Origin: a virus
Length of the DNA stretch: 64,000 bases
Reading direction: 5' to 3' (one strand)
Virus record (IMG/VR): IMGVR_UViG_3300025087_000048
Location: 30,224 to 94,223 of that record
Shown in pieces: positions 1-64,000 of this stretch. A model generated the notes under the pieces. That model saw nothing but the letters and a program-made list of their open reading frames with translations. It ran no database searches and was not told the origin of the DNA. Each line of letters starts with the position of its first letter. Position 1 is the stretch's first letter. The position numbers and the translations under genes were made by a program.

Positions 1-852
1 ATTCCGCCCACGCACACCCTGCGGGCGAGCAAGATCATACTGCTTATATATCCGCTTGCCAGCAATTTTACATATCATATCAATTAACTTATTCACCGAA
101 ACTACCTCAGTAGACCCAAGATTTAATGGTTGGTGTATATCAGACTGCATAATGCGATAAATCCCCTCTACACAGTCATCAACATAACAATACGATCGCG
201 CCTGTGCGCCATCTCCCCACACCTCAATGGTCCCCCCATCGGGGGCCATAGCGATCTTGCGGCACAGAGCCGCTGGGGCCTTCTCACGGCCTCCCTGGTA
301 GGTTCCGAGCGTGCCATAAATGTTGTGAAAACGAGCAATACGAGTTGACAGCTTCTTATCTTCCCAATAATACTTACACAGTTCCTCTGCAAACAATTTC
401 TCCCACCCATATGCTGGCTCAGGATTCGCCGGATATGCTTCCCATTCAGCCAACGGTTTTGCTCCAACCCACCCCTGCCGTTCAACTGGGTACACGCATG
501 CGCTAGACGAATAAAAGAACCGTCGTACCCCGACATCAGCCGATGCCTCTAGCATATTCGAATCAATCAACACGTTATTGCGAGCAACATCCGCATGCAC
601 TGACGTAATATACCCGATCCCGCCCATGTCAGCTGCAAGATGGTACACTTCGTCAATATCTCGTACAGCCTCATCGCAAGCCGACACCTGACGCAAATCC
701 AATGTCAAGAACTCATGAGCAGCTGATAGCTCATACTCAGGCAACTTCACATCAACACCACGCACATGATATCCACCACGAACAAGATATTTCACAAGGT
801 GATGCCCTAGGAATCCGCCCGCACCTGTCACTAACGCATTTATTTTGCTCAT
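1..852 (-). CDS. NAD-dependent epimerase, GDP-mannose 3,5-epimerase (GME)-like; runs off the window edge
   Basis: Not in the ORF track. Hand translation from ATG 852 (ATGA overlap): MSKINALVTGAGGFLG...HLAADMGGIGYI...YGWEK...GGREKAPAALCRK...WGDG.QARSYCYVDDCVEG...PQGVRGRN, which are GME-family signatures. Confidence 0.9.
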   Translation of the reverse strand, partial: MSKINALVTGAGGFLGHHLVKYLVRGGYHVRGVDVKLPEYELSAAHEFLTLDLRQVSACDEAVRDIDEVYHLAADMGGIGYITSVHADVARNNVLIDSNMLEASADVGVRRFFYSSSACVYPVERQGWVGAKPLAEWEAYPANPEPAYGWEKLFAEELCKYYWEDKKLSTRIARFHNIYGTLGTYQGGREKAPAALCRKIAMAPDGGTIEVWGDGAQARSYCYVDDCVEGIYRIMQSDIHQPLNLGSTEVVSVNKLIDMICKIAGKRIYKQYDLARPQGVRGRN

Positions 853-2081
853 CGCACAACCCCCCCAAGACGAAGCACAGGCGCTGTTACTTCAAGCTTC
901 GCCTCACCGTACATCAGATTGTCAAACTCCGGCCACGCCGTCGCAATAATAAACACGTCTGCCTTATCTAATACGTCAGAGAGCCCCAGCGGAGTCTCGC
1001 ACGACACCCCTGACACAATGGAACCGCCCATCGGATCATACCCAAGCACGGGCCATCCGCGACCAATACATGCATCGACGATTGCCATGCCCTGAGACAG
1101 TGTCGTGTCGGCAGCCCCTGGGTTATACACAAGACCAAGAACTCCAATTACAGGCTTTTTCCGCGCACTACTGAGTTTTATATGCGTCTCAATCCAACCC
1201 AGCGTCGAAGTAATCACTCGCTGTCTAGACAGTCCATGCCCCAGCTTTGCACTCACAGCCATCGGCGATGACCCCAGCGAGCACCACACATCAAGGTCAC
1301 GAGGCAAGCAAGGTCCCGCTGGACTCCAACCAGGTTTCAAATATGCAGACCCAATACGCGCATCCCCACCTACAGCTTCAAGAACCTTCTCAGACGACGC
1401 TCCAACGGCACGACACATCTCAGCAATCTCGTTTGCCCAAGCAATACGTGATGACAACGACACATTGATTGCCAATTTTGCCACCGCAATACTCAGAGGA
1501 TCACCCACAACTTCACGAACATTCACCTGATGAACACCCGACCAACCCCACAACTCTCTCAGAACCTCCAACCCCGCTGACGTATTCATCCCAAAAAGAC
1601 CCACCGTCGGATACGCCAAATCCTCAATCACATGCCCAAGCCGAATTAACGGCGGGTTATACAGCACTTCAGGCCCAGTACACACTTTCGTCACCGTACG
1701 AGGATCGAGCGTAGACCCAACAATGACCCACCCGGACCACCCAGATATGTTGATCTGATCCAGAACCGATTTGACATACTCCGCTGAAAGCCCAGAACCA
1801 CGTTTTGGAGTTGGAACAATGACGTATGCGTACGCTCGATCAGAAACAAGTCCTTTTGATATCCCTGGATGATACAACGCCTCATCAAGCGTTCTTACGT
1901 ATTTGATTGACCCGAGCCATTCAGCAACACCAGGTTCCCAAGGAAGCGGATTTTCCCCTTGAGATAGCCGTGACAACAACTCTGAATCCACATCATACCC
2001 GATCACTTGATGCCCAAGACGAGCAAAATAGCAGGCAGTAGGAAGTCCGACACGCCCTAATCCGATCACAGCAACATTCAC
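849..2081 (-). CDS. UDP-glucose/GDP-mannose dehydrogenase family protein
   Basis: Rossmann GLGRVG, VIVPTP, AKLAIN, D.RIG and catalytic GPCLPRD. GTG start at 2081 chosen from a GTGA overlap with the upstream stop. Confidence 0.9.
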   Translation of the reverse strand: MNVAVIGLGRVGLPTACYFARLGHQVIGYDVDSELLSRLSQGENPLPWEPGVAEWLGSIKYVRTLDEALYHPGISKGLVSDRAYAYVIVPTPKRGSGLSAEYVKSVLDQINISGWSGWVIVGSTLDPRTVTKVCTGPEVLYNPPLIRLGHVIEDLAYPTVGLFGMNTSAGLEVLRELWGWSGVHQVNVREVVGDPLSIAVAKLAINVSLSSRIAWANEIAEMCRAVGASSEKVLEAVGGDARIGSAYLKPGWSPAGPCLPRDLDVWCSLGSSPMAVSAKLGHGLSRQRVITSTLGWIETHIKLSSARKKPVIGVLGLVYNPGAADTTLSQGMAIVDACIGRGWPVLGYDPMGGSIVSGVSCETPLGLSDVLDKADVFIIATAWPEFDNLMYGEAKLEVTAPVLRLGGVVR

Positions 2082-3148
2082 GGTTCGCTGTCCGGCCATA
2101 TTTCTCTCCCATTCCAATATGTAAAATTGTCAACATCGTTAATTGGAACTGACGCCGTCGTTCTCCATCCGGTCAACAACTCTGATAACTCATCCATTGA
2201 CCACGGATTCAATGCTCGAGGGGACCCACCCGCTTGCATCTCTGCCTTCCGACGTTCCACGTACGCCAATCCATCGGGCCAACTCCAACGTCCCTCCAAC
2301 CGAATTGGCTTTGACGATCCAAAAGGCAGCGCAGGATCAATCATATGCGGATCGAGATAGCACACCGATACCTCAGGAGCCCACCATAATTCAACATGTG
2401 CCGCTAACAAACGATATTGTAAGTCAATATCCAGCGGACCCCGCCCCCGTTCCAACCGTTCATCTAACCCGTTGAGCTCCCACATCACATCACGACACAC
2501 CGAATCATTCTTAATATGGAGCCACCCATCTCCAAGACCAGACCCACCCGTTCGCCTCAACTCTGTCATGCGAAGATCCTGATGGCGTACTGGCAATCCC
2601 ATCAAATGCGGCAGCCACGCAGATTGAAATCTCCCAGCCTTCATTGGGTACATCTCATCCAAAATCTCCCCGCGTGCCACCGGGCTCTCTTCCGTACATT
2701 CGAATCCTGCTTCCCACTTTCGCACCACCGCCTCAAAATCATACGGCTGCTTGAGAACAAGTTCAGGAATCGGGACAAACCGGTAGCTCCCCGCCACGTA
2801 CCGCCGCTGCCCGTCCAACGCCTTCAGGTGCCCCTCAATCCATCCTGGCGGGGTATACATCCAATCAGCCAAGAAGATCACCACACGCCCTCGAGCCAAC
2901 GCAATTGCAGTATTCCAAGCTGACGCGAAAGACACCCATTTCCCATTCCGCCGATGTTCAGGAACATGAAGCAACGGCACATCATAACCCCACGCCATCT
3001 CCTGTACTTCTTTATGTCTCTTCTCGTACCGACGGTCAACCAAAATAACTTCAAAATCTTTGAACGTCTGATCTCTCATCCCAGCCAAAAGAACATCAAT
3101 TCCGCCCGGCCTGAACACAGTAGACAATACGGACACTTCAGGCGTCAT
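2078..3148 (-). CDS. glycosyltransferase family 2 (GT-A)
   Basis: VSVL...QTFKDFEVILVD...SAWNTAIALARGRVVIFLAD...LNGLDE...DIDL. Confidence 0.85.
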   Translation of the reverse strand: MTPEVSVLSTVFRPGGIDVLLAGMRDQTFKDFEVILVDRRYEKRHKEVQEMAWGYDVPLLHVPEHRRNGKWVSFASAWNTAIALARGRVVIFLADWMYTPPGWIEGHLKALDGQRRYVAGSYRFVPIPELVLKQPYDFEAVVRKWEAGFECTEESPVARGEILDEMYPMKAGRFQSAWLPHLMGLPVRHQDLRMTELRRTGGSGLGDGWLHIKNDSVCRDVMWELNGLDERLERGRGPLDIDLQYRLLAAHVELWWAPEVSVCYLDPHMIDPALPFGSSKPIRLEGRWSWPDGLAYVERRKAEMQAGGSPRALNPWSMDELSELLTGWRTTASVPINDVDNFTYWNGREIWPDSEP

Positions 3149-3654
3149 ACAGACACCAAATACGACCAAGATCGTCCCCTACGAACGTCACGAATAGCAG
3201 AATCAGACACTCCAAAACGACGACCTAACACTGGTGCAGACTCATTACTCATTCTTATTTCCAAAACACGCGCTTCTGTCAATTTAGTCCAACCCAACCG
3301 CTCACCTCTTCGCCACGAATGGTCAATTAACCCCAAAGCATTTGCATGTTTCATATTTTCGGAGCGAGTAACATACTCCAAGTTAGAAACAAAATTGTTA
3401 GTTTTAACCCCATCTAAATGGTTAACCTCATACCCATCCGGCCTTGGTCCAATAAACGCTTCTGCAACAACTCGATGAACAAGCATCAAATTTGTCACTC
3501 CTGGACGTCTAAGGCGAATACATAAGTACCCACCTGGGTGTTTCCACACTCTCATCATATGTACACGCCCTTTAATTCTGAACACATCCCCCAAATTAGA
3601 TACCAAATATTGCTGCTCGTAACCAACAACAGGACGCCAATCAAGTTCAAGCAT
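3145..3654 (-). CDS. NUMOD4-HNH homing endonuclease
   Basis: WRPVVGYEQQYLVSNLG (NUMOD4); VHRVVAEAFIG...VNHLDGVKTNN..SNLEYVT.SEN (HNH); C-terminal HTH. Confidence 0.92.
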   Translation of the reverse strand: MLELDWRPVVGYEQQYLVSNLGDVFRIKGRVHMMRVWKHPGGYLCIRLRRPGVTNLMLVHRVVAEAFIGPRPDGYEVNHLDGVKTNNFVSNLEYVTRSENMKHANALGLIDHSWRRGERLGWTKLTEARVLEIRMSNESAPVLGRRFGVSDSAIRDVRRGRSWSYLVSV

Positions 3655-4210
3655 GCCTAACCCCGGTCACATGCATTTCCCATTTATTATACCAACCGCC
3701 ATGCACAATATTAGAAAAACCAGCAAATTCTAACTCAGTTTTAAACGAATCAAAATTATACAACCATTTATGATATCCAAATCCATTTTCATTATTAGGC
3801 CCATGAAACAAACATGAAAGCCACCCTTCAAACAATCCATCCTCTCGTAACCGTTCAAGAATAAAATCACCATCCCCTATCATCACAATAATTTGCCCAC
3901 CAGTATCAAGAATACGATAACATTCACGAAGAATTTTTCGAGCTGCATCCCGTGATAAATGCTGTAAAGAATGAATTGCCTTTACACACTGTGCATGCCC
4001 ATCATGAAACGGAAGATCTTCCTGTTCCAAATCGCACACAATATCCACATTTGGCCCAGCAGATATATCAACATTCGGATGATAGACATCCTCTGCCGGA
4101 CCCCCACCAATCTCCACCCACCGAGAGATCCCACACTGCTCGCACAGAGGTCCATACCCCCCTGATGGCGGAGGAGGCCCATGGGACTGCCACCGCGTAA
4201 TATCCACCAT
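3647..4210 (-). CDS. class I SAM-dependent methyltransferase-like protein
   Basis: EIGGG, NVDI, DIVCDL, LPF.D, HSLQHL, ECYRIL..GG; TGATG-coupled start at 4210. Confidence 0.8.
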   Translation of the reverse strand: MVDITRWQSHGPPPPSGGYGPLCEQCGISRWVEIGGGPAEDVYHPNVDISAGPNVDIVCDLEQEDLPFHDGHAQCVKAIHSLQHLSRDAARKILRECYRILDTGGQIIVMIGDGDFILERLREDGLFEGWLSCLFHGPNNENGFGYHKWLYNFDSFKTELEFAGFSNIVHGGWYNKWEMHVTGVRHA

Positions 4211-7041
4211 CAGACCACCTCGACAGGTTTCTGAAGCAACCGCTTCCTGGCGTACCACACGGCCTGCTTTGCAAACTCCTCCAGATTTCCGCCAAACTCA
4301 TCAGCCGTTCTCACTAACACACGATCCCAAGCAAGCCGTAACAACACATCCACCAAATCCGGCCATTGAAGCCGAAGTAATAAATTCATCTCTTCGTAAA
4401 ATCTGGAACTCTTCTGTGAAGCAATATTCAAATATGTAAATTCCTCAGTTGGCCAGATAATATTCCCATACCGAAGATCAACCTCACCCCACTGGCCTCC
4501 GTCCAACCCGCGTTTCACAATCGCGATCGTTCGCCTATATTCCTCAGCCAATAATGTCGCGGGTCGTCGAGATGCCACCTGCAAAAGCCACTCATAAAAC
4601 TCCCGGTATGACACACCTTGAACATCATGCAAATACATCGCAACTTCCCGGAGTAACCCAAACCCATGAAATGTCTGAACTGCCCACGAGAACATATACG
4701 CCTGCACCCAATCCGCTTCCGGCATCGTTGCGGTCTCAATACATAGGAGACAGGTTTCTTGAATTCCATCCTGATTCGGAGTCGAGTGCTGTTGCAACAG
4801 CGGAGACTGAATCACACGCATTCCATGCTTCTTCTGATACTCGAGATCGCCCATCTCTGCATTCGGAAGAACTGCCAACAAATAAATATTCAGTCCCTCA
4901 TGTTGCCCAGCCTTTAATAGCTGCTCAATCCCCCTGGTAAACGAGTCGTATGTCTCCCCTGGCAAACCAAGAATTAACTCCGTGTATGTAGGAATTCCCT
5001 CCTGACGATATGTCCCCAACAATGATTTGAAGTTCTCGATCTTAATATTACTCCGCTTGATCTCCTGTAACGTATGTGCGTCAAGGCTCTGAAAACTCAA
5101 TGTGGTCCCCTTACTCATTCCTGCCTGGTGGACCACACTAGAGATATCAAGAACTTTCTGATTACTGTTCTTTGCGTATGCCGCCCGAAATTGCCGTGGA
5201 TAGCCATATTTTTCTTTCGCAGCAACCATTTCCTTTGTCAATTCAAGATCACGTGGAAGCAATCCAAAATTCGCATCACAATTATAAAGTAGTTCAATTT
5301 CGTGCTGACCCATCCACTCAAATTCACGAACAAGACGTTCATCATCAAACGCTCGTATCTTCGTAAGGACCGCAGAACCCCAATCACAATTGTGGCTTTC
5401 CAACCCGAAAACACTATAAATTGGAGTATCTTCTACTTCTAAATTAAAAACATACCCAGAAAAATCGGCATCACTTACGGACGTCACATACGCCCACAAG
5501 TTTATTGGTAACTTTTCCGGAAACCGCCCAGCAAATTCTATCCGATAGGATTCATGCACATTAACATCTCGCCCGCAAATTCTAGGAACAAGCAATTTAC
5601 GTTTAGAAACACCAGCACAAATACCAAGCAGACTCAGCAAAACCTGAAGTTGAGTAGCAAGAGTCAACGACACAGTCGAAGCAATACAGCGACCTTGAGA
5701 ATTCTTCTTATCAATACTGAAACACCCATCTCCATCGAAATAGCCGCGAATAAACGCATGTATCAATTCCGACGAAACACTAAACCACGCGTACGGAATC
5801 TTTTTCCTTAACGATCCAGAACCGAACAACTTAGAAAACAAACGAGCATACACCGAACTACAAACATAAATTTGCATGCCTGTATCAGTTTCAGATACGA
5901 TCGGTTCGACACCTAAGCACAACCTAACCAGTTGGCATGTTTCAGTAATTAAATCAGTCTCGTGTTTCCCAAACGTCCATCCTACAACACCAGAATTTGG
6001 CCGAGTTTTTGAAAAAGAAACATGTCCTTCCGCAACATACAACCCGCACAAACGCATAAACAAGTTATTCATAATTACATAACGTGGCACTTTCACTTTG
6101 CCACGCTTGAATTTAACAAACATACCATCTACACACAACGCATCTAAATAGTTACATAGATCTAAAATCTCCACGCCCGCTCTCTGTGTATCCGGCACAG
6201 ATACACGAATACGATCTCCTACAGTAATTTCACCAGCAGAAATCCATCCGCGCTGCGTCAACCATTCATGATTAGGCGTACACTGTATCAAAGGACGCCC
6301 TACAACTTTCACTCGTTTAATCACCCCGGAGTACCGCCGCTCATACCTATGCAGAATCTGCTTCAATCCAGTATGCGTCCAAACTTGTTCGCCTACTTTA
6401 TCCAAAACAACTTCAGAAATAGGCACAGACCCAGCGTCTGTCATAATAACTGCATCACCTGTCAAACAAAAACTGCAAGAATAGACACATCCCCTATGCG
6501 TCTCTTGACTAGCATTATGATTATAGTCCGCTTCAAGCATCATGTCGAACACACCGGTCACATACGGAGATGGCAAAATAGAAAGATCAGCAATTCGTGA
6601 ACCAGATCGGTGAACCAAGGTTTCTGCCTTCAACCCACTACAACGAACCAGTAAAATCTCAGAAAACGCGATTTCTCCCTCATGATGAACAACAACGTCC
6701 ACATAATCCGGGATATCACGACGTAATGCCACTGACTTTGGAACATGCGGACCACCAAACACGATCAAACAGTCCGGATACGATTCACGAACTTTCTGTG
6801 CAAGAACCTTGTTAAACTCCCAGTTCCAAATATAACATGAAAACCCGACAACATCCGGATTTTCCATTCGTTCCACAATCGCATCAGAACGCTCTCGAAG
6901 ATAAATCAACTCTTTGAAACAGTATTCTTTGTTTACCCAATCAAGTGACTGACAGTATGCTTGAATCAATCCGACGGAATACGGAAGAAACACGTTATCC
7001 CCGAACCGATTATTCACTTGAACCAAATACACGTTACGCAT
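4210..7041 (-). CDS. cobalamin-dependent (B12-binding) radical SAM enzyme, intein-interrupted
   Basis: N-terminal B12-binding domain (LPYSVG, PDVVGFSCYIWN, IVFGGPHV, HEGE), RGCVYSCSF-[intein]-CDWG, DANFG, SFQS, ELILGLPGET. Confidence 0.92.
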   Translation of the reverse strand: MRNVYLVQVNNRFGDNVFLPYSVGLIQAYCQSLDWVNKEYCFKELIYLRERSDAIVERMENPDVVGFSCYIWNWEFNKVLAQKVRESYPDCLIVFGGPHVPKSVALRRDIPDYVDVVVHHEGEIAFSEILLVRCSGLKAETLVHRSGSRIADLSILPSPYVTGVFDMMLEADYNHNASQETHRGCVYSCSFCLTGDAVIMTDAGSVPISEVVLDKVGEQVWTHTGLKQILHRYERRYSGVIKRVKVVGRPLIQCTPNHEWLTQRGWISAGEITVGDRIRVSVPDTQRAGVEILDLCNYLDALCVDGMFVKFKRGKVKVPRYVIMNNLFMRLCGLYVAEGHVSFSKTRPNSGVVGWTFGKHETDLITETCQLVRLCLGVEPIVSETDTGMQIYVCSSVYARLFSKLFGSGSLRKKIPYAWFSVSSELIHAFIRGYFDGDGCFSIDKKNSQGRCIASTVSLTLATQLQVLLSLLGICAGVSKRKLLVPRICGRDVNVHESYRIEFAGRFPEKLPINLWAYVTSVSDADFSGYVFNLEVEDTPIYSVFGLESHNCDWGSAVLTKIRAFDDERLVREFEWMGQHEIELLYNCDANFGLLPRDLELTKEMVAAKEKYGYPRQFRAAYAKNSNQKVLDISSVVHQAGMSKGTTLSFQSLDAHTLQEIKRSNIKIENFKSLLGTYRQEGIPTYTELILGLPGETYDSFTRGIEQLLKAGQHEGLNIYLLAVLPNAEMGDLEYQKKHGMRVIQSPLLQQHSTPNQDGIQETCLLCIETATMPEADWVQAYMFSWAVQTFHGFGLLREVAMYLHDVQGVSYREFYEWLLQVASRRPATLLAEEYRRTIAIVKRGLDGGQWGEVDLRYGNIIWPTEEFTYLNIASQKSSRFYEEMNLLLRLQWPDLVDVLLRLAWDRVLVRTADEFGGNLEEFAKQAVWYARKRLLQKPVEVV
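5389..6468 (-). mobile_element. intein with LAGLIDADG endonuclease (360 aa) in the radical SAM gene
   Basis: Starts CLTGDAVI; block B CTPNHEW; LCGLYVAEG and FIRGYFDGDG; ends VFNLEVED...SHN, followed by +1 Cys. Confidence 0.95.
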
Positions 7042-8050
7042 ACCACGCCCACTCTGGTTTTTGCCCCACAAGATGCCCTGCATTGCCGCTCACAATCCTG
7101 GACGCATCATGCTCACACGCCAAAAACCTCGGGAGCGACGCTTCAGGTGTACTTCTCCACACTGAATGCGGGAAGTAATGCCGAGGATTCACAATCTCAA
7201 CAGTTGCCACCGGATCAAGAAGCATCCATGCAGCTCCAGAACGACTCAGACGAAGACCCATATCCGAATCATCATAACAATGACCGATCCACGACTCGTC
7301 AAACCCGTTCACTTCACGTCCCCGCTCAGCCCCCATCCCTTCATTTTTCGCATGAAACGCAGTCGGAGGAACATCTCCACTCACAAGTCCATTCAATTTT
7401 GGATCAGCACGGAAAAAATACGGATCTTCATCCAAAGTCAGAACTTGCTCAGGATACTTAATCGGCGGATCAAAGATCGTGTACATCCATTTATCGTAAA
7501 CCCCGTCCTGTATCGCGTCAGCAAACTCTTGTCCAGCCTGTGCTGAATATTGGTAGGTTGCTCCCTGCACTGGTTTCACCACACAGTCCACTGTGGCTGC
7601 TCCGTATACCCAATGTGCCCGAATTGGTGCATACGCTGGAAGATCATATGCCAGAGTCGGAGGATACCGGTATCGGTGCGCTCCCATCCCGGCCTTCTTC
7701 TTCTCGGTGTACTCCCAGACCCCCCAGTGTTCCCGTAAGCATGCTTCTGGGAAAAACGAGTAATCCACCCCCCACACAATCAGTTCCCCGGATGCCTTCG
7801 CAATCGCCGTATTCCTAGCGGCCGGAACTGAATCCAATGGGAATATCCGATCCTTCGGGGGTGTATGAACCACCCGAATACTCGCATCAAAAAAGGCATC
7901 CGCCACTTGTTCGGCCCGGCGATGGTACAATGCATCAACGAGTACCACCTCGAAATCATCAAAGATCTGACGAGTCAACCCAGCTAAAAGAACATCAAGA
8001 CCGCCTGGCCGCACAGTCACAATACACAAACTTAACCTGGGTGCCCCCAT
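7034..8050 (-). CDS. glycosyltransferase family 2, paralog of 2078-3148
   Basis: RPGGLDVLLAGL..QIFDDFEVVLVD, AARNTAIAKASGELIV..VD, VNGFDE...DDSDMG.RL. Confidence 0.85.
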   Translation of the reverse strand: MGAPRLSLCIVTVRPGGLDVLLAGLTRQIFDDFEVVLVDALYHRRAEQVADAFFDASIRVVHTPPKDRIFPLDSVPAARNTAIAKASGELIVWGVDYSFFPEACLREHWGVWEYTEKKKAGMGAHRYRYPPTLAYDLPAYAPIRAHWVYGAATVDCVVKPVQGATYQYSAQAGQEFADAIQDGVYDKWMYTIFDPPIKYPEQVLTLDEDPYFFRADPKLNGLVSGDVPPTAFHAKNEGMGAERGREVNGFDESWIGHCYDDSDMGLRLSRSGAAWMLLDPVATVEIVNPRHYFPHSVWRSTPEASLPRFLACEHDASRIVSGNAGHLVGQKPEWAWYA

Positions 8051-8265
8051 TACCGAACATCTGCCAATTGCATATGAACCAAACGAGATGTTAACACCAG
8101 CTCTGGTTCCTCATGAACCCCCTCAACAACACATGCACACACGTCTGAAAATACCTGCCGCACTGTCCCTGTCCATGACGACACACCCCTCGGACCCCAG
8201 CCTGACTTCACAAACACAACATCTCCAACATTAATCACTCGGAGATCCTGACTTGCATGTGGCAT
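8050..8265 (-). CDS. small hypothetical protein (SH3/KOW-like)
   Basis: NVGDVVFV...TGTV..V pattern; translationally coupled to the next gene. Confidence 0.5.
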   Translation of the reverse strand: MPHASQDLRVINVGDVVFVKSGWGPRGVSSWTGTVRQVFSDVCACVVEGVHEEPELVLTSRLVHMQLADVR

Positions 8266-8277
8266 ACGTCACCCCTT

Positions 8278-9330
8278 TCAGTTTTTACCAGTGTACAACT
8301 CACGAAGCACCGCCTCCTCGGACTTTACCCACGTGCACATGTCCTTCACTCCAGCCTGGATCGTCACCGTTGGATGCCACTGCATCCCCACCATTCGCTC
8401 AATATTCGATACATACACTTTATTGTCCTGTGGCCTCCAATCTCCGTACACGATCACTGGTTTCATTCTCAACTCATCGGCAATCAACGCAAGTGCTTCG
8501 ACCAATGACGTAGCGTTCCGCACTCCACCACCGAGATTGAATAATTCGCCCTTGTACACATCAGCCACCTCGAACAACCGATCAAACGCAGTACACACAT
8601 CCAGCACATGCAACATATCTCGCACCTGGAACCCGTCGCCCTTGATCTCAATAGGCAACCCCAGGAGCGTTGCAATACAGAACCACCCGAGCCATCCCTG
8701 TGCGGATCGTCCAAATTGCCGTGGACCATACATCCCGGATGGCACGACAATCACAATTGGCATGTCATACATCGCCGCATAACAACGGCTGTAATATAAT
8801 CCAGCTATCTTCGACGCCCCGTACGGCTCCTTCGCATCCGTATAAAATGGAAACTGCTCCGATGGACCGTGCCGATTCCCGACCCACCGATATCGAGATC
8901 CATTCAACTCGACAGGCCACCCGGTCACGTCGTATACCTTGTTCGATGCTAAATACAACACCTTTGCCTTCGGAGCAGCGTGTCGAAGTTCGTCCAGAAG
9001 CGTAAATGTACCAATAACATTCGATGAAAAATCAACTTCAGGAGCTTCCATTGATACATTGACACTTGACTGTGCTGCGGCATGTACAACACGATCAATC
9101 CCATCAAATTGCTTCAATGCACTTTGCACCACTTCTGGTAACGCAACATTTCCGTGAACAATTCGCAAAAACGGAGACGTCGCATATTTCCTAAGCCACT
9201 CTTCGTTATACTTACACGATCTCCCACGAGTATACCCATCAAGCACAACAACCTGATATCCATGTTCCAGGCAATGTTTTGCATAGTTACTCCCGACCAA
9301 CCCTAGACCGCCCGTAATTAACACTCGCAT
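8278..9330 (-). CDS. NAD-dependent epimerase, CDP-tyvelose/paratose 2-epimerase (RfbE)-like
   Basis: MRVLITGGLGLVG, HAAAQ, SNKVY, PYGASK, MYGPRQFG...QGW..WF, GDG.QVRD.LH..D, FNLGGG..N, WRP.D; SD AGGAG before ATG 9330. Confidence 0.88.
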   Translation of the reverse strand: MRVLITGGLGLVGSNYAKHCLEHGYQVVVLDGYTRGRSCKYNEEWLRKYATSPFLRIVHGNVALPEVVQSALKQFDGIDRVVHAAAQSSVNVSMEAPEVDFSSNVIGTFTLLDELRHAAPKAKVLYLASNKVYDVTGWPVELNGSRYRWVGNRHGPSEQFPFYTDAKEPYGASKIAGLYYSRCYAAMYDMPIVIVVPSGMYGPRQFGRSAQGWLGWFCIATLLGLPIEIKGDGFQVRDMLHVLDVCTAFDRLFEVADVYKGELFNLGGGVRNATSLVEALALIADELRMKPVIVYGDWRPQDNKVYVSNIERMVGMQWHPTVTIQAGVKDMCTWVKSEEAVLRELYTGKN

Positions 9331-9344
9331 GGATAATCTCCTGT

Positions 9345-9521
9345 TTAATTCAAACACGTACGCTGTGAATCCAGATCTCCCATCTGAAGTAACGCTCCCT
9401 GTAGCAAATACATTTCCCCGTCCGGCACGAACGGACAACACACCACCTCCACGTTCCCCATCTTTCCGACACTCTTATGGTCAAGCTGACAAATCGGACA
9501 CCAGACACAAACCTTATTCAT
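9345..9521 (-). CDS. small Cys-rich hypothetical protein
   Basis: ATGA-coupled start; CPIC...CCP. Confidence 0.45.
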   Translation of the reverse strand: MNKVCVWCPICQLDHKSVGKMGNVEVVCCPFVPDGEMYLLQGALLQMGDLDSQRTCLN

Positions 9522-10624
9522 GTTGGAAGCCTGCGCTGAATCATCTCCTCCCACTGACGAGCCACCACATCCCACTGATACTGCTGGGCAAACGCACGAA
9601 CCTGTTCACGAGCATTATCAATCGACTCCGGATGCTGAAACGCCTGAAGAACAGTCTCAATATAACTATCCGTCCATTTACGTGTTTCTCCGCGAGGAAC
9701 AACCAAAGCCCCACTCTCTCCATAAATCTCTCCGAGCGCATCCGCATCAGTAATCACTGGAACCACACCAGCGGCACACGCTTCCAATACAGCAACTCCA
9801 AACCCCTCAGTAAAACGAACTGGATCACATGGATACAGCATCACATCAGCCTGCAACAACTCCTCTGCCAGTACGTGAGGAGCAACTGCCCCGTGAACAA
9901 ACACACCATGTCCCTTCAACTCGTTCAATCGTCGTACAATAAACTTAGCCCGTTGCCCGATCTCGGAATTCAACAAGATCGCACTATCGAGCCATTTTTG
10001 AATTTCATAAAATATATGAAGTTCCGCGTCCGGATACGCCAAATGGATCTCGGCCCACATTGCTAACACCCAGTGCAATCCTCGATCCGGAGATGACAAA
10101 TAAACACATCGTCTCTTCTTACGAGGTCTCACCGCTAAAAACCGATCCACATCAACTCCATTCGGGAGAATCTCCACTCGCTCCATACTTGTCGGATGCC
10201 CATCTTCTTTCCACAAGTGATCCCGATGGGCCTGTGAAACTGAAACATAGACATCGACAAAGTTCTCAAACCCGTGCGTTGACAACATCCAATCATTAAT
10301 CTGAATACTCAACACCCGCAACGTCTTCGACCCAAGATCTCGAAGAAAATCTGCGGTCAACCACGAAATCACGACATCAGCCCCATCAGTTCTTCGCAAT
10401 CGAGGCCACGCTCTCCGCACATCCAACACTTCCACCCCGTCAAAGAATCCTGGTTGATCTGTCGGCATATAGCACACCACACGGTAACCACTCTTGGCCT
10501 GAGCCTTAGCCAGATACAACATGGTCTGTTCCGACCCGGTCACCCCTCGACCACCAGATACAAGATCTGAGTAGCTCAATGGGCCGTGGGCCGTTTCGAG
10601 CAAACAATGCACCAATGTTTTCAT
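9518..10624 (-). CDS. glycosyltransferase family 4 (GT-B)
   Basis: GSEQ, ILPNGVD, YLSSPDRGL, EGFGVAVLEACAAG.PVITD..AL.E. Confidence 0.9.
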   Translation of the reverse strand: MKTLVHCLLETAHGPLSYSDLVSGGRGVTGSEQTMLYLAKAQAKSGYRVVCYMPTDQPGFFDGVEVLDVRRAWPRLRRTDGADVVISWLTADFLRDLGSKTLRVLSIQINDWMLSTHGFENFVDVYVSVSQAHRDHLWKEDGHPTSMERVEILPNGVDVDRFLAVRPRKKRRCVYLSSPDRGLHWVLAMWAEIHLAYPDAELHIFYEIQKWLDSAILLNSEIGQRAKFIVRRLNELKGHGVFVHGAVAPHVLAEELLQADVMLYPCDPVRFTEGFGVAVLEACAAGVVPVITDADALGEIYGESGALVVPRGETRKWTDSYIETVLQAFQHPESIDNAREQVRAFAQQYQWDVVARQWEEMIQRRLPT

Positions 10625-13494
10625 GCTAATCTCCCAATAAATAGCCGTTCCCAGTACGCAGCACAATCATCCCAGGATGTATTCCGACGCGTCCACTCCA
10701 TCATGGTCTGACGCCCAGCCTGCGTCTGAGCCGCTTCACACACCGCTTCAACAAAATGTGCATCATCCACCTTCCACCCGAACACTACGGATTGACCAAG
10801 AGCCCCCATCGGGAACACCACAGGCCATGCCCCGCACGCTTGCGCCAGATAACTCGAGATACAATTTTCTTCTTTCCACGTACTCGGGTAACACCAAACC
10901 CCTGATTTCAAAAGTTCCTTATACAGTTCTGGCTGCCCAATCCGCCCACGCCACGTCACTCCTGGCAACGTCTGGACCAACGACATCACGCGCTCCTTGA
11001 ATGCCGCCCCTTCTGGTGTCGCGGTCACCCCCATTTTATCCGCTGAATCCCACCCGTAATAACAGTGGAGCTCCGCCTGAGGAAGTTGCTTCACAATCGT
11101 CGGCCAATACCGCTCGAGCAATACATTCAATCCACGAAACGGTGTACTCACATACACCATGCGCATAGGATTTCTCTGTTTCTCAACCTCATCCTCATCT
11201 TCACACGGATTAATATCATGCGGATCAATCCCATTTCGCCCTGAATATATTTTAGAAATCCCAGAATATAAACTAGCGTGATAATCTGAAATACACCAAA
11301 TCGCATCGACCCACTGGGATGCCATCTCCACCCGTTGACGATCAATCGAATCATGCAACCACAGCCCCCGCCACCCAGCTTCCAATGGGCGAACCTGATT
11401 CACAAAGATCTCTGGATGCCTCCAGCCGAGGAGAATCTCAGTCGGGACATACTCAGATACGGGTTTGTAGGAGATCTCGCCGTACAAGTCAACGTCGGCC
11501 CCCACAAAGCCACTCCCATACACCGTCACCGCATGCCCCCGGCGGGCAAACGCCCGACTCAACCGGATCACCGCCTCTTCGCTCCCCCCAATCCCTTTCC
11601 CAAGGGATTCAGGACCCCACACTTCTGGTGACAGAGGGCACACAATGGCAATTGTTCGACTTCGCACCGAACTCATGGGAAGTGGAACCATCAAGGCAAG
11701 GTCACCAGCATCAGCCGGAGCTCCGCCCAACACAGCTGGCATTCGCACCGTTCCCATGACTTGACGGAACGTGTCAACTGAATACGCACGTAACCGTGCC
11801 GTCTCGAACCTTGGAGGAGCCAAACCCTTGGACGACGGCCCATTTGGCACCAACGCAAAAACATATCCACCCGGATTCACCACTTGATATGCCCGTTTTA
11901 CAACTTCGTCCGGGTACTTCACCCGTTCCAAACAACTCCACAGCACCACCGCGTCATAGTGACCGACAATCTGATCAACTCGTTCAATCCGCACCGCCTT
12001 CAACCCGTATTCTTTGTAAAGAACACTTGTTTCAAGAGGCCCTCCAATCTGAAGCAGCGACTGAATCTCAGGAGCTTGCGATATATGATCAAAGATATAC
12101 TTCACCGATGGATCATCCCACGTGTCTTCAAATTGACGAAGCTGCGCCTTAGGGATCTCCCCACGAGACGCAGCACCACACACGGCTCCAGCAATACGTA
12201 TCCATTTTTTGATTTCCGCACAATCACGAAGAACTGGACTGGATCGAGCAATAATTAATCCTGCCGTTTCCGCATCATCATGCCGAAGGAAAAACTCCGC
12301 AGCATCTGAAATGGCCTGCTGCCCGCGACGAAGATTCAATGCAACGGACAACGTATCCACATTATGCCGATGCGCCGTATCTTCAGGAACACGGCACAAC
12401 GCCGTCTCTGACTCGTCCAATGCCTCCTGGAGCTGCCCAACTTCCATCAATGCCCGAACATAGTCCCCCACCCAGCCCACGGACTCATGGAGCGGGTTAA
12501 TCGCAAACGGCGTCTCTGGAATCTCAGCCCGTTTGGCCATGGCTCCGTAATAGATACATGAATTCCAATCAGACTTCTTCGCATGCGTTTCAAGCAATCC
12601 TGCATACGCATCCCGCCATGTCGGACGAAGCGCCACAGCCTGTAAATCGTATCCAACAGATCGATCCAAATCCCCCTTGAACCGATACAGATCCCCCAAA
12701 AAATGTAACGCAAGATATTTTTCATCTGACACTGTAGCTTTTGGCAGGTACTTCTCAAACGCAGACACCGCCGCATCAAACTCCTGATGATGCGCATGCT
12801 CTAATCCAAGATAAAATAAGATCCTCTCATCATATTTTTCATACGGAACCTTCAACAAAATATCCAAATTTCGACGACTTGGCACCGCTCGCTTTCGCAC
12901 ATGACGACGATGCACCACTTTCATATGCGTATATTTTCCCAGCCGATGGCCTGCCGATGGAATTGCTTCATGCACGGGATACATCCACCGCCAATTCGGA
13001 TCATTACGAACCAACCGCTCACGATGTTGCGTCGTAACACACCGAAGCCCCAACTGCTGAATCAACTCCTGCGGGATCAATTGCCCTGCACGAATTAACG
13101 GATCAATCTGCTCAGTCAACAGCTTCTCGCCAACCCCATCAAACGCATACAAATATTCCAGCACCGCGCCATCTAAATTCTGTTCAATACACTTCTGCAA
13201 CATATCCTCAAGATATTCACGACCGACCAGCACGTCATCGTCGTCGAGCCAAAAACAATATTCAGTTGTCAATTTAGAAAATGATTCATTTCGGGCTGCT
13301 GAGAAATCATCAATCCACGGGAAGGAAGACACTTCAGCACCAAACGCTTTTGCCACTTCAATCGTATTATCAGTTGAACCAGTATCTACCACCACAACCT
13401 GATCAAATAATCTATGCACTGAACGAAGACACTGCTCCAACGTCTCAGCACAATTTTTCACAATCATAGCAAGACCTACAGAGCCTTTTCGCAT
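10621..13494 (-). CDS. multidomain GT2 + TPR + methyltransferase-like + GT4 protein
   Basis: MIVKN...VDTGSTD.T...WIDDFSAARN...WLDDDD...VHE (GT2); TPR-like helices; YDAVV...LE.V..P...NPGG (MTase-like); GGSEEAV...STPFRGL...EENCIS..AQACG (GT4). Confidence 0.9.
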   Translation of the reverse strand: MRKGSVGLAMIVKNCAETLEQCLRSVHRLFDQVVVVDTGSTDNTIEVAKAFGAEVSSFPWIDDFSAARNESFSKLTTEYCFWLDDDDVLVGREYLEDMLQKCIEQNLDGAVLEYLYAFDGVGEKLLTEQIDPLIRAGQLIPQELIQQLGLRCVTTQHRERLVRNDPNWRWMYPVHEAIPSAGHRLGKYTHMKVVHRRHVRKRAVPSRRNLDILLKVPYEKYDERILFYLGLEHAHHQEFDAAVSAFEKYLPKATVSDEKYLALHFLGDLYRFKGDLDRSVGYDLQAVALRPTWRDAYAGLLETHAKKSDWNSCIYYGAMAKRAEIPETPFAINPLHESVGWVGDYVRALMEVGQLQEALDESETALCRVPEDTAHRHNVDTLSVALNLRRGQQAISDAAEFFLRHDDAETAGLIIARSSPVLRDCAEIKKWIRIAGAVCGAASRGEIPKAQLRQFEDTWDDPSVKYIFDHISQAPEIQSLLQIGGPLETSVLYKEYGLKAVRIERVDQIVGHYDAVVLWSCLERVKYPDEVVKRAYQVVNPGGYVFALVPNGPSSKGLAPPRFETARLRAYSVDTFRQVMGTVRMPAVLGGAPADAGDLALMVPLPMSSVRSRTIAIVCPLSPEVWGPESLGKGIGGSEEAVIRLSRAFARRGHAVTVYGSGFVGADVDLYGEISYKPVSEYVPTEILLGWRHPEIFVNQVRPLEAGWRGLWLHDSIDRQRVEMASQWVDAIWCISDYHASLYSGISKIYSGRNGIDPHDINPCEDEDEVEKQRNPMRMVYVSTPFRGLNVLLERYWPTIVKQLPQAELHCYYGWDSADKMGVTATPEGAAFKERVMSLVQTLPGVTWRGRIGQPELYKELLKSGVWCYPSTWKEENCISSYLAQACGAWPVVFPMGALGQSVVFGWKVDDAHFVEAVCEAAQTQAGRQTMMEWTRRNTSWDDCAAYWERLFIGRLA

Positions 13495-13510
13495 ATTGAC
13501 TCTACCCCCG

Positions 13511-13804
13511 CTATGCCGTTGTACGCTCCCACCGCACTGCAACTTCCTGAAGAACAGTTTGTTTGACAAGGCAATGTCCAAGCAGATCCAACCAGAGACA
13601 CTCAGAATCCCATAAACGGCGAGTCAGAAAATCATAGGCATCATCTCGAATCAGTTGCAGTTCTTGTTGCGTTTGTATGTCCGTAACCTCGTGAACCTCT
13701 AAGTCACTCAACGCCTGCCGAACCACACGAACAGCAATCAATACGGGAAAATCAAATCCTTGAAGATCATCTCCACCCCAGACCGCTCTCATCGAAGTGC
13801 TCAT
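13511..13804 (-). CDS. hypothetical protein
   Basis: Fills the gap on the coding strand. Confidence 0.5.
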   Translation of the reverse strand: MSTSMRAVWGGDDLQGFDFPVLIAVRVVRQALSDLEVHEVTDIQTQQELQLIRDDAYDFLTRRLWDSECLWLDLLGHCLVKQTVLQEVAVRWERTTA

Positions 13805-13873
13805 GAACCCACGATAACCCAACCGGTTGGACTATGCAAGCACTTTTTTCAGATCACGGACGTAAAAACTCAA

Positions 13874-14686
13874 TTATAAGATAAGTCCCTTATTAGAACC
13901 ACCACCACCAAAGAAATAATACGGATTATTATACAATTTCAAAGCAAGAGTATTCCCCGACGGAATGAACTCATTAAACTGGTACCAGTATTCAAAATCA
14001 GCAGTCGGAGCATCAATAGTAACACCCAAGGTAATCGGCAAAGCACCGGGACTCGAACTATTAATCTCCGTAGCTTTACTTGACACCAGTACGCCATTAT
14101 CCCAAATTGCCATTCCAGTTGCCGAATCAGCACCAGTCCCGTCGCTCCATGACACCATGATCGCATGCCACTCATTAATTAACGTTGACCCAGCAGTCCC
14201 ATCGAGGAAATCAGCACCCGGAGATGCTTCCGTGGCGGATATCCGTTGACCCAGATTCAGCGAGATGACATCATTACTAGGAAAAGCTACCTCTGGAGCC
14301 TGAATCGAAAACATTGATAGGGGGTTACCAGCAGACTCATTATTCGTCATAATCAATGTGGGGGTTTGCACCAACACCCGTTGCGCCCACGCGATTGTAC
14401 GTCGGTGCCGATCCATCGCGAGAAACGACGTTTCGGACACCTGGACAGACCTCGCCCCTGTCGTCCCTCCCCCGTTCATGTTCACTCCGTACGATTGCCA
14501 TGTTGTCTGCCCAGTTGCACCAGCGTTGAAAGTCGTTGCGTCCCCTGGAAGTCGCGTCACATATTCTAAAGTCGTCGTAGGATCTTCACCTTGAATTAAC
14601 GGGCAACATCCAACTAACGACGCTGGTGCTACACGCCAATTAATAAGCGCCTGCGGATTTGGTTTTGGAGATAGCGTATATGCCAT
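13874..14686 (-). CDS. putative virion protein with LamG/concanavalin A-like domain
   Basis: EWHAIMVSW.D...MAIWDNGVLV...LYNNPY pattern; Ser/Thr-rich; follows head genes. Confidence 0.6.
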   Translation of the reverse strand: MAYTLSPKPNPQALINWRVAPASLVGCCPLIQGEDPTTTLEYVTRLPGDATTFNAGATGQTTWQSYGVNMNGGGTTGARSVQVSETSFLAMDRHRRTIAWAQRVLVQTPTLIMTNNESAGNPLSMFSIQAPEVAFPSNDVISLNLGQRISATEASPGADFLDGTAGSTLINEWHAIMVSWSDGTGADSATGMAIWDNGVLVSSKATEINSSSPGALPITLGVTIDAPTADFEYWYQFNEFIPSGNTLALKLYNNPYYFFGGGGSNKGLIL

Positions 14687-14700
14687 GTTAATCCCCTAAC

Positions 14701-14744
14701 AAAGAAAAGGCCCGACTGAGAACCACATATTCCCAGCCGAGCCT
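14701..14744 (-). terminator. intrinsic terminator after the head decoration genes
   Basis: Minus strand AGGCTCGGCTGGGAA-loop-TTCTCAGTCGGGCCT (with G-U pairs), then TTTCTTT. Confidence 0.75.
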
Positions 14745-14764
14745 ATCGTAACACACATCGCCGA

Positions 14765-15037
14765 TCAATACCCGTACGCGATTGCCTTCCCCTCCAACGC
14801 GGCACCCTCCAGAACAAAGGTCACCACCCCTCGACGACTCACTGGAGATGAAATCGTCACCCCCCACTGAGTCCCACCAGCCGCCGTACTCGGCGTAAAC
14901 ATAAAATGTTCGATGATCGCAAGCCCTGGAGTCCAAGTCTCGCCATCGCCAACTGATGTCAGATCTGCCTTCACACCACGCATGTTTCCCTCGATAAAAT
15001 CCAATCGAGTTCCAGCTGTCTCAGCAACTTCTGCCAT
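14765..15037 (-). CDS. small virion/decoration protein, tandem paralog B
   Basis: 90 aa; collinear with 15051-15323 (AETAGTR.DF..GN.R.VKADLTSV...TWTPGL.IIE...AYGY); SD AGGAGG. Confidence 0.7.
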   Translation of the reverse strand: MAEVAETAGTRLDFIEGNMRGVKADLTSVGDGETWTPGLAIIEHFMFTPSTAAGGTQWGVTISSPVSRRGVVTFVLEGAALEGKAIAYGY

Positions 15038-15050
15038 TGCATCCTCCTAC

Positions 15051-15323
15051 TTAATACCCGTACGCCATGGCAATTCCCGCCAACGTCCCAGACTCAATGG
15101 CAAACGTGACGACAGCTTGCCTCGTTGCCGGAGCTGACACTGTCGCACCCCACTGTGTCGTTGCCCCAGCCGTCGTTGGAGTAAACACAAAACTCTCGAT
15201 AATAGACAACCCAGGCGTCCACGTATCCGCATCATCAACGGACGTCAGATCCGCCTTCACGGCCCGCAGATTTCCCACAACAAAGTCACGCCGAGTCCCC
15301 GCTGTTTCTGCCGCTGCCGCCAT
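15051..15323 (-). CDS. small virion/decoration protein, tandem paralog A
   Basis: 90 aa paralog of 14765-15037, in the head module. Confidence 0.7.
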   Translation of the reverse strand: MAAAAETAGTRRDFVVGNLRAVKADLTSVDDADTWTPGLSIIESFVFTPTTAGATTQWGATVSAPATRQAVVTFAIESGTLAGIAMAYGY

Positions 15324-15353
15324 ACCAGCATCCCCCTTTCGTCGTCATCGACT

Positions 15354-15413
15354 GTGTGGTGGCCGGAGGATAACTCGACCCCATCCAACGTCCTGGCCCT
15401 CCGGCCACCACAC
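15354..15413. repeat. perfect 16-bp inverted repeat (intergenic hairpin)
   Basis: GTGTGGTGGCCGGAGG (15354-15369) / CCTCCGGCCACCACAC (15398-15413). Confidence 0.85.
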
Positions 15414-15423
15414 GCAACACCGA

Positions 15424-15885
15424 CTACAATTGACTGATGAAAACAGCCGACCCAGCAGACAGCCCGGTCTGAATCGCAATCGCAGCCGCATTGAAGTGCG
15501 ACGTATTGCGAATACTCAGAACACCCGTGTTTGCACTCGGGCCAAGACCCGCGCCAGCCGCATCCGCCGTCACCACCCGACCCGTTGCCGGACCGTAGAT
15601 GGTCACCCAGCCGAAGTTCAACGCGGCCAGAGTCGTCTCAGCGATGCCGAAGAACATATCCGTCGCGCCGCTGGACGCCTGTACCTGCATCCCCATCAAT
15701 GCCGCCGTCGTCACGGACGAATCCATCTTCAGAGCTTCACCAGCCGGAATCAAGGCACTCGCCTTCACATACCGCAACACCTTGCCCGCTTCAAACCGCC
15801 ACACACCAAGCTCTTCCTGTTGCGTGGTATCATTGGCAGTGATTTTTGTTTTGAACGGCCCAGTATTCAAATACGGCCCACTCAC
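15424..15885 (-). CDS. capsid decoration/cement-like protein
   Basis: Ala/Gly/Thr-rich; RYVKA...GIA.......FGWV..YGP pattern; first structural-looking gene after the MCP. Confidence 0.65.
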   Translation of the reverse strand: MSGPYLNTGPFKTKITANDTTQQEELGVWRFEAGKVLRYVKASALIPAGEALKMDSSVTTAALMGMQVQASSGATDMFFGIAETTLAALNFGWVTIYGPATGRVVTADAAGAGLGPSANTGVLSIRNTSHFNAAAIAIQTGLSAGSAVFISQL

Positions 15886-15903
15886 GGCAATCCTTTCGCG
15901 TAC

Positions 15904-16536
15904 TTACAGTACGCCACTAGAGGTGGTTCCCATGGCCGGGTGGGGATTCATTTCTCGCTCTCGGTCGGCCCCTACCACACCCTCTAGCGGAGACCCAACT
16001 GAGCCAAGGACAACCCGAGAGGGCTCAGACAGAGTCGGTTCCACTACGTCGCCATGGCCAATTCCACGACGATTCAACTTTTTTACACCCATCAAAATAG
16101 ATAAAATTTCTTTATCTGTAACCATCGGTACTGTAGTTTTATACCCAGCCCCCAAAGAAATTGCACGACGTCGTGCAATCAACCGAATAAGCAAATCTGC
16201 GTGAGCGCGTTTCGTTACAAGATATGGCTGGACCGAGCTAATAAATCGCTCAATTTGCTCCTTGCCCTTAACTTCTAGCCACCACGCTGGCTTACATCTT
16301 GGATTTGGCTGCTGATAATATTGCACAAAATACTTTACCCCGATCGTATCCAAAATTGAACTAGTCTCTAAGATCATCGCCTCGTCGGTATTAGACAAAA
16401 TAAATCTAATCACCAAGCTTGAGTACGCAGATCCCCCTCGACGCGTACGCACACTCTGGCTTAAACGGGCTTGAAAAGAACCTTCCCCGTCAACTATCCC
16501 AGCAAGCCAGCCGAGACGACAATCCAGAGACTTCAT
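15904..16536 (-). CDS. free-standing LAGLIDADG homing endonuclease
   Basis: LGWLAGIVDGEGSF, SNTD, PYLVTK..A, LNRRG. Confidence 0.9.
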   Translation of the reverse strand: MKSLDCRLGWLAGIVDGEGSFQARLSQSVRTRRGGSAYSSLVIRFILSNTDEAMILETSSILDTIGVKYFVQYYQQPNPRCKPAWWLEVKGKEQIERFISSVQPYLVTKRAHADLLIRLIARRRAISLGAGYKTTVPMVTDKEILSILMGVKKLNRRGIGHGDVVEPTLSEPSRVVLGSVGSPLEGVVGADREREMNPHPAMGTTSSGVL

Positions 16537-16558
16537 GTCACCACCCCTATTATTTATT

Positions 16559-17530
16559 TTACGATAAACCGGTCATGCGACACTGCAACCTTGGAGCTTG
16601 AATGACAAGCTGACCTGCAAAAAGGATCTGACCCAGCAATGCATCCTGGTTCGTAGGCTTCTGGAATCCAGTAAACTGGAAATCTCGATCCTTATGGATG
16701 AGCAGCTTGATAAAGTCCGTATTCAGCTGCCACAAATTCCCTGACGCACAGTGGCTATCCACCACCACCGCAGCGCCATTGAAGTTGATCGCAGAGAACC
16801 CAACACGCGCAAGGTCATCAAACCCAGGCCCAGACGGGGTCCGCTGAGAGGGCTGAGACCGCTCCCAGAACCTATCCCAGAGGGCCTGCGTGGTCACGAT
16901 CAGATCAGGCCGATGGGGCTGAATCGTCGCACTCCCCATCCCGGTATTCACCAACGCCAAAGACAGCGCCCCACCCGTCGTATTCAGATTCCCCTGAACA
17001 GCAGTTGCCTGAACCGATCCATCGTTCCGGCTGATCCCGCCGTAGGTCGCCACGTTCGTCCCGCTGTCAATCCCGGCGATCAGACCCTGAATCGCCTTAT
17101 TGGCGTTCCCAGTACCGTCGAGATACGCATCCGTCCCGAGCAGATCAGCCAGAGTGATCCGGGCCGTCTCCATCTCGGCTTCAACCAGATCAAGAATCTT
17201 GGTCCCTGACCCGGAAGTCTTCAGAATTGTCCGCCCATCCACCGTCAGATTGACATAATACTGTGCCCAGTCGAACTGCAATACCGTCTTGGTCGGGCGA
17301 CGGCTGATATCAAACGTATCCAGACCAGAGTATGACCCTGCATTCAGCTTGTCATACAAGATCGGCTGCCGAATCAGATCTCCCCCATCGAGGATCGCCC
17401 GCTCCTTGGACGCCAGTCGGACCCACATCGCATTGCTATTGAAAAACAGATCAATAAGCCCTGGCAGATATGAGTCAACAGCACTGGCTGCCACATCGGC
17501 AAGCTGTCGGCTATCAGTAGGAAGCGCCAT
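16559..17530 (-). CDS. major capsid protein (HK97 fold inferred)
   Basis: 323 aa after the scaffold; YSG.D, FDW.QYY, DGTGNANKAIQGL, GGISR, PDLIVT, NTDFIKL..H. Confidence 0.85.
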   Translation of the reverse strand: MALPTDSRQLADVAASAVDSYLPGLIDLFFNSNAMWVRLASKERAILDGGDLIRQPILYDKLNAGSYSGLDTFDISRRPTKTVLQFDWAQYYVNLTVDGRTILKTSGSGTKILDLVEAEMETARITLADLLGTDAYLDGTGNANKAIQGLIAGIDSGTNVATYGGISRNDGSVQATAVQGNLNTTGGALSLALVNTGMGSATIQPHRPDLIVTTQALWDRFWERSQPSQRTPSGPGFDDLARVGFSAINFNGAAVVVDSHCASGNLWQLNTDFIKLLIHKDRDFQFTGFQKPTNQDALLGQILFAGQLVIQAPRLQCRMTGLS

Positions 17531-17567
17531 GTCTCATCATCCTCCTCGCAGGGGCGATCATCCGACG

Positions 17568-18497
17568 CTATTCGTTAAACAACGACGGACCAAACTTCTT
17601 CGCAAGTGCATTCGCCGCCTGCTGTCTCAGTGTTCCAAATCCCGCCTTGTTCCCTAAAGAAATAGGAACCTTATAGACGGGGGCTCCACCAGCCTGCGCG
17701 GGAGCCGCCTCGAGCTTTTTATTTGCAACCTCCTGCTCAAAATCCTTCTTCCCCTGCTCGTACGCCGCCTTCTTTGCCGTCTCCAACTGTGACCCAAAAG
17801 ACGACGCCTGAAGCAGTTGCTCTCCAAGAGCGATCGGGTCCATCTGCCCACCAATCGCTTTCGCCGCTTGCTCCATAACAAGATCCACATTGAACGACGG
17901 ATCTTGGGCCTTCCGCTCCAACGCCTTCCTCAAGAGCGACAGATGATTCGTCAAGTACGTCTGGTACCACTGTTCCTTATTCGCCAACGTTGTGTTCATC
18001 GCCTGAGCAAACTGATTTAGCGTCTGATTCAAATTCTGAGCAAACTCCTGTCCCATCATCTGACGAAACTTCCCAAACTGTTCCGCCACCGGGAGCCCTT
18101 CATACTCTTCAAATGTATTCCGCGTCTGTTGGGTCGGCTGCTCCGTCGCCTGCCGAACCTGCTGCCGACCCTGTCCAGTAAGCTTCGCCCGCAACACCGC
18201 CTCAACATCATCACCCCAGAGGGGCTGTACCGTCTGCCACCACTCGTTCCACCGCTGTGCCTGTGTCTGAGCTTCGTCATACTTCTTTTGCAAATCCCCG
18301 TGCTGCTGCGTCCACTTCCCATGTTCAGACTGAAGGGACTCATACGCTTTCCCAAGATCGTCAACTGAACCGTACTCTTTCCCGCCAAACTTCAGCGGCT
18401 GACCTGACGGCGCACCTGCACCGTTCGACACCGATGTTCCCGTCGATGCCGCCGCTGTCCCTGTTCCACCAACTCCGGTAACCGATTCATCCGCCAT
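17568..18497 (-). CDS. head scaffolding protein
   Basis: KYGSVDDL.KAY..LQ-like motif; Q/E/A-rich coiled coil; directly upstream of the MCP. Confidence 0.7.
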   Translation of the reverse strand: MADESVTGVGGTGTAAASTGTSVSNGAGAPSGQPLKFGGKEYGSVDDLGKAYESLQSEHGKWTQQHGDLQKKYDEAQTQAQRWNEWWQTVQPLWGDDVEAVLRAKLTGQGRQQVRQATEQPTQQTRNTFEEYEGLPVAEQFGKFRQMMGQEFAQNLNQTLNQFAQAMNTTLANKEQWYQTYLTNHLSLLRKALERKAQDPSFNVDLVMEQAAKAIGGQMDPIALGEQLLQASSFGSQLETAKKAAYEQGKKDFEQEVANKKLEAAPAQAGGAPVYKVPISLGNKAGFGTLRQQAANALAKKFGPSLFNE

Positions 18498-18572
18498 GAT
18501 ATTCCTGTCTCCCTCAGAAGTTCCCGTTACGGTCCCCAGTTCCCTGGGCATAACGAGTTCTGGTTCGATATA

Positions 18573-18938
18573 TTACATTCCTGGCATCATTCCCGGGGGC
18601 ATCCCCGGAGGCATCCCGCCGCCAGCCGACGGGCCACCCATCATCGAACCACCACCGGCCCCTGGAGGCTGTGAGGCACCCGGTCCGCCGGGTGGTCCCT
18701 CGAGCAGCACACGCAGAGCCTCGCTCGCAATCATTCCAACGCGAGGGTCCGATTTTGATACTTCCCGAAGCAATTGCACAATCTGTGACATTTTCTCCTG
18801 AGTCGTATCTGGCGGTGGTGACTTCTGTCCAAGCATCATCGCCAGCATTGACATCGGCGACGCACTGTCTGGCGTCACCCCCTGAGAAGCCGTCAATCCT
18901 GGAACAGGAGGAGCAAATCCCACAGGAGTTTGCGGCAT
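18573..18938 (-). CDS. Pro/Gly/Met-rich head-module protein
   Basis: SD GAGGA; low-complexity C-terminus. Confidence 0.6.
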   Translation of the reverse strand: MPQTPVGFAPPVPGLTASQGVTPDSASPMSMLAMMLGQKSPPPDTTQEKMSQIVQLLREVSKSDPRVGMIASEALRVLLEGPPGGPGASQPPGAGGGSMMGGPSAGGGMPPGMPPGMMPGM

Positions 18939-18939
18939 G

Positions 18940-19137
18940 TTACATTCCTCGTCCAGACTTGAGACCACGCTTACCAATCGAGAACGTCTTCGTTCCAAGA
19001 GACTTGTCCGCCTTATACAAAGACTTCGGACTCCCGACAAACCCACCACCAGCCCCACCTGGTGACGCAGATCCCTTGATCACAGACGACTTCCCGCCAC
19101 CCTTGCTGCCCATCACCGCCTTGACCCCCTCACCCAT
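18940..19137 (-). CDS. small basic Gly/Lys/Ser-rich protein
   Basis: SD GGGGA; composition typical of small basic head-module proteins. Confidence 0.55.
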   Translation of the reverse strand: MGEGVKAVMGSKGGGKSSVIKGSASPGGAGGGFVGSPKSLYKADKSLGTKTFSIGKRGLKSGRGM

Positions 19138-19154
19138 ATATTCCCCCTATTCAG

Positions 19155-19358
19155 CTAGACACGCCGTTGATAGACCCGTGCTGTCTTCCGATCTCGAGTC
19201 GGAGAGAATACACGAGCCGCGCGCTTCGGCCCCAATGACCGAGCATCTCCACAATCCCGATGACCTTCCATGTCCGTATAGTCACCAGACGAATCACGAA
19301 TCCCTTGTGCCTTCTCGGTCGATTCGCGCGCTGGCCCCATTGAAGACATCGCCTTCAT
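19155..19358 (-). CDS. small hypothetical protein
   Basis: ATGA-coupled start. Confidence 0.5.
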   Translation of the reverse strand: MKAMSSMGPARESTEKAQGIRDSSGDYTDMEGHRDCGDARSLGPKRAARVFSPTRDRKTARVYQRRV

Positions 19359-19513
19359 GACATTTTCCTTGAACCAGTAGGCAACTTTGGCGTCATCTTC
19401 TTTTTATTCGCCGTAGCGTAAAAATTACTTTTGCCCTTCTTCGACCCGTACCGAGCCACCATTGATCGCATGACTTTATCTCCTCGCCCCTTGAAGTACG
19501 CATTAACTGGAAT
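19355..19513 (-). CDS. small basic phage protein (M...YG.KKG...FYATANK type)
   Basis: Not in the ORF track. (I)PVNAYFKGRGDKVMRSMVARYGSKKGKSNFYATANKKK...; start is either ATT 19513 or ATG 19471. Confidence 0.6.
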   Translation of the reverse strand: MPVNAYFKGRGDKVMRSMVARYGSKKGKSNFYATANKKKMTPKLPTGSRKMS

Positions 19514-19535
19514 TGTTTTTCTCCATTAGACACAG

Positions 19536-19967
19536 TTACATCGCCCCTGGAACACTCGGCGGACGCAACTGCCGCACCATCTGATCCGGACTTGGCATCC
19601 CCGTCTGCCCTGGCATCCCCACAGGAACACCCTGTTGAGACAATTCATCATTGGAACGATGCGGTTTTGACACAAACTTGCCACTCTTTTCAAGAGCTTC
19701 CCTCAATCCCATCCCAGCAAAAAGAAGAACCGCAGCCGGATTCAACTGCTTCGTCTGCGGGTCCATCAGCAGAAGAGACACACGCTGAAATAAATCTAAA
19801 TCAGATCCACCGTCTGGACCACCTTGCATCAGTCCAGGAACTTGACTACCTGGAGGACCACCAGCTCCGGGCGCTCCACCCATCGGAGGACCTTGCATCA
19901 CTGGGGGCGTCGCCCCCCTATTCAAAAATCCAGGAACACTTGAAAATGGCGACGGAGCAAGCGGCAT
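19536..19967 (-). CDS. Pro/Gly-rich head-module protein
   Basis: SD GGAGG; downstream of the portal. Confidence 0.6.
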   Translation of the reverse strand: MPLAPSPFSSVPGFLNRGATPPVMQGPPMGGAPGAGGPPGSQVPGLMQGGPDGGSDLDLFQRVSLLLMDPQTKQLNPAAVLLFAGMGLREALEKSGKFVSKPHRSNDELSQQGVPVGMPGQTGMPSPDQMVRQLRPPSVPGAM

Positions 19968-20042
19968 ATTATCCTCCAACTAATCAATCACACACTTACA
20001 ACTCGTGGTCAATAGTTGCACCATAAGACCACCTATTTATTT

Positions 20043-21716
20043 TTAACGCCGCCCACTTTTTCCTTTCGGCGGAGGCGGTTGAGGCAACTTTGCTAGTTCT
20101 TCCAACCCCTCCTGAATCAGCTCATCCGGGTCTCCAAGATCTGCTTCGCCAAGAATTCGACGCACGCTTGGAGCCACCCCAGTCGCTGCTCGCAACTGAA
20201 GAGCTGCCATCACACGCTGAATGCGTGTACTCGCAAGAGAACTTCCAGGCGTCACCAAAAACTTAAAATCACGATACATCCGAGACCGCTCCTCCGCTGG
20301 ACGCGCATTCCCCTCGTCATCCTGAAGCAACTTTTGCCGTTCAAACGTATACGAAACCCACTCGTGACTTGGGCCTTGCTGAAAGAGAATACGATCTGAT
20401 GTATAATATTGAAAAATACGAGAAATAATCTTCTGCCCGACACGCCCCAACAACGATTCAAACCGACGAGCAACAGAACGAATCAGCACCTGACGAGAAC
20501 TCTGCAATCCCTCTAACCCGGCTCCAGGTCCTGATTCTCCACGAGACCCAGACGGGTCCATATTCCCGGTCAACAAATCGCACAACTGCATGAGAGATTG
20601 AATCGCCGTTGGAGTCCCAGGATCAGCAGGAATCGGAGCTTGATATTCAAACTGACGATTAGGCTTTTTCCGTACAATCAGTCCAGCATCATTGTCAAGT
20701 TTATCCCACTGATCTGGATCGAGTGCATCTGCATCGGCGATCACACGGAAGTTACTTCCAAGCAACAGATTTTTAATCCACGAATCTCCCATCCGATTGA
20801 TTGCTTCTTGAAGCCTCTTCAGATCTTGAACCTCACCAATTCCCCATGGATGATCAAAATCAACATCCCACTCAAACATATCAATAGGCCATTCGCCATC
20901 CCAGTTTTTATTTGCTTCATCCACAAGAATCAAATTACCAGCTCGTGTGACATGTCGCCCACCAGGAAACAGAAGATCACCCTCCGTGTTTATTTGTGGA
21001 TCATTAATCCAGTAATCCCGCAATTCTGCCCGTGGAATCGGCCCTGATTTTCTCGACGCTCCAGGGTGATACGGACGAGGCAACATTGCAAGTGCCGCCG
21101 AGATCAACGACGTTTTATTCTTCTCAACATAGGAACTCAATCGCTCGTCCGGTTGTACCAACGCACCACGCCCCGGAAATCGTTTTCTGATTTCAGCCAA
21201 CGATGTCGGTGTATCAATTCGAAGATATTGTGCATGTCGTAAATCCGCCCCAGAGGATACACCCGGGTCAATTTGAACACGACGAGGGTCAATAAACGAA
21301 AGAACAATATCATCCTGAATCGGATCGTACATTGTCGAAATAAACCCAGGACCGATCGTCATCGCAAATAAACACATTCGATAGAACACATCGTCCGTTT
21401 CATTCCGATCAAAAATAGCACGTGTTGCGTTGTACAGCACCGATGCCGCTTTTGTCAATTCTAGCTTCTGTGCGCTGATACGAATTTGCGGCTTCATCTC
21501 AGTCACCGCACTGATTTTTCGTTTCACTTGATTCTTGATAATATTAACCAAGAAGTATGGAGCCCGTTTAATCTTCCACTGATCCCCCTGCACCTGCCGA
21601 ATATTCTCCTCCCATGGGCGAGCGATCTCCCGCTTCGCAGACTCGGATTCGCTATCCAACGCATCCAGAAACCGAATCAGCGTCAGCTCTTCGCCCTTCG
21701 GAGGAAGACTTGCCAT
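20043..21716 (-). CDS. portal protein
   Basis: 557 aa between TerL and scaffold; GDQW, IDP.RV.IDP, GIGEV.DL..LQ..IN, FQYYT..RI (P22/podovirus-like portal motifs). Confidence 0.85.
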   Translation of the reverse strand: MASLPPKGEELTLIRFLDALDSESESAKREIARPWEENIRQVQGDQWKIKRAPYFLVNIIKNQVKRKISAVTEMKPQIRISAQKLELTKAASVLYNATRAIFDRNETDDVFYRMCLFAMTIGPGFISTMYDPIQDDIVLSFIDPRRVQIDPGVSSGADLRHAQYLRIDTPTSLAEIRKRFPGRGALVQPDERLSSYVEKNKTSLISAALAMLPRPYHPGASRKSGPIPRAELRDYWINDPQINTEGDLLFPGGRHVTRAGNLILVDEANKNWDGEWPIDMFEWDVDFDHPWGIGEVQDLKRLQEAINRMGDSWIKNLLLGSNFRVIADADALDPDQWDKLDNDAGLIVRKKPNRQFEYQAPIPADPGTPTAIQSLMQLCDLLTGNMDPSGSRGESGPGAGLEGLQSSRQVLIRSVARRFESLLGRVGQKIISRIFQYYTSDRILFQQGPSHEWVSYTFERQKLLQDDEGNARPAEERSRMYRDFKFLVTPGSSLASTRIQRVMAALQLRAATGVAPSVRRILGEADLGDPDELIQEGLEELAKLPQPPPPKGKSGRR

Positions 21717-22207
21717 TAGACCCCTTTCGCAGCACCAAGCCCAGTCGGGCAATCAGACGTATGTCCAAACGCCGCCAGCTTGTTAAAGTGGCACGGAGCA
21801 CAACAATACTTTGCCTGTGCGAATCGTGATCTAAACATCCCGCCACATGTCCCGCACGGACGTTCCTCATTCGGTTTCTTCCCCGCTTCCCATGCCGCCA
21901 GCAAAAACGGAGAAAAGAGCTCCGACCGATCGGACACAATCATGACATATCCAAGAAACATTTGCCATAATGGCACTTGCATAGCCTCTTTCGCTTCACG
22001 AATCAGCATCTGCGTGTCTTCTGGAAGATACGGAATAAGAATTTCAGCCGCCTTCTCAGGGTCATCCTCCATCACAAAAACAGAACCAGGCTCGTTAGGC
22101 AGAAAATCCATTTCCACATTCGGAGGAACATTCAATTCCAACGTAGGTGGTCCCTGTTCCACAGTTGCACCAGATCCAAATCGACGACCAATCTTCGGCA
22201 CTGCCAT
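21716..22207 (-). CDS. hypothetical protein with C-terminal Zn finger
   Basis: CGTCGG.F.......KYCC..C...H...C. Confidence 0.6.
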   Translation of the reverse strand: MAVPKIGRRFGSGATVEQGPPTLELNVPPNVEMDFLPNEPGSVFVMEDDPEKAAEILIPYLPEDTQMLIREAKEAMQVPLWQMFLGYVMIVSDRSELFSPFLLAAWEAGKKPNEERPCGTCGGMFRSRFAQAKYCCAPCHFNKLAAFGHTSDCPTGLGAAKGV

Positions 22208-22218
22208 ACATTCCCCTT

Positions 22219-25092
22219 TCATTCCCAAGGTTCATCTTCTCGCCCACCAACCATCCTACGGAATGTTCTATCACATTCCCAAGGTTCAGGCTCCCGCTTC
22301 TCTGCCCCACCAGATACGGTATCGCGTGACACTAACTTCTGAAGCCCATAATATTTCTCAAAACATTCATCATCTGATGTCAAAAGAGCAATCATCCACG
22401 CAATCGCTCGATCATCATGATGTCCAGCAACAGCCCCCCATTCGTTCGGACCCTTCTGCACGAACATTTCCAATTCACGCAGGAGTGATTCACTGGCGAT
22501 GTGGACCCGGCCATTCACCATCTCATGAGATGCAAACCCAACGAGCCACGGCTTCGATTTAGAATTCGTCTCCCAGCCCGTTTTTCGAGAATAGCGAGGC
22601 ACCACCTCATCCCTATACCTCCAGACGTAATTATTTGAATAGCCCATCTTACTTAGTTGTTGATTTGTCCCACCGCCAATCCCATTTGTTTCAACTGCAA
22701 TCTGTGCAGTGTTATAATATTTCCCTAACCAGTACAACACGTTTGCGAGTTCAAACGGATCAACAGCCCGTGATGTCCACTCAGCCACCTGCTTATTCGA
22801 TCCCCGCTGCAACACGCACGCGACCGACGAATCCAAATCCTCTTCCATCGAATCATCTCGACCTTGGCCCATCGCCACATCTATGCCAATGTCATATGCC
22901 TTCCCCTGTTCTGGCTCATCCCAGATCCACAGTTTACCTTGTGGCGCATCAAGAATCCGTGGACCCGAATGCACCTCAGCCATTCGCATCGGGGGACGCA
23001 CTCCATGCCGAAGCTCCCGCAACGATTTCGCAGGAAATACCTGTGCCCCAGGGGTCACCCACGCATCTTCAACCGTATTATGCGTAAGAATTCCATTGGT
23101 ATCATGAAGATGGTCAGGAGCAACACGAAAATCGTACACATCCACACACCCGGCCGATGTAACAGACTTTACTCGATCGCTTAACACATGACGTAAACGA
23201 ACCTTTCCAGAAGGATATGCACGACGCCCATTTTGTTTACGTGCCGAAACAAATCCGATCTTCTCGTGAAATAAAGTTGCTTCAGACGCCGATAAATAAA
23301 GCATCGTTTTATACCCAAGAGACCCATCAATATACGGACGGCTCTGTCTTTCTCGTCGCAACCGCCCCTTAATTCCAAACGCAAGCAATAATAATTGAAT
23401 ATCACGACAGAACTGCTCCCCCTTTGAACAAAAAACAACTTTCGCCTGACGATTTCCAGCGTAACCGTCACTTTCAAACAAAGCGGATAAAAATCTGCGA
23501 ACACAGGGCTGCGGACTCCGAAAGATAGCCTCCGGAACACGAACCACTCGATGCCACAAACCCTTCCCAGAATACTGTTCGGCGATTTCAAATTGAGATA
23601 ACAGGTGTATCCAATCGCGTGTAAACGATCGTACGCCAATAGCCCCCTGCAACCGATGTCGTCGTGTAATTGATGGTCGAGTACCCCGCGACGTTAAATA
23701 ACCAGATGCAACAATACCAACCACACGTTCTATATCTTCAACCACATCCATATCTCGACTATCAGAAGCAATCTCGACACAGTGCCCATCAAAACTTCCA
23801 TCTCCCAGATAATACCCAAGAAATGCAGATAATTCTTCTGTTACCAACACGCTACTCTGTACACCAGGAGAAGAAATCCAACGATGAACAAACATAGATT
23901 CAGACAAGCGAGGGGGTTCTAACGTAAGAACCATATCTTCCAACAGATCTTTTGCTTCAATAAACGCATCACCAACAACAAATGGATGATTGGGAGTACA
24001 TTGAACACGATACCCATCTTTAGTTTCCACAAGAACAGTCTCATGTACCCCTTGTGGCAACCACTCCTTTACTACACGAGACCCAGAAAGTTCTGAAACT
24101 CCTTGTGCTTGATCAATCCGAATCAAGCCAAGATTCGTTCCGACTCGAGTATCTCCGGACACACACAAAGGAAAACTTTGCCGAAACAGATCCCAATCGT
24201 TCCCCATTTCACCGAGCTTTTCCCGCATCCATTTGATATGTCCAGGATTCAACCCGAATTCCGCTACGATATGGCGCTCATTCGCTGAAAACTCGATGGA
24301 CTCACCCACGTTCAATGGCATACAATATTCAGGCTGAAGGAACCATGGGACAAAGGTAAATTCAAACGCGGTATCTCCACGCATGGATGCTTCACAAAAA
24401 TCTCGATACCACGTCCCTGCCATTTCAGCAGAAGACTCCATGATAATAATCGTCCCAGGAACCCGATGGACTGCCGGGATGACCCCGTCAAGCACAAACG
24501 CCGGATCAGGGAACCGGGCACATTCTGACAAATGAGCAACCTGCCAATTCGCACCTATAGCTATGTTTTTCTTGTGGGCAGACTCCACCACAATTCTCGA
24601 TCGTAACCCTGGATCATGTTTACGCGTTGCCTGGGAGGGATTGGCAAACACCAGTTCCCGTTTGGTAATATACCGACCCACTGGGCGAATATCATCATCC
24701 AGATGGTCATAAAATGTCCGTGAAATCTCGAAGAGCGTCCGTGCCCGTTCAGCTTGATCAGCCAGCACCAACGCGTTCACATGAGGCCAAAGCATTGTCC
24801 GCCATGCAACCAACGATTCGGCCAACGTGCTGGCCCCAACCTGGCGAGCTTTCAACCAAACACATCGCGCAAACCCTCGAGCTTCAAATTGGCGCTCAAT
24901 AGATTCAAGAAGTGGGATTTGGCACGGCCAGAAGTTAAACGGGTTATCCCCAATTCTTAACTGCTCCGATGCGAACGCCCGGAAATCCCGACGGTACCGG
25001 ACAATCTTCTGTGCCGATTGCTGTGCTTCGCCAAGCACGACCCCCGTATCAACCGTCCGAGTCAAGGTAACCGGTATCTCCGCTTCCGACAT
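22219..25092 (-). CDS. terL: terminase large subunit, intein-interrupted
   Basis: LKARQVGAST (Walker A), HLSECA (Walker B), MESSA, IGIDVA.G, VETNG.G, HDDRAIA nuclease motifs. Confidence 0.93.
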   Translation of the reverse strand: MSEAEIPVTLTRTVDTGVVLGEAQQSAQKIVRYRRDFRAFASEQLRIGDNPFNFWPCQIPLLESIERQFEARGFARCVWLKARQVGASTLAESLVAWRTMLWPHVNALVLADQAERARTLFEISRTFYDHLDDDIRPVGRYITKRELVFANPSQATRKHDPGLRSRIVVESAHKKNIAIGANWQVAHLSECARFPDPAFVLDGVIPAVHRVPGTIIIMESSAEMAGTWYRDFCEASMRGDTAFEFTFVPWFLQPEYCMPLNVGESIEFSANERHIVAEFGLNPGHIKWMREKLGEMGNDWDLFRQSFPLCVSGDTRVGTNLGLIRIDQAQGVSELSGSRVVKEWLPQGVHETVLVETKDGYRVQCTPNHPFVVGDAFIEAKDLLEDMVLTLEPPRLSESMFVHRWISSPGVQSSVLVTEELSAFLGYYLGDGSFDGHCVEIASDSRDMDVVEDIERVVGIVASGYLTSRGTRPSITRRHRLQGAIGVRSFTRDWIHLLSQFEIAEQYSGKGLWHRVVRVPEAIFRSPQPCVRRFLSALFESDGYAGNRQAKVVFCSKGEQFCRDIQLLLLAFGIKGRLRRERQSRPYIDGSLGYKTMLYLSASEATLFHEKIGFVSARKQNGRRAYPSGKVRLRHVLSDRVKSVTSAGCVDVYDFRVAPDHLHDTNGILTHNTVEDAWVTPGAQVFPAKSLRELRHGVRPPMRMAEVHSGPRILDAPQGKLWIWDEPEQGKAYDIGIDVAMGQGRDDSMEEDLDSSVACVLQRGSNKQVAEWTSRAVDPFELANVLYWLGKYYNTAQIAVETNGIGGGTNQQLSKMGYSNNYVWRYRDEVVPRYSRKTGWETNSKSKPWLVGFASHEMVNGRVHIASESLLRELEMFVQKGPNEWGAVAGHHDDRAIAWMIALLTSDDECFEKYYGLQKLVSRDTVSGGAEKREPEPWECDRTFRRMVGGREDEPWE
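23077..24165 (-). mobile_element. intein with LAGLIDADG endonuclease (363 aa) in TerL
   Basis: FPL|CVSGDTRV, CTPNHPF, LGYYLGDGS, FLSALFESDG, VYDFRV...THN|T. Confidence 0.95.
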
Positions 25093-25274
25093 TGCCCAGA
25101 ACAAAACCTTGTATATTGCCCTGTCGCATTCGCTGCAATATCATGTCCGCATACCTCACACACACGCCCGGACCCAGCGAATTTATACCCGCGCGGCACG
25201 TCCCTCCCAGGCACACGTTCAACCCGTTCACGTCCCGTCAAACCCAACTGCTGTCGTCTCCGCGCTTCACCCAT
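25062..25274 (-). CDS. small Zn-finger protein
   Basis: CEVCG...RFCSGQCR; SD GAGG. Confidence 0.6.
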   Translation of the reverse strand: MGEARRRQQLGLTGRERVERVPGRDVPRGYKFAGSGRVCEVCGHDIAANATGQYTRFCSGQCRKRRYRLP

Positions 25275-25488
25275 GTTCGACCTCTTCCTCGTCTTCTAAC
25301 CAACGCGGAGGCAAAACAACATGTGTCCCGCCTTCCTGCAACCGCGCTTCGGCCGTTGGTCCGAGCTGACGAAACACGGTTTCGAGACGATTCACACGAC
25401 GCTGCAATTTCACAAAGTTCACTACAGCAAATACAATAAGGTATACATACGATATTATAAAGAGAACCAGTAAAACGTTATTTCCCAT
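25267..25488 (-). CDS. small membrane protein
   Basis: N-terminal hydrophobic helix. Confidence 0.5.
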   Translation of the reverse strand: MGNNVLLVLFIISYVYLIVFAVVNFVKLQRRVNRLETVFRQLGPTAEARLQEGGTHVVLPPRWLEDEEEVEHG

Positions 25489-25687
25489 GTTCAAAGATCC
25501 TTTCCCATCCCGATCTAAATAGTTTTGAAGTAAAACGGATCTGCGAATAACTCTTCCACGTCCGTGACCCTACCTGAGCCTCCCGAGGTCGTACCTGTCC
25601 GTACTCTCGGACTTCACGAGCCACATCGTCCTTGTATTCCAAAGCCCGCCGTTCTAGCACACGATCTAAATGGGCAGACTTTGCCAT
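25478..25687 (-). CDS. hypothetical protein
   Basis: TGATG-coupled. Confidence 0.5.
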   Translation of the reverse strand: MAKSAHLDRVLERRALEYKDDVAREVREYGQVRPREAQVGSRTWKSYSQIRFTSKLFRSGWERIFEHGK

Positions 25688-25923
25688 CAGCCCTGCTCCT
25701 CGATCCCCGCCACCAATTTCAACACATCGGCCGTCGTCGGACGCCCCCCGCCACGCTTCCGTATCATGGTCTTTCCTTCTCCGAGGATATACTTGGCCAA
25801 CAATTCAGATACCTTGATTTGATCCTGGGGCTCCGACTTGTCTGACCCCATCATCGTCACCCAAAACTCAGTCAGCATCACACGAAGATCCTCTTTCGTG
25901 ACCTCCTGCTCCTCTGTCGTCAA
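25687..25923 (-). CDS. terminase small subunit-like protein (oligomerisation part only)
   Basis: EFW..MM......DQIKVSELLAK resembles the TerS 'D.IKA.ELLGK' motif; upstream of TerL. Confidence 0.5.
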   Translation of the reverse strand: MTTEEQEVTKEDLRVMLTEFWVTMMGSDKSEPQDQIKVSELLAKYILGEGKTMIRKRGGGRPTTADVLKLVAGIEEQG

Positions 25924-26372
25924 ACCGGGATCACCTCCACCCCCTGCTTCTGTTCCTTCTCACGTGTATCATCAAACTGTGCCTGACGCACTGCGGCGAT
26001 TACTTCAGAAAGAAGCACTTCCCAAATATCCTGATGCAAAAGAATCCCCTCCCCGGACGGCTTTCCAAACTTGTACTTCCTCAAATCGAAATAACACCCG
26101 CGAGACCATTGAATCTTTGAAAATCTATATTCTGTCTCCCGATGCTGAAAATATAAATTCGGATGCTTAATCCGACAAATGATCTCTTTACATCGCTCAA
26201 AGAATTCATAATCCATACGGCCTTTTGGCCACGTACCGCCAGCTGTTCGTTTCTTTGGGTACCGTTTGCCAGGGCTAAACTCAATCGGGGACATCGGCCG
26301 TAGCACACGAACCTTCGAATCCAATGCAAACGACCGACGAACCTCCGTCGGTCGCTTAATTTCAAACCCCAT
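25920..26372 (-). CDS. PC4/YdbC-like ssDNA-binding protein
   Basis: YFDLRKY...KPSGEGI.L....W..L. Confidence 0.6.
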   Translation of the reverse strand: MGFEIKRPTEVRRSFALDSKVRVLRPMSPIEFSPGKRYPKKRTAGGTWPKGRMDYEFFERCKEIICRIKHPNLYFQHRETEYRFSKIQWSRGCYFDLRKYKFGKPSGEGILLHQDIWEVLLSEVIAAVRQAQFDDTREKEQKQGVEVIPV

Positions 26373-26668
26373 TACTTCGACTCCACCTCAGTCCTGCACT
26401 CTTTCGGAGACCCACCCAATGCCAGACATGCTGCTTTTAACTCACGCTCGAGTCCAAGACCCCACTGCACCATCGTTTTTAGATCAGGCTCCCAGAGGTT
26501 CACACAGCGCCCACGTTGCCCGTTGACCACTTGGCAATCTATGACGTCAGGCTGGACGGTCAACGTCGGTCGTGGGGGAATCTGGGGCCTGTAGGGTGCC
26601 ATTGAGACGCTAGGTGCAGCACAGGCTGTCAACAGCATTATGCTAAAACACAGAACCACAAGTTTCAT
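26372..26668 (-). CDS. lipoprotein, o-spanin (Rz1)-like
   Basis: Signal peptide with lipobox LTAC, then a Pro-rich segment. Confidence 0.55.
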   Translation of the reverse strand: MKLVVLCFSIMLLTACAAPSVSMAPYRPQIPPRPTLTVQPDVIDCQVVNGQRGRCVNLWEPDLKTMVQWGLGLERELKAACLALGGSPKECRTEVESK

Positions 26669-26700
26669 ACATCCCCCTCCACAATACCAACAACAGCATA

Positions 26701-28578
26701 CTACAGTTCGACGGTCACATCAGGTTCCCATGTTGCCGATCCCCTCCCGTCTTTCCTTGGTCCGTATCTCCGATATTTCACAACCGGAACAATTTTAATC
26801 AATGGAGCCCCAAGACTCGCTGGGCTCAAGAGCCGTTGTTCCACATAATTTCCCATGGGAATCTGCCCCTGCTTCGCCCCCTCGACATATGATTTTGAAA
26901 ACCCGCCACATCCGACCATGTACACCTTCCGATGAACCAGATCAGGAGAACCGAACCCGTGCCACCGTGGCATAATCCGATTCACCGGAGCTGCCGCCTG
27001 TTTCGTCATATGTCCAAGAAGAAACACATCAGCATCCCAGTAGGGGAGAAGATTTTCAATCTTATTCAACGGTGCCGACATTTTCATCCCGCCTCCGCAC
27101 CCGTGATGGACAAAAAGAACAATAGAAAATCGAGATCCGTTACTGCGAAATACGAGACGAATATATGCACAGGTCCCTAAAAACTTCGCATCGAGCATCT
27201 GACATAATCGCATGTCGGTCGTATCACCCGTACGCAATTGCGCCCAATGATGCCCATGGCATAACCCAAGCCAACGACCCTTCGTTGGTTTCAAATAATC
27301 CTCATATAATTCATGCACAAGTTCAAGTGCCGCGTCATCCACCACATCTTCGGCCGAATTTCCAGTAAATGATGTTTGCCCTTCATAACAGCCCATCCAC
27401 GTACCTGTGTCAGTCACCGGACACCACACAGTCTCATGAGCCACAATCCTCTCAACAGATCGAGCCCACGCCTGCCCATGCACCCAACGCAATGCGCTTG
27501 ATCGTGTTCCAGTTCTCGTTATTCCATCAACGTCAATAGACCGGTGCCTAGTGGGCACTCCCAGAAGAGCACAAAGAGCATAAAACAAATCAAGACGAAG
27601 TGGGTCCTTCTGAGTAAACTGCCACCCCCCATGATCTGATCCTCGACCTTTAGAAAATTCCCGATGCCCCTCCGCGTGCAACATCGCATCCAGCATCGCC
27701 CGACGAGCCTCAACAGACAAACACATCGAAATTCGTGGGATATCACCCTCAACAGATGCCCCAGCTCGTGCGAATAACCCACGAATTTCAGGAGCAGAAA
27801 ATCCCCATCGAATCCACGTTCCCTTACCAGCCCCATATCCTGTCTGTTCATTCTCTGTTTCTGCAACTTTGAGCCAAGGCAACCGAGCAAGCAACCGACG
27901 AATATCCTCCACGTATTTTCTTTTCGTTTGAGATAAGTACGTAGTCCAGCACTCTGGAAATTTCACATGACCATCTGTTAATATCCACCCCAGCAACGCT
28001 GCTTCATCAGGAGATAGATCAGCATCTCCACTCTCATCGCACACCCCCGCAGTAACAATTCTATGTATTCCTTGACGAAGAGCGTATGTGGGCATCATAC
28101 TCTGGTGTCCATCAATATGCTGAACAACCCAGCGATGATTATCTGTAACTCGCCACGACCACCCTCTTGCTTTTACATTGACAACAGGAGCATGCTCCCA
28201 CGTCACAACTTTACGAAGAGGGGTCCACACAGCCTTCCGCGTTACCAAATCGTACCCCAGAATATCTTCACCTATGAGAAGTTGTGAATAAAATTTCCAC
28301 CCAAACTTAGTCAAAATTCTTGTATCAACAGATACACAATCGTACAATGCCGCCGCTTTGAATCGCTGTCTATTGCTCGGAGACATAAAATCTGTGTAAT
28401 CCCCAAGACCAACAAACCACGCACCCAACTTCATACACTTGTCAATATGACGTTTAAGAATATCCCCAGCAGTTGATCCACGCTTTCCTGACCACTGAAT
28501 ATCCCCGATAGGCGCAATCACGATCGGCTGATGATTTCGCCTTGAGGACCACGTAATATTATGAGTGGCCAGTTCCAC
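26701..28578 (-). CDS. calcineurin-like metallophosphoesterase, intein-interrupted
   Basis: GDIQW, GLGDYTD, GHH, HHG.GGG, GHM motifs flanking an intein. Confidence 0.85.
   Translation of the reverse strand: MELATHNITWSSRRNHQPIVIAPIGDIQWSGKRGSTAGDILKRHIDKCMKLGAWFVGLGDYTDFMSPSNRQRFKAAALYDCVSVDTRILTKFGWKFYSQLLIGEDILGYDLVTRKAVWTPLRKVVTWEHAPVVNVKARGWSWRVTDNHRWVVQHIDGHQSMMPTYALRQGIHRIVTAGVCDESGDADLSPDEAALLGWILTDGHVKFPECWTTYLSQTKRKYVEDIRRLLARLPWLKVAETENEQTGYGAGKGTWIRWGFSAPEIRGLFARAGASVEGDIPRISMCLSVEARRAMLDAMLHAEGHREFSKGRGSDHGGWQFTQKDPLRLDLFYALCALLGVPTRHRSIDVDGITRTGTRSSALRWVHGQAWARSVERIVAHETVWCPVTDTGTWMGCYEGQTSFTGNSAEDVVDDAALELVHELYEDYLKPTKGRWLGLCHGHHWAQLRTGDTTDMRLCQMLDAKFLGTCAYIRLVFRSNGSRFSIVLFVHHGCGGGMKMSAPLNKIENLLPYWDADVFLLGHMTKQAAAPVNRIMPRWHGFGSPDLVHRKVYMVGCGGFSKSYVEGAKQGQIPMGNYVEQRLLSPASLGAPLIKIVPVVKYRRYGPRKDGRGSATWEPDVTVEL
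27358..28338 (-). mobile_element. intein with LAGLIDADG endonuclease (327 aa), penultimate Gly
   Basis: LYD|CVSVDTRILT, TDNHRW, LLGWILTDG, AMLHAEG, VWCPVTDTGTW...TGN|S. Confidence 0.9.
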
Positions 28579-30537
28579 TTAACTTGGTGACTCCTGTTGA
28601 TCTGACAGAGCCGTCGCTCCAGCCCCCAGTCCAATTGCTGACGGAGCAAACTGCCACAGAGGCTGACCCTTCGTCAGTATATCCTTCCGCATCTGCGGCG
28701 TAATTGGCAGATAGTGAATTTGAGCCATATTTGCACTCCTGGATGCTTGCTCTTTCAAGTAGGTGATTGCCTGTTTAATCTCCTTAAATGCTTCCTGCTT
28801 TGTCTTATACGGCCGCTCCAAAAACCGGAACACACGCAATACCGACTGATGATCTAATCCTGTATGCTCTAATTCTTTACGAAAAGTTGTTTCCATTCGT
28901 ACCACATACCCGGAACGTTGCTCACTCCGTGTCAACGGACGACCTTTTGCTTCCGCATATTGTGGAAATAATGTTGCAATCGCCTTCCCTTCTCGTCCAC
29001 TGTCAGAAAGCACATAATACGCATCTTCATAACCTGGCAATTGGCCCCGATCAAACATATGGGCTTCCGTTACATTTTTCAGCGCCAACTTCGAAGGGTC
29101 TACCATAAATTCTCCAGACGTAGAAATATCACGATCCTGAACCTTCACCCCCCACTTCTTCGCATAATTATTTGCAGTATTCGGCAATATTTCATCGTAG
29201 AACCTCCGCATCCCCTTCCCACCCAGCTGAATCTCTTCCCCCTCAAGCAGCCCCACATTTCCAACACCACGAAAGAGCACCCGTGGATTCGTTGCCTCAA
29301 GCTTATTGACCCCCTCACCAGCAAGAATCTTCTTTGCCGCGGATGCCCCAACCCACGATGAAAGATCCTTCGGATCTATTCCGCCAAACTCCTGACCTTG
29401 TGCGTACAAAGCGTACCCATTTGGCGTCTTCTCCCAACGTAATGTTCCAACTCGTTCGGATAATGATGCATATCGCCTCAACTGCTGATCGCCAGTGGTC
29501 CACCCGATGCCATCATACCCACGAGCCACCGCATCATTCAGCATTTTCTTGATTGACAACTCAGGCCATGATTTCTCGAAGGGACCAACAGGAAGCGCCC
29601 CGCCAAATTCAGGCCGATATGCCTTTGACAATTGTGCAAGTCGTTCCATTGCGTTCACGTATTGATCGTATAAATTTTTATAAACATCCCCGTATTTTCT
29701 GTCCCATTCAGGATCATTAAGAGACAGCCGTGAATATGCGCTTGCATGCTCTACTTCACGCATTTTAGAAAATAGCGTCTTCACATCCTTTCCCAATTTA
29801 GTTTTAGCCTCTTCCAATTTAATCTTTTCCTCTGCAACACGTGGCCCAATCTCCCGTGGAATGTATCCCATCCCACCTTCTTCTTTCATTGCTCGTGCCT
29901 TCTGATGCCAGTCAGACTGAATCTCTTCGCCAAACAACACCTTCTCCCCAGTGGGAAGCTGCCGATCCGTCGTCCGCATATGAAATACCGTATTCGAAGA
30001 ATAATGCCCCTCCACATCTTGGAGATAGGGTTGAACAATCTTTGGATATTGCTCCTGAATTTGTTCTTTCCCGATACGCACTGGAATCTCCCGATATGCT
30101 TTCCCCCCGGGCAGTTGATAATCGGGATTTTGAAACAATGCACTTGGCAAACTCCTATGTTCAACAACGCGTTCCGGTTCAAAAAGAACAGCACGTTCAC
30201 CTGTCGCGGATATCGGACCTTCCTGTATGATTCGCGGATGTTCCAATTTTGCCAGCCGGGGCGTTGCCTCCAAGGACGGAGATCGTTCCTGGACATACCT
30301 CAGTACATCCGGTTTCATATATTGCTGTTTCGGATCGAGAAACCGTGAGAGTCCAATCCACTCTGCTTCAGCAGGCTTCGCCCCTTGGGCAATTCCGAGC
30401 ACCTGTTGGCCAGAGGCCCGCTGTGGCATCTTCTCTGTGAGCAACTGTGCTAATTTCGAAAAGAACCCTCCACCTTCCCTTTCGAATATCCCAGGGACTT
30501 GCTGCGTCCAAAATGGACGAAAAGACGGCACTGGCAT
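28579..30537 (-). CDS. phage polyvalent/ejection-type protein with EEIQSDWHQ domain
   Basis: LPGG..YRE, H.R.TDR, EEIQSDWHQ, PF...W..L..K, GYD.I.WT.G.QQ, G...FYD..LP, ITP.MR....GQPL. Confidence 0.65.
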   Translation of the reverse strand: MPVPSFRPFWTQQVPGIFEREGGGFFSKLAQLLTEKMPQRASGQQVLGIAQGAKPAEAEWIGLSRFLDPKQQYMKPDVLRYVQERSPSLEATPRLAKLEHPRIIQEGPISATGERAVLFEPERVVEHRSLPSALFQNPDYQLPGGKAYREIPVRIGKEQIQEQYPKIVQPYLQDVEGHYSSNTVFHMRTTDRQLPTGEKVLFGEEIQSDWHQKARAMKEEGGMGYIPREIGPRVAEEKIKLEEAKTKLGKDVKTLFSKMREVEHASAYSRLSLNDPEWDRKYGDVYKNLYDQYVNAMERLAQLSKAYRPEFGGALPVGPFEKSWPELSIKKMLNDAVARGYDGIGWTTGDQQLRRYASLSERVGTLRWEKTPNGYALYAQGQEFGGIDPKDLSSWVGASAAKKILAGEGVNKLEATNPRVLFRGVGNVGLLEGEEIQLGGKGMRRFYDEILPNTANNYAKKWGVKVQDRDISTSGEFMVDPSKLALKNVTEAHMFDRGQLPGYEDAYYVLSDSGREGKAIATLFPQYAEAKGRPLTRSEQRSGYVVRMETTFRKELEHTGLDHQSVLRVFRFLERPYKTKQEAFKEIKQAITYLKEQASRSANMAQIHYLPITPQMRKDILTKGQPLWQFAPSAIGLGAGATALSDQQESPS

Positions 30538-30764
30538 TATCGAATCTCCCGCACCATCAAAATGCTACTCAAATACCGTGGCTCCTGCACACGCATCCCA
30601 CTCCGTTCAAAATACACATATCCAAAATATTCCAATTCCTCCGGAGTCAGCATCCCGTGTGATCCACGGGTGTTCGCCCACCTGAATTCCCGGCTGTAGG
30701 GCCTCTGGACGCCTCCAGGTACGGACTTCTCCGCCTGGGCAATGCCCGGATACCCCTCGATCAT
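30537..30764 (-). CDS. hypothetical protein
   Basis: Coupled to neighbouring genes. Confidence 0.45.
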   Translation of the reverse strand: MIEGYPGIAQAEKSVPGGVQRPYSREFRWANTRGSHGMLTPEELEYFGYVYFERSGMRVQEPRYLSSILMVREIR

Positions 30765-30765
30765 G

Positions 30766-31572
30766 TTAGGACCCACGCTGAGACCCTCGGCGGGACATGA
30801 GATTCAATTCTCGAGCAAATGAGGCCAGACGCTCTGGATGCTGTGACTGTGTTTTCCACGCTGAAAGATAGAGCAGCGGATCGTTCATCGCCTCCCGGAG
30901 CATCTGACGGGACTGATATTCGGTCATCATTTCGGACAAGGCCCGCCAGATCGGTTCCTGCGGGCGATACATCCCGTACATCTGTTGCAGATCAGGGAAC
31001 TCTGTCACCGCATGTTGAATTTGTTCCAATGATTGGTCCATGGGCATCCCAGCGTTCACCACTTGCTGTGGGGACATCGACCCTGGAATCCCCGAGGGGA
31101 ACCGTTGCGTCGCCAAATCGGCATGTCGCCCTTCGTGTAATAACGTCCCAGACGCTTCTAAATCATCCTGAGACAACCGACGCATTGACGGGCGATCCAA
31201 CCCCAGATGGAGTGATCTCCCTTTCGTGGCAATATCCGGACGAGAGAGGCGCATGAGATCCATGGCCTCATATTCACTGGGACGAAGCTTTTTCATCGGG
31301 AGGGATTCAACCGTTCCCATAAACCCTCGAGCACTGAATTCAGGGGCTTGCGGGCGGAGGAACACTGGCGTCGCAGCCTGTTCAATCCGCCCCGCCATCT
31401 CCGGAGCAAGATTGAACAGTTTTCGCTTGAGGAGCGCCCCTCCGCGACCGACTGGAATGAGCGCGGCAAGGACGGCAGGAACGAGAAGGGCAGCCAACTG
31501 AGCAAGGGGATCAGTCTGTTGTCGTGGGGCCGGAGCCTCACCCTGCTGATCCCCCTGGTCAAATTGAGCCAT
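30766..31572 (-). CDS. zincin-like (HExxH) protein
   Basis: GTLLHEGRHA with a downstream Glu; N-terminal hydrophobic helix. Confidence 0.6.
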   Translation of the reverse strand: MAQFDQGDQQGEAPAPRQQTDPLAQLAALLVPAVLAALIPVGRGGALLKRKLFNLAPEMAGRIEQAATPVFLRPQAPEFSARGFMGTVESLPMKKLRPSEYEAMDLMRLSRPDIATKGRSLHLGLDRPSMRRLSQDDLEASGTLLHEGRHADLATQRFPSGIPGSMSPQQVVNAGMPMDQSLEQIQHAVTEFPDLQQMYGMYRPQEPIWRALSEMMTEYQSRQMLREAMNDPLLYLSAWKTQSQHPERLASFARELNLMSRRGSQRGS

Positions 31573-31613
31573 GCTAAAACATACTCAAGAGGCAGTCTAC
31601 CACAGAGCAAACA

Positions 31614-31757
31614 TCACGACTCCCACTTGATGGGACCACGCGTATGCTGGCCCGGATGGCCCTGAGCCCGCTGGCACTGATACTCAATCGCCGTTTTTCC
31701 CTCTGCTCGTTCTACCGTCGATGCCTGACACCGCGTTTCCTTTCGAGGTCGAGTCAT
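31614..31757 (-). CDS. small Zn-binding protein (C...C...GH.G.H...W)
   Basis: Not in the ORF track. SD AGGAGGTG; MTRPRKETRC...QCQRAQGHPGQHTRGPIKWES. Confidence 0.55.
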   Translation of the reverse strand: MTRPRKETRCQASTVERAEGKTAIEYQCQRAQGHPGQHTRGPIKWES

Positions 31758-31771
31758 GTTGTCACCTCCTT

Positions 31772-32257
31772 TTAGAAATATTTGATTGATCCATCACTGA
31801 GAAGATACGTTCCTGATGCGGCATTTTGAAGCTGTCCCAAAGACCAGTTCACCTGCCCTTGACCCTGGGGTGTTGCTGTTCCCAATCCAGTGAATGACCC
31901 GATAATGCTCCCCCCGACATTTGATGTTGAGAACGTGCCGAGCGAATGACTAGAACCGTAACGAATATTCAATCCGAGCGTCTCCAGTTTTTGTGGAGTA
32001 ATCGGACTAATCTGATCTGCTTTCTTGTTTTTCTCATGGCGTTCTTTGATCTTGTCAAGGTGTCCTGCACGTAAATCATCCAGATCCCGCTTGATCAGTT
32101 GGGCTGTTTCCACCGCCTCTTTCCGTGTTTTTTCTGCTTTATGCAACGCTTCCAGAGCCTGTTTCACCAATACTTTTACTTCATCCACCCGATCTTTCTT
32201 CAGAGCTTTGACGGCTTCTCGATAGGCTTCCTGATTGTCCTTCGCTGACATTTCCAT
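31772..32257 (-). CDS. coiled-coil hypothetical protein
   Basis: K/E-rich helix plus Gly/Ser-rich tail. Confidence 0.55.
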   Translation of the reverse strand: MEMSAKDNQEAYREAVKALKKDRVDEVKVLVKQALEALHKAEKTRKEAVETAQLIKRDLDDLRAGHLDKIKERHEKNKKADQISPITPQKLETLGLNIRYGSSHSLGTFSTSNVGGSIIGSFTGLGTATPQGQGQVNWSLGQLQNAASGTYLLSDGSIKYF

Positions 32258-32305
32258 CTTCGCCCCTTTCCCACGCATTATGGGAGGCGTGGACTTCGAT
32301 TTATG

Positions 32306-32382
32306 TGGTCAGGGTAGGAGGCTTTGATCCTCCGACCCCCGCGCCCCAGACGCGGTGCGCTCCCAGGCTGCGCCATACCCTG
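32306..32382 (-). tRNA. tRNA-Pro (TGG), atypical
   Basis: Cloverleaf CAGGGTA/TACCCTG, GCGC/GCGC, CCGCG-TCTGGGG-CGCGG, GGAGG-ATCAAAG-CCTCC, ACCA. Confidence 0.85.
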
Positions 32383-32463
32383 ATCCAACATGGGCCTATA
32401 GAAACACATGAAAACGAATAAGTCAAGGAATTTTTCCACGGGATCTACAGGGCAATAATACAG

Positions 32464-32904
32464 TTAAATACCGCCTCGATCCAACGTACCAATATCCAGC
32501 ACGGCATGCAACAATTCATGCCAGTAGACTTCCCACTGTCGTTGTTTTGTCAAGCTCTTGTCGATGTAAATCGTTCGTTCTGTATCTACCCACGCACCAG
32601 CAGAAGCTCTGCGTATATGCTTATACATGTAGTTTCTACTTGAGTTCTTACTTGCTGTAGCCCAAAGGGCTACATGGTTGTTGCCTATAACAACTCTGTT
32701 TCTGTTTATACTTGTTGGGGCCCGTAGGGCCCCTGCATGTTGTTTTTGCTTGCTGTTGTTCAGAAGACGAGCTTTGCTCTTGCTTCTTTGAAGAGCTTTT
32801 GATTCGTTTGTAATACTTGCTAATTCCGTGGGTGTTACAAGCTTTACGTGTAGTACATAGCCTCTGCCTATGTTCTTTCTCTTGGGAAGCTTATGGTATT
32901 TCAT
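32464..32904 (-). CDS. small ImmA/IrrE-like zincin metallopeptidase with internal insertion
   Basis: RTIYIDKSL...EVYWHELLHAVLD. Confidence 0.65.
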   Translation of the reverse strand: MKYHKLPKRKNIGRGYVLHVKLVTPTELASITNESKALQRSKSKARLLNNSKQKQHAGALRAPTSINRNRVVIGNNHVALWATASKNSSRNYMYKHIRRASAGAWVDTERTIYIDKSLTKQRQWEVYWHELLHAVLDIGTLDRGGI

Positions 32905-33211
32905 ATGTGTTTTGCTCCTGTTCTTGCTTTGTTTTAGATTCTAGTTCTTGTATATAATATGTATGTATATTGCCTTGCCCTACTTGTATTCTACTGTTTT
33001 GCTGCTGTAGATATTCATATACTTGTATACGAGCTCTATCCCCCGGGCAATATTTCATCTCAATGACCTGTTCAAGACTTTGATTTGGTACTACTCGACC
33101 CTCAATCGGCGTGGTGAAGAGGGCAAAGGCCGTGCACACCAGCCAGGCAGCACCCCCGAATATGCCACTGTGCGGCCCACAAATGCCCCAGGATCGACGT
33201 TTCCACCCCAT
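32891..33211 (-). CDS. hypothetical membrane/secreted protein
   Basis: Hydrophobic N-terminus; coupled to the next gene. Confidence 0.4.
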   Translation of the reverse strand: MGWKRRSWGICGPHSGIFGGAAWLVCTAFALFTTPIEGRVVPNQSLEQVIEMKYCPGDRARIQVYEYLQQQNSRIQVGQGNIHTYYIQELESKTKQEQEQNTYEIP

Positions 33212-33384
33212 CCCGCTATCTCCCTATTGCCAGCCTGTCGATCGTTGATCCTGGAGGCTCCTGGAGATTATCCCGATCTCCCAAGGATGAACCCAATATA
33301 CCAGCAGATTCCACCGGCAATCAAAATTATGGCAGCCATGCCTTGGAAGGTGCAGAGCATAGCTCGTACATACGCGCGTTGTTA

Positions 33385-33894
33385 TTACGAGTCAATAGTG
33401 GCAGTTCTTACGGTTGTATCCTGCGCTGAATATTCATGGGGGCAACGGCCATGGAGATGTCGTGGTCCAGTATCTTTGGCCTTATGGCAGTTAAAACATA
33501 GGATCTGGAATCCATCTGGATATTGATGTTGCTTGAGCCAGCGTCCAATATGTTGGCGGACCATCCAAGATGTTCGACGGTGTTCCCCACCCCCACCTTT
33601 GATATGGTCAAACGTTAAAAATACAGGTTCTGTTTCGCCACAGCAAACGCATTGTCCACCATAGATTTGAAGTGTTTCAAGTTTTATTGTCCAATCCGTG
33701 GATGGTTTTCCTCCTTGACGTTTATATCGTGCCTCGTTTTGTGCATCACATAGTCGGCAATAGGCTCGAAATCCAGCTGAAGAAAGTCCACGTTTCCAAT
33801 TTTCTATTGTGAGGGCTAAATATCTATTGCATTTTGGACATGTTTTCATATCGCCGGGGAGTAGTCCTCGTTGTGTGTACACTCTCGGGACCAT
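33385..33894 (-). CDS. HNH-type endonuclease with Zn fingers
   Basis: KTCPKC...CRLC; YGGQCVCCGE...LTFDHI...FQILCFNCH..K; SD GGAGG. Confidence 0.85.
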   Translation of the reverse strand: MVPRVYTQRGLLPGDMKTCPKCNRYLALTIENWKRGLSSAGFRAYCRLCDAQNEARYKRQGGKPSTDWTIKLETLQIYGGQCVCCGETEPVFLTFDHIKGGGGEHRRTSWMVRQHIGRWLKQHQYPDGFQILCFNCHKAKDTGPRHLHGRCPHEYSAQDTTVRTATIDS

Positions 33895-34000
33895 GGTTCT
33901 TCCTCCTGCTTGGTAGTCTATCACAATGTTCCCTCAGGTGACTCCTCTCTCCTCATGGTGTGAATAGTTCAATATCGCCCTGGGGAGCAACCCAGGGGAG

Positions 34001-34148
34001 AAGCCTTAAAGCTTTAGAAGCTTAAAAGCTTATAAGCTCTAGAAGCTTTAGAAACCATGTTTTGTTTCCAGGAAAAGCTTCTATAGTATATCTGGAAACA
34101 AAACATAGAAGCTTTACTGCTTAAAGCTTATAAGCCTTAGAAGCATAT
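34001..34148. repeat. array of about 11 degenerate AAGCTT(T/A)A-type 8-9-mers around a 15-bp inverted repeat, next to an AT-rich tract
   Basis: Units at 34001, 34009, 34018, 34026, 34034, 34043, 34075, 34109, 34124, 34132, 34141; IR ATGTTTTGTTTCCAG 34057-34071 / CTGGAAACAAAACAT 34092-34106. Confidence 0.8.
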
Positions 34149-34327
34149 AAACAGTATAAACAGTAGTTGTTATATACTTATATGCTTGATTGTGTAATAC
34201 GCGAATACTATACAGGGTTAACAGTGCAAATAACGCACAGGGGTACATGTAAGTAAGAAAACCATACTTATATATATACTATTAGTATATGTATATACAT
34301 ATATACATGCAAGGATGAATGGACAAC

Positions 34328-34354
34328 AAAAAACCCGCCAGACTTCGGCGGGTT
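34328..34354 (-). terminator. intrinsic terminator of 34412-35065
   Basis: Minus strand AACCCGCC-GAAGTCT-GGCGGG-TTTTTT. Confidence 0.85.
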
Positions 34355-34411
34355 CCTTGTTACGGAATGCAGGACGATATGAGTTAGAACGTGAGAATCA
34401 GAACAACAAAA

Positions 34412-35065
34412 CTACTTCGCGGCACTCAAAGCCTGCTTGCGCTCGTTGGCCGCGATCATGGCCCGCTTGCGAGCCATCTGATACAACTGCTCGATTTGCC
34501 CATCCGTCAACGCGCCAAGCAGCGCGTTCAAGACTTCATCTCCGATATCAGCATCCCCGAGCTTGCCCTCTCGGATCACCTGATTGACCCACTTCCCGTC
34601 CGCGTTCTTAACGGCCATACTGATTGACGGGCCCACCGCCCCAACGAGCGCGGCAGTCTGGCCGCGCTTCGCGCTTGCCAGCTTCTTCTTGTTTTCCTTC
34701 GCCCATCGCTGGGCACCCCGCCGGATGATCTCCAGTGCCGGACGGATACGGGCGTCAGATGGCTTCTTCGCACCGAGCAGAGCAGCCACAAACGTGTTGC
34801 CGGCCGATGCCATATTGCCGCCCCACTTCACGCCAAGCTCGGTTGCCAGGTTGACAACAGTCTCGCTGGCAATGGCGTTCTGCAAGTGAAACGCAAACTC
34901 GCCGTGCTTGACGTAGAACGTAGACACTGCCCGATCCCGTGCCGCGACAAATTCGAGGCCACACGCCACAGCATCCTTCACAACTGCCGCCGTGAACTTC
35001 CGCGCCTTCAAGAGAAACGCATCGGAAACGGCAGCGGCTACTTCGAGTAGCTTTACCTTTGGCAT
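34412..35065 (-). CDS. Ala/Lys-rich hypothetical protein, monocistronic early gene
   Basis: 217 aa; has its own promoter, SD AAGGGG and terminator. Confidence 0.7.
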   Translation of the reverse strand: MPKVKLLEVAAAVSDAFLLKARKFTAAVVKDAVACGLEFVAARDRAVSTFYVKHGEFAFHLQNAIASETVVNLATELGVKWGGNMASAGNTFVAALLGAKKPSDARIRPALEIIRRGAQRWAKENKKKLASAKRGQTAALVGAVGPSISMAVKNADGKWVNQVIREGKLGDADIGDEVLNALLGALTDGQIEQLYQMARKRAMIAANERKQALSAAK

Positions 35066-35101
35066 TGACAAACCCCTTGTGTTGGTTTGTCCTGCATCCC
35101 A

Positions 35102-35119
35102 TATTCAGTTTTCAAGTGC
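35102..35119 (-). promoter_or_regulatory. boxA-like antitermination signal
   Basis: GCACTTGAAAACTGAATA resembles the rrn leader/spacer boxA; lies between the promoter and the gene. Confidence 0.5.
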
Positions 35120-35154
35120 GACCACTTCAGGACGTGAATCCCTTATCTACCTCT

Positions 35155-35182
35155 ATCATACCACGTCAATACTGAAAGTCAA
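35155..35182 (-). promoter_or_regulatory. sigma70-type promoter (leftward)
   Basis: TTGACT-N16-TATGAT with extended TG. Confidence 0.75.
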
Positions 35183-35536
35183 GTGCTTTCTTTTCTTCAA
35201 TTCATACAGGCATGAATGCCAGGCTCGACTCTCGCCCGCGTATCCTCGCCCGATCATGTTCCTATTTTACCACGCAATATGCCTGATTGCGCCCGTATGT
35301 GAAACCTGACTATGCAAAATGGCCATCTTCGGGGATCGGTAGTGCCATGCCTGTGTACCGCGTGCTCTTGGCTCAGGCTGAACGATCGGCATGGACAGGC
35401 TATCTCACTATGTCTTGGGGTGGGATCGTCTCGCTCAGTGCCACTGTGGCCCGTATACAGGCTAATTCATGCGTGGGTAGCGTGCTCTTGTCACAACGGG
35501 TTTAGAGACCATGATAAACTGTGTACAAAATAACAC

Positions 35537-35564
35537 TTGACTTACACACTATTCGTGGTATAAT
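35537..35564 (+). promoter_or_regulatory. sigma70-type promoter (rightward)
   Basis: TTGACT-N16-TATAAT with extended TG. Confidence 0.85.
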
Positions 35565-35569
35565 ATAAG

Positions 35570-36506
35570 TAGGAGCATATATGCGGTTGGATGAAGGAAC
35601 CAGATGAATCCTTCGGGATCGGGTCCTCTCCACGGATGATGCTCCAAGATTGAATTCATGCTGGTGTGAATGCAATCGCTCTGGTGGGCCCCGGGCCCGT
35701 CGCCCAGATTGTGGCGACCCGATCACGCTCTCGGGAGAGAGAGTCAGGATGAACCGGACAAGCACGACGTCCGGAACGGAAGGCACCTGACGTGGGAATC
35801 GGGCAGAGACAAGACCGGAGCTGGGGCACCACGTAGCGACTGGTGTTCTGGAACATGCTCTGGAGCCTGCGTTAATCTGCGGGGCTGAGTGCCGTGATTC
35901 GCTTCACGACACACGCAGATAGTCGCTCCGCCGGGTATGACAACCGACAGCGGAGCGTGGTCCCAGGTGCCATATCACCGTAGATCGTACACGTACGGCG
36001 CACGGGGTGGCGTGAAAATACCAACTCCCATTCCCTTCCCACTCAAGGCTGGTCAGTTCAACAGCCGAGGGATGATCCTTCCGCTGACTCTCGGTGGTCA
36101 GTCGCTTCGCATCCGAGGAATGGATCAGGTATAAATACAATGGAAGTCGCCGATATTGTTATCATAATAACTCCGGCGATGGTCAGCAAATCAATAGATT
36201 AAATACCTGATGATTGATGCTGCCTGGGTGCGCGATTCTCTGGCGCACGTATCTCGTCAATACATGAGTGAATGATCACCATGCTCACAGAGGACATGTC
36301 ACTCCTGCTCACGACCCACATGACCGACTGCATTCCCAGTGCGGCTTACGCTGAACACCCGCACTCTATTGCAGCGGAATCCACATAATCCCCATGCCTT
36401 CGGGCGGGGATACCCACGGAACGGGTACGGATTGGGGATGTGCATTGACATGAGTCGGTGCAAACAACAGGCGGCAGGTTGCTTTCAAAGGACCTGCCGC
36501 CTTTTT
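35570..36506 (+). ncRNA. candidate large structured non-coding RNA (about 940 nt)
   Basis: Lies between a consensus promoter and an intrinsic terminator; no credible ORF; many nested stems and two cUUCGg tetraloops. Confidence 0.65.
36469..36506 (+). terminator. intrinsic terminator
   Basis: AGGCGGCAGGT / ACCTGCCGCCT 11-bp stem, then TTTT. Confidence 0.85.
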
Positions 36507-36546
36507 GCTATTCATCCACAGATGAATCAAAACAGGAGACTATCCC

Positions 36547-36702
36547 ATGGCACGAATCATCCGAGCCATCCGCAGCTGGTTCAGCTCATACGACGCCTCC
36601 GCCGTCTGGAACGACTGGAACACGGTCAAGGGACACGCAATGAAACGCGAGTGCTCCCGTCGCCTGCGCCAGCTGGAACGCGGGGTCATTCAGAAATTCT
36701 GA
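36547..36702 (+). CDS. small hypothetical protein
   Basis: Not in the ORF track. SD AGGAG; MARIIRAIRSWF...; TGATG coupling to the next ORF. Confidence 0.55.
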   Translation: MARIIRAIRSWFSSYDASAVWNDWNTVKGHAMKRECSRRLRQLERGVIQKF

Positions 36703-36860
36703 TGAAATCCACACGACGAACGCCTGAACCGGGCAATGTTTGGGTTCTCACTTGTGCACAGTGTGGACATCGTCTTTACGCTCATGAAACAAGCACAGGT
36801 TGCACACAATGTGCGTGTGACGGATTCAGGAATCCTGACAACGATGGAGTTGAGCCATGA
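36702..36860 (+). CDS. small Cys-rich Zn-finger protein
   Basis: CAQCGH...H....C..C.C..F. Confidence 0.5.
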   Translation: MKSTRRTPEPGNVWVLTCAQCGHRLYAHETSTGCTQCACDGFRNPDNDGVEP

Positions 36861-36964
36861 ACAGCCCGCTCGTTGGCATCGGTGTTGTTCTTGTCGGATG
36901 CACAATCTTTTATGCGCTCCTCGGCATGCTGATTCAATGGGGGACCGGATGAAAGGAGAAACGA

Positions 36965-37312
36965 ATGCCTGATCGGGATGGGTATCCGACCGAAGAGGAA
37001 TTGACGCGCATCCGTGAGTGGCCCATGGATGATCCACGCGGATGGCTCGCCTACATCAAGACCTGCTGGTGGGCCGCAGATTGGGGGTGGTCAGAACAGC
37101 ATACGTGGCCCGACCCTGGACCTGGATCGGTCACCGAGTATCACATCTCAACGGCGGGGTGGTCCGGAAACGAGGAGATCATCCGAGCCATGCGCGAGAA
37201 CCCCAATCTTCTCTGGAGTCAGACGTGGGAGAGCGTGCGTCGAGGTGGGCACTACGTGTTTGCTGTACCCGATGCTGTCGTGAGCGCCCAAGAAGGGGAA
37301 ACGGGAGAATAA
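36965..37312 (+). CDS. conserved-looking phage hypothetical protein
   Basis: DGYPTEEEL..I..W...ISTAGWSGNE.II.AM...W...RRGGHY; SD AAGGAG. Confidence 0.7.
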   Translation: MPDRDGYPTEEELTRIREWPMDDPRGWLAYIKTCWWAADWGWSEQHTWPDPGPGSVTEYHISTAGWSGNEEIIRAMRENPNLLWSQTWESVRRGGHYVFAVPDAVVSAQEGETGE

Positions 37313-37563
37313 AATGAACATGCCATGCTCGAGTCGAGACTGCATCAATTCTGCTGTGGCTCTGGCTCCGCAGGTGCGGGGAGCGGTGATCTCCCAAGCA
37401 ACAACCCAGTGGATATGGGTCGCGGCCTGCGAAGAGCATCTCCATGGCTGGTGGCGGGGGTGCGATATTCCCCATCACGAACGGCCATCAATCGTCCCGT
37501 ATCACGCACGGAGGAATTCAGCATGAACAAATCACGACGTGAGTTACTCAGAGAGCTCCTCGC

Positions 37564-37785
37564 ATGTCCCAGGGTACATTAACATTTACCGTGGGACGCA
37601 TGCTCTGCGGGTCAGTGCGCGACTTCCTCAAAGAGACCAGATTTAGGGGGGCGGCGATCAACTGGATTGAATCCTCCGGCCGGTTGGAACGGCAGTTTGT
37701 GGTACGTGGTGACTACGAAACTCTTGACAGGATGCGTTCTAGTATTGTTGCGCGGGCCAATGAAATAAACAGAGAGGAGGGGTGA
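37564..37785 (+). CDS. hypothetical protein
   Basis: Early-region ORF. Confidence 0.5.
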   Translation: MSQGTLTFTVGRMLCGSVRDFLKETRFRGAAINWIESSGRLERQFVVRGDYETLDRMRSSIVARANEINREEG

Positions 37786-37876
37786 TTCTATTTTTAGAGT
37801 CGGATACGAGGGAATGCTCGTATCCTGCCATTCGCACATGCGTGAATCAATACAAATCAGTACAGGAGAACGGCAC

Positions 37877-38089
37877 ATGGCCTTCCAACGGACCCAGCAA
37901 AGCGTACGTGCCCTCTGCATTGGCTCCAGAATCGACGATCTTCCAGGGGACAATGCCCTGATGGCCGACTTCACCCCATCGGGCAGCCTGACCCCCTTTG
38001 TGACCCCCTCAGAGGCGATGGACTCCGGGCAGGTAGACGACCTGCTTGAATGGCTCAGGGCGTACAAGCTGGACCAAAAAGGAAGATAA
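37877..38089 (+). CDS. hypothetical protein
   Basis: SD AGGAG before ATG 37877. Confidence 0.5.
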   Translation: MAFQRTQQSVRALCIGSRIDDLPGDNALMADFTPSGSLTPFVTPSEAMDSGQVDDLLEWLRAYKLDQKGR

Positions 38090-38091
38090 AC

Positions 38092-38385
38092 ATGGAACTG
38101 AACACGATTGCCACAGCCGTTACGGACCTGATGAGCACTTTTGAAACACAACCCATATCCGAGCAGATTGAAGTGCTGGTGCAGCAAATCGGAATGAAGA
38201 CGGAAACCTTTGATATCATGTCATTGCCTCTTCGAGCCCGCCCTGCGTTTATCCGCTTGATCCTTCTCCTCGTCGAATCTGCCCCGGACGATGTTCTGAC
38301 AACGGTATGCGCCACCGCATATATTTCAGCCGTTGCCATCAGCCGCGCCTACGATGACCCCGCCTGGCGAGAGAAGCTGGAATAA
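38092..38385 (+). CDS. hypothetical protein
   Basis: SD AAGGA; helical. Confidence 0.5.
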   Translation: MELNTIATAVTDLMSTFETQPISEQIEVLVQQIGMKTETFDIMSLPLRARPAFIRLILLLVESAPDDVLTTVCATAYISAVAISRAYDDPAWREKLE

Positions 38386-38396
38386 GGAGACACACA

Positions 38397-38885
38397 ATGT
38401 CATACGAAGGGCGTGAGTTTTTTCTATGTGAAGACGGGCACTTAACCATCCTTGATTCATCTACGAGTACCAACCTCGGGGAGAACTGCTTCGCAGTAAA
38501 CTGTACAGCAAGATTCTATCGGCAGGCTTCCGTCGATGATACAAACGGAGATGGACGTGAACCAAGGACTGAGATTATTATGCCAGAGCAGACATGTCAA
38601 TGCTGCGACTGTAGGAATATTCATACCACCAAGGAAGCTATACACAGACCGCTTGACAGAACTGAATGGCAGACTCTTGATTCATCCAGGCAGGAATCAA
38701 AGAACGAGCGGTGGAAGCTTGAGAAGGGAGGTGAACAGATTCTCACGGGAACATATGCGGAATGTATGCTGTGGTTGACACGGCATTGTCCGCATCCGAT
38801 CTTGCAGTCAGCACTGGAACGGGGGTATCACATTGAGCCGACGACGGTCGGAGGGAACCCACCATGCAAATCCGTAAGCAGTTGA
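38397..38885 (+). CDS. Cys-rich hypothetical protein
   Basis: MSYEG...LCEDGH...SVDDTN...C..C; SD AAGGAG. Confidence 0.6.
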   Translation: MSYEGREFFLCEDGHLTILDSSTSTNLGENCFAVNCTARFYRQASVDDTNGDGREPRTEIIMPEQTCQCCDCRNIHTTKEAIHRPLDRTEWQTLDSSRQESKNERWKLEKGGEQILTGTYAECMLWLTRHCPHPILQSALERGYHIEPTTVGGNPPCKSVSS

Positions 38886-39051
38886 GGAACGCCGCGCTGA
38901 TCATGGCCCAGCATCCCGAGGAATATTTGAAATGCTGCTGGAATCGGACCTGCCCCTCCGGGTATCACGGGATGCATGTCCGGGTACGATTCAAGAGTCG
39001 GGCACGCCACCATGGAACCAAGACCGGGCAGAGCAAAAAGGCCAGCAAGTA

Positions 39052-39474
39052 ATGGGCACCAATTACGATTGGCGGACAAAGGTATGCCAAACGTGTGGGC
39101 ATGCAGCAGAAGAGAAGCACATCGGAAAGTCCTCGGCCGGATGGTGTTTTGCGCTTCATGTCTATCCGGAGGAGGGCATCCTCACCCTTGAGAATTGGAT
39201 CACGAAATGGACCGCTGATCCACAGGGGGTGATTCGGAATGAGTACGAGGAAGTGCTTTCTGTTGAGGAAATGATTGAGGTGATCACCCGCCGGATGTGG
39301 CCAGCTCGCAACAATGATCTTTCGCCCGAGTGGTTCAAGGTCAATCACGCAGAACCAGGGCCCGCTGGATTGACTCGGCATAAGATTGAACGTGAGTTGG
39401 CTATCGGCTACGGCAACGGATGCATCGGACATGGCGAAGGGGCATGGGATCTGCTCATAGGAGAATTTTCATGA
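39052..39474 (+). CDS. conserved-looking phage hypothetical protein
   Basis: MGTNY...C..CG...HIGKSSAGWCF.LH...I.NEY...GEFS. Confidence 0.7.
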   Translation: MGTNYDWRTKVCQTCGHAAEEKHIGKSSAGWCFALHVYPEEGILTLENWITKWTADPQGVIRNEYEEVLSVEEMIEVITRRMWPARNNDLSPEWFKVNHAEPGPAGLTRHKIERELAIGYGNGCIGHGEGAWDLLIGEFS

Positions 39475-39773
39475 CCTACTGGATCTACATTTTCTTCGGG
39501 ATACTGGGTACGCTGATGTGTCTCAACTTCTGGTTACTGTTACGGAATCACAGAGTTGGACGGTTCAGGCTTGCACTCATTGACCAAATCTCCGAGGCAG
39601 CACAAGCAGATCTCCACGACGGGGAAAAGTCATGGCGATGGCGATACGACGTGTTGAACCAAGTTTCCTACGAGCATATGCTCTACCAATTCTGGAAACC
39701 ACTTCGTCCAGATGTGTGGTGGAAAGACACATCGTTTCTTGATCCTGGACAATTTGATCCGGCATGGCGATGA
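39471..39773 (+). CDS. membrane-anchored hypothetical protein
   Basis: N-terminal TM; RN..V...SY..ML..FWKPL. Confidence 0.6.
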   Translation: MTYWIYIFFGILGTLMCLNFWLLLRNHRVGRFRLALIDQISEAAQADLHDGEKSWRWRYDVLNQVSYEHMLYQFWKPLRPDVWWKDTSFLDPGQFDPAWR

Positions 39774-39843
39774 GAAAACGAAAGATCCCACGGGCAAAAC
39801 GTAGATTTTGATTCATCCGTGCGTGAATTGAGGGGAGGTGAAC

Positions 39844-40053
39844 ATGATGTCTTATCTGGATCGGTTGACAACCGCATGTCTTCGAGCGTTTTACGATCAA
39901 GCGTCGCAAGCGTCACCTCAGCTCCGTCCGCCCATTGAACCATATCTTCGGCGAGCGGCCAGTCTCGCGTCAATTCATGGATGGGCCTGGGGATTCGCTA
40001 TCGGCTGGGTCCTCGGTAGTCTTGGATCGGCACTCTACTGGTACATGCAATAA
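39844..40053 (+). CDS. small membrane protein
   Basis: SD GGAGGTG; C-terminal TM. Confidence 0.5.
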   Translation: MMSYLDRLTTACLRAFYDQASQASPQLRPPIEPYLRRAASLASIHGWAWGFAIGWVLGSLGSALYWYMQ

Positions 40054-40080
40054 CGCCCACACGTTCAGGAGAACCAACAC

Positions 40081-40389
40081 ATGCCCACACAGACAAAGGC
40101 AGCTTTAACTCCCGCATCATTGGCAGCGGTCAAGATCCCGCTTCAGGCGGTTCGGGCCATCATATCAGAACGAGTCACGGTGACACGCACTCAGCTCTGC
40201 GATGAATTCCACGTCATTTTGACGCACCTTGAGCATCTTGTCAACACCTTCTCCGGTGAAGTGTACACGGCTGATTCCACAGGACAGACCGTCAGCTATG
40301 CTCAGCTCTACGCCACACTGAACCATCTGCAATCTCAGATCGGGGCAAGCAAAGAGCAGGTGCTCAAACTACGAAGACCCAGGACGTAA
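40081..40389 (+). CDS. hypothetical protein
   Basis: SD AGGAG. Confidence 0.55.
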   Translation: MPTQTKAALTPASLAAVKIPLQAVRAIISERVTVTRTQLCDEFHVILTHLEHLVNTFSGEVYTADSTGQTVSYAQLYATLNHLQSQIGASKEQVLKLRRPRT

Positions 40390-40411
40390 TACCCACGACA
40401 AGGAGAACTTG

Positions 40412-40903
40412 ATGCCAAAGAAGATTCCTGATGGCGAAACTGAGGTGCTCATGGAACTCTGGAGAGCCCTCACACCAGTCCCAACCATCGCTACACGATT
40501 ACACATTAGTCGTCAAAGTGTGTACGCCAGGCTTCGTCGCCTCAGAGAGCAAAATCACATCGTTGATAGTCGTCCTCGAGGATCTCGAAACTATATTCCA
40601 TCTGCACGACGAATTGCCGCATTGAAAAACCTTCCTGTTCTATGGGAGTCCTCGGCATCCACTCAAGAAATCGCAGAGAAAATTCACTATTCAGTGCCGC
40701 AAACCTTTGCTTTTGCCCGCCTCTTGAAACTGCCATCCAGACATCGACGTCACCAGAAACCTCTTGATGAACACCGACAAGCGGCCATCGTGATTCTTCG
40801 AGAGAGCGAATGGGTCTTCGAAGATATTGCTGCTATCTTGACCATTTCCAGACAGCGAGCACACCAACTATGGACAAAAGCACAAAAGCAGAAGACATCA
40901 TAA
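40412..40903 (+). CDS. multi-HTH DNA-binding protein
   Basis: IATRLHISRQSVY; EIAEKI; FEDIAAILTISRQRAHQL (sigma region-4-like). Confidence 0.75.
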   Translation: MPKKIPDGETEVLMELWRALTPVPTIATRLHISRQSVYARLRRLREQNHIVDSRPRGSRNYIPSARRIAALKNLPVLWESSASTQEIAEKIHYSVPQTFAFARLLKLPSRHRRHQKPLDEHRQAAIVILRESEWVFEDIAAILTISRQRAHQLWTKAQKQKTS

Positions 40904-41126
40904 GCAAAACGATTCTCCGTCATGCCACCCTGCTCGCCTGTCTCCACACCACGGATGAAAACATTCATATTTACGCAACGCTGACACGTGCCCAACATTG
41001 GGCTCACCACCCGGGAGAGGCGGACACGTCCCAGAAACTGTCGTCAGCACTCAGGGAGTATCGGCGACTCGTGCATGCGTGGAGACGACTGTATCGAGAC
41101 GATCCCCCAGGATTTAGGAGCCCAAC

Positions 41127-41420
41127 ATGGATAAGAGTGTGTTGAAACTCGGCACTGCGATTGGATTGTTTTTCATTGCGTTCACTGGATTCTTCTGGGA
41201 ATGCTTCGTCATATGGAAACTTTGGTCCTGGTACGGCGTCCCACTCGGGGGAATATCAATTCCATTCGGTGCAGTCATGGCCTTCTCTCTTATACTTTTT
41301 ATGAGCACCGACCATCTGCACCCTGACCGACCAGCAGATACGGAAGCATTGGAAAAACGACTGAGTGCGCAAATAGGTGGTTCCCTTATCGCATTCATTC
41401 TTGGATGGTTGTTAAAATAA
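41127..41420 (+). CDS. membrane protein
   Basis: Three hydrophobic segments; KLW.WY..PL. Confidence 0.6.
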   Translation: MDKSVLKLGTAIGLFFIAFTGFFWECFVIWKLWSWYGVPLGGISIPFGAVMAFSLILFMSTDHLHPDRPADTEALEKRLSAQIGGSLIAFILGWLLK

Positions 41421-41435
41421 AGAAGGAGTGCCGAC

Positions 41436-42191
41436 ATGAGCTATTCGGACTACGGCGGGTTTGCGTGGAAGAACGGGGTCAGATATACAGAGGCAGAAGA
41501 TGGCACCGTAGTGGGTGTTGTCGCCCCGCAGGAACGTCCTCTTGAGGCAGCAACAGGTCTCAAGTTTGATGTTCTTCTGAACGCCGCACAGCAGCAAGGG
41601 CAAAAATACGGACAGGAGGATGACCGATACGATTGGCATACGCAGCACCCCCATCATGTTGTCTTTGGTGGCATGTCCGGGATCGCTCTTGTTGGACATA
41701 AACAAAGTGTCACGATCCTCTACAACGGGAAAGAGATTCGAACATTTCCGGCATATGACGGAGAGGCACTCGACGAACAACGCAACGGCCCATACGAAAT
41801 TACTGGGCAACGAGATGGATTCATCTGGGTCATCCTGGCAATCACGTACCCCCACAGCGATGGGTGTCTTCTATATCTCAGGCTTCCAGATGGGACAGCG
41901 TTATCCGGGTGTTGCGGCTACGGGATAGGCAGTCATTGGTGGAAAGACGATGATGGACGTGAGTTTCTAAAAACAGGAGATCGTTCAGACCCTGATACGG
42001 GTGGGTGGGTGTGGCAGAGCGATGCCCAAGACGAAGATTGTAAACAATTGGGGGTGAAACCAGGGTCGATCATTGGATATAAACAGGAAGAACCGTGGCC
42101 AACATATGCGCAGTGGAAAGCACGCGTCCACGAGTGGGCGACCGATCGAGTCGATATCCTCATAGAGAAAGGAGAAATCAATGGGAGCTGA
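41436..42191 (+). CDS. hypothetical protein
   Basis: MSYSDYGGFAWKNG...GCCGYGIG; SD AAGGAG. Confidence 0.7.
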   Translation: MSYSDYGGFAWKNGVRYTEAEDGTVVGVVAPQERPLEAATGLKFDVLLNAAQQQGQKYGQEDDRYDWHTQHPHHVVFGGMSGIALVGHKQSVTILYNGKEIRTFPAYDGEALDEQRNGPYEITGQRDGFIWVILAITYPHSDGCLLYLRLPDGTALSGCCGYGIGSHWWKDDDGREFLKTGDRSDPDTGGWVWQSDAQDEDCKQLGVKPGSIIGYKQEEPWPTYAQWKARVHEWATDRVDILIEKGEINGS

Positions 42192-42582
42192 TATTCATTG
42201 TTACGTTGAATACAGACACAAAACGGATCAACTCGCATGGTCTTCGTTCGGCGGACAGATCAACCCTGGGCGAAATTATCTGCTCTTTGAACGGATGGCT
42301 GGTGTCCGTGGATCACTGGATCAAGCCATTGTTCAGCCCCGTGGAATTCCAGATGATCTTGGATATTATGCCCATGAGGATTGGAAGGTCGATTCAGATC
42401 CTCGTGGTGCATGTCATACCCCGTCATGGCTCACGTTGAAAGAGTTTGCACGTGTCCTCGCAAAGTACGAAGTAAAGTACGATGAGGTTGCACCCGTTGA
42501 ATATCGTGCCTTGTGTGCAGCCATGCAATGCCTTGCAACAGATCCAGCTGAGGTTCGTCTCGTCTTCTGGTTTGACTCATGA
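42181..42582 (+). CDS. conserved-looking phage hypothetical protein
   Basis: MGADIH.YVE...RNY.LF..MAGVR...PRG.P.D...H.PSWLTL.E...VRLVFWFD. Confidence 0.75.
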   Translation: MGADIHCYVEYRHKTDQLAWSSFGGQINPGRNYLLFERMAGVRGSLDQAIVQPRGIPDDLGYYAHEDWKVDSDPRGACHTPSWLTLKEFARVLAKYEVKYDEVAPVEYRALCAAMQCLATDPAEVRLVFWFDS

Positions 42583-42908
42583 ATAAACAAGACATTGAAA
42601 ATAAGTTGCGTGCTGTTCCTCGACTCCAGCATGACGATGGCGACCACGTGCTTCCAGATTATCCAGCACTTACTGACCTTGTCATCTCTCTCATTGCAGA
42701 TCTCCCGCCAGATATGTGCACATGCGGACGGAGTGCTTTTGAAGCGGTCGGCGATGATCTCTTGGACCATGAAAAAACATGTGCGATTTACTTGGCTGCA
42801 CGTATCACAAGATTGACAGCGGTTATTAATTCCTGTTGTGGTGAACCAGAACTCACGTCATGGGAAATCACTAACAGACTCAATAACGTCATTGAGGAAG
42901 GGCTGTGA
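42579..42908 (+). CDS. hypothetical protein
   Basis: ATGA-coupled; C.C...H...C. Confidence 0.5.
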   Translation: MNKQDIENKLRAVPRLQHDDGDHVLPDYPALTDLVISLIADLPPDMCTCGRSAFEAVGDDLLDHEKTCAIYLAARITRLTAVINSCCGEPELTSWEITNRLNNVIEEGL

Positions 42909-43162
42909 TTACCATCGTTGTATCCATCGTCCCATTCGGGCTGAAATCAAAAACAGAAGTCCTGTACATAATGGACATTGTCAACGATATGACCGGCTCC
43001 CCGAAAGTTGGCAACTACCGCGTGCACATCAAGAATGGAAAGGAGGAAGAACTGTGGCGTGGGCGCGTCGTGCGTCATCGTCGAAAACAAGGGGTGCTTA
43101 AACTTGTGGACTTGGCCATTTCTCAATTTGAGAAGGAGGGTGGTGATACCCGAAAATCCTGA
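42905..43162 (+). CDS. hypothetical protein
   Basis: MI.I.V...P.G...I.ND.TG....GNY...V..H.R. Confidence 0.55.
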   Translation: MITIVVSIVPFGLKSKTEVLYIMDIVNDMTGSPKVGNYRVHIKNGKEEELWRGRVVRHRRKQGVLKLVDLAISQFEKEGGDTRKS

Positions 43163-43480
43163 CAATATGACTATTCACACATACATGAAAGGACGGGACT
43201 CGATCATGGTGTACCCACCTCGTGGGGGAGACTTAACCAGAGAAACCATTCTTGCAATGGCCAATGATGTGATGGCCCGTGGAATGGATGTCTGGTTCAA
43301 GTTTACGTGTCCGTCATGTGGTTTCCGATGCACCGCAGAGACAAAGAATACGTTGCTTGACAACTACGAATGTTTCGAATGTAAAGAAACATGCGCACCG
43401 CAATACTTCGGATTGCTTGTTGCGATGTTTCTTAGGCCATCACCGGGATCTATACCCCAGTCAACGAATGGAGATACCGC

Positions 43481-44923
43481 ATGACCTTTCAGGAGAACAT
43501 TCAACTTGCCACGCTTGCTGGCGCTCGAGGAATCTGGATTACAACGTTCGAAGAAGTCCGTGTCCGTGAAGAGCTTCTTACACTGGCTGATCGCCTTGGA
43601 CAACTTACATTCACGTGGTCATCTGGATCTGGACTGCAATCAAGGGACACCGTGATTCTTCCACCAGCCGCAAAGCTGATGGGAGCCTTACAGTACATGC
43701 AGGATTCTAAGCAGGAAGGATGGTTCATTCTTTTTGACGCACATGCAGACCTCGAGGGTGTTCTTCGTCGTGTTCGTGAGCTGGTTCTCTACGGTGTTGC
43801 CAAGTGCCTTATGGTCTCTCCGAAGTCAGAGATCCCTTTTGAACTTTCTCATGAATTCATTCCCATTCCGTATAATCTCCCGACCAAAGTGGAACTTGCT
43901 AATTCTCTAAAGAATACACTAGATGTTCCAGCAGCTGGAATCTTTCAGGTTGCTGAATCGGCTGCCGGATTAACCCTCCATGAAGCACACTATGCAATCC
44001 GACGAGCCGTCATGGCTGGACATAAGAAGATTCCGGCACTTGTCCGCAACGTATGGGAATATAAGACAGATCAGATCTCTCAATCTGGAATGCTCACGAT
44101 CTCACGACCAACCGAAACGTGGAATGACGTGGCTGGCATCTACGGATTCAGATCCTGGATTGATTCACGCTTGCGTGTATTCAGTCCGGAAGCCCGCAAA
44201 AGAGGGGTCCCAATTCCGCGAGGTGTGCTCTTCGTAGGACCATTCGGCACCGGAAAATCTTTAATTTCCAAAGTCATAGCATCGAAACTGGGCTGGCAAT
44301 ACGTTGAGTGGAAATTGGACAAGCTGATGGACCCATTTGTTGGCAATACCGAATCCAATACACGACGCATGATCGAATTGACCGAACTTCATGCCCCCTG
44401 CGTTGTTCGCATTGATGAGATCACCAACCAAGTCTCTGGTCACGAATCATCCGGGTATACGGATTCCGGGGTTGTCAGCCGGATGATCGGAACCATCCTG
44501 ACATGGATGGAGGAACGCACGTCTGACATTTTCCTTGCTGCCTCGACGAACGAACCGTGGAAATTACCTGGACATATGGTCCGCGCTGGGCGATTCGATG
44601 CCATCTTCTACGTCGGTCTCCCCAAAGCTGATGCCTTGGAGGATGTTCTGAAACTCAAGCTCATGAAATATTCTCCTACAATCGACATGACCGCTGTTGA
44701 TATTCCGGAGATGGCTCGCACGATGGCCGCAGAGAAGTTTTCCGCTGCAGAAGCTGAACAAGTTGTCATAGAATCAGTACAAACAGCCTATCCCAACCTT
44801 CCGGACGCCCGACATCTCCAACGGGCATTGCACGCTGTCGTTCCTTCTGCTGTCACGATGGCGGAACAAACCAAGCGCATTGAGGAATGGGCTCGGACTC
44901 GTGCGCAATCCGCCGATCGGTAA
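43481..44923 (+). CDS. AAA+ ATPase (Ycf46-like, degenerate N-terminal AAA domain)
   Basis: GPFGTGKS, RIDEI, DSGV.SR....LTWM.E, ASTN, RAGRFD..FYV.LP. Confidence 0.92.
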   Translation: MTFQENIQLATLAGARGIWITTFEEVRVREELLTLADRLGQLTFTWSSGSGLQSRDTVILPPAAKLMGALQYMQDSKQEGWFILFDAHADLEGVLRRVRELVLYGVAKCLMVSPKSEIPFELSHEFIPIPYNLPTKVELANSLKNTLDVPAAGIFQVAESAAGLTLHEAHYAIRRAVMAGHKKIPALVRNVWEYKTDQISQSGMLTISRPTETWNDVAGIYGFRSWIDSRLRVFSPEARKRGVPIPRGVLFVGPFGTGKSLISKVIASKLGWQYVEWKLDKLMDPFVGNTESNTRRMIELTELHAPCVVRIDEITNQVSGHESSGYTDSGVVSRMIGTILTWMEERTSDIFLAASTNEPWKLPGHMVRAGRFDAIFYVGLPKADALEDVLKLKLMKYSPTIDMTAVDIPEMARTMAAEKFSAAEAEQVVIESVQTAYPNLPDARHLQRALHAVVPSAVTMAEQTKRIEEWARTRAQSADR

Positions 44924-44961
44924 TCCGAGTCATCCTTCACATATCTCCACAGGAGGTTCCT

Positions 44962-45357
44962 ATGGCTGATGACCCAGAACCGGAGTTTGCTGACATGTTG
45001 GCTCACCTGCTGAAGCAGCTCGTTGGCACGTCTCGAAACCCGTCTGATCCTAAATCGGACAATCCGAACGATTACGAGCGATCCGTCGAGATCACGGATG
45101 ACGAATCCATTCTGTTGTTTGACAAGGTCCAGTATATTCGTAAAACTGGGGAACGAAAACTCTCTGAACTCAATGCCCTCAAACATGAACATGATGCGGT
45201 CAGGGAGCGGTTCTTTCTTCGTCTTGAAGATGCGTACCCAATCATTTCGGGGTCGGCAGCTCGTGCCGGAGTCGGATGGCGTTCCTGGCGTGGCAAGTTG
45301 TACTACGTTGCGTGGGATCGGAAAGAACAATCCAATTCGGATTCCCAGCCTGTCTGA
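44962..45357 (+). CDS. hypothetical protein between the AAA ATPase and the Ubl
   Basis: SD AGGAGG. Confidence 0.6.
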   Translation: MADDPEPEFADMLAHLLKQLVGTSRNPSDPKSDNPNDYERSVEITDDESILLFDKVQYIRKTGERKLSELNALKHEHDAVRERFFLRLEDAYPIISGSAARAGVGWRSWRGKLYYVAWDRKEQSNSDSQPV

Positions 45358-45438
45358 CTTGATCTCCGACGGCCTCCAGGATTGTCCAGGATGGCCGACA
45401 CGGGGACTTCTCACCCACACCAGTACAAGGAGATGGAC

Positions 45439-45720
45439 ATGGCCAACGGAGTCAAGACGAAGGAACATACGACGCCTGTGGACGCAGAGATTCCCACCCC
45501 GGCAATGATCACGATCAGTATCGGGCAACTCGGACGGAAATTGGCCACCATTCAGGTTGCTCCAGGAACCACGCTCAAGGATGCCGTGATCGCCAATGGG
45601 CTTCAGAATACTGAGATCCGTTTGCGTGGGGCAAAAATGCCCAATGACACGGTGCTGGAAGAAGGGGACCTGATCATCTCCGCTCCAGATGCCGTGGTTG
45701 GTGGCAGAACCAATAGGTAA
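45439..45720 (+). CDS. ubiquitin-like (beta-grasp) protein ending GG plus a 4-aa extension
   Basis: ITISIG...IQVAPGTTLKDA...EIRLRG...DTVLEEGDLI....AVVGG-RTNR; SD AAGGAG. Confidence 0.8.
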   Translation: MANGVKTKEHTTPVDAEIPTPAMITISIGQLGRKLATIQVAPGTTLKDAVIANGLQNTEIRLRGAKMPNDTVLEEGDLIISAPDAVVGGRTNR

Positions 45721-45721
45721 G

Positions 45722-46372
45722 CTATATCGAAGAAACTACAGGAGCTCCAGGTGTGCGCGGCACCCATGTTTCAGCGCCTTTGGTTCGATTGCATGGCCAA
45801 CAACAGGGGACCACGTTGTCTTTGGTGTGTGCCCCGCCTACTCCCAGGGGGATGACATGATCCATTGACGGTTTCCGACTCCGGCGTGTTTTCCATGGTT
45901 TTCCACAGTAGGCGCACAACCCAACAAACGATCGGACAATAATTCGCCACTCACGAGGGGTCAAAGGATGAACCGATGTTTCAATCTGAATCTTCCGTTT
46001 TTCGGCGTGTCGCCGCCACTTGTTATGTAAATACACTTGTCCCTTTTCTGTTGCCAGATACCGGCGAAGCGTGATCTGTCGTTTTTCTGTCTTCCGATAG
46101 CGAGCTTTAATTTCACTTCCTTTTTCAGCGTTATGTGCCTTGCTCCACGCTCGATACGCTGGATCTTGCCATCGACGTTTGCCATACGCCCGTTGTGCCT
46201 CACGGTGCGTGCTGTTAAAGGCGGTTCGTTTTGCGTGCTCGCACGTTTTGCAGTCGCCCGGGATACTAGTGTGAATATACGGTTCCCCGCGACGGACACG
46301 CTGACGATGACGCACGCAAAAGGAGGTGATGTCCTTCGTTTCGTGACAGGTCGCACACTGTTTCGTTTCCAT
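45722..46372 (-). CDS. HNH endonuclease, inserted antisense
   Basis: KQCATC...CKTC; CAYCG...MDHVIPL..GG.HT.DNVVPCC..CN..KG. Confidence 0.9.
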   Translation of the reverse strand: METKQCATCHETKDITSFCVRHRQRVRRGEPYIHTSIPGDCKTCEHAKRTAFNSTHREAQRAYGKRRWQDPAYRAWSKAHNAEKGSEIKARYRKTEKRQITLRRYLATEKGQVYLHNKWRRHAEKRKIQIETSVHPLTPREWRIIVRSFVGLCAYCGKPWKTRRSRKPSMDHVIPLGVGGAHTKDNVVPCCWPCNRTKGAETWVPRTPGAPVVSSI

Positions 46373-46421
46373 AGCCACACCGTACCAGATGCAATCACCT
46401 CATGCAAGGAGAGAACATCCC

Positions 46422-46838
46422 ATGACATCAGGACAGCGAAACCCCCGCAGTGATTATTTCCCCGATCTCTCTCAGTTCAAAATGACAGCACGCCACGAAC
46501 AACCATACGTGCGTGAATCTGAAGTGATCAATATGCGACTGATTGACGCCCTGCTTCGAACGCAGGACACTACAAAGGCCGTGACCTTTACATGTTCCCG
46601 AAGCTGGCAAAAACGAGTCTGCGACGCGATTTACTCATTCGTACGAAAGCAAAATCAGAAGCTGACCGTTCATCGAACATGCCGTAAGAACCAAGTGAGC
46701 ATGTGGGTCTCGACCTTTGTGAGTCGAAAGCGGCATGTGCCAGCGATCCAGCTCCCCGAAGCGCGTGCAGCCCGCGCAGCATCAAAGCAAGCGCAGTCTG
46801 CATTGCTGAAGCGGGAACGAAAGCACTCGAACGCATGA
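46422..46838 (+). CDS. basic hypothetical protein
   Basis: SD AAGGAG. Confidence 0.55.
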   Translation: MTSGQRNPRSDYFPDLSQFKMTARHEQPYVRESEVINMRLIDALLRTQDTTKAVTFTCSRSWQKRVCDAIYSFVRKQNQKLTVHRTCRKNQVSMWVSTFVSRKRHVPAIQLPEARAARAASKQAQSALLKRERKHSNA

Positions 46839-47047
46839 TTATCAAGCTCAGTGGGAAGTGGACGGGTCCACATGTTCATGAACATGTATTTGTTGGACCC
46901 GATATTGATCATCTTGCGCTTGCCGGTGTGCTCCATCTTGGGGTAGAAGAGTCCTCGAAATTTAGAATAGCTCTCAGACTTGGAGCTATGCAAACGAACG
47001 GACGTGTTTCAATACTTGATGTTCCTATACGTAAGGAGGACGTATGA
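46835..47047 (+). CDS. hypothetical protein
   Basis: ATGA-coupled on both sides; GPHVH..VFVG......ALAG.L. Confidence 0.55.
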   Translation: MIIKLSGKWTGPHVHEHVFVGPDIDHLALAGVLHLGVEESSKFRIALRLGAMQTNGRVSILDVPIRKEDV

Positions 47048-47607
47048 ACCACCACATCGGACGAGCATCAGCAACATCTGTAACACTTGCAATTTCTGAT
47101 CAATTATTACGTGAATTGTGGGTGTACTCCCTCGCTACTGATCGCGAAATCTCTGGAATTGGGGAAGTCCATGGACCTGCATCAAATTTGCTGATCACGA
47201 CCCCACTGCATCTCCTCAAGCAGCAAGGAAATTACGTGAAGACAGTCCTCGATATCGACGAGGTCCTGGCACTTCTTGAACAATACATCATGACAGGAAA
47301 GGACCCGGAAACGTTGCGTTTCTGGTATCACAGCCATGCCTACCACCCGGCGTTCTTCTCGGAACAGGATCATGCCACCATCCGAAAATTAAGTGCCATG
47401 ATGCCTGTCTGTGTGGCTGGAGTCGTCAACCACAGAGGGGATTCAGCCTGGGAGGTCATCATCGAAAATGCTGTCACGTACTCGTTCTCTCTAACAATTC
47501 CAGGGGTACGTCCAACTAAAGCCGAAACGGATCTCGTCCATCCGTATCTTGACAAGATATTCACGATCCTCCCACCTCAAACATCTCATGAGGCATTGAC
47601 ATGGTAA
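47044..47607 (+). CDS. JAB/MPN+ metalloprotease (deubiquitinase-like)
   Basis: EISGIG...Q...WYHSH...FFSEQD..T (E, HxH, S, D). Confidence 0.9.
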   Translation: MNHHIGRASATSVTLAISDQLLRELWVYSLATDREISGIGEVHGPASNLLITTPLHLLKQQGNYVKTVLDIDEVLALLEQYIMTGKDPETLRFWYHSHAYHPAFFSEQDHATIRKLSAMMPVCVAGVVNHRGDSAWEVIIENAVTYSFSLTIPGVRPTKAETDLVHPYLDKIFTILPPQTSHEALTW

Positions 47608-48305
47608 AATGGAACATCCCTGATAACGAACATATGCGGCAGCTCGATTTCTATGATCCGTTCAGCCATGCCCAACGCGTAACCATCATCGGGGCTGGCG
47701 GAATCGGATCATGGGTCACGGTCGCCTTGGCAAAACTTGGCGTCCGCCATCTGCGTGTTATTGATCCTGATTGCGTGGAATCACATAACTTGTCAACAAC
47801 TCCGTATCGACAGATTGACGTTGGTAAGAAGAAGGTTCATGCACTGCAATCACTCTTAGATGAATTCAAGAGAACGATGGTAGCCGTTCCCCATCGGTAT
47901 GCTGGAGGTCAGTTACCGCAGACGGATGTGCTCATCTCAGCCGTTGATTCTATGGCGGCTCGACGTCTGCTCTTCAAGATTGTCCAGAAACAAAAGATTC
48001 CCTTTTACATTGACGGACGAATTGGAGGTGAGAATCTTCGTGTCTATTCAATTCGGCCAACGAATCCTGTTGATAGACACCTCTATCGCTCAACGCTTGT
48101 CCCTGATCACCGAGTAGCCCCGCTGTCATGCACTGGACAGCAAGTCATGGATGTAGGATTGACAATTGCTGGATTAATCGTTCGATCTGTACGGCAGTGG
48201 GCTGTGCTGCGTCGATATAATCCGGAAGTGATCGTAAAATATGATTGTCTCGTTTCATTTGTGGCAGATCCTATTGAGATTCCACACGCGGGAGAACCAC
48301 AATGA
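47601..48305 (+). CDS. E1/ThiF-family activating enzyme
   Basis: RQ...VTIIGAGGIGSW...LAKLG...IDPD.VE.HNL...GKKKV...AVDSM..R...DGRIG...LSCT. Confidence 0.92.
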   Translation: MVKWNIPDNEHMRQLDFYDPFSHAQRVTIIGAGGIGSWVTVALAKLGVRHLRVIDPDCVESHNLSTTPYRQIDVGKKKVHALQSLLDEFKRTMVAVPHRYAGGQLPQTDVLISAVDSMAARRLLFKIVQKQKIPFYIDGRIGGENLRVYSIRPTNPVDRHLYRSTLVPDHRVAPLSCTGQQVMDVGLTIAGLIVRSVRQWAVLRRYNPEVIVKYDCLVSFVADPIEIPHAGEPQ

Positions 48306-48691
48306 TTTTTCCACCTGACAGGAAACTCGACCAGCAACAACTCGAAGATGTCTGTCTGTACTTAATGAGAAACAACCCCTGTCACACTCCTGGAGTTGAA
48401 GTCATAATGCGCAATCTCAGGGTCATAAGCAAACACCCTAGTTCGCCAGTTTTAGACGTAAACCCAATGCTACATCGTTCCTATACAACATATTTCTGGT
48501 GGACCTCCATGGATAAGAACGGAAATAGGTACGCTCACAAGGGTTCAAAAGAAGAAGTATATCAATATTGGATGTCAATTCTCACGAGTCTCAATGAGGC
48601 TCCGGATCTCATTCTGAGCAACCACGTAAAAACACGTAAATCTTGTCTCTACTATTACAGAATCCCAAACTCAACAGAACTGTCAAAATGA
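48302..48691 (+). CDS. hypothetical protein, paralog 1
   Basis: Shares YFW.TS / Y..SIL..LN..P..I...H......C.YY.R with 48688-49026. Confidence 0.65.
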   Translation: MIFPPDRKLDQQQLEDVCLYLMRNNPCHTPGVEVIMRNLRVISKHPSSPVLDVNPMLHRSYTTYFWWTSMDKNGNRYAHKGSKEEVYQYWMSILTSLNEAPDLILSNHVKTRKSCLYYYRIPNSTELSK

Positions 48692-49026
48692 TGCATACTC
48701 CGCTCTCACAACGTGATCTCGAATCACTTGCTCGTGGCCTTGCACAGGGCAAGAGTATTCGTCTTCATCAGTTAACCATTGGACACCACTGTGGCAACCC
48801 GTACATTCTTCGAGTTATAACCCAGTCAGGCGCTTCCTACTTCTGGTTTACATCGAGTTTGGTCGGACGGTGGAACCTGCCAAAGGTAAAAATAGAAACC
48901 GTACTGAAATACCACTTGTCTATTCTTGAATTTCTAAACCGAACCCCACAAATCATTGAGGAAACACATAGGAAGTTAGGATGGCGTTGTGTCTACTATT
49001 TTCGGCCTGTCCAATCGACACGATAG
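48688..49026 (+). CDS. hypothetical protein, paralog 2
   Basis: ATGA-coupled; same motifs as 48302-48691. Confidence 0.65.
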   Translation: MMHTPLSQRDLESLARGLAQGKSIRLHQLTIGHHCGNPYILRVITQSGASYFWFTSSLVGRWNLPKVKIETVLKYHLSILEFLNRTPQIIEETHRKLGWRCVYYFRPVQSTR

Positions 49027-49035
49027 GAGATACCC

Positions 49036-49824
49036 ATGCGCGCATCATTCACCGGCACTGTGGTCATCGGCCTCGTCACAATGGCGATCAAAGCATTCAA
49101 AACCACACAGGAACAGAATCTTAATTTCACTCTGCTACATCGTGCATGTCAAGCTCCTTTGAAAATCATGCACGTATGTAAGATGTGTGAACAACCTGTT
49201 CAAAAGAACGATTCAGTCCGCGGAATTGAAACATCAAGTGGATGGGTTACCTTCGACGAGCAGGAGATTGAAGAACTCGAGCCCGTGTCCGCTGAAGGTC
49301 ATCCGATTCGCGGGGAGCAGTGTATCCCGCTTGCTCAAGTGGATTCTCTCTGGTACGATCAGACGTACTTCATGGTTCCAACCGACGTACAAGATATGCG
49401 CCCCTACGCACTGATCAAACGTGTGCTCCGTGATGAACGACTTGCGATCGTCGTCACATACACGACGCGAGGACACATCTACTTGGGACTTATTTGCCCC
49501 AATCAAGACAACCTCATTCTGCGACGTCTCTTCTACGCTGATAACATGCACGCGGTCGAAGATTTTCAGGCTGGAAACGCCCCGATTCACCTTTCTGCAA
49601 AAGAGGTGACTCTTGCCAAACGCCTATTCAAAACGATGACCCGACCGTTCAAACATGAATCCTACCACGACCTTGGGTACCTCCGTCTCATCGAAGTTCT
49701 CCACGCCAAAGAAAAGAAATTGCCAATCCCGCCTCAGAGACGCCCACGTCCAGTTCCAATTCGCACAATGCCCCTTGTTAATGCGCTTCATGATTCTGTC
49801 GAGTACAGGCGCGCTGCAAAATAG
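49036..49824 (+). CDS. ku: Ku-like DNA end-binding protein
   Basis: MRA...G....GLV....K..., LH..C......C..C, YF.VP......Y.L, L.YAD, Y.D.....L. Confidence 0.9.
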   Translation: MRASFTGTVVIGLVTMAIKAFKTTQEQNLNFTLLHRACQAPLKIMHVCKMCEQPVQKNDSVRGIETSSGWVTFDEQEIEELEPVSAEGHPIRGEQCIPLAQVDSLWYDQTYFMVPTDVQDMRPYALIKRVLRDERLAIVVTYTTRGHIYLGLICPNQDNLILRRLFYADNMHAVEDFQAGNAPIHLSAKEVTLAKRLFKTMTRPFKHESYHDLGYLRLIEVLHAKEKKLPIPPQRRPRPVPIRTMPLVNALHDSVEYRRAAK

Positions 49825-49829
49825 AACCT

Positions 49830-50042
49830 ATGCTCGAATCTAAAGTCGTCAAAGTGAGACAACACCTTCTCTGTTTCCTTTGCCAGCAACCAATTGAAGG
49901 CCCGGATAGTCTTCGTCTCCGCTGGAGTCCACACAGAAAAGGTATCGGGCTCCTTGGGTATTTCCATCCAGGAGTTTGCGGAGCAGCCATGGAATCCGTA
50001 CTCCGTGAAAAGGACGAGACAAATGTCCAGACAGATTCTTAA
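49830..50042 (+). CDS. small Zn-finger protein
   Basis: CFLC...FH...C. Confidence 0.5.
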   Translation: MLESKVVKVRQHLLCFLCQQPIEGPDSLRLRWSPHRKGIGLLGYFHPGVCGAAMESVLREKDETNVQTDS

Positions 50043-50478
50043 AACAGAGACACAAATTCTTGAAACAGAAGTACGAAGATTATATCGAGACCAACCAGAT
50101 ATATGCAAAAGGGTTCTCAATCACAAACTAGGAGTTGATCACTACATTCATGGCATGATAGTGCATACTATTCCTGTGTGGATACACACTGCCGATTTTA
50201 TACATCCAAGACGAGTGGCTCTCGGAATGGTTAACGGAATCTGGACTCTATGTGTTGCACCAAAATACACCAACACTGAAGCTCCGGAATTCAAAGACAC
50301 GCCCTGGAATGACGAAGGGTCGCTCATTCATCTATCAAGCGTGGTGAGTAGCGGAGAAAATGGACGATTAAACACAATTTTATTTGCAGTAAACATGTCT
50401 GAAAAGGCGTGGTTAAAATTTAAGAAACAGGAACCAACATGTCTTGCCGTCTTATACCCCCGGAACCTGAACTATTAA
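50023..50478 (+). CDS. hypothetical protein
   Basis: Fills the gap; TAATG coupling to the helicase. Confidence 0.5.
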   Translation: MSRQILKTETQILETEVRRLYRDQPDICKRVLNHKLGVDHYIHGMIVHTIPVWIHTADFIHPRRVALGMVNGIWTLCVAPKYTNTEAPEFKDTPWNDEGSLIHLSSVVSSGENGRLNTILFAVNMSEKAWLKFKKQEPTCLAVLYPRNLNY

Positions 50479-51590
50479 TGGCTCCGATCCCTCCGGCACA
50501 AGAACATCGTGCATTGGTCTGGCTTTGGTCTGCTTCGGCTCTATTTCCAGATATTTTGGAACAATTTCCACAGGACATCCTTTCGGAAGAAGGCCGGCAA
50601 TGGCTTACATGCATGCGTGAATTCCCGACCACCCCATTGGGAAGTTCACCGGCATCAGAACAGGAAGGACGTACATATTTTCGCACACAACTTCTTGCAC
50701 ATTTAGCCAAAGAAGCTGCAAAAGCACAGAAAAATGGGTCGCTTGACAGAGTCTATCGTGCTGTCGAATTTCTTGACACGTTTACTACGGCCATCTCTCC
50801 TCCACCTGTCGTTGCATACGATCTTGCTATTCCACAAGTGCGCTCAGTCATTCCAACAGGAATTGAACCCATAGACCAACAAATTCGTGGCCTTGCTGTT
50901 GGAGAACTTGGCATTATTTTTCTTCCTCCTGGGCGTGGTAAAACACAAATGCTTATTAATTTTACTGACACCGCGCTACTTCTCGGGAAGGATGTTTTAT
51001 ATCTTACAATTGCGGACCAATCAAAGGATGAACTGATTCCTCGGATTGATACATGTATCCTGGGAACCCCATGTCCAGCCGAAGCAACCGCAGACGTGTT
51101 ATTGGAACGACATCAACGGGCAAGCCAGCAACGAACAGGCCGTCTGTGGGTTGCCGACTACACAGATCGGGCCTGTGACATTCAGGATATTGAACGAACT
51201 ATTCAACATTGTGCATCAGACCTCATCATCGTTGACCACGCGGATGATGTGTTGTCTCCGTACGCCACAGATCCGACAGCCACTCGGCACAGTCTCAGAG
51301 TTGTCTACCTCGCACTCAAGAAGCTTTCCGTGCGGTACAATGTTCCCATCTGGACTGCAAGTCAATCACCTGAAGCTTCGTGGAACTTCAGAGACACAAG
51401 TATTTCTGATATGGCTGAGGCCAAGGTGGGGAAAGCCACTGGAGCAGCAATTATTCTAGGATTTTCCGGTGGGCCTATTGCCCAACAGGTTCCAGGGGTC
51501 ATGTACTGTTCCATTGCCAAGGCACGGCGATGGTTCACAGAACGGAATTTCCCGCTTCGATACGATCATGAGGTCTGTCGAATATGGTAA
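50478..51590 (+). CDS. DnaB-like (SF4) replicative helicase
   Basis: IPTG...ID....GL..GEL, PPGRGKT, LIIVDHAD, PIWTASQ, AKAR. Confidence 0.88.
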   Translation: MAPIPPAQEHRALVWLWSASALFPDILEQFPQDILSEEGRQWLTCMREFPTTPLGSSPASEQEGRTYFRTQLLAHLAKEAAKAQKNGSLDRVYRAVEFLDTFTTAISPPPVVAYDLAIPQVRSVIPTGIEPIDQQIRGLAVGELGIIFLPPGRGKTQMLINFTDTALLLGKDVLYLTIADQSKDELIPRIDTCILGTPCPAEATADVLLERHQRASQQRTGRLWVADYTDRACDIQDIERTIQHCASDLIIVDHADDVLSPYATDPTATRHSLRVVYLALKKLSVRYNVPIWTASQSPEASWNFRDTSISDMAEAKVGKATGAAIILGFSGGPIAQQVPGVMYCSIAKARRWFTERNFPLRYDHEVCRIW

Positions 51591-52291
51591 CCCCTTGGCA
51601 TTGGCAACAGTACCAACGACCGTCGCACACAATCAAAGTTCCAAAATCTCCAACGGCACTCCCGCCTGAAGCAGTTCCTGCGTGGGTACACCCACGCGGA
51701 CGTGCCTATCTTAAAGAACGCGGGCTCACCAAGGATGAATCGGAACGCTATGATCTTCACTTCTGCGATGGTGGAGTGTGGTCGCAGCGCCTCATTATTC
51801 CGATGTACGTGAACGACATTCTCGTTGCCTTCCAGGGGCGTGATGTCACAGGAACCGATCCGGGACGATACAGGACAGAGGGACCACGTCCCATTTATTG
51901 CCCAGTCCAACCAGACACGCACGCTCCAGGCCCGCTTGTCATTGTGGAGGGTCCATTCGATGCCTTTGCTGTCCTACGAACCTATACGGCTGTCGCCACC
52001 CTTGGCATCTATCCGAGCTCCGCCCAAATAGAAACGCTGATTCAACTCGTGTCCGCATATCACATACCAGTGACGTATGTGTGGTTTGATAACACAGCGA
52101 CCGGAGAAGCCTGCGCATTACAGCTTCAACTGACTCCGCACATCCCCACATTCGTCATTGTCGATGAACAACAGAAAGATCCAGGAGAATACCTATGTCA
52201 CACTCCGGCCAACGCTCTTGGAGACGTTATTTCCCGTCAGGGTTTTCACCAGCCACCCCAGCCAAACCACCATATAAGACCCACTCGTTGA
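51584..52291 (+). CDS. DNA primase (TOPRIM), no N-terminal Zn-binding domain
   Basis: YLKERG, RLIIP, FQGR, VEGPFDA, WFD, KDPGE. Confidence 0.88.
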   Translation: MVTPWHWQQYQRPSHTIKVPKSPTALPPEAVPAWVHPRGRAYLKERGLTKDESERYDLHFCDGGVWSQRLIIPMYVNDILVAFQGRDVTGTDPGRYRTEGPRPIYCPVQPDTHAPGPLVIVEGPFDAFAVLRTYTAVATLGIYPSSAQIETLIQLVSAYHIPVTYVWFDNTATGEACALQLQLTPHIPTFVIVDEQQKDPGEYLCHTPANALGDVISRQGFHQPPQPNHHIRPTR

Positions 52292-52614
52292 TTCATGTGA
52301 AAGAAGCTCCAGAAAACAAGGGAGAATGGAGTCTGGCGATCTTCGACGACACCATTTGTCTCCTGCTCTGCTGCCCTCTGTGCGGGAAACTCACTTCTAT
52401 ACGAACAGAAAACCATTCGATTTGTTTCAACCGGGGTAACACAATTTCAATTGAACCATCGTTGCGCTGTCCGGATACCACCTGCTCATGGCATACCTTT
52501 GTCGTACGATCTACCTGGAGTGAAATGCCCCTGATTACCATCACTGAAAAGGAGAAAACTCCACGAAATCTCCTGTTCGATACTGGAACACGTCCGTGGA
52601 CTGGTTACTGGTAA
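52288..52614 (+). CDS. small Zn-binding protein
   Basis: CCPLCG...H...SIEPSL.C...C.WH; TTGA-coupled start. Confidence 0.55.
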   Translation: MIHVKEAPENKGEWSLAIFDDTICLLLCCPLCGKLTSIRTENHSICFNRGNTISIEPSLRCPDTTCSWHTFVVRSTWSEMPLITITEKEKTPRNLLFDTGTRPWTGYW

Positions 52615-52617
52615 CTC

Positions 52618-53442
52618 GTGGCAAAAAAACACGTTGATCCCGAAGCTATTGGACCCGGGAAATGTCGGCTGTGCCCTCGATATCAACATGCACAGTCTAT
52701 CTGTCTCCCGGGACGTGGGTCAGTGGCCCCAAACTATATCGTAATCTTGGGATACCCGTCGCACGTTGATGATACGTGGTGTCGTACCTGTGATCGCCCA
52801 GCAACAGACCGCTGCCGTCAAACAGACCATCACATTGGGCACATACTCAGTAACGCAGCAGGACATGCATTACGAAACGTTTTACTGAAGGCATCCATTG
52901 ACCCGAACACGGTATTTTACACCAGTGTCGTTCGTTGTGCCGGGAAGCCGCCTGGAATCGTACAGATTCGCCGATGCCGGGCATATCTTTTGGACGAACT
53001 CGCGGCACTTGATCTGTCCCGATGCCGTGGCATCATGCTCCTTGGAGACTCTGCGGTCCACGGAGTGTTGAACCACCCGTATCTCACAGTCAAGCACACA
53101 CGTCTTCGTGTGTTGAACCCCACGGCCCCCCCTTGGGGCCCACCTGTTCGTGCCACCTATTACCCTGTAGAGCTTCTCCTACGCCAATCTGGAGCCATCA
53201 CACAGACAGAGATGGTTGCTGACTTCCTGGACCTTCAGAAACCACGAGATCCAGTCATGCCAACCGCACCCTGGAATTCATCCATGTATGATTTACCGGC
53301 ACCTCAATTGCTTGGAATCGACCTTGAGTGGACACAACACGGAACGATTCGGTGCATCGGATTTTCAGACGGAGTCTGGAAGATGGTAGCTCAGAGTCAG
53401 GATATCCCAAGTTTTCTCCAATGGCTCGAAGAAGCTAAATAG
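52618..53442 (+). CDS. DNA polymerase N-terminal part: family-4 UDG-like domain plus 3'-5' exonuclease motif I
   Basis: C..C......C.PGRG, FYT.VVRC, I..CR.YL, LLG..A, TYYP; then LGIDLEW...IRCIGFSDG before the stop. Confidence 0.82.
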   Translation: MAKKHVDPEAIGPGKCRLCPRYQHAQSICLPGRGSVAPNYIVILGYPSHVDDTWCRTCDRPATDRCRQTDHHIGHILSNAAGHALRNVLLKASIDPNTVFYTSVVRCAGKPPGIVQIRRCRAYLLDELAALDLSRCRGIMLLGDSAVHGVLNHPYLTVKHTRLRVLNPTAPPWGPPVRATYYPVELLLRQSGAITQTEMVADFLDLQKPRDPVMPTAPWNSSMYDLPAPQLLGIDLEWTQHGTIRCIGFSDGVWKMVAQSQDIPSFLQWLEEAK

Positions 53443-53470
53443 TACATATCTCAGGAGGTAAGAAAAAACC

Positions 53471-53821
53471 ATGTTCACACGTCCTTACTACATCCTCAAA
53501 AATGGGAAACCTGTTCAAGAACAAGATGTTCTCAAATGGGCACAGTGGTTCGAAGCATTTTGAAAAGAACGAATAATAGAACAAACAAAAATCAAGCAAG
53601 GTAAGACAAAGTCGAAGGAGATCCTCGTATCAACTGTCTTCCTTAGCTTTGACCACAACTGGAGTCTCTCTGGAAAACCCATGCTATGGGAAACCATAGT
53701 GTTCAATGGTCCCAGCGACGGATATCGAGTACACTATACCAGCCTTGCGGCTGCAAAGAAAGGGCACGCAAAAACCGTTGAACAAGAACGACGAATCCTG
53801 GCGCGATTGACAATCAAATGA
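53471..53821 (+). pseudogene. conserved-looking phage ORF with one in-frame TGA (53561-53563)
   Basis: YIL.NG.PV...D...WA.WFE-*-...VSTVFL..DH...P.LWET.VF.G...A..GH; SD AGGAGG; ATGA coupling at the end. Confidence 0.7.
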
Positions 53822-54078
53822 ACGATCACCACTGGTCGGGCTGGCCGGGTGCATATTGTGTTGATTGTGGGATTGAAGATCAGACAGAAATCTGTCTGGC
53901 TGAACATGATGTCATTCTATATTGCACAAACGGACACTGGTTACCAGACGTCAACACACAATCTCCGGATGATTGTCCACACGATCAAACGCTCTGCTCT
54001 GATCACATCAACCCACCTTGTGCCGAACCTGGGTCCAACAGGCATAACCCGTATCAAAAGAAAGGAGAAAACCATTAA
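53818..54078 (+). CDS. Cys/His-rich hypothetical protein
   Basis: H.WSGWPGAYC.DCG.ED..E.C. Confidence 0.6.
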   Translation: MNDHHWSGWPGAYCVDCGIEDQTEICLAEHDVILYCTNGHWLPDVNTQSPDDCPHDQTLCSDHINPPCAEPGSNRHNPYQKKGENH

Positions 54079-54292
54079 AACAATGACCGGTGTTCGACTC
54101 ATTGTTGTCAGCAAAGAAGTTGCCACGTTCAACGATATAGATGCGCTACGAAAACGAATGCCAAGTAAAGAAGATTTTGATATGTTTGTAGTCTGGGATG
54201 TTGATCATCCTATTGACATGGCTTTCATATCTCTTCGATCCTACTTAGAAAAACAGGGTATCAACTGTAATGGAGAGGAAAAAAACTCATGA
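54074..54292 (+). CDS. hypothetical protein (ATT 54074 or ATG 54083 start)
   Basis: SD AAGGAG 6 nt before ATT. Confidence 0.45.
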   Translation: MKTMTGVRLIVVSKEVATFNDIDALRKRMPSKEDFDMFVVWDVDHPIDMAFISLRSYLEKQGINCNGEEKNS

Positions 54293-54570
54293 CATGGAAT
54301 TATCGCCTTGTATACCGGAAAGATGTTAAAACAACTCCAGGCGCTCGAATGGGCGTCTATGCAATCCACGAAGTGTACTACGATGACAACGGAAAACCAG
54401 ATGCTGTGACTCAAGACGCCATCAGTATCTGCGGGGAAACGATTAACGAGGTATGGACAGCTTATCGACAAATGTCAGAGGCATTCGCACAACCTGTTCT
54501 TGACTACAACACCAGAAGACCAATCAAAAATACTGCAAAGAAAGTAGTAATAAAAGGTAAAAAGAAATGA
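54289..54570 (+). CDS. conserved-looking phage hypothetical protein
   Basis: MTWNYR...IHEVYYD..G.P...T...M..A...PVL. Confidence 0.75.
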   Translation: MTWNYRLVYRKDVKTTPGARMGVYAIHEVYYDDNGKPDAVTQDAISICGETINEVWTAYRQMSEAFAQPVLDYNTRRPIKNTAKKVVIKGKKK

Positions 54571-54708
54571 ACAAATGCCGACACGAAAACTATAGTGCAT
54601 TTAATTACTGCGGAAAATGCGGAAAACACTTAAACACGATCTGCCGCTGTGGCGCTGTCATAGTGCACTCCGATACTTATTGCGTACATTGCGGGAGAAA
54701 ATGCACTC

Positions 54709-54975
54709 ATGAAAAAAGAACTGTGTGATACATGTTACGGCCGTGGATGCCCTGTCTGCCAGCCTGAAAGAGACTTCGAAGCAGAACTTGGAAATAAGGA
54801 TGCGCCTGAAGGACATGTCTATGTATGCTTGGCGTGCGGCAAACAATCAAAAGATAAATATGGATTCAAATCAATCACCCACGGCTGGGATGAATCCTGC
54901 ATGATGAACGCTGAGCTTCATCCCCTTGGAAAATGTATTATTGAACACGGACGTGTTGTCAAAATAAACGACTAG
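54709..54975 (+). CDS. Cys-rich hypothetical protein
   Basis: AP.G.VYVC.ACGK.S.D.YG...GWDESC..NA. Confidence 0.65.
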   Translation: MKKELCDTCYGRGCPVCQPERDFEAELGNKDAPEGHVYVCLACGKQSKDKYGFKSITHGWDESCMMNAELHPLGKCIIEHGRVVKIND

Positions 54976-54978
54976 ACT

Positions 54979-55437
54979 ATGGACGCTCTCATCGAGATGG
55001 CAAAAACAGACCACTATATTAAGAATTTCCTCAAACATTTTGGTCCAAAGCACCTCCGTGTACTCATTACAGGGGAACGCACATTCTCAAATAGTTATCC
55101 AATGTGGTTCCTTCTCTCGTATGTAAAAGAGATTTCTACACCACGTCCGACACTGATTCACGGGGCAGCCCGAGGAGCAGACACACTAGCCGCACACGTT
55201 GCGACGCTCCTCAAGTTCCATGTACGTGCCTACCCGGCGGACTGGACACGGTATGGACGAAGAGCAGGCCCGATTCGCAACCAGCAGATGTTCACAGAAG
55301 GAAAACCTGATCTTGTGATTGCCTTCTTTGTCAACCGTGAACATTCAAAGGGAACAAATCATATGGTTAAGATTAGCAAACGTGCTGGTCTTCCATGTAT
55401 TATTTGGGAGGAAAACAAAGGATGGACACTGGAGTAA
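54979..55437 (+). CDS. SLOG-superfamily (YspA-like) protein
   Basis: LIHG.ARGAD.LA, PADW..YG..AGPIRN.QM, PDLVIAF, GT.HM. Confidence 0.88.
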   Translation: MDALIEMAKTDHYIKNFLKHFGPKHLRVLITGERTFSNSYPMWFLLSYVKEISTPRPTLIHGAARGADTLAAHVATLLKFHVRAYPADWTRYGRRAGPIRNQQMFTEGKPDLVIAFFVNREHSKGTNHMVKISKRAGLPCIIWEENKGWTLE

Positions 55438-55651
55438 AATCTAAAATACGTACGTGTCTTGTCTGTTTCTTCTATGTCGAGTGGGAACGTGATTCACCAG
55501 TCAGTATCGGACACTGTCATCGGTATCCACCAACGGCAGACTCCGGCCAGTCAACGTATCCATTTATGCGAAATTATCCAGTTGAAAGATTTCCATTAGT
55601 GCCAGGCGATCTATACTGCGGAGAATGGAAATCAAAAGGAGAAAAAACAGA

Positions 55652-55897
55652 ATGAATACACGGGTACTCGATTGGAAAACCATGGTTGGAAAACGAGTTC
55701 TCTGTGGGAGCAAAGACACTCAAATTAGAGAGGCCATAGTCCAGGAAGTATCTGAATCGGGTAACTACGTAAAACTATCATCAGTTGTCATGCCACTCAG
55801 TTCAAGCAGACAGGCATACTGGCATGACAGACAAGATATTCACTTCCTTGAAGTCCTACCAGATCCTCTAAGATTCATCAAACAAGATGAAAAATAA
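55652..55897 (+). CDS. small SH3-like protein
   Basis: GKRVL...EA.V.EVS.SG.YVK...W.......LEVL. Confidence 0.55.
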   Translation: MNTRVLDWKTMVGKRVLCGSKDTQIREAIVQEVSESGNYVKLSSVVMPLSSSRQAYWHDRQDIHFLEVLPDPLRFIKQDEK

Positions 55898-55912
55898 TAG
55901 ACTCAACGCCCT

Positions 55913-55989
55913 GCCCCGCTATCCCAATCGGCAGAGGAATTGGTCTTAAAAACCAAAAAGTATGGGTTCGAATCCCATGCGGGGCACCA
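55913..55989 (+). tRNA. tRNA-Leu (TAA), short variable loop
   Basis: GCCCCGC/GCGGGGC, TTGGT-CTTAAAA-ACCAA, ATGGG-TTCGAAT-CCCAT, ACCA. Confidence 0.9.
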
Positions 55990-55994
55990 TACAT

Positions 55995-56082
55995 GCGAGA
56001 GTGCTTGGAATGGCAGACAGGCTGGATTCAAAATCCAGTGGGGGTTTCCCTCGTGGGGGTTCGAGTCCCCCCTCTCGCACCA
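55995..56082 (+). tRNA. tRNA-Leu (CAA)
   Basis: GCGAGAG/CTCTCGC, CTGGA-TTCAAAA-TCCAG, long variable arm, GGGGG-TTCGAGT-CCCCC, ACCA. Confidence 0.93.
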
Positions 56083-56409
56083 TGATATATTCAGTACGCG
56101 TACTGCGTGTGGCACGCGGTCACGGGGCATGTGAGTCCCCCGTGCTTTTTAGGACGGTCGGTTCCGACTTACAGCGAATCCGGCCAGCGAGCATATTCAC
56201 CACATATAGGAGAAAAGAAATAATGGCAAAAATATTTCTTACGCTAACATTTCTCGGCTGGTGGTTTCTTATGTCAGGGTGGCATCCAAAACAAATTGGT
56301 CCATTTGAATCACAGGAAATTTGCGATAAGGTACGTAATAACTATCTTACAGCAGGCAATATCTGCTGGTTCATAAAGCCAAACTGTTAATAGCTTATAG
56401 GAGGAATCC

Positions 56410-56670
56410 ATGGACGAACTGGCAAAGGCAATCACTGAATTAATCCGCACGGGTGCCCCGCTTGGAGCCACAGCTATACAGTGGTACTTTATTATACGTT
56501 TATCAGAACAAGTTCTAAATCTAGTCGCCATCCTCTCTGCATTTGGAACAGCGATCTTTATCTTCATCCGTATCCAAAACTATCTTCGTTGGATACGTAC
56601 AAAGGAAATGGAATCAGCTGATAGAAAAGGCCAACCATACGAAGCCCCACGTCACGGAGAGGGGTTTTAA
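56410..56670 (+). CDS. small membrane protein
   Basis: SD AGGAGG; TM helix. Confidence 0.55.
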   Translation: MDELAKAITELIRTGAPLGATAIQWYFIIRLSEQVLNLVAILSAFGTAIFIFIRIQNYLRWIRTKEMESADRKGQPYEAPRHGEGF

Positions 56671-56687
56671 TTCATTCATGCATGAAT

Positions 56688-56737
56688 GTGGCGGTAGCCT
56701 AACGGTAAGGCACGGGCCTGTGGAGCCCGCCACCCCA
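56688..56737 (+). pseudogene. tRNA-His (GTG) remnant lacking the T-arm
   Basis: GTGGCGG-TA-GCCT..AGGC-A-CGGGC-CTGTGGA-GCCCG joined directly to CCAC-C-CCA. Confidence 0.75.
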
Positions 56738-56754
56738 ATTTAACAGGAGGCGAT

Positions 56755-56958
56755 ATGCCAAAGTTTGGAAATCTGTATTGCACCAAATCTGGCAAGATAC
56801 GAAAGAGATTCTACAAGCATAACGACCTTGCAGACAAGGCAATGAAAGACCTTTACGCAATAGGGATTACGGCGGTTGCATTCTTTCCAGCTGAACGACG
56901 AGAAAAGAAGTTGTATAAAATCATGCATGATTTAGAAATAGAAACACCATCACCTTAA
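56755..56958 (+). CDS. small basic hypothetical protein
   Basis: SD AGGAGG. Confidence 0.55.
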   Translation: MPKFGNLYCTKSGKIRKRFYKHNDLADKAMKDLYAIGITAVAFFPAERREKKLYKIMHDLEIETPSP

Positions 56959-56961
56959 ATA

Positions 56962-57144
56962 ATGTCATCCAGTTCTCCGTCAGCTGTCATTACTATTGTC
57001 CTTCGTCGTGTCTATCGCCTGGGCTGTGTTGAAGTCGGTCCAGGATATGTTCGCCTTATTAATAAAACAAACGACACAACCGTGATCCTGACGCCGGAAC
57101 AAGAACAACGCTGGCGTGCTCGACTCTTGAGATCGAAACCGTAA
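56962..57144 (+). CDS. small hypothetical protein
   Basis: Fills the gap before the polymerase. Confidence 0.4.
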   Translation: MSSSSPSAVITIVLRRVYRLGCVEVGPGYVRLINKTNDTTVILTPEQEQRWRARLLRSKP

Positions 57145-57154
57145 GGAGATCCTC

Positions 57155-58762
57155 ATAGTCACACTGGTCGGGCATAATCTCATCTCAGACTTGAGCATGC
57201 TCATTCGAGCCGGGCACCCACTCCCCACGAATGTCAATTACTTTGATACCTACGTGGCAGCCCGTTGGGTGTGGCCCGACATGGATGACTATGGACTTGA
57301 GGCGCTCGCACTCCGCTCAACCAACATCGGACAGTGGCGAACCACCTTAGGAAAACTCGAGGCTGAAGACTTTGATGCCATGCCCGATGAACAGCTCTAT
57401 GAACGCTGCGGAGGGGATGCCCAAGCCCCCATCCTCCTCCAGCGCCTCCTTGCCCCCCAGATCGACGATCTCCACATGGGGGCCATCTGGACCCTCGCCA
57501 TGGATGTATTGCCCATCCTGGCCGAAATGGGGGGCCGTGGGATGGCGCTAGATCACCCACTGCTCGCCTCCTGGGCATCTGAAACGGAAAAATGGCTCCA
57601 ACAAGCAGAAGAATCATTGAAACAACGACTCAACGTGGACAATATTAACAGCGACATTCAAGTGGCAAAGACGCTGTATAGCCCACCATGGAAGGCAGAA
57701 CCCTTATACAAGAATCTCACAGGCTACAGCGTTGATAAACTCTCGCTCCTGTGGGCACGACACCAAGCCACTGGCACGAATCAAATGGAACTCATTCGCC
57801 TGTTGACGGATCTCCTTGAGTATCGAACAAAAGAGAAACTTCAATCGACATACTACATTCCATGGTTAAATAACAGCGATCATACACGTGTGTATTCAGA
57901 ATATTCATTGGGTGTGACTGCAACAGGACGGCTCTCCTCGAAACGGTTTAACCTTCAAAATGTGCCCGAGTCCGTACGAACGGCCATCATTCCATCCCCG
58001 GGGTACGACGATATTATTGCAGCAGATTATAATATGTTGGAATTGTGCGTGGCAGCAAATCGCTCGGAAGATCCACTCATGCTGAAATGGATTCGTGAGG
58101 GGCTCGATATTCATTCAATCATGGCAGCACGTGTGCTCGGATTGAAAGAACCTGCTACCAAAGAAGAAGGGAAAACATTCAAAGCACGCTATCCAATCGA
58201 ACGAGCAACCGGAAAATTAACAAATTTTGCAGTGATCTTCGGTATTAAAGCCAATTCATTAACATGGAAAATCTTCCAAGACACCGATGGCACAACTTGG
58301 ATTCCAGAAGCAGATATGCAGCAGTATATTGACACTTTTTTCTCTACTTTCTCCGGGTACCAAGCATATAGCGAATATGGACAACGTGAACTTGCTAATG
58401 GACACCCGGTTGTCAGCCCATTCAATCGACAGTGGTCATTCCCAGCCACGGAAGCCGGACATCGAAAGTGGCTCAACTACCCGACCCAGGCGACTGCATC
58501 GGATATTACACTCATTGCACTTAAAACAATTGACCATGAACTAAAAACACGCAAACTGAAAAGCCGTCTCATCGGGGAGGTGCACGATGCCATAGTCATT
58601 GAAAACCCACGGAAAGAACGACCTGAAGTCCTCCGCCTCGTCAAATCCATCTGTGAGAATCCTGATACTCGTGCGTTTGGATTCACCCTGAAAGTCCCCC
58701 TTCGCGTTGAATTGAAAGTGGGACCCAACTGGGGAACACTCAAGGAGGTAATAATTCAATGA
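57155..58762 (+). CDS. polA: family A DNA polymerase, C-terminal part (Exo II/III + polymerase)
   Basis: VGHNLISDL, FDT..AA, TATGRLSS..NLQN, ADYNMLEL, R..GKLTNFA.IFG, NYPTQ.TASD, VHDA; probable ATA start 6 nt after TAAGGAG. Confidence 0.92.
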   Translation: MVTLVGHNLISDLSMLIRAGHPLPTNVNYFDTYVAARWVWPDMDDYGLEALALRSTNIGQWRTTLGKLEAEDFDAMPDEQLYERCGGDAQAPILLQRLLAPQIDDLHMGAIWTLAMDVLPILAEMGGRGMALDHPLLASWASETEKWLQQAEESLKQRLNVDNINSDIQVAKTLYSPPWKAEPLYKNLTGYSVDKLSLLWARHQATGTNQMELIRLLTDLLEYRTKEKLQSTYYIPWLNNSDHTRVYSEYSLGVTATGRLSSKRFNLQNVPESVRTAIIPSPGYDDIIAADYNMLELCVAANRSEDPLMLKWIREGLDIHSIMAARVLGLKEPATKEEGKTFKARYPIERATGKLTNFAVIFGIKANSLTWKIFQDTDGTTWIPEADMQQYIDTFFSTFSGYQAYSEYGQRELANGHPVVSPFNRQWSFPATEAGHRKWLNYPTQATASDITLIALKTIDHELKTRKLKSRLIGEVHDAIVIENPRKERPEVLRLVKSICENPDTRAFGFTLKVPLRVELKVGPNWGTLKEVIIQ

Positions 58763-58974
58763 CAAAACGTAAGCACAAACCAAAATTAAATCGACGTATT
58801 CATGGCATTCTTGGAGATAATGCAAATCTATATGTCAAGGCACGCAATAGCATAACAGGTAAAGTCCTCATCGGAGGACTCGGAAATCTCGGAGTAGGTG
58901 AAAAGTGGTTTCCAGAAGAACCAATCCACGCATCATACCCTGGATATCGTACCGCCCGAGAAGACCGATCATGA
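58759..58974 (+). CDS. small hypothetical protein
   Basis: SD AAGGAGG; ATGA-coupled. Confidence 0.5.
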   Translation: MTKRKHKPKLNRRIHGILGDNANLYVKARNSITGKVLIGGLGNLGVGEKWFPEEPIHASYPGYRTAREDRS

Positions 58975-59604
58975 CCACTCCAGACTTCGTCACCATCCGC
59001 ACGCTCCTGGAAGCTGGGCGGGGGCTTTATCGGGGCCGATCGCACAGACTTTATTGCTGATTTGCCAGCTGCACATGTGAGGCCGTGGTCGAGCACGCGA
59101 AAGCAATGACGGCGTGGGCTCGTGCCCTTCCATCCGCTCAGGCGGCGCTGGAGCGAGTGGAGGCGAAGCATGCTGACTGCGTTGCCTGTATCGCCTATGA
59201 TGCCGTCTGTACCGGCAACTCCGTGCAGGCATTTCGTCTCAGCGATCTCCGAACCCGCATCGCCCGCCTGGAGGCGGCGCTGATAGCGGCAAGCTACGTC
59301 GTTGAGAAATTTGCCTCTATCGGCATCCGTGATGAAGCAACTGGCCAAACCGGCGAAGAGTTGATGACGCAGATCAACGTTGCCTTGGAGGGACGCGATG
59401 CCTAAGCCGCACCGACATATCTGGGTGGTCGAGATGCGCCTGGACGGACGATGGGAGTCAACGGTGGAAGGGAGCCTATCCCGTGATGCAGGTCGGACGG
59501 AAGTCCGGCACTGGCGCGAGGCGAACCCCGATGACCGCTTCCGACTCCGGCGCTACGTGCCGACAGAGGGGCGCGATGAGCGACAGAATAGACAAAGTAA
59601 AACA

Positions 59605-59849
59605 ATGACCCAATCGAAACAAATGTGGGGAGATGGCCGGGTGTTCCGTCGCCACCGACGTTGGTGGATTGCGTACTACGCACACAACCACAGTATCGTG
59701 AATCAAGCTACAGCGAGAATCGAAATGTTGCTGTGATTCTGTTACAACGTCGTGTGGCATGCATAAAAACTGCACGAGCACAACACGCCGACCGCCTTGC
59801 CAAAGAAAAATGGGTGCGAGCACAACTATTCGAGGAAGAGAAACGATAA
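59605..59849 (+). pseudogene. frameshifted integrase arm-domain-like minigene
   Basis: GDGRVFRR..RWWIAYY.HN in one frame continues as QYRESS.SE....A..LL.RR in another (shift near 59688). Confidence 0.5.
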
Positions 59850-60274
59850 TGAAAATATCACCAATCATGAAAACAATCATTTGCCCCGCGACTCTTCCAA
59901 CAGTAGAAAAACTATATTCCCACAACCCTGTAAACGTGCAATTATTCACCCCGGAACTCACACTATATCCCTGGAAACTACACCCTGTGCAAAAACATTG
60001 GTGTTGTCTCCCCTGTCAATGCCCGCCTTACCCTGTGAAAACAAAAGAGAGAAGCACATTTAACTTATCACCACATCCACACGACAACCAATTTGATCTC
60101 CGCTACTACCACACGAGTCATTCCTCTTGGAACTCTTGGAGCTTACGTATTCACATGCCGTGGGGCACATTAGATACACTCTTATACATCCTCATCACAG
60201 ATCTACAATCTCTAAAAACCACCGCAACAAGAATCGGTTCTGGCTGCCTCACAACATTGGTACGTAACGCTTGA
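59849..60274 (+). CDS. hypothetical protein
   Basis: TAATG-coupled. Confidence 0.45.
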   Translation: MKISPIMKTIICPATLPTVEKLYSHNPVNVQLFTPELTLYPWKLHPVQKHWCCLPCQCPPYPVKTKERSTFNLSPHPHDNQFDLRYYHTSHSSWNSWSLRIHMPWGTLDTLLYILITDLQSLKTTATRIGSGCLTTLVRNA

Positions 60275-60300
60275 CTTCAACCGAGCAGTGCTGCTATATT
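60271..60300 (+). promoter_or_regulatory. sigma70-type promoter for the recombination module
   Basis: TTGACT-N18-TATATT with extended TG. Confidence 0.6.
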
Positions 60301-60427
60301 TATCTTGCCACCGTGGATGGCAGGAAAGAGTCTTGACCTGTTTTCTGCCCCTGGGTCAAGCAGGAGAGTCCACGATGGCATTATAAAATAACGTATCGAC
60401 GATGTGCACCCACACTTGGAGGCGTCT

Positions 60428-60952
60428 ATGCCATTTCGACATCCGCAACCCCCACGATCTCCTCAGCCCAATGTTGACCCAGATCGCCCGCCACTTCTCA
60501 AACTTGGAGGTTTGTACCCAAGCAAAAGTGGAAAAGCACTAACAGGAAATATTAACCTTCTCTATCAAGATCGCCAAGGAAGCCCTTCCGTTGGAACCCA
60601 GTGGGTCGAACTCCTGCAACAATGTGTACAGGAGAACCTTCCCATTCGAGTGCTCGTCTTTGAAAACAATGGACAGTTTGGCGGAGCGCACCGAGCCCCC
60701 TACACTCTTCATGTCTGTTTGGGAACCCCACGGCAAGAACAAGCGACGTCTCCGCTCCCAGGCACGAAAACAGGCCGTACTCGAGGCACGGGATCGGAAG
60801 CAGACCTTCTCGAAGCCCCGGAAGGGCATGCCACATACGAGGATGCCCCAGAAGGCGAGCAAGAACCAGACGAGCCTGAGCCTCCAGCACGTCTTCGCAC
60901 ACCAGAACCGACTCCTCGCCCGCCCGTACGACGTGTAGCCCCTCGACGCTAA
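60428..60952 (+). CDS. putative ssDNA-binding protein
   Basis: KLGGLY..KSGK.LTG.I...VFEN...APY.L (OB-like) plus acidic/Pro tail; SD GGAGG. Confidence 0.55.
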   Translation: MPFRHPQPPRSPQPNVDPDRPPLLKLGGLYPSKSGKALTGNINLLYQDRQGSPSVGTQWVELLQQCVQENLPIRVLVFENNGQFGGAHRAPYTLHVCLGTPRQEQATSPLPGTKTGRTRGTGSEADLLEAPEGHATYEDAPEGEQEPDEPEPPARLRTPEPTPRPPVRRVAPRR

Positions 60953-61698
60953 TGCTCAAATTGCCCCCGCTTTCGATTATTCGGAATGAGTTCCAAGAGG
61001 TCCAACTCACGGAGAAAGCGAGGGCATGGATTGACGCTGGAAATGCAGACCGGTTGTCCGGTATCCATGCCTCTGATCTGCTTGATCCCCGATTAGCCTA
61101 TTGGAAAACCATCGTGCCGAAGCCGTTGACAGAACGATCCATCTGGCTCTTTGTCATTGGGAAAATCCTCCACCATTTTGTCATTGACGTGCATGTCCCT
61201 GGGGAGGTGAACTCGGACACCACGGACACCGGAGCCAATGAGTCCAACGGGATTCTCTTTTCTCCAGACCTCGAAGATGATGATGGACATCCAATCGAAC
61301 TCAAGACCACGCGATCATCTTCAGAACCAACGGATGAAACCATTCGACGCACGTACCACAACTACTTGGAACAACTGGTCATATACATGGTTCTTCGTAA
61401 TACGACCCGTGGATACCTGTGGGTCTTGTACATTAATTTGAAAAGTCGTACCTCACAGACATTCCCGGAACCTCGATGTTATGAAGTCACCATGTCCACA
61501 GAAGAATTCCTGAATCTGGAACAACGCATTTTTAATACACGTGATCTCCTCACGACTGCCATTGACACCAAGAACCCTGGAATCCTCCCGCTCTGTCGCA
61601 CGTGGCTCTGCGGTGATTCCTGCCCCTGGTGGCGTGAATGTGCACCTGCGGAACGCATCGATACACCACGTCGATCATGGACTGATATTCCAATATAG
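60952..61698 (+). CDS. Cas4-like PD-(D/E)xK exonuclease
   Basis: IHASDL, G...H, SPD, ELKTT, QL..Y, C...C...CPW...C. Confidence 0.82.
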   Translation: MLKLPPLSIIRNEFQEVQLTEKARAWIDAGNADRLSGIHASDLLDPRLAYWKTIVPKPLTERSIWLFVIGKILHHFVIDVHVPGEVNSDTTDTGANESNGILFSPDLEDDDGHPIELKTTRSSSEPTDETIRRTYHNYLEQLVIYMVLRNTTRGYLWVLYINLKSRTSQTFPEPRCYEVTMSTEEFLNLEQRIFNTRDLLTTAIDTKNPGILPLCRTWLCGDSCPWWRECAPAERIDTPRRSWTDIPI

Positions 61699-61706
61699 GA
61701 GCATCT

Positions 61707-62138
61707 ATGAAAAGCACACAAGAATTACCCGATTGGAAGGAACCAACCTCATTGGAGGAGGCTGAAACACAAGCCTTTGCTTTGTGGGAGGAAATCCAAT
61801 CCATTCAACTTCAACTTGCTGACCCGAACCGAATTGGAGAAAACAAACAACGCCTCCCCATCTCAGAATATTTAACGTGGCAGCATCGGGCCAAGTATGC
61901 GTTGACCATGAAGATCCGTACCTACAGATATTTGAAGCAATGGATCAAAGATCAACGTGCTATCCTCAAAGAACAAACAGCATCTGCACCCCTAAATTCA
62001 GAAACCTTACATGTATGTATTCAAAGACTGCTGGTTACCGACATAGAAGTTCTCATTAAGTTACACGGAACTCAAGAACAGCAACTTGCATACACTAATT
62101 TGTGGCTTGAATTCACGAATACACAAGGTTACAAATGA
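61707..62138 (+). CDS. hypothetical helical protein
   Basis: SD AGGAG. Confidence 0.6.
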   Translation: MKSTQELPDWKEPTSLEEAETQAFALWEEIQSIQLQLADPNRIGENKQRLPISEYLTWQHRAKYALTMKIRTYRYLKQWIKDQRAILKEQTASAPLNSETLHVCIQRLLVTDIEVLIKLHGTQEQQLAYTNLWLEFTNTQGYK

Positions 62139-62303
62139 GCACCGTCGTTCCGATTGGATTTCTCAACGAAGTCTGTTGTGCCAGTTGCAAAGACTCCATT
62201 GGGTGGTCCCTGGGGGCCCCACGAACACGGATCTCTGACTATGTCGTGAATGTGTATTGTAAAACATGCACTGAATCGTGGGAAAATCTCAATAGGGTTC
62301 TCC

Positions 62304-62864
62304 ATGATGACACCACCGAATATCATTCTCAGCATTGATGTCCCTGGCCGCGCAACCGGAGGATTTATTCGATGGGACCGTGCCCTCAATTCGGTCTCCA
62401 TTGGAACACTCAGATTCAAACAAACTGAATCAGAGGCAGAAGATTATCGACGTCTTCTCACGGCAGTAGCCAATCAACAACCAGATCTTATTATTATTGA
62501 ACAGCCATTTCTTTGGCTCATCGCAGGTCCGATTGGTGGATTAAAAGCCTGGGCCGCATGGAATCATATTCCTTGGTGGATGGTTACCGCCTCAGGAGCC
62601 AAAAAAGCCGTACTCCAAAATGGTCGTGCCTCCAAAGCAGATGTTCTCGCGTGGGCCAAACGGACCCTGGCTGCCCGATGGCGCGTCATTCAACCCGAAG
62701 CCATCTCCCAGCATCAAGCCGATGCACTCCTCTATCTCGTAGCGTGGGAGCGCGCGCACGAACATATGAGACAGGAATATAATATTCGAGACGGAGTTCG
62801 AGGAAGGTATTACAAACAGTATAAGGAGATTGCCCATGACAAAAAAGAACCACTCGCAGACTGA
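62304..62864 (+). CDS. RuvC-like Holliday junction resolvase
   Basis: ILSID.PG..TG, IIIEQP, KK.V...GRASK, HQADA. Confidence 0.82.
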   Translation: MMTPPNIILSIDVPGRATGGFIRWDRALNSVSIGTLRFKQTESEAEDYRRLLTAVANQQPDLIIIEQPFLWLIAGPIGGLKAWAAWNHIPWWMVTASGAKKAVLQNGRASKADVLAWAKRTLAARWRVIQPEAISQHQADALLYLVAWERAHEHMRQEYNIRDGVRGRYYKQYKEIAHDKKEPLAD

Positions 62865-63231
62865 TCCCCCGCTTGTGAGCGTCCCTGGGGATCACGGAAT
62901 CACAGAAGGACTCGTCCTCCTGACGCAGATTCTCCATGAACAGGGTCTCGCTGAAGCCACCGAAGGACTCCTTGGTGGGACCTACGGATACGGATGCCAC
63001 TTTGAAAATGCAACATTCTATATCCGCCCATATTGCTGGTGTGAAGAATCAACATGCCCCCAGTGTGGACACGATGCCCCAAACTTCTTCCACAAACCGA
63101 GTGGAAGTGAGGTACGATGGTATAAATATATTGGACGCGGACAGAGCATCCAATTTACACAACGCTGGTCAACCATCTTCGTCGATTGTATCCGTTCCCT
63201 TGGTCTGTCTCCGGGAAATGAGGCAGCGTAA
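62836..63231 (+). CDS. conserved-looking phage hypothetical protein
   Basis: FEN..F..RPY.W...PNF.HKPSG.EVRWYKYIGRG. Confidence 0.7.
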   Translation: MTKKNHSQTDPPLVSVPGDHGITEGLVLLTQILHEQGLAEATEGLLGGTYGYGCHFENATFYIRPYCWCEESTCPQCGHDAPNFFHKPSGSEVRWYKYIGRGQSIQFTQRWSTIFVDCIRSLGLSPGNEAA

Positions 63232-63327
63232 TCCCGCGTCAGGTTCTATTTAGACCCATCGTGGGCTAAATTCTCCCCGCACTGAGCCAAGGGATTTTCG
63301 TACACCCACGCATTATGGAGGGCACGC

Positions 63328-64000
63328 ATGGAACAACGTCAAGGCATCATCGTCTCGCTCACTGGACGCCGAGGGCGAGGCCCCGGCTACATCACCTTCG
63401 ATGATGGATCGGAGATTGGGTCCTTTGAGCCTGAACTCCTCAAAACGGCTGCGGCCAATATCAATGCCACGGTGGATTACACCTGGGAGGAAAAACCAGG
63501 GAAGAAAGACCCGAAGAAGGTCTATAAAACCTTGCTGTCCCTGACGGTCGTGAAAGCGGCGGAACCACCCCTGGAAGGCACGATCGTCCAGACCCCGCCA
63601 TCTCACCCTGTCCAGGAGGGGAAAGTCCTTGCCTTGGCAAAATCTGGACCTCTGGTGGCCCATCGCTCAGGCATTGCCGATCTCGAAGAGGGATTTGCCA
63701 TGGCCGTGCGGCAACGAGAATTGATGGAGGCATTTATTCGTAGCCGTTTCCGTGAAGGCGAACATTACATGGACGGAGCCACATTTGGAAGCAAGAAAAA
63801 GGTTCTCCTCCAACCCGGAGCCCAACTCATTCATTACTGCCACGGACACTCTGTCGATTTTGAGATCCTCGCTGGTCCCATGGCCGCACAAGACCCCGGG
63901 GCCAAGTACACTCTCGTGATCAAAGCCAAAGTGAGCCGTCGAGAACAAGTACAAGGACACGGATTAGGCTCATGCTCATCCCTGATCTGGTCTAGAAGAG
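63328..64000 (+). CDS. putative ssDNA-annealing protein (Sak/Rad52-like) with N-terminal OB-like extension; partial
   Basis: Not in the ORF track. SD GGAGG; MEQRQG...EGEHY....FGSKKKVLLQPGAQLI...G.GLGSCSS; open to the window end. Confidence 0.65.
   Translation, partial: MEQRQGIIVSLTGRRGRGPGYITFDDGSEIGSFEPELLKTAAANINATVDYTWEEKPGKKDPKKVYKTLLSLTVVKAAEPPLEGTIVQTPPSHPVQEGKVLALAKSGPLVAHRSGIADLEEGFAMAVRQRELMEAFIRSRFREGEHYMDGATFGSKKKVLLQPGAQLIHYCHGHSVDFEILAGPMAAQDPGAKYTLVIKAKVSRREQVQGHGLGSCSSLIWSRR

Follow-up and report, generated by a model that had tools for sequence, protein, structure and literature searches.

The split nrdA gene of Aeromonas phage Aeh1 was reportedly first described by Friedrich et al. 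in 2007, and split gene 43 in T4-related Aeromonas phages is said to have been treated by Petrov et al. in 2006. Crona et al. (2011, PMC3045599) describe the Aeh1 arrangement nrdA-a / mobE / nrdA-b as a “genes-in-pieces” ribonucleotide reductase and report that its interaction domains stem from the mobile element. Split family A DNA polymerases of the exo|pol kind are found in T7-like cyanophages of the S-SBP1 and S-TIP37 type (Czernecki et al., 2023, PMC10201439; PMC12695635), and single-chain UDG-PolA enzymes have been described from N4-like cluster 17, SPO1, SP-10, and SP-15 (PMC10201439, PMC13697223). The split B-family polymerase of PhiKZ consists of DNAP-N and DNAP-C, which have been shown experimentally to form a stable two-product complex (PMC13648687). 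The annotation of Pseudomonas phage LUZ24 (NC_010325) holds a three-piece family A polymerase (gp25, gp34, and gp36), in which gp25 has all three Exo motifs (YDLEGDG, VGHNILDYD, and YCLQD), and its break therefore lies at the exo/pol boundary.

Here we describe a polymerase locus within a window of 64,000 nucleotides (the whole stretch of viral DNA analyzed) that is likely to represent an old, clade-wide “genes-in-pieces” fission of a UDG-Exo-PolA replicative polymerase, giving a two-subunit enzyme. All features discussed lie on the plus strand. Neighbors in the replication module are a DnaB-like replicative helicase at 50439-51590 (PF03796 DnaB_C, E 6.6e-7) and a Toprim-type primase-like protein at 51584-52291 (weak Toprim/Toprim_2 matches, E 2e-4 to 4e-4, just under the Pfam cut-offs). 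The polymerase N-half (52618-53442, 274 aa) begins with GTG and stops with TAG at 53440-53442; it comprises a family-4 UDG-like domain and the first part of a 3'-5' exonuclease fold with Exo I (D235-L-E237-W). Its C-terminal region reads GIDLEW...IGFS...FLQWLEEAK, and the ORF list bears out the original prediction that it ends just after Exo I. The UDG-superfamily domain is recognized by Pfam (PF03167, E 2e-7), and in a PDB profile search the N-half family profile matches the T. maritima family-4 UDG 1L9G (E 3e-20). This domain lies N-terminal to the exonuclease domain, the same order as in the intact proteins P0144, P0145, and P0147, and in this genome its motif-A glutamate and motif-B histidine have been replaced (GYPS/YYP vs. 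ExP/YHP in the clade).

The polymerase C-half (57155-58762, 535 aa) takes up with the beta-strand before Exo II (GHNLISD) and continues through Exo III (RCGGD) into a full family A polymerase domain. Its frame, which likewise begins just before Exo II as had been claimed, opens after a TGA at 57128, reads ...IVTLVGHNLISDL..., and runs through the PF00476 domain to 58762. Residues 146-535 correspond to PF00476 DNA_pol_A model positions 5-380/381 (E 3.4e-61, 207.7 bits vs. a 34.3-bit cut-off), and a search with the C-half family profile recovers the Klenow fragment (E 1.6e-61), the match opening on the GQNLKYD Exo II motif (chain residue 94). The label “SPO1-like” originally given to this UDG-Exo-Pol protein is apt for the domain architecture but not for sequence kinship. 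A tblastn search of 50,697 phage records at E 1e-5 yields nothing for the N-half, the best phage-record matches of the C-half are actinophage Pol I proteins at about 28% identity, and no sequence kinship with SPO1 or N4 polymerases was found in these searches; the single-chain UDG-Exo-PolA relatives, which are metagenomic, are only 21-33% identical to the halves. Downstream of the polymerase, at 59333-59405, there is a sub-threshold Rfam match to c-di-GMP-I.

When aligned to unsplit homologues the two halves are colinear and abutting, with the N-half mapping to residues 3-215 of intact P0144 and 13-227 of intact P0158, and the C-half to residues 243-679 and 251-766, respectively. The junction in the multiple alignment is a short loop before xIGHNxxFD, with zero residues missing or added. 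The place of the break is shared by relatives: 25 C-half homologues (43-100% identity, 493-588 aa) start M-x-x-VGHxLxSDL, bar a few truncated or mis-called starts, and some 20 stand-alone N-half representatives (245-386 aa, 36-61% identical) end roughly 35 residues past DLEW. Both halves occur on the same contig in all eight relatives reaching far enough upstream, the N-half lying 248-2090 bp before the C-half. Searches of 5.8 billion and 1.84 billion proteins found no full-length relative above 32% identity. The split forms make up one clade in a quick tree (SH-aLRT 100), and judging from these sequences the split is old and clade-wide, fixed down to 43% identity. The relatives' contigs stem from groundwater, soil, and sediment metagenomes and are mostly short, the longest (P0006 and P0018) having been left out. 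The record comes from a groundwater phage, and its relatives share the split as an entire clade.

Between the halves lies a 3.7-kb cargo island (53443-57154). About a dozen small ORFs and three tRNA or tRNA-like genes had been noted here, in good agreement with the approximately 13 co-directional small ORFs, with their own ribosome-binding sites, that emerge from the ORF list and Pfam scans, and with the tRNA genes found. These are tRNA-Leu(TAA) at 55913-55989 (ARAGORN; Rfam 61 bits), tRNA-Leu(CAA) at 55995-56082 (ARAGORN; Rfam 45.6 bits), and a truncated tRNA-His(GTG) remnant at 56688-56737 (Rfam 28.3 bits, just below the 29-bit threshold, and no ARAGORN call), from which 23 nt including the T arm are deleted in an alignment to the intact tRNA-His of L103, L096, and L084. 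The ORFs include a double zinc ribbon ORF (54567-54728), a YspA/SLOG-family protein (54979-55437; PF10686, E 2.9e-11; 80% identical copy in L103), and a 60-aa ORF directly 5' of the C-half (56962-57144), of which there are 83-92% identical copies in L082, L103, and L084; no homing endonuclease was detected in this genome's island by Pfam scans. The GC content of the island is 0.43-0.48, vs. 0.51-0.56 in the flanking polymerase ends. Across the relatives and this genome the gap varies in content and in size, from 0.25 to 3.7 kb; synteny with L103 is mosaic, and the gaps of L096 and L101 hold entirely different content. The gap is a fast-changing, hypervariable gene island that has acted as an insertion hotspot since the proposed fission.

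Each fragment has its own stop and start, and both appear to be separately translated. There is no canonical start codon ahead of Exo II in the C-half, which is apparently initiated at a near-cognate ATA (57155-57157). In this initiation region (57143-57157) a strong Shine-Dalgarno sequence (AAGGAG, 57143-57148) is followed by a 6-nt spacer and overlaps the TAA stop of the 60-aa ORF (TAAGGAG). The aligned codon is ATG in L084, L096, and L101 and ATC in L082 and L103, while ATG, GTG, or TTG stands at the start position in more distant relatives. The first 40 C-half codons have a dN/dS of 0.03-0.07, and the 12 codons upstream of the first canonical start are conserved, with synonymous changes only. 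A start at TTG 57191 or ATG 57197 instead would deprive this one phage of Exo II.

The exonuclease motifs are divided between the polypeptides, with Exo I on 52618-53442 and Exo II and Exo III on 57155-58762. D235 and E237 of Exo I are invariant in 22 sequences, as is W238. In Exo II (N-x3-D) the Asp is kept in every row covering the motif and the Asn position varies among relatives (G, H, S, or E), while the Exo III Asp (D96 of the C-half) is invariant. The Tyr position of Exo III, which does hold Tyr in most intact UDG-PolA relatives, is an invariant Arg (RCGGD) across the split clade, so that the chemistry of proofreading may depart from that of classical DEDDy enzymes or have become weaker. 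Estimates of dN/dS are 0.095 for the N-half (L097 vs. L099) and, for the window vs. L082, 0.146 for the exonuclease tail of the N-half and 0.118 for the C-half; both halves are under purifying selection and still in use.

Co-folding of the two chains passed its controls, with an ipSAE of 0.81 in 3/3 runs vs. 0.33 for the best of three controls; the mark applied is reached by 58/80 solved complexes and 2/110 mismatched pairs but is only rough here, where custom alignments were used, and because halves of a split gene may pass by resembling solved Pol I structures, the co-fold speaks to fold completion and not to measured binding. The partners scored a pLDDT of 86 or higher, and agreement between the runs was 95% of contacts or better. 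Residues 10-15 of the C-half are paired with residues 231-234 of the N-half, D96 of the former touches D235 of the latter, and in the predicted model one exonuclease fold is rebuilt with Exo I Asp235 against Exo III Asp96. Colinearity, the conserved break, linkage, motifs, dN/dS of about 0.1, and the co-fold all favor the heterodimeric polymerase with a two-chain exonuclease site put forward in the original prediction. The break interrupts the DnaQ-like proofreading fold, with the first three strands and the helix with Exo I on one side and the strand leading into Exo II on the other. The two chains, one of 274 aa with the UDG-like domain and Exo I and one of 535 aa with Exo II, Exo III, and the polymerase, would be translated separately and assemble non-covalently by beta-sheet complementation, with neither intein, intron, nor added “clasp” peptides. 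The exonuclease metal site would be composite, with D235 and E237 contributed by the N-half and the aspartates of Exo II and Exo III by the C-half.

An alternative, which we consider improbable, is that the products no longer cooperate, leaving the C-half as a proofreading-deficient polymerase and the N-half as a UDG-like protein on its own or as a relic in decay. The Arg in place of the Exo III Tyr, the replaced UDG residues of this genome, and a C-half lacking a canonical start before Exo II would all fit such an outcome. However, it sits poorly with the retention of the Exo I, Exo II, and Exo III carboxylates among relatives 36-61% (N-half) and 43-88% (C-half) identical, with the constraint on the exonuclease tail and on the 12 codons ahead of the first canonical start, and with the linkage of the halves on every contig able to show it. 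The completion of one fold in the co-fold also argues against it, as does the reported need of PolA enzymes for their exonuclease domain for stability (PMC10201439). Conservation thus disfavors the loss of proofreading that had been offered as an alternative.

It is highly improbable that the halves are joined after transcription or translation into a single-chain polymerase, whether by a group I/II intron, trans-splicing, a split intein, or ribosomal bypass. Introns and inteins are common in phage polymerase genes, and the N-half homologue P0141 has a LAGLIDADG intein inside its UDG domain, which means that such elements do visit the N-half family. However, Rfam returned no group I/II intron at E up to 1 in 52000-59500, only tRNAs and the c-di-GMP-I match, and Pfam identified no intein domain in either half. 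The gap, variable in size and content, holds independent ORFs and tRNA genes, and the N-half stop and C-half start lie at constant places clade-wide. The termini fit intact homologues end to end with nothing missing or added, which leaves no spare residues for intein halves and speaks against an intein. The absence of intein or intron hallmarks at the junctions noted originally is thereby corroborated, and the joining at RNA level considered alongside it is disfavored. That the split reflects misassembly or a chimera formed from two phages can be dismissed, although the record is a metagenome-assembled viral contig with slightly lower GC in the island than in the polymerase ends: four public runs, of which three carry no flag as the possible source, contain contigs that match the stretch with no other letters, indels, or joints and bridge both junctions (53442/53471 in X15 record 6 and X19 record 23; 57155 in X15 record 9, X17 record 18, and X19 record 27), twenty runs from 13 studies contain at least 89% of the stretch's sampled words, L103 from another sample has the same island-to-C-half junction at about 84% nucleotide identity, and eight relatives share the split layout.

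Returning to the two-subunit enzyme, its fission was most likely caused by insertion of a free-standing HNH homing endonuclease gene, of a kind still present at the break in several relatives. HNH_3 ORFs stand directly before the C-half in at least three relatives, L091 (E 2e-8), L093 (1e-12), and L090 (9e-9), and are 35-45% identical to each other and to a short L095 ORF that is probably an endonuclease fragment (E 5e-8 to L091); L101 was left out of this count because its gap ORF has no Pfam match. With no endonuclease in this genome's gap, the proposed origin draws on these relatives, and their endonucleases could be later squatters and not the cause. After the fission the gap would have served as an insertion hotspot, here losing the endonuclease and gaining 3.7 kb of cargo (small ORFs, two tRNA-Leu, and a decayed tRNA-His).

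The clade-wide split, the hypervariable island, and the homing endonuclease at the break in relatives go beyond what was first seen in this locus. A more speculative reading, to which we give limited credence, is that the break is a long-lived “landing pad”. In this view the half-genes, both essential, would serve as conserved arms of homology, with exchange promoted by homing endonucleases at the break, and the cargo (tRNAs, the SLOG protein, and small host-takeover ORFs) would pass between phages infecting the same cell at a far higher rate than other parts of the genome. If so, polymerase dosage would be tied to island expression by the AUA/AUC start, through which the last cargo ORF is coupled to the catalytic subunit, and the composite DEDD site with Arg for Tyr would be a two-chain proofreading variant in its own right.

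The split UDG-Exo-PolA polymerase is a real new variant among known split phage genes. Like nrdA of Aeh1, it is an essential phage replication-related gene divided into two ORFs, each apparently translated on its own, where a free-standing HNH-type homing endonuclease gene was probably inserted, and as in Aeh1 the enzyme would be rebuilt from its fragments without RNA or protein splicing. In contrast to Aeh1, the target is a family A DNA polymerase cut through its proofreading active site, with the split fixed in a deep clade (to 43% identity), the endonuclease is absent from this genome, which carries 3.7 kb of other cargo, and the new termini bear no added peptides of the kind represented by the Aeh1 interaction domains. 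The S-SBP1/S-TIP37 enzymes are also family A phage polymerases from two genes whose products are predicted to re-form an intact enzyme. However, they are cut between complete exonuclease and polymerase domains, whereas the break here parts Exo I from Exo II within the exonuclease domain, leaving each chain with some of the catalytic carboxylates; a UDG-like domain also forms part of the small subunit here, and a gene island separates the halves. The nearest match to this island-between-halves layout is LUZ24, whose pieces are parted by eight small ORFs including an endonuclease, although it lacks a UDG domain and its gap is free of tRNAs. The N4-like, SPO1, SP-10, and SP-15 enzymes share the order of family-4 UDG-like domain, 3'-5' exonuclease, and family A polymerase, and degenerate UDG catalytic residues are found in the N4-like enzymes as in this genome, but these are single polypeptides of remote similarity. 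Finally, as in PhiKZ and split gene 43, a phage replicative polymerase would work as a stable complex of two gene products, those being of family B with other break points.

The window covers the final 64 kb of an IMG/VR virus record 94 kb long, and its split polymerase is surrounded by a replication module in which all genes are co-directional and which also holds a DnaB-like helicase (50439-51590, + strand; Pfam match), a Toprim-type primase-like protein (51584-52291, + strand; weak Pfam matches, slightly under cut-offs) and a small ORF. The upstream half-gene, here the N-half (52618-53442, + strand), encodes 274 aa with a UDG-superfamily domain (PF03167), and a profile built from its family hits T. 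maritima family-4 UDG (1L9G) with E 3e-20. Some 35 residues from the C-terminus of the N-half lies Exo I, as D-L-E-W. The downstream half, or C-half, ends at 58762 on the same strand; after an in-frame TGA at 57128 its frame reads IVTLVGHNLISDL, and it carries, in order, Exo II (GHNLISD), Exo III (RCGGD) and the whole of a family A polymerase domain (PF00476, E 3.4e-61). Aligned to the Klenow fragment, the C-half family profile opens at chain residue 94, with the GQNLKYD Exo II motif. The original prediction of a polymerase split inside its proofreading domain, with Exo I on 52618-53442 and Exo II onward on a separate downstream frame, is therefore borne out. A PF01612 (exonuclease) search of the phage's own record gave no match even at E 0.1; the split, divergent exonuclease domain falls below that model, and the miss is uninformative on any second exonuclease.

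Several motifs depart from the classical forms. Exo III is R-C-G-G-D at 57404-57418 (C-half residues R84-D88; R92 and D96 in the alignment numbering); across the 25 split-clade sequences arginine invariably occupies the position of the classical Y-x3-D tyrosine, which most intact UDG-PolA relatives retain. Polymerase motif C (58607-58615) is H-D-A in the window, vs. the usual H-D-E of Pol I-type enzymes, and H-D-S, within IGEVHD, in most of the split clade. Most clade members retain the family-4 UDG motifs (ExP..., G.PLVGPAGQ, YHPAA), and most have a Cys-rich W-C-R-x-C...C...H insertion in this domain. The UDG-like domain of the window (52618-53250) reads GYPS and YYP; it is probably inactive and, since the motif-A glutamate and motif-B histidine are replaced, probably structural in role.

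Distant proteins in which UDG, exonuclease and PolA follow one another on a single chain (P0144, P0145, P0147, and others) provide the unsplit reference. Residues 3-215 of P0144 align with the N-half and 243-679 with the C-half, the corresponding stretches of P0158 being 13-227 and 251-766. The joint alignment places the break in a short loop ahead of the xIGHNxxFD strand, with no residues missing and none extra. The halves had been predicted to read as one continuous protein, and judged by this colinearity they are one gene cut in two.

The cut is shared widely. A C-half search of 5.8 billion proteins returned 25 relatives (43-100% identity, 493-588 aa), beyond which the next matches were bacterial Pol I at no more than 32% identity. 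These relatives start 2-4 residues ahead of VGHxLxSDL, a few truncated or mis-called starts aside. For the N-half, an exhaustive HMMER search gave ~20 representatives of 245-386 aa with a common end point and with D235, E237, and W238 invariant, single-chain forms appearing among the matches only at E ~2e-8 or weaker. Neither of two longer matches is fused to a polymerase: one shows only a UDG domain, after an unexplained ~350-residue N-terminal extension, and the other (P0141, 654 aa) bears a LAGLIDADG intein inside its UDG domain, so that mobile elements have invaded this polymerase family a second time, independently. The split forms make up a single clade on a long stem in a quick maximum-likelihood tree (SH-aLRT 100). 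A tblastn search of 50,697 phage records with the N-half gave no match at E 1e-5; viral contigs scanned with a single protein yielded no relative, and scanned with an alignment yielded only relatives of no more than 30% identity, which were left out of the analysis. The split can be regarded as old and fixed across a clade diverged to 43% identity.

A metagenome scan recovered 26 related loci, and some of these bear on the origin of the cut. An HNH_3 homing endonuclease ORF sits directly 5' of the C-half in L091 (E 2e-8), L093 (E 1e-12), and L090 (E 9e-9), the three having 35-45% mutual identity, and L095 has a short ORF that is probably a fragment from this endonuclease family (E 5e-8 to L091). 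Because a homologous endonuclease occupies the same break where the polymerases are only ~50% identical, fission mediated by the endonuclease is the history to which the comparison points, as in Aeh1 nrdA/mobE (PMC3045599). Repeated homing to the break site would also explain the shared position of the endonuclease, and we infer, rather than observe, whether the endonuclease preceded or followed the fission. Under endonuclease-mediated fission, the hypervariable gap between the halves would be a scar left by the endonuclease that is becoming a hotspot for cargo within an essential gene.

The N-half precedes the C-half in all eight loci with enough upstream sequence, with gaps of 248 bp (L087), 392 bp (L097 and L099), 430 bp (L092), ~1150 bp (L091 and L093), 1233 bp (L105), and 2090 bp (L086); the gap in the window is 3715 bp. 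Close relatives too differ in gap content: L103, with a C-half 97% identical over 173 covered residues, has most, not all, of the island ORFs in common with the window, and in L096 and L101 (~90% identical) other genes adjoin the C-half. The island of the window holds ~13 small ORFs, all co-directional and including a double zinc ribbon and a YspA/SLOG protein, in line with the dozen or so predicted. The three tRNA or tRNA-like genes expected there are two tRNA-Leu genes and a tRNA-His(GTG) (56688-56737) that is truncated, a 23-nt deletion having removed its T arm on alignment to intact genes in L103, L096, and L084; tRNA-Leu(CAA), tRNA-Leu(TAA), and tRNA-His are also found in the gap of close relatives. 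Pfam scans found no endonuclease in the island. A promoter/terminator scan gave counts close to those expected from shuffled sequence and brought up no convincing terminator within the island. A 116-codon ORF (53471-53821) contains one in-frame TGA at 53561-53563 (TTT TGA AAA), which is a recent nonsense mutation or else a stop that is read through or recoded. A conserved small ORF (MTDIE.EIL.RF...), not in the window, adjoins the 3' end of the N-half in the diverged relatives L091 (1189-1542) and L092 (2925-3350), at 34% identity.

The C-half lacks a canonical start until TTG at 57191. The 12 codons from ATA at 57155 to this TTG are protein-identical in L082 and L103, with only synonymous changes, and dN/dS over the first 40 codons is 0.03-0.07. 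The codon aligned with the ATA is ATC in L082 and L103, ATG in L084, L096, and L101, and ATG, GTG, or TTG in more distant relatives. An AAGGAG lies 6 nt 5' of the start codon in the window (57143-57157), L082, and L103, overlapping the TAA stop of a preceding conserved 60-aa ORF. Given the conserved codons before the TTG, the start codons of relatives and the AAGGAG spacing, the C-half most likely starts at a near-cognate AUA. The overlap of AAGGAG and stop suggests near-cognate initiation or termination-reinitiation coupling, and the start is perhaps coupled to the upstream 60-aa ORF. A prfB-like +1 frameshift from that ORF into the C-half is rejected, as the Shine-Dalgarno does not precede the stop but overlaps it, and the same codon in relatives is an ordinary ATG, GTG, or TTG. 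That an essential replicase subunit apparently starts at ATA/ATC is a further, minor oddity.

Low dN/dS ratios, 0.095 for the N-half (L097 vs. L099) and, between the window and L082, 0.146 for the N-half exonuclease tail and 0.118 for the C-half, argue that both halves are in use. Co-folding with family alignments for both chains gave an ipSAE of 0.81 in three of three runs (best of three controls, 0.33). Of 80 solved complexes 58 reached this mark, as did 2 of 110 mismatched pairs, figures that are only rough here since the alignments were our own. Partner pLDDT was 86 or higher, and at least 95% of contacts are common to the runs; the first C-half strand (residues 10-15) pairs with the Exo I strand of the N-half (231-234), and N-half D235 contacts C-half D96. 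The model shows the two chains completing one DnaQ fold and is not a demonstration of binding in the cell; its pass may reflect likeness to solved structures, since intact Pol I structures have been solved. The proposed heterodimer, with an exonuclease site built from two chains, is supported by colinearity, the conserved break, linkage, selection, and this predicted fold.

The remaining alternatives fare poorly. The original prediction noted no intein or intron hallmarks at the junctions, and Rfam likewise found no intron in the split-polymerase region; with no residue missing or spare at the junction, the joint alignment leaves no room for intein halves or added "clasp" peptides. Misassembly, a concern raised with the original prediction, is ruled out by independent contigs: at least 89% of the window's sampled words are present in 20 public runs, which come from 13 studies of groundwater, soil, and sediment, and contigs of four runs (three not flagged as possible sources) span the N-half/island and island/C-half junctions with no differences, indels, or joints.

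That Exo I comes from one chain and Exo II and III from the other, stably across a clade diverged to 43% identity, makes this polymerase a natural test of the fragmentation tolerance of the DnaQ fold, which may be of use to engineers of split polymerases. It is also a warning for annotation, as an "exo-less" PolA gene may be paired with a short one kilobases away.

Among known systems, Aeromonas phages have PolB in two halves. The split PolB of PhiKZ has been shown experimentally to be a 1:1 complex (PMC13648687), and in OM43 phages the polymerase is split and a small ORF is inserted (PMC10580990). In T7-like cyanophages the split, described as the first for PolA, falls between the exonuclease and polymerase domains, and in the UDG-PolAs of N4-like phages, SPO1, SP-10, and SP-15 the UDG domain is wedged between these two domains (PMC10201439). 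The LUZ24 annotation shows a polymerase in three pieces and an island of eight ORFs; its exonuclease subunit, however, has all three Exo motifs. The cuts in LUZ24 and the T7-like cyanophages therefore separate exonuclease from polymerase, whereas that of the window runs across the catalytic core of its proofreading domain; the literature searched gave no description of a family A polymerase with its break between Exo I and Exo II. Overall, a split phage polymerase is of a familiar kind, and what is new here is where the cut falls, that the small subunit bears a UDG-like domain, that the split is fixed across the clade, and that the cargo island holds tRNAs.
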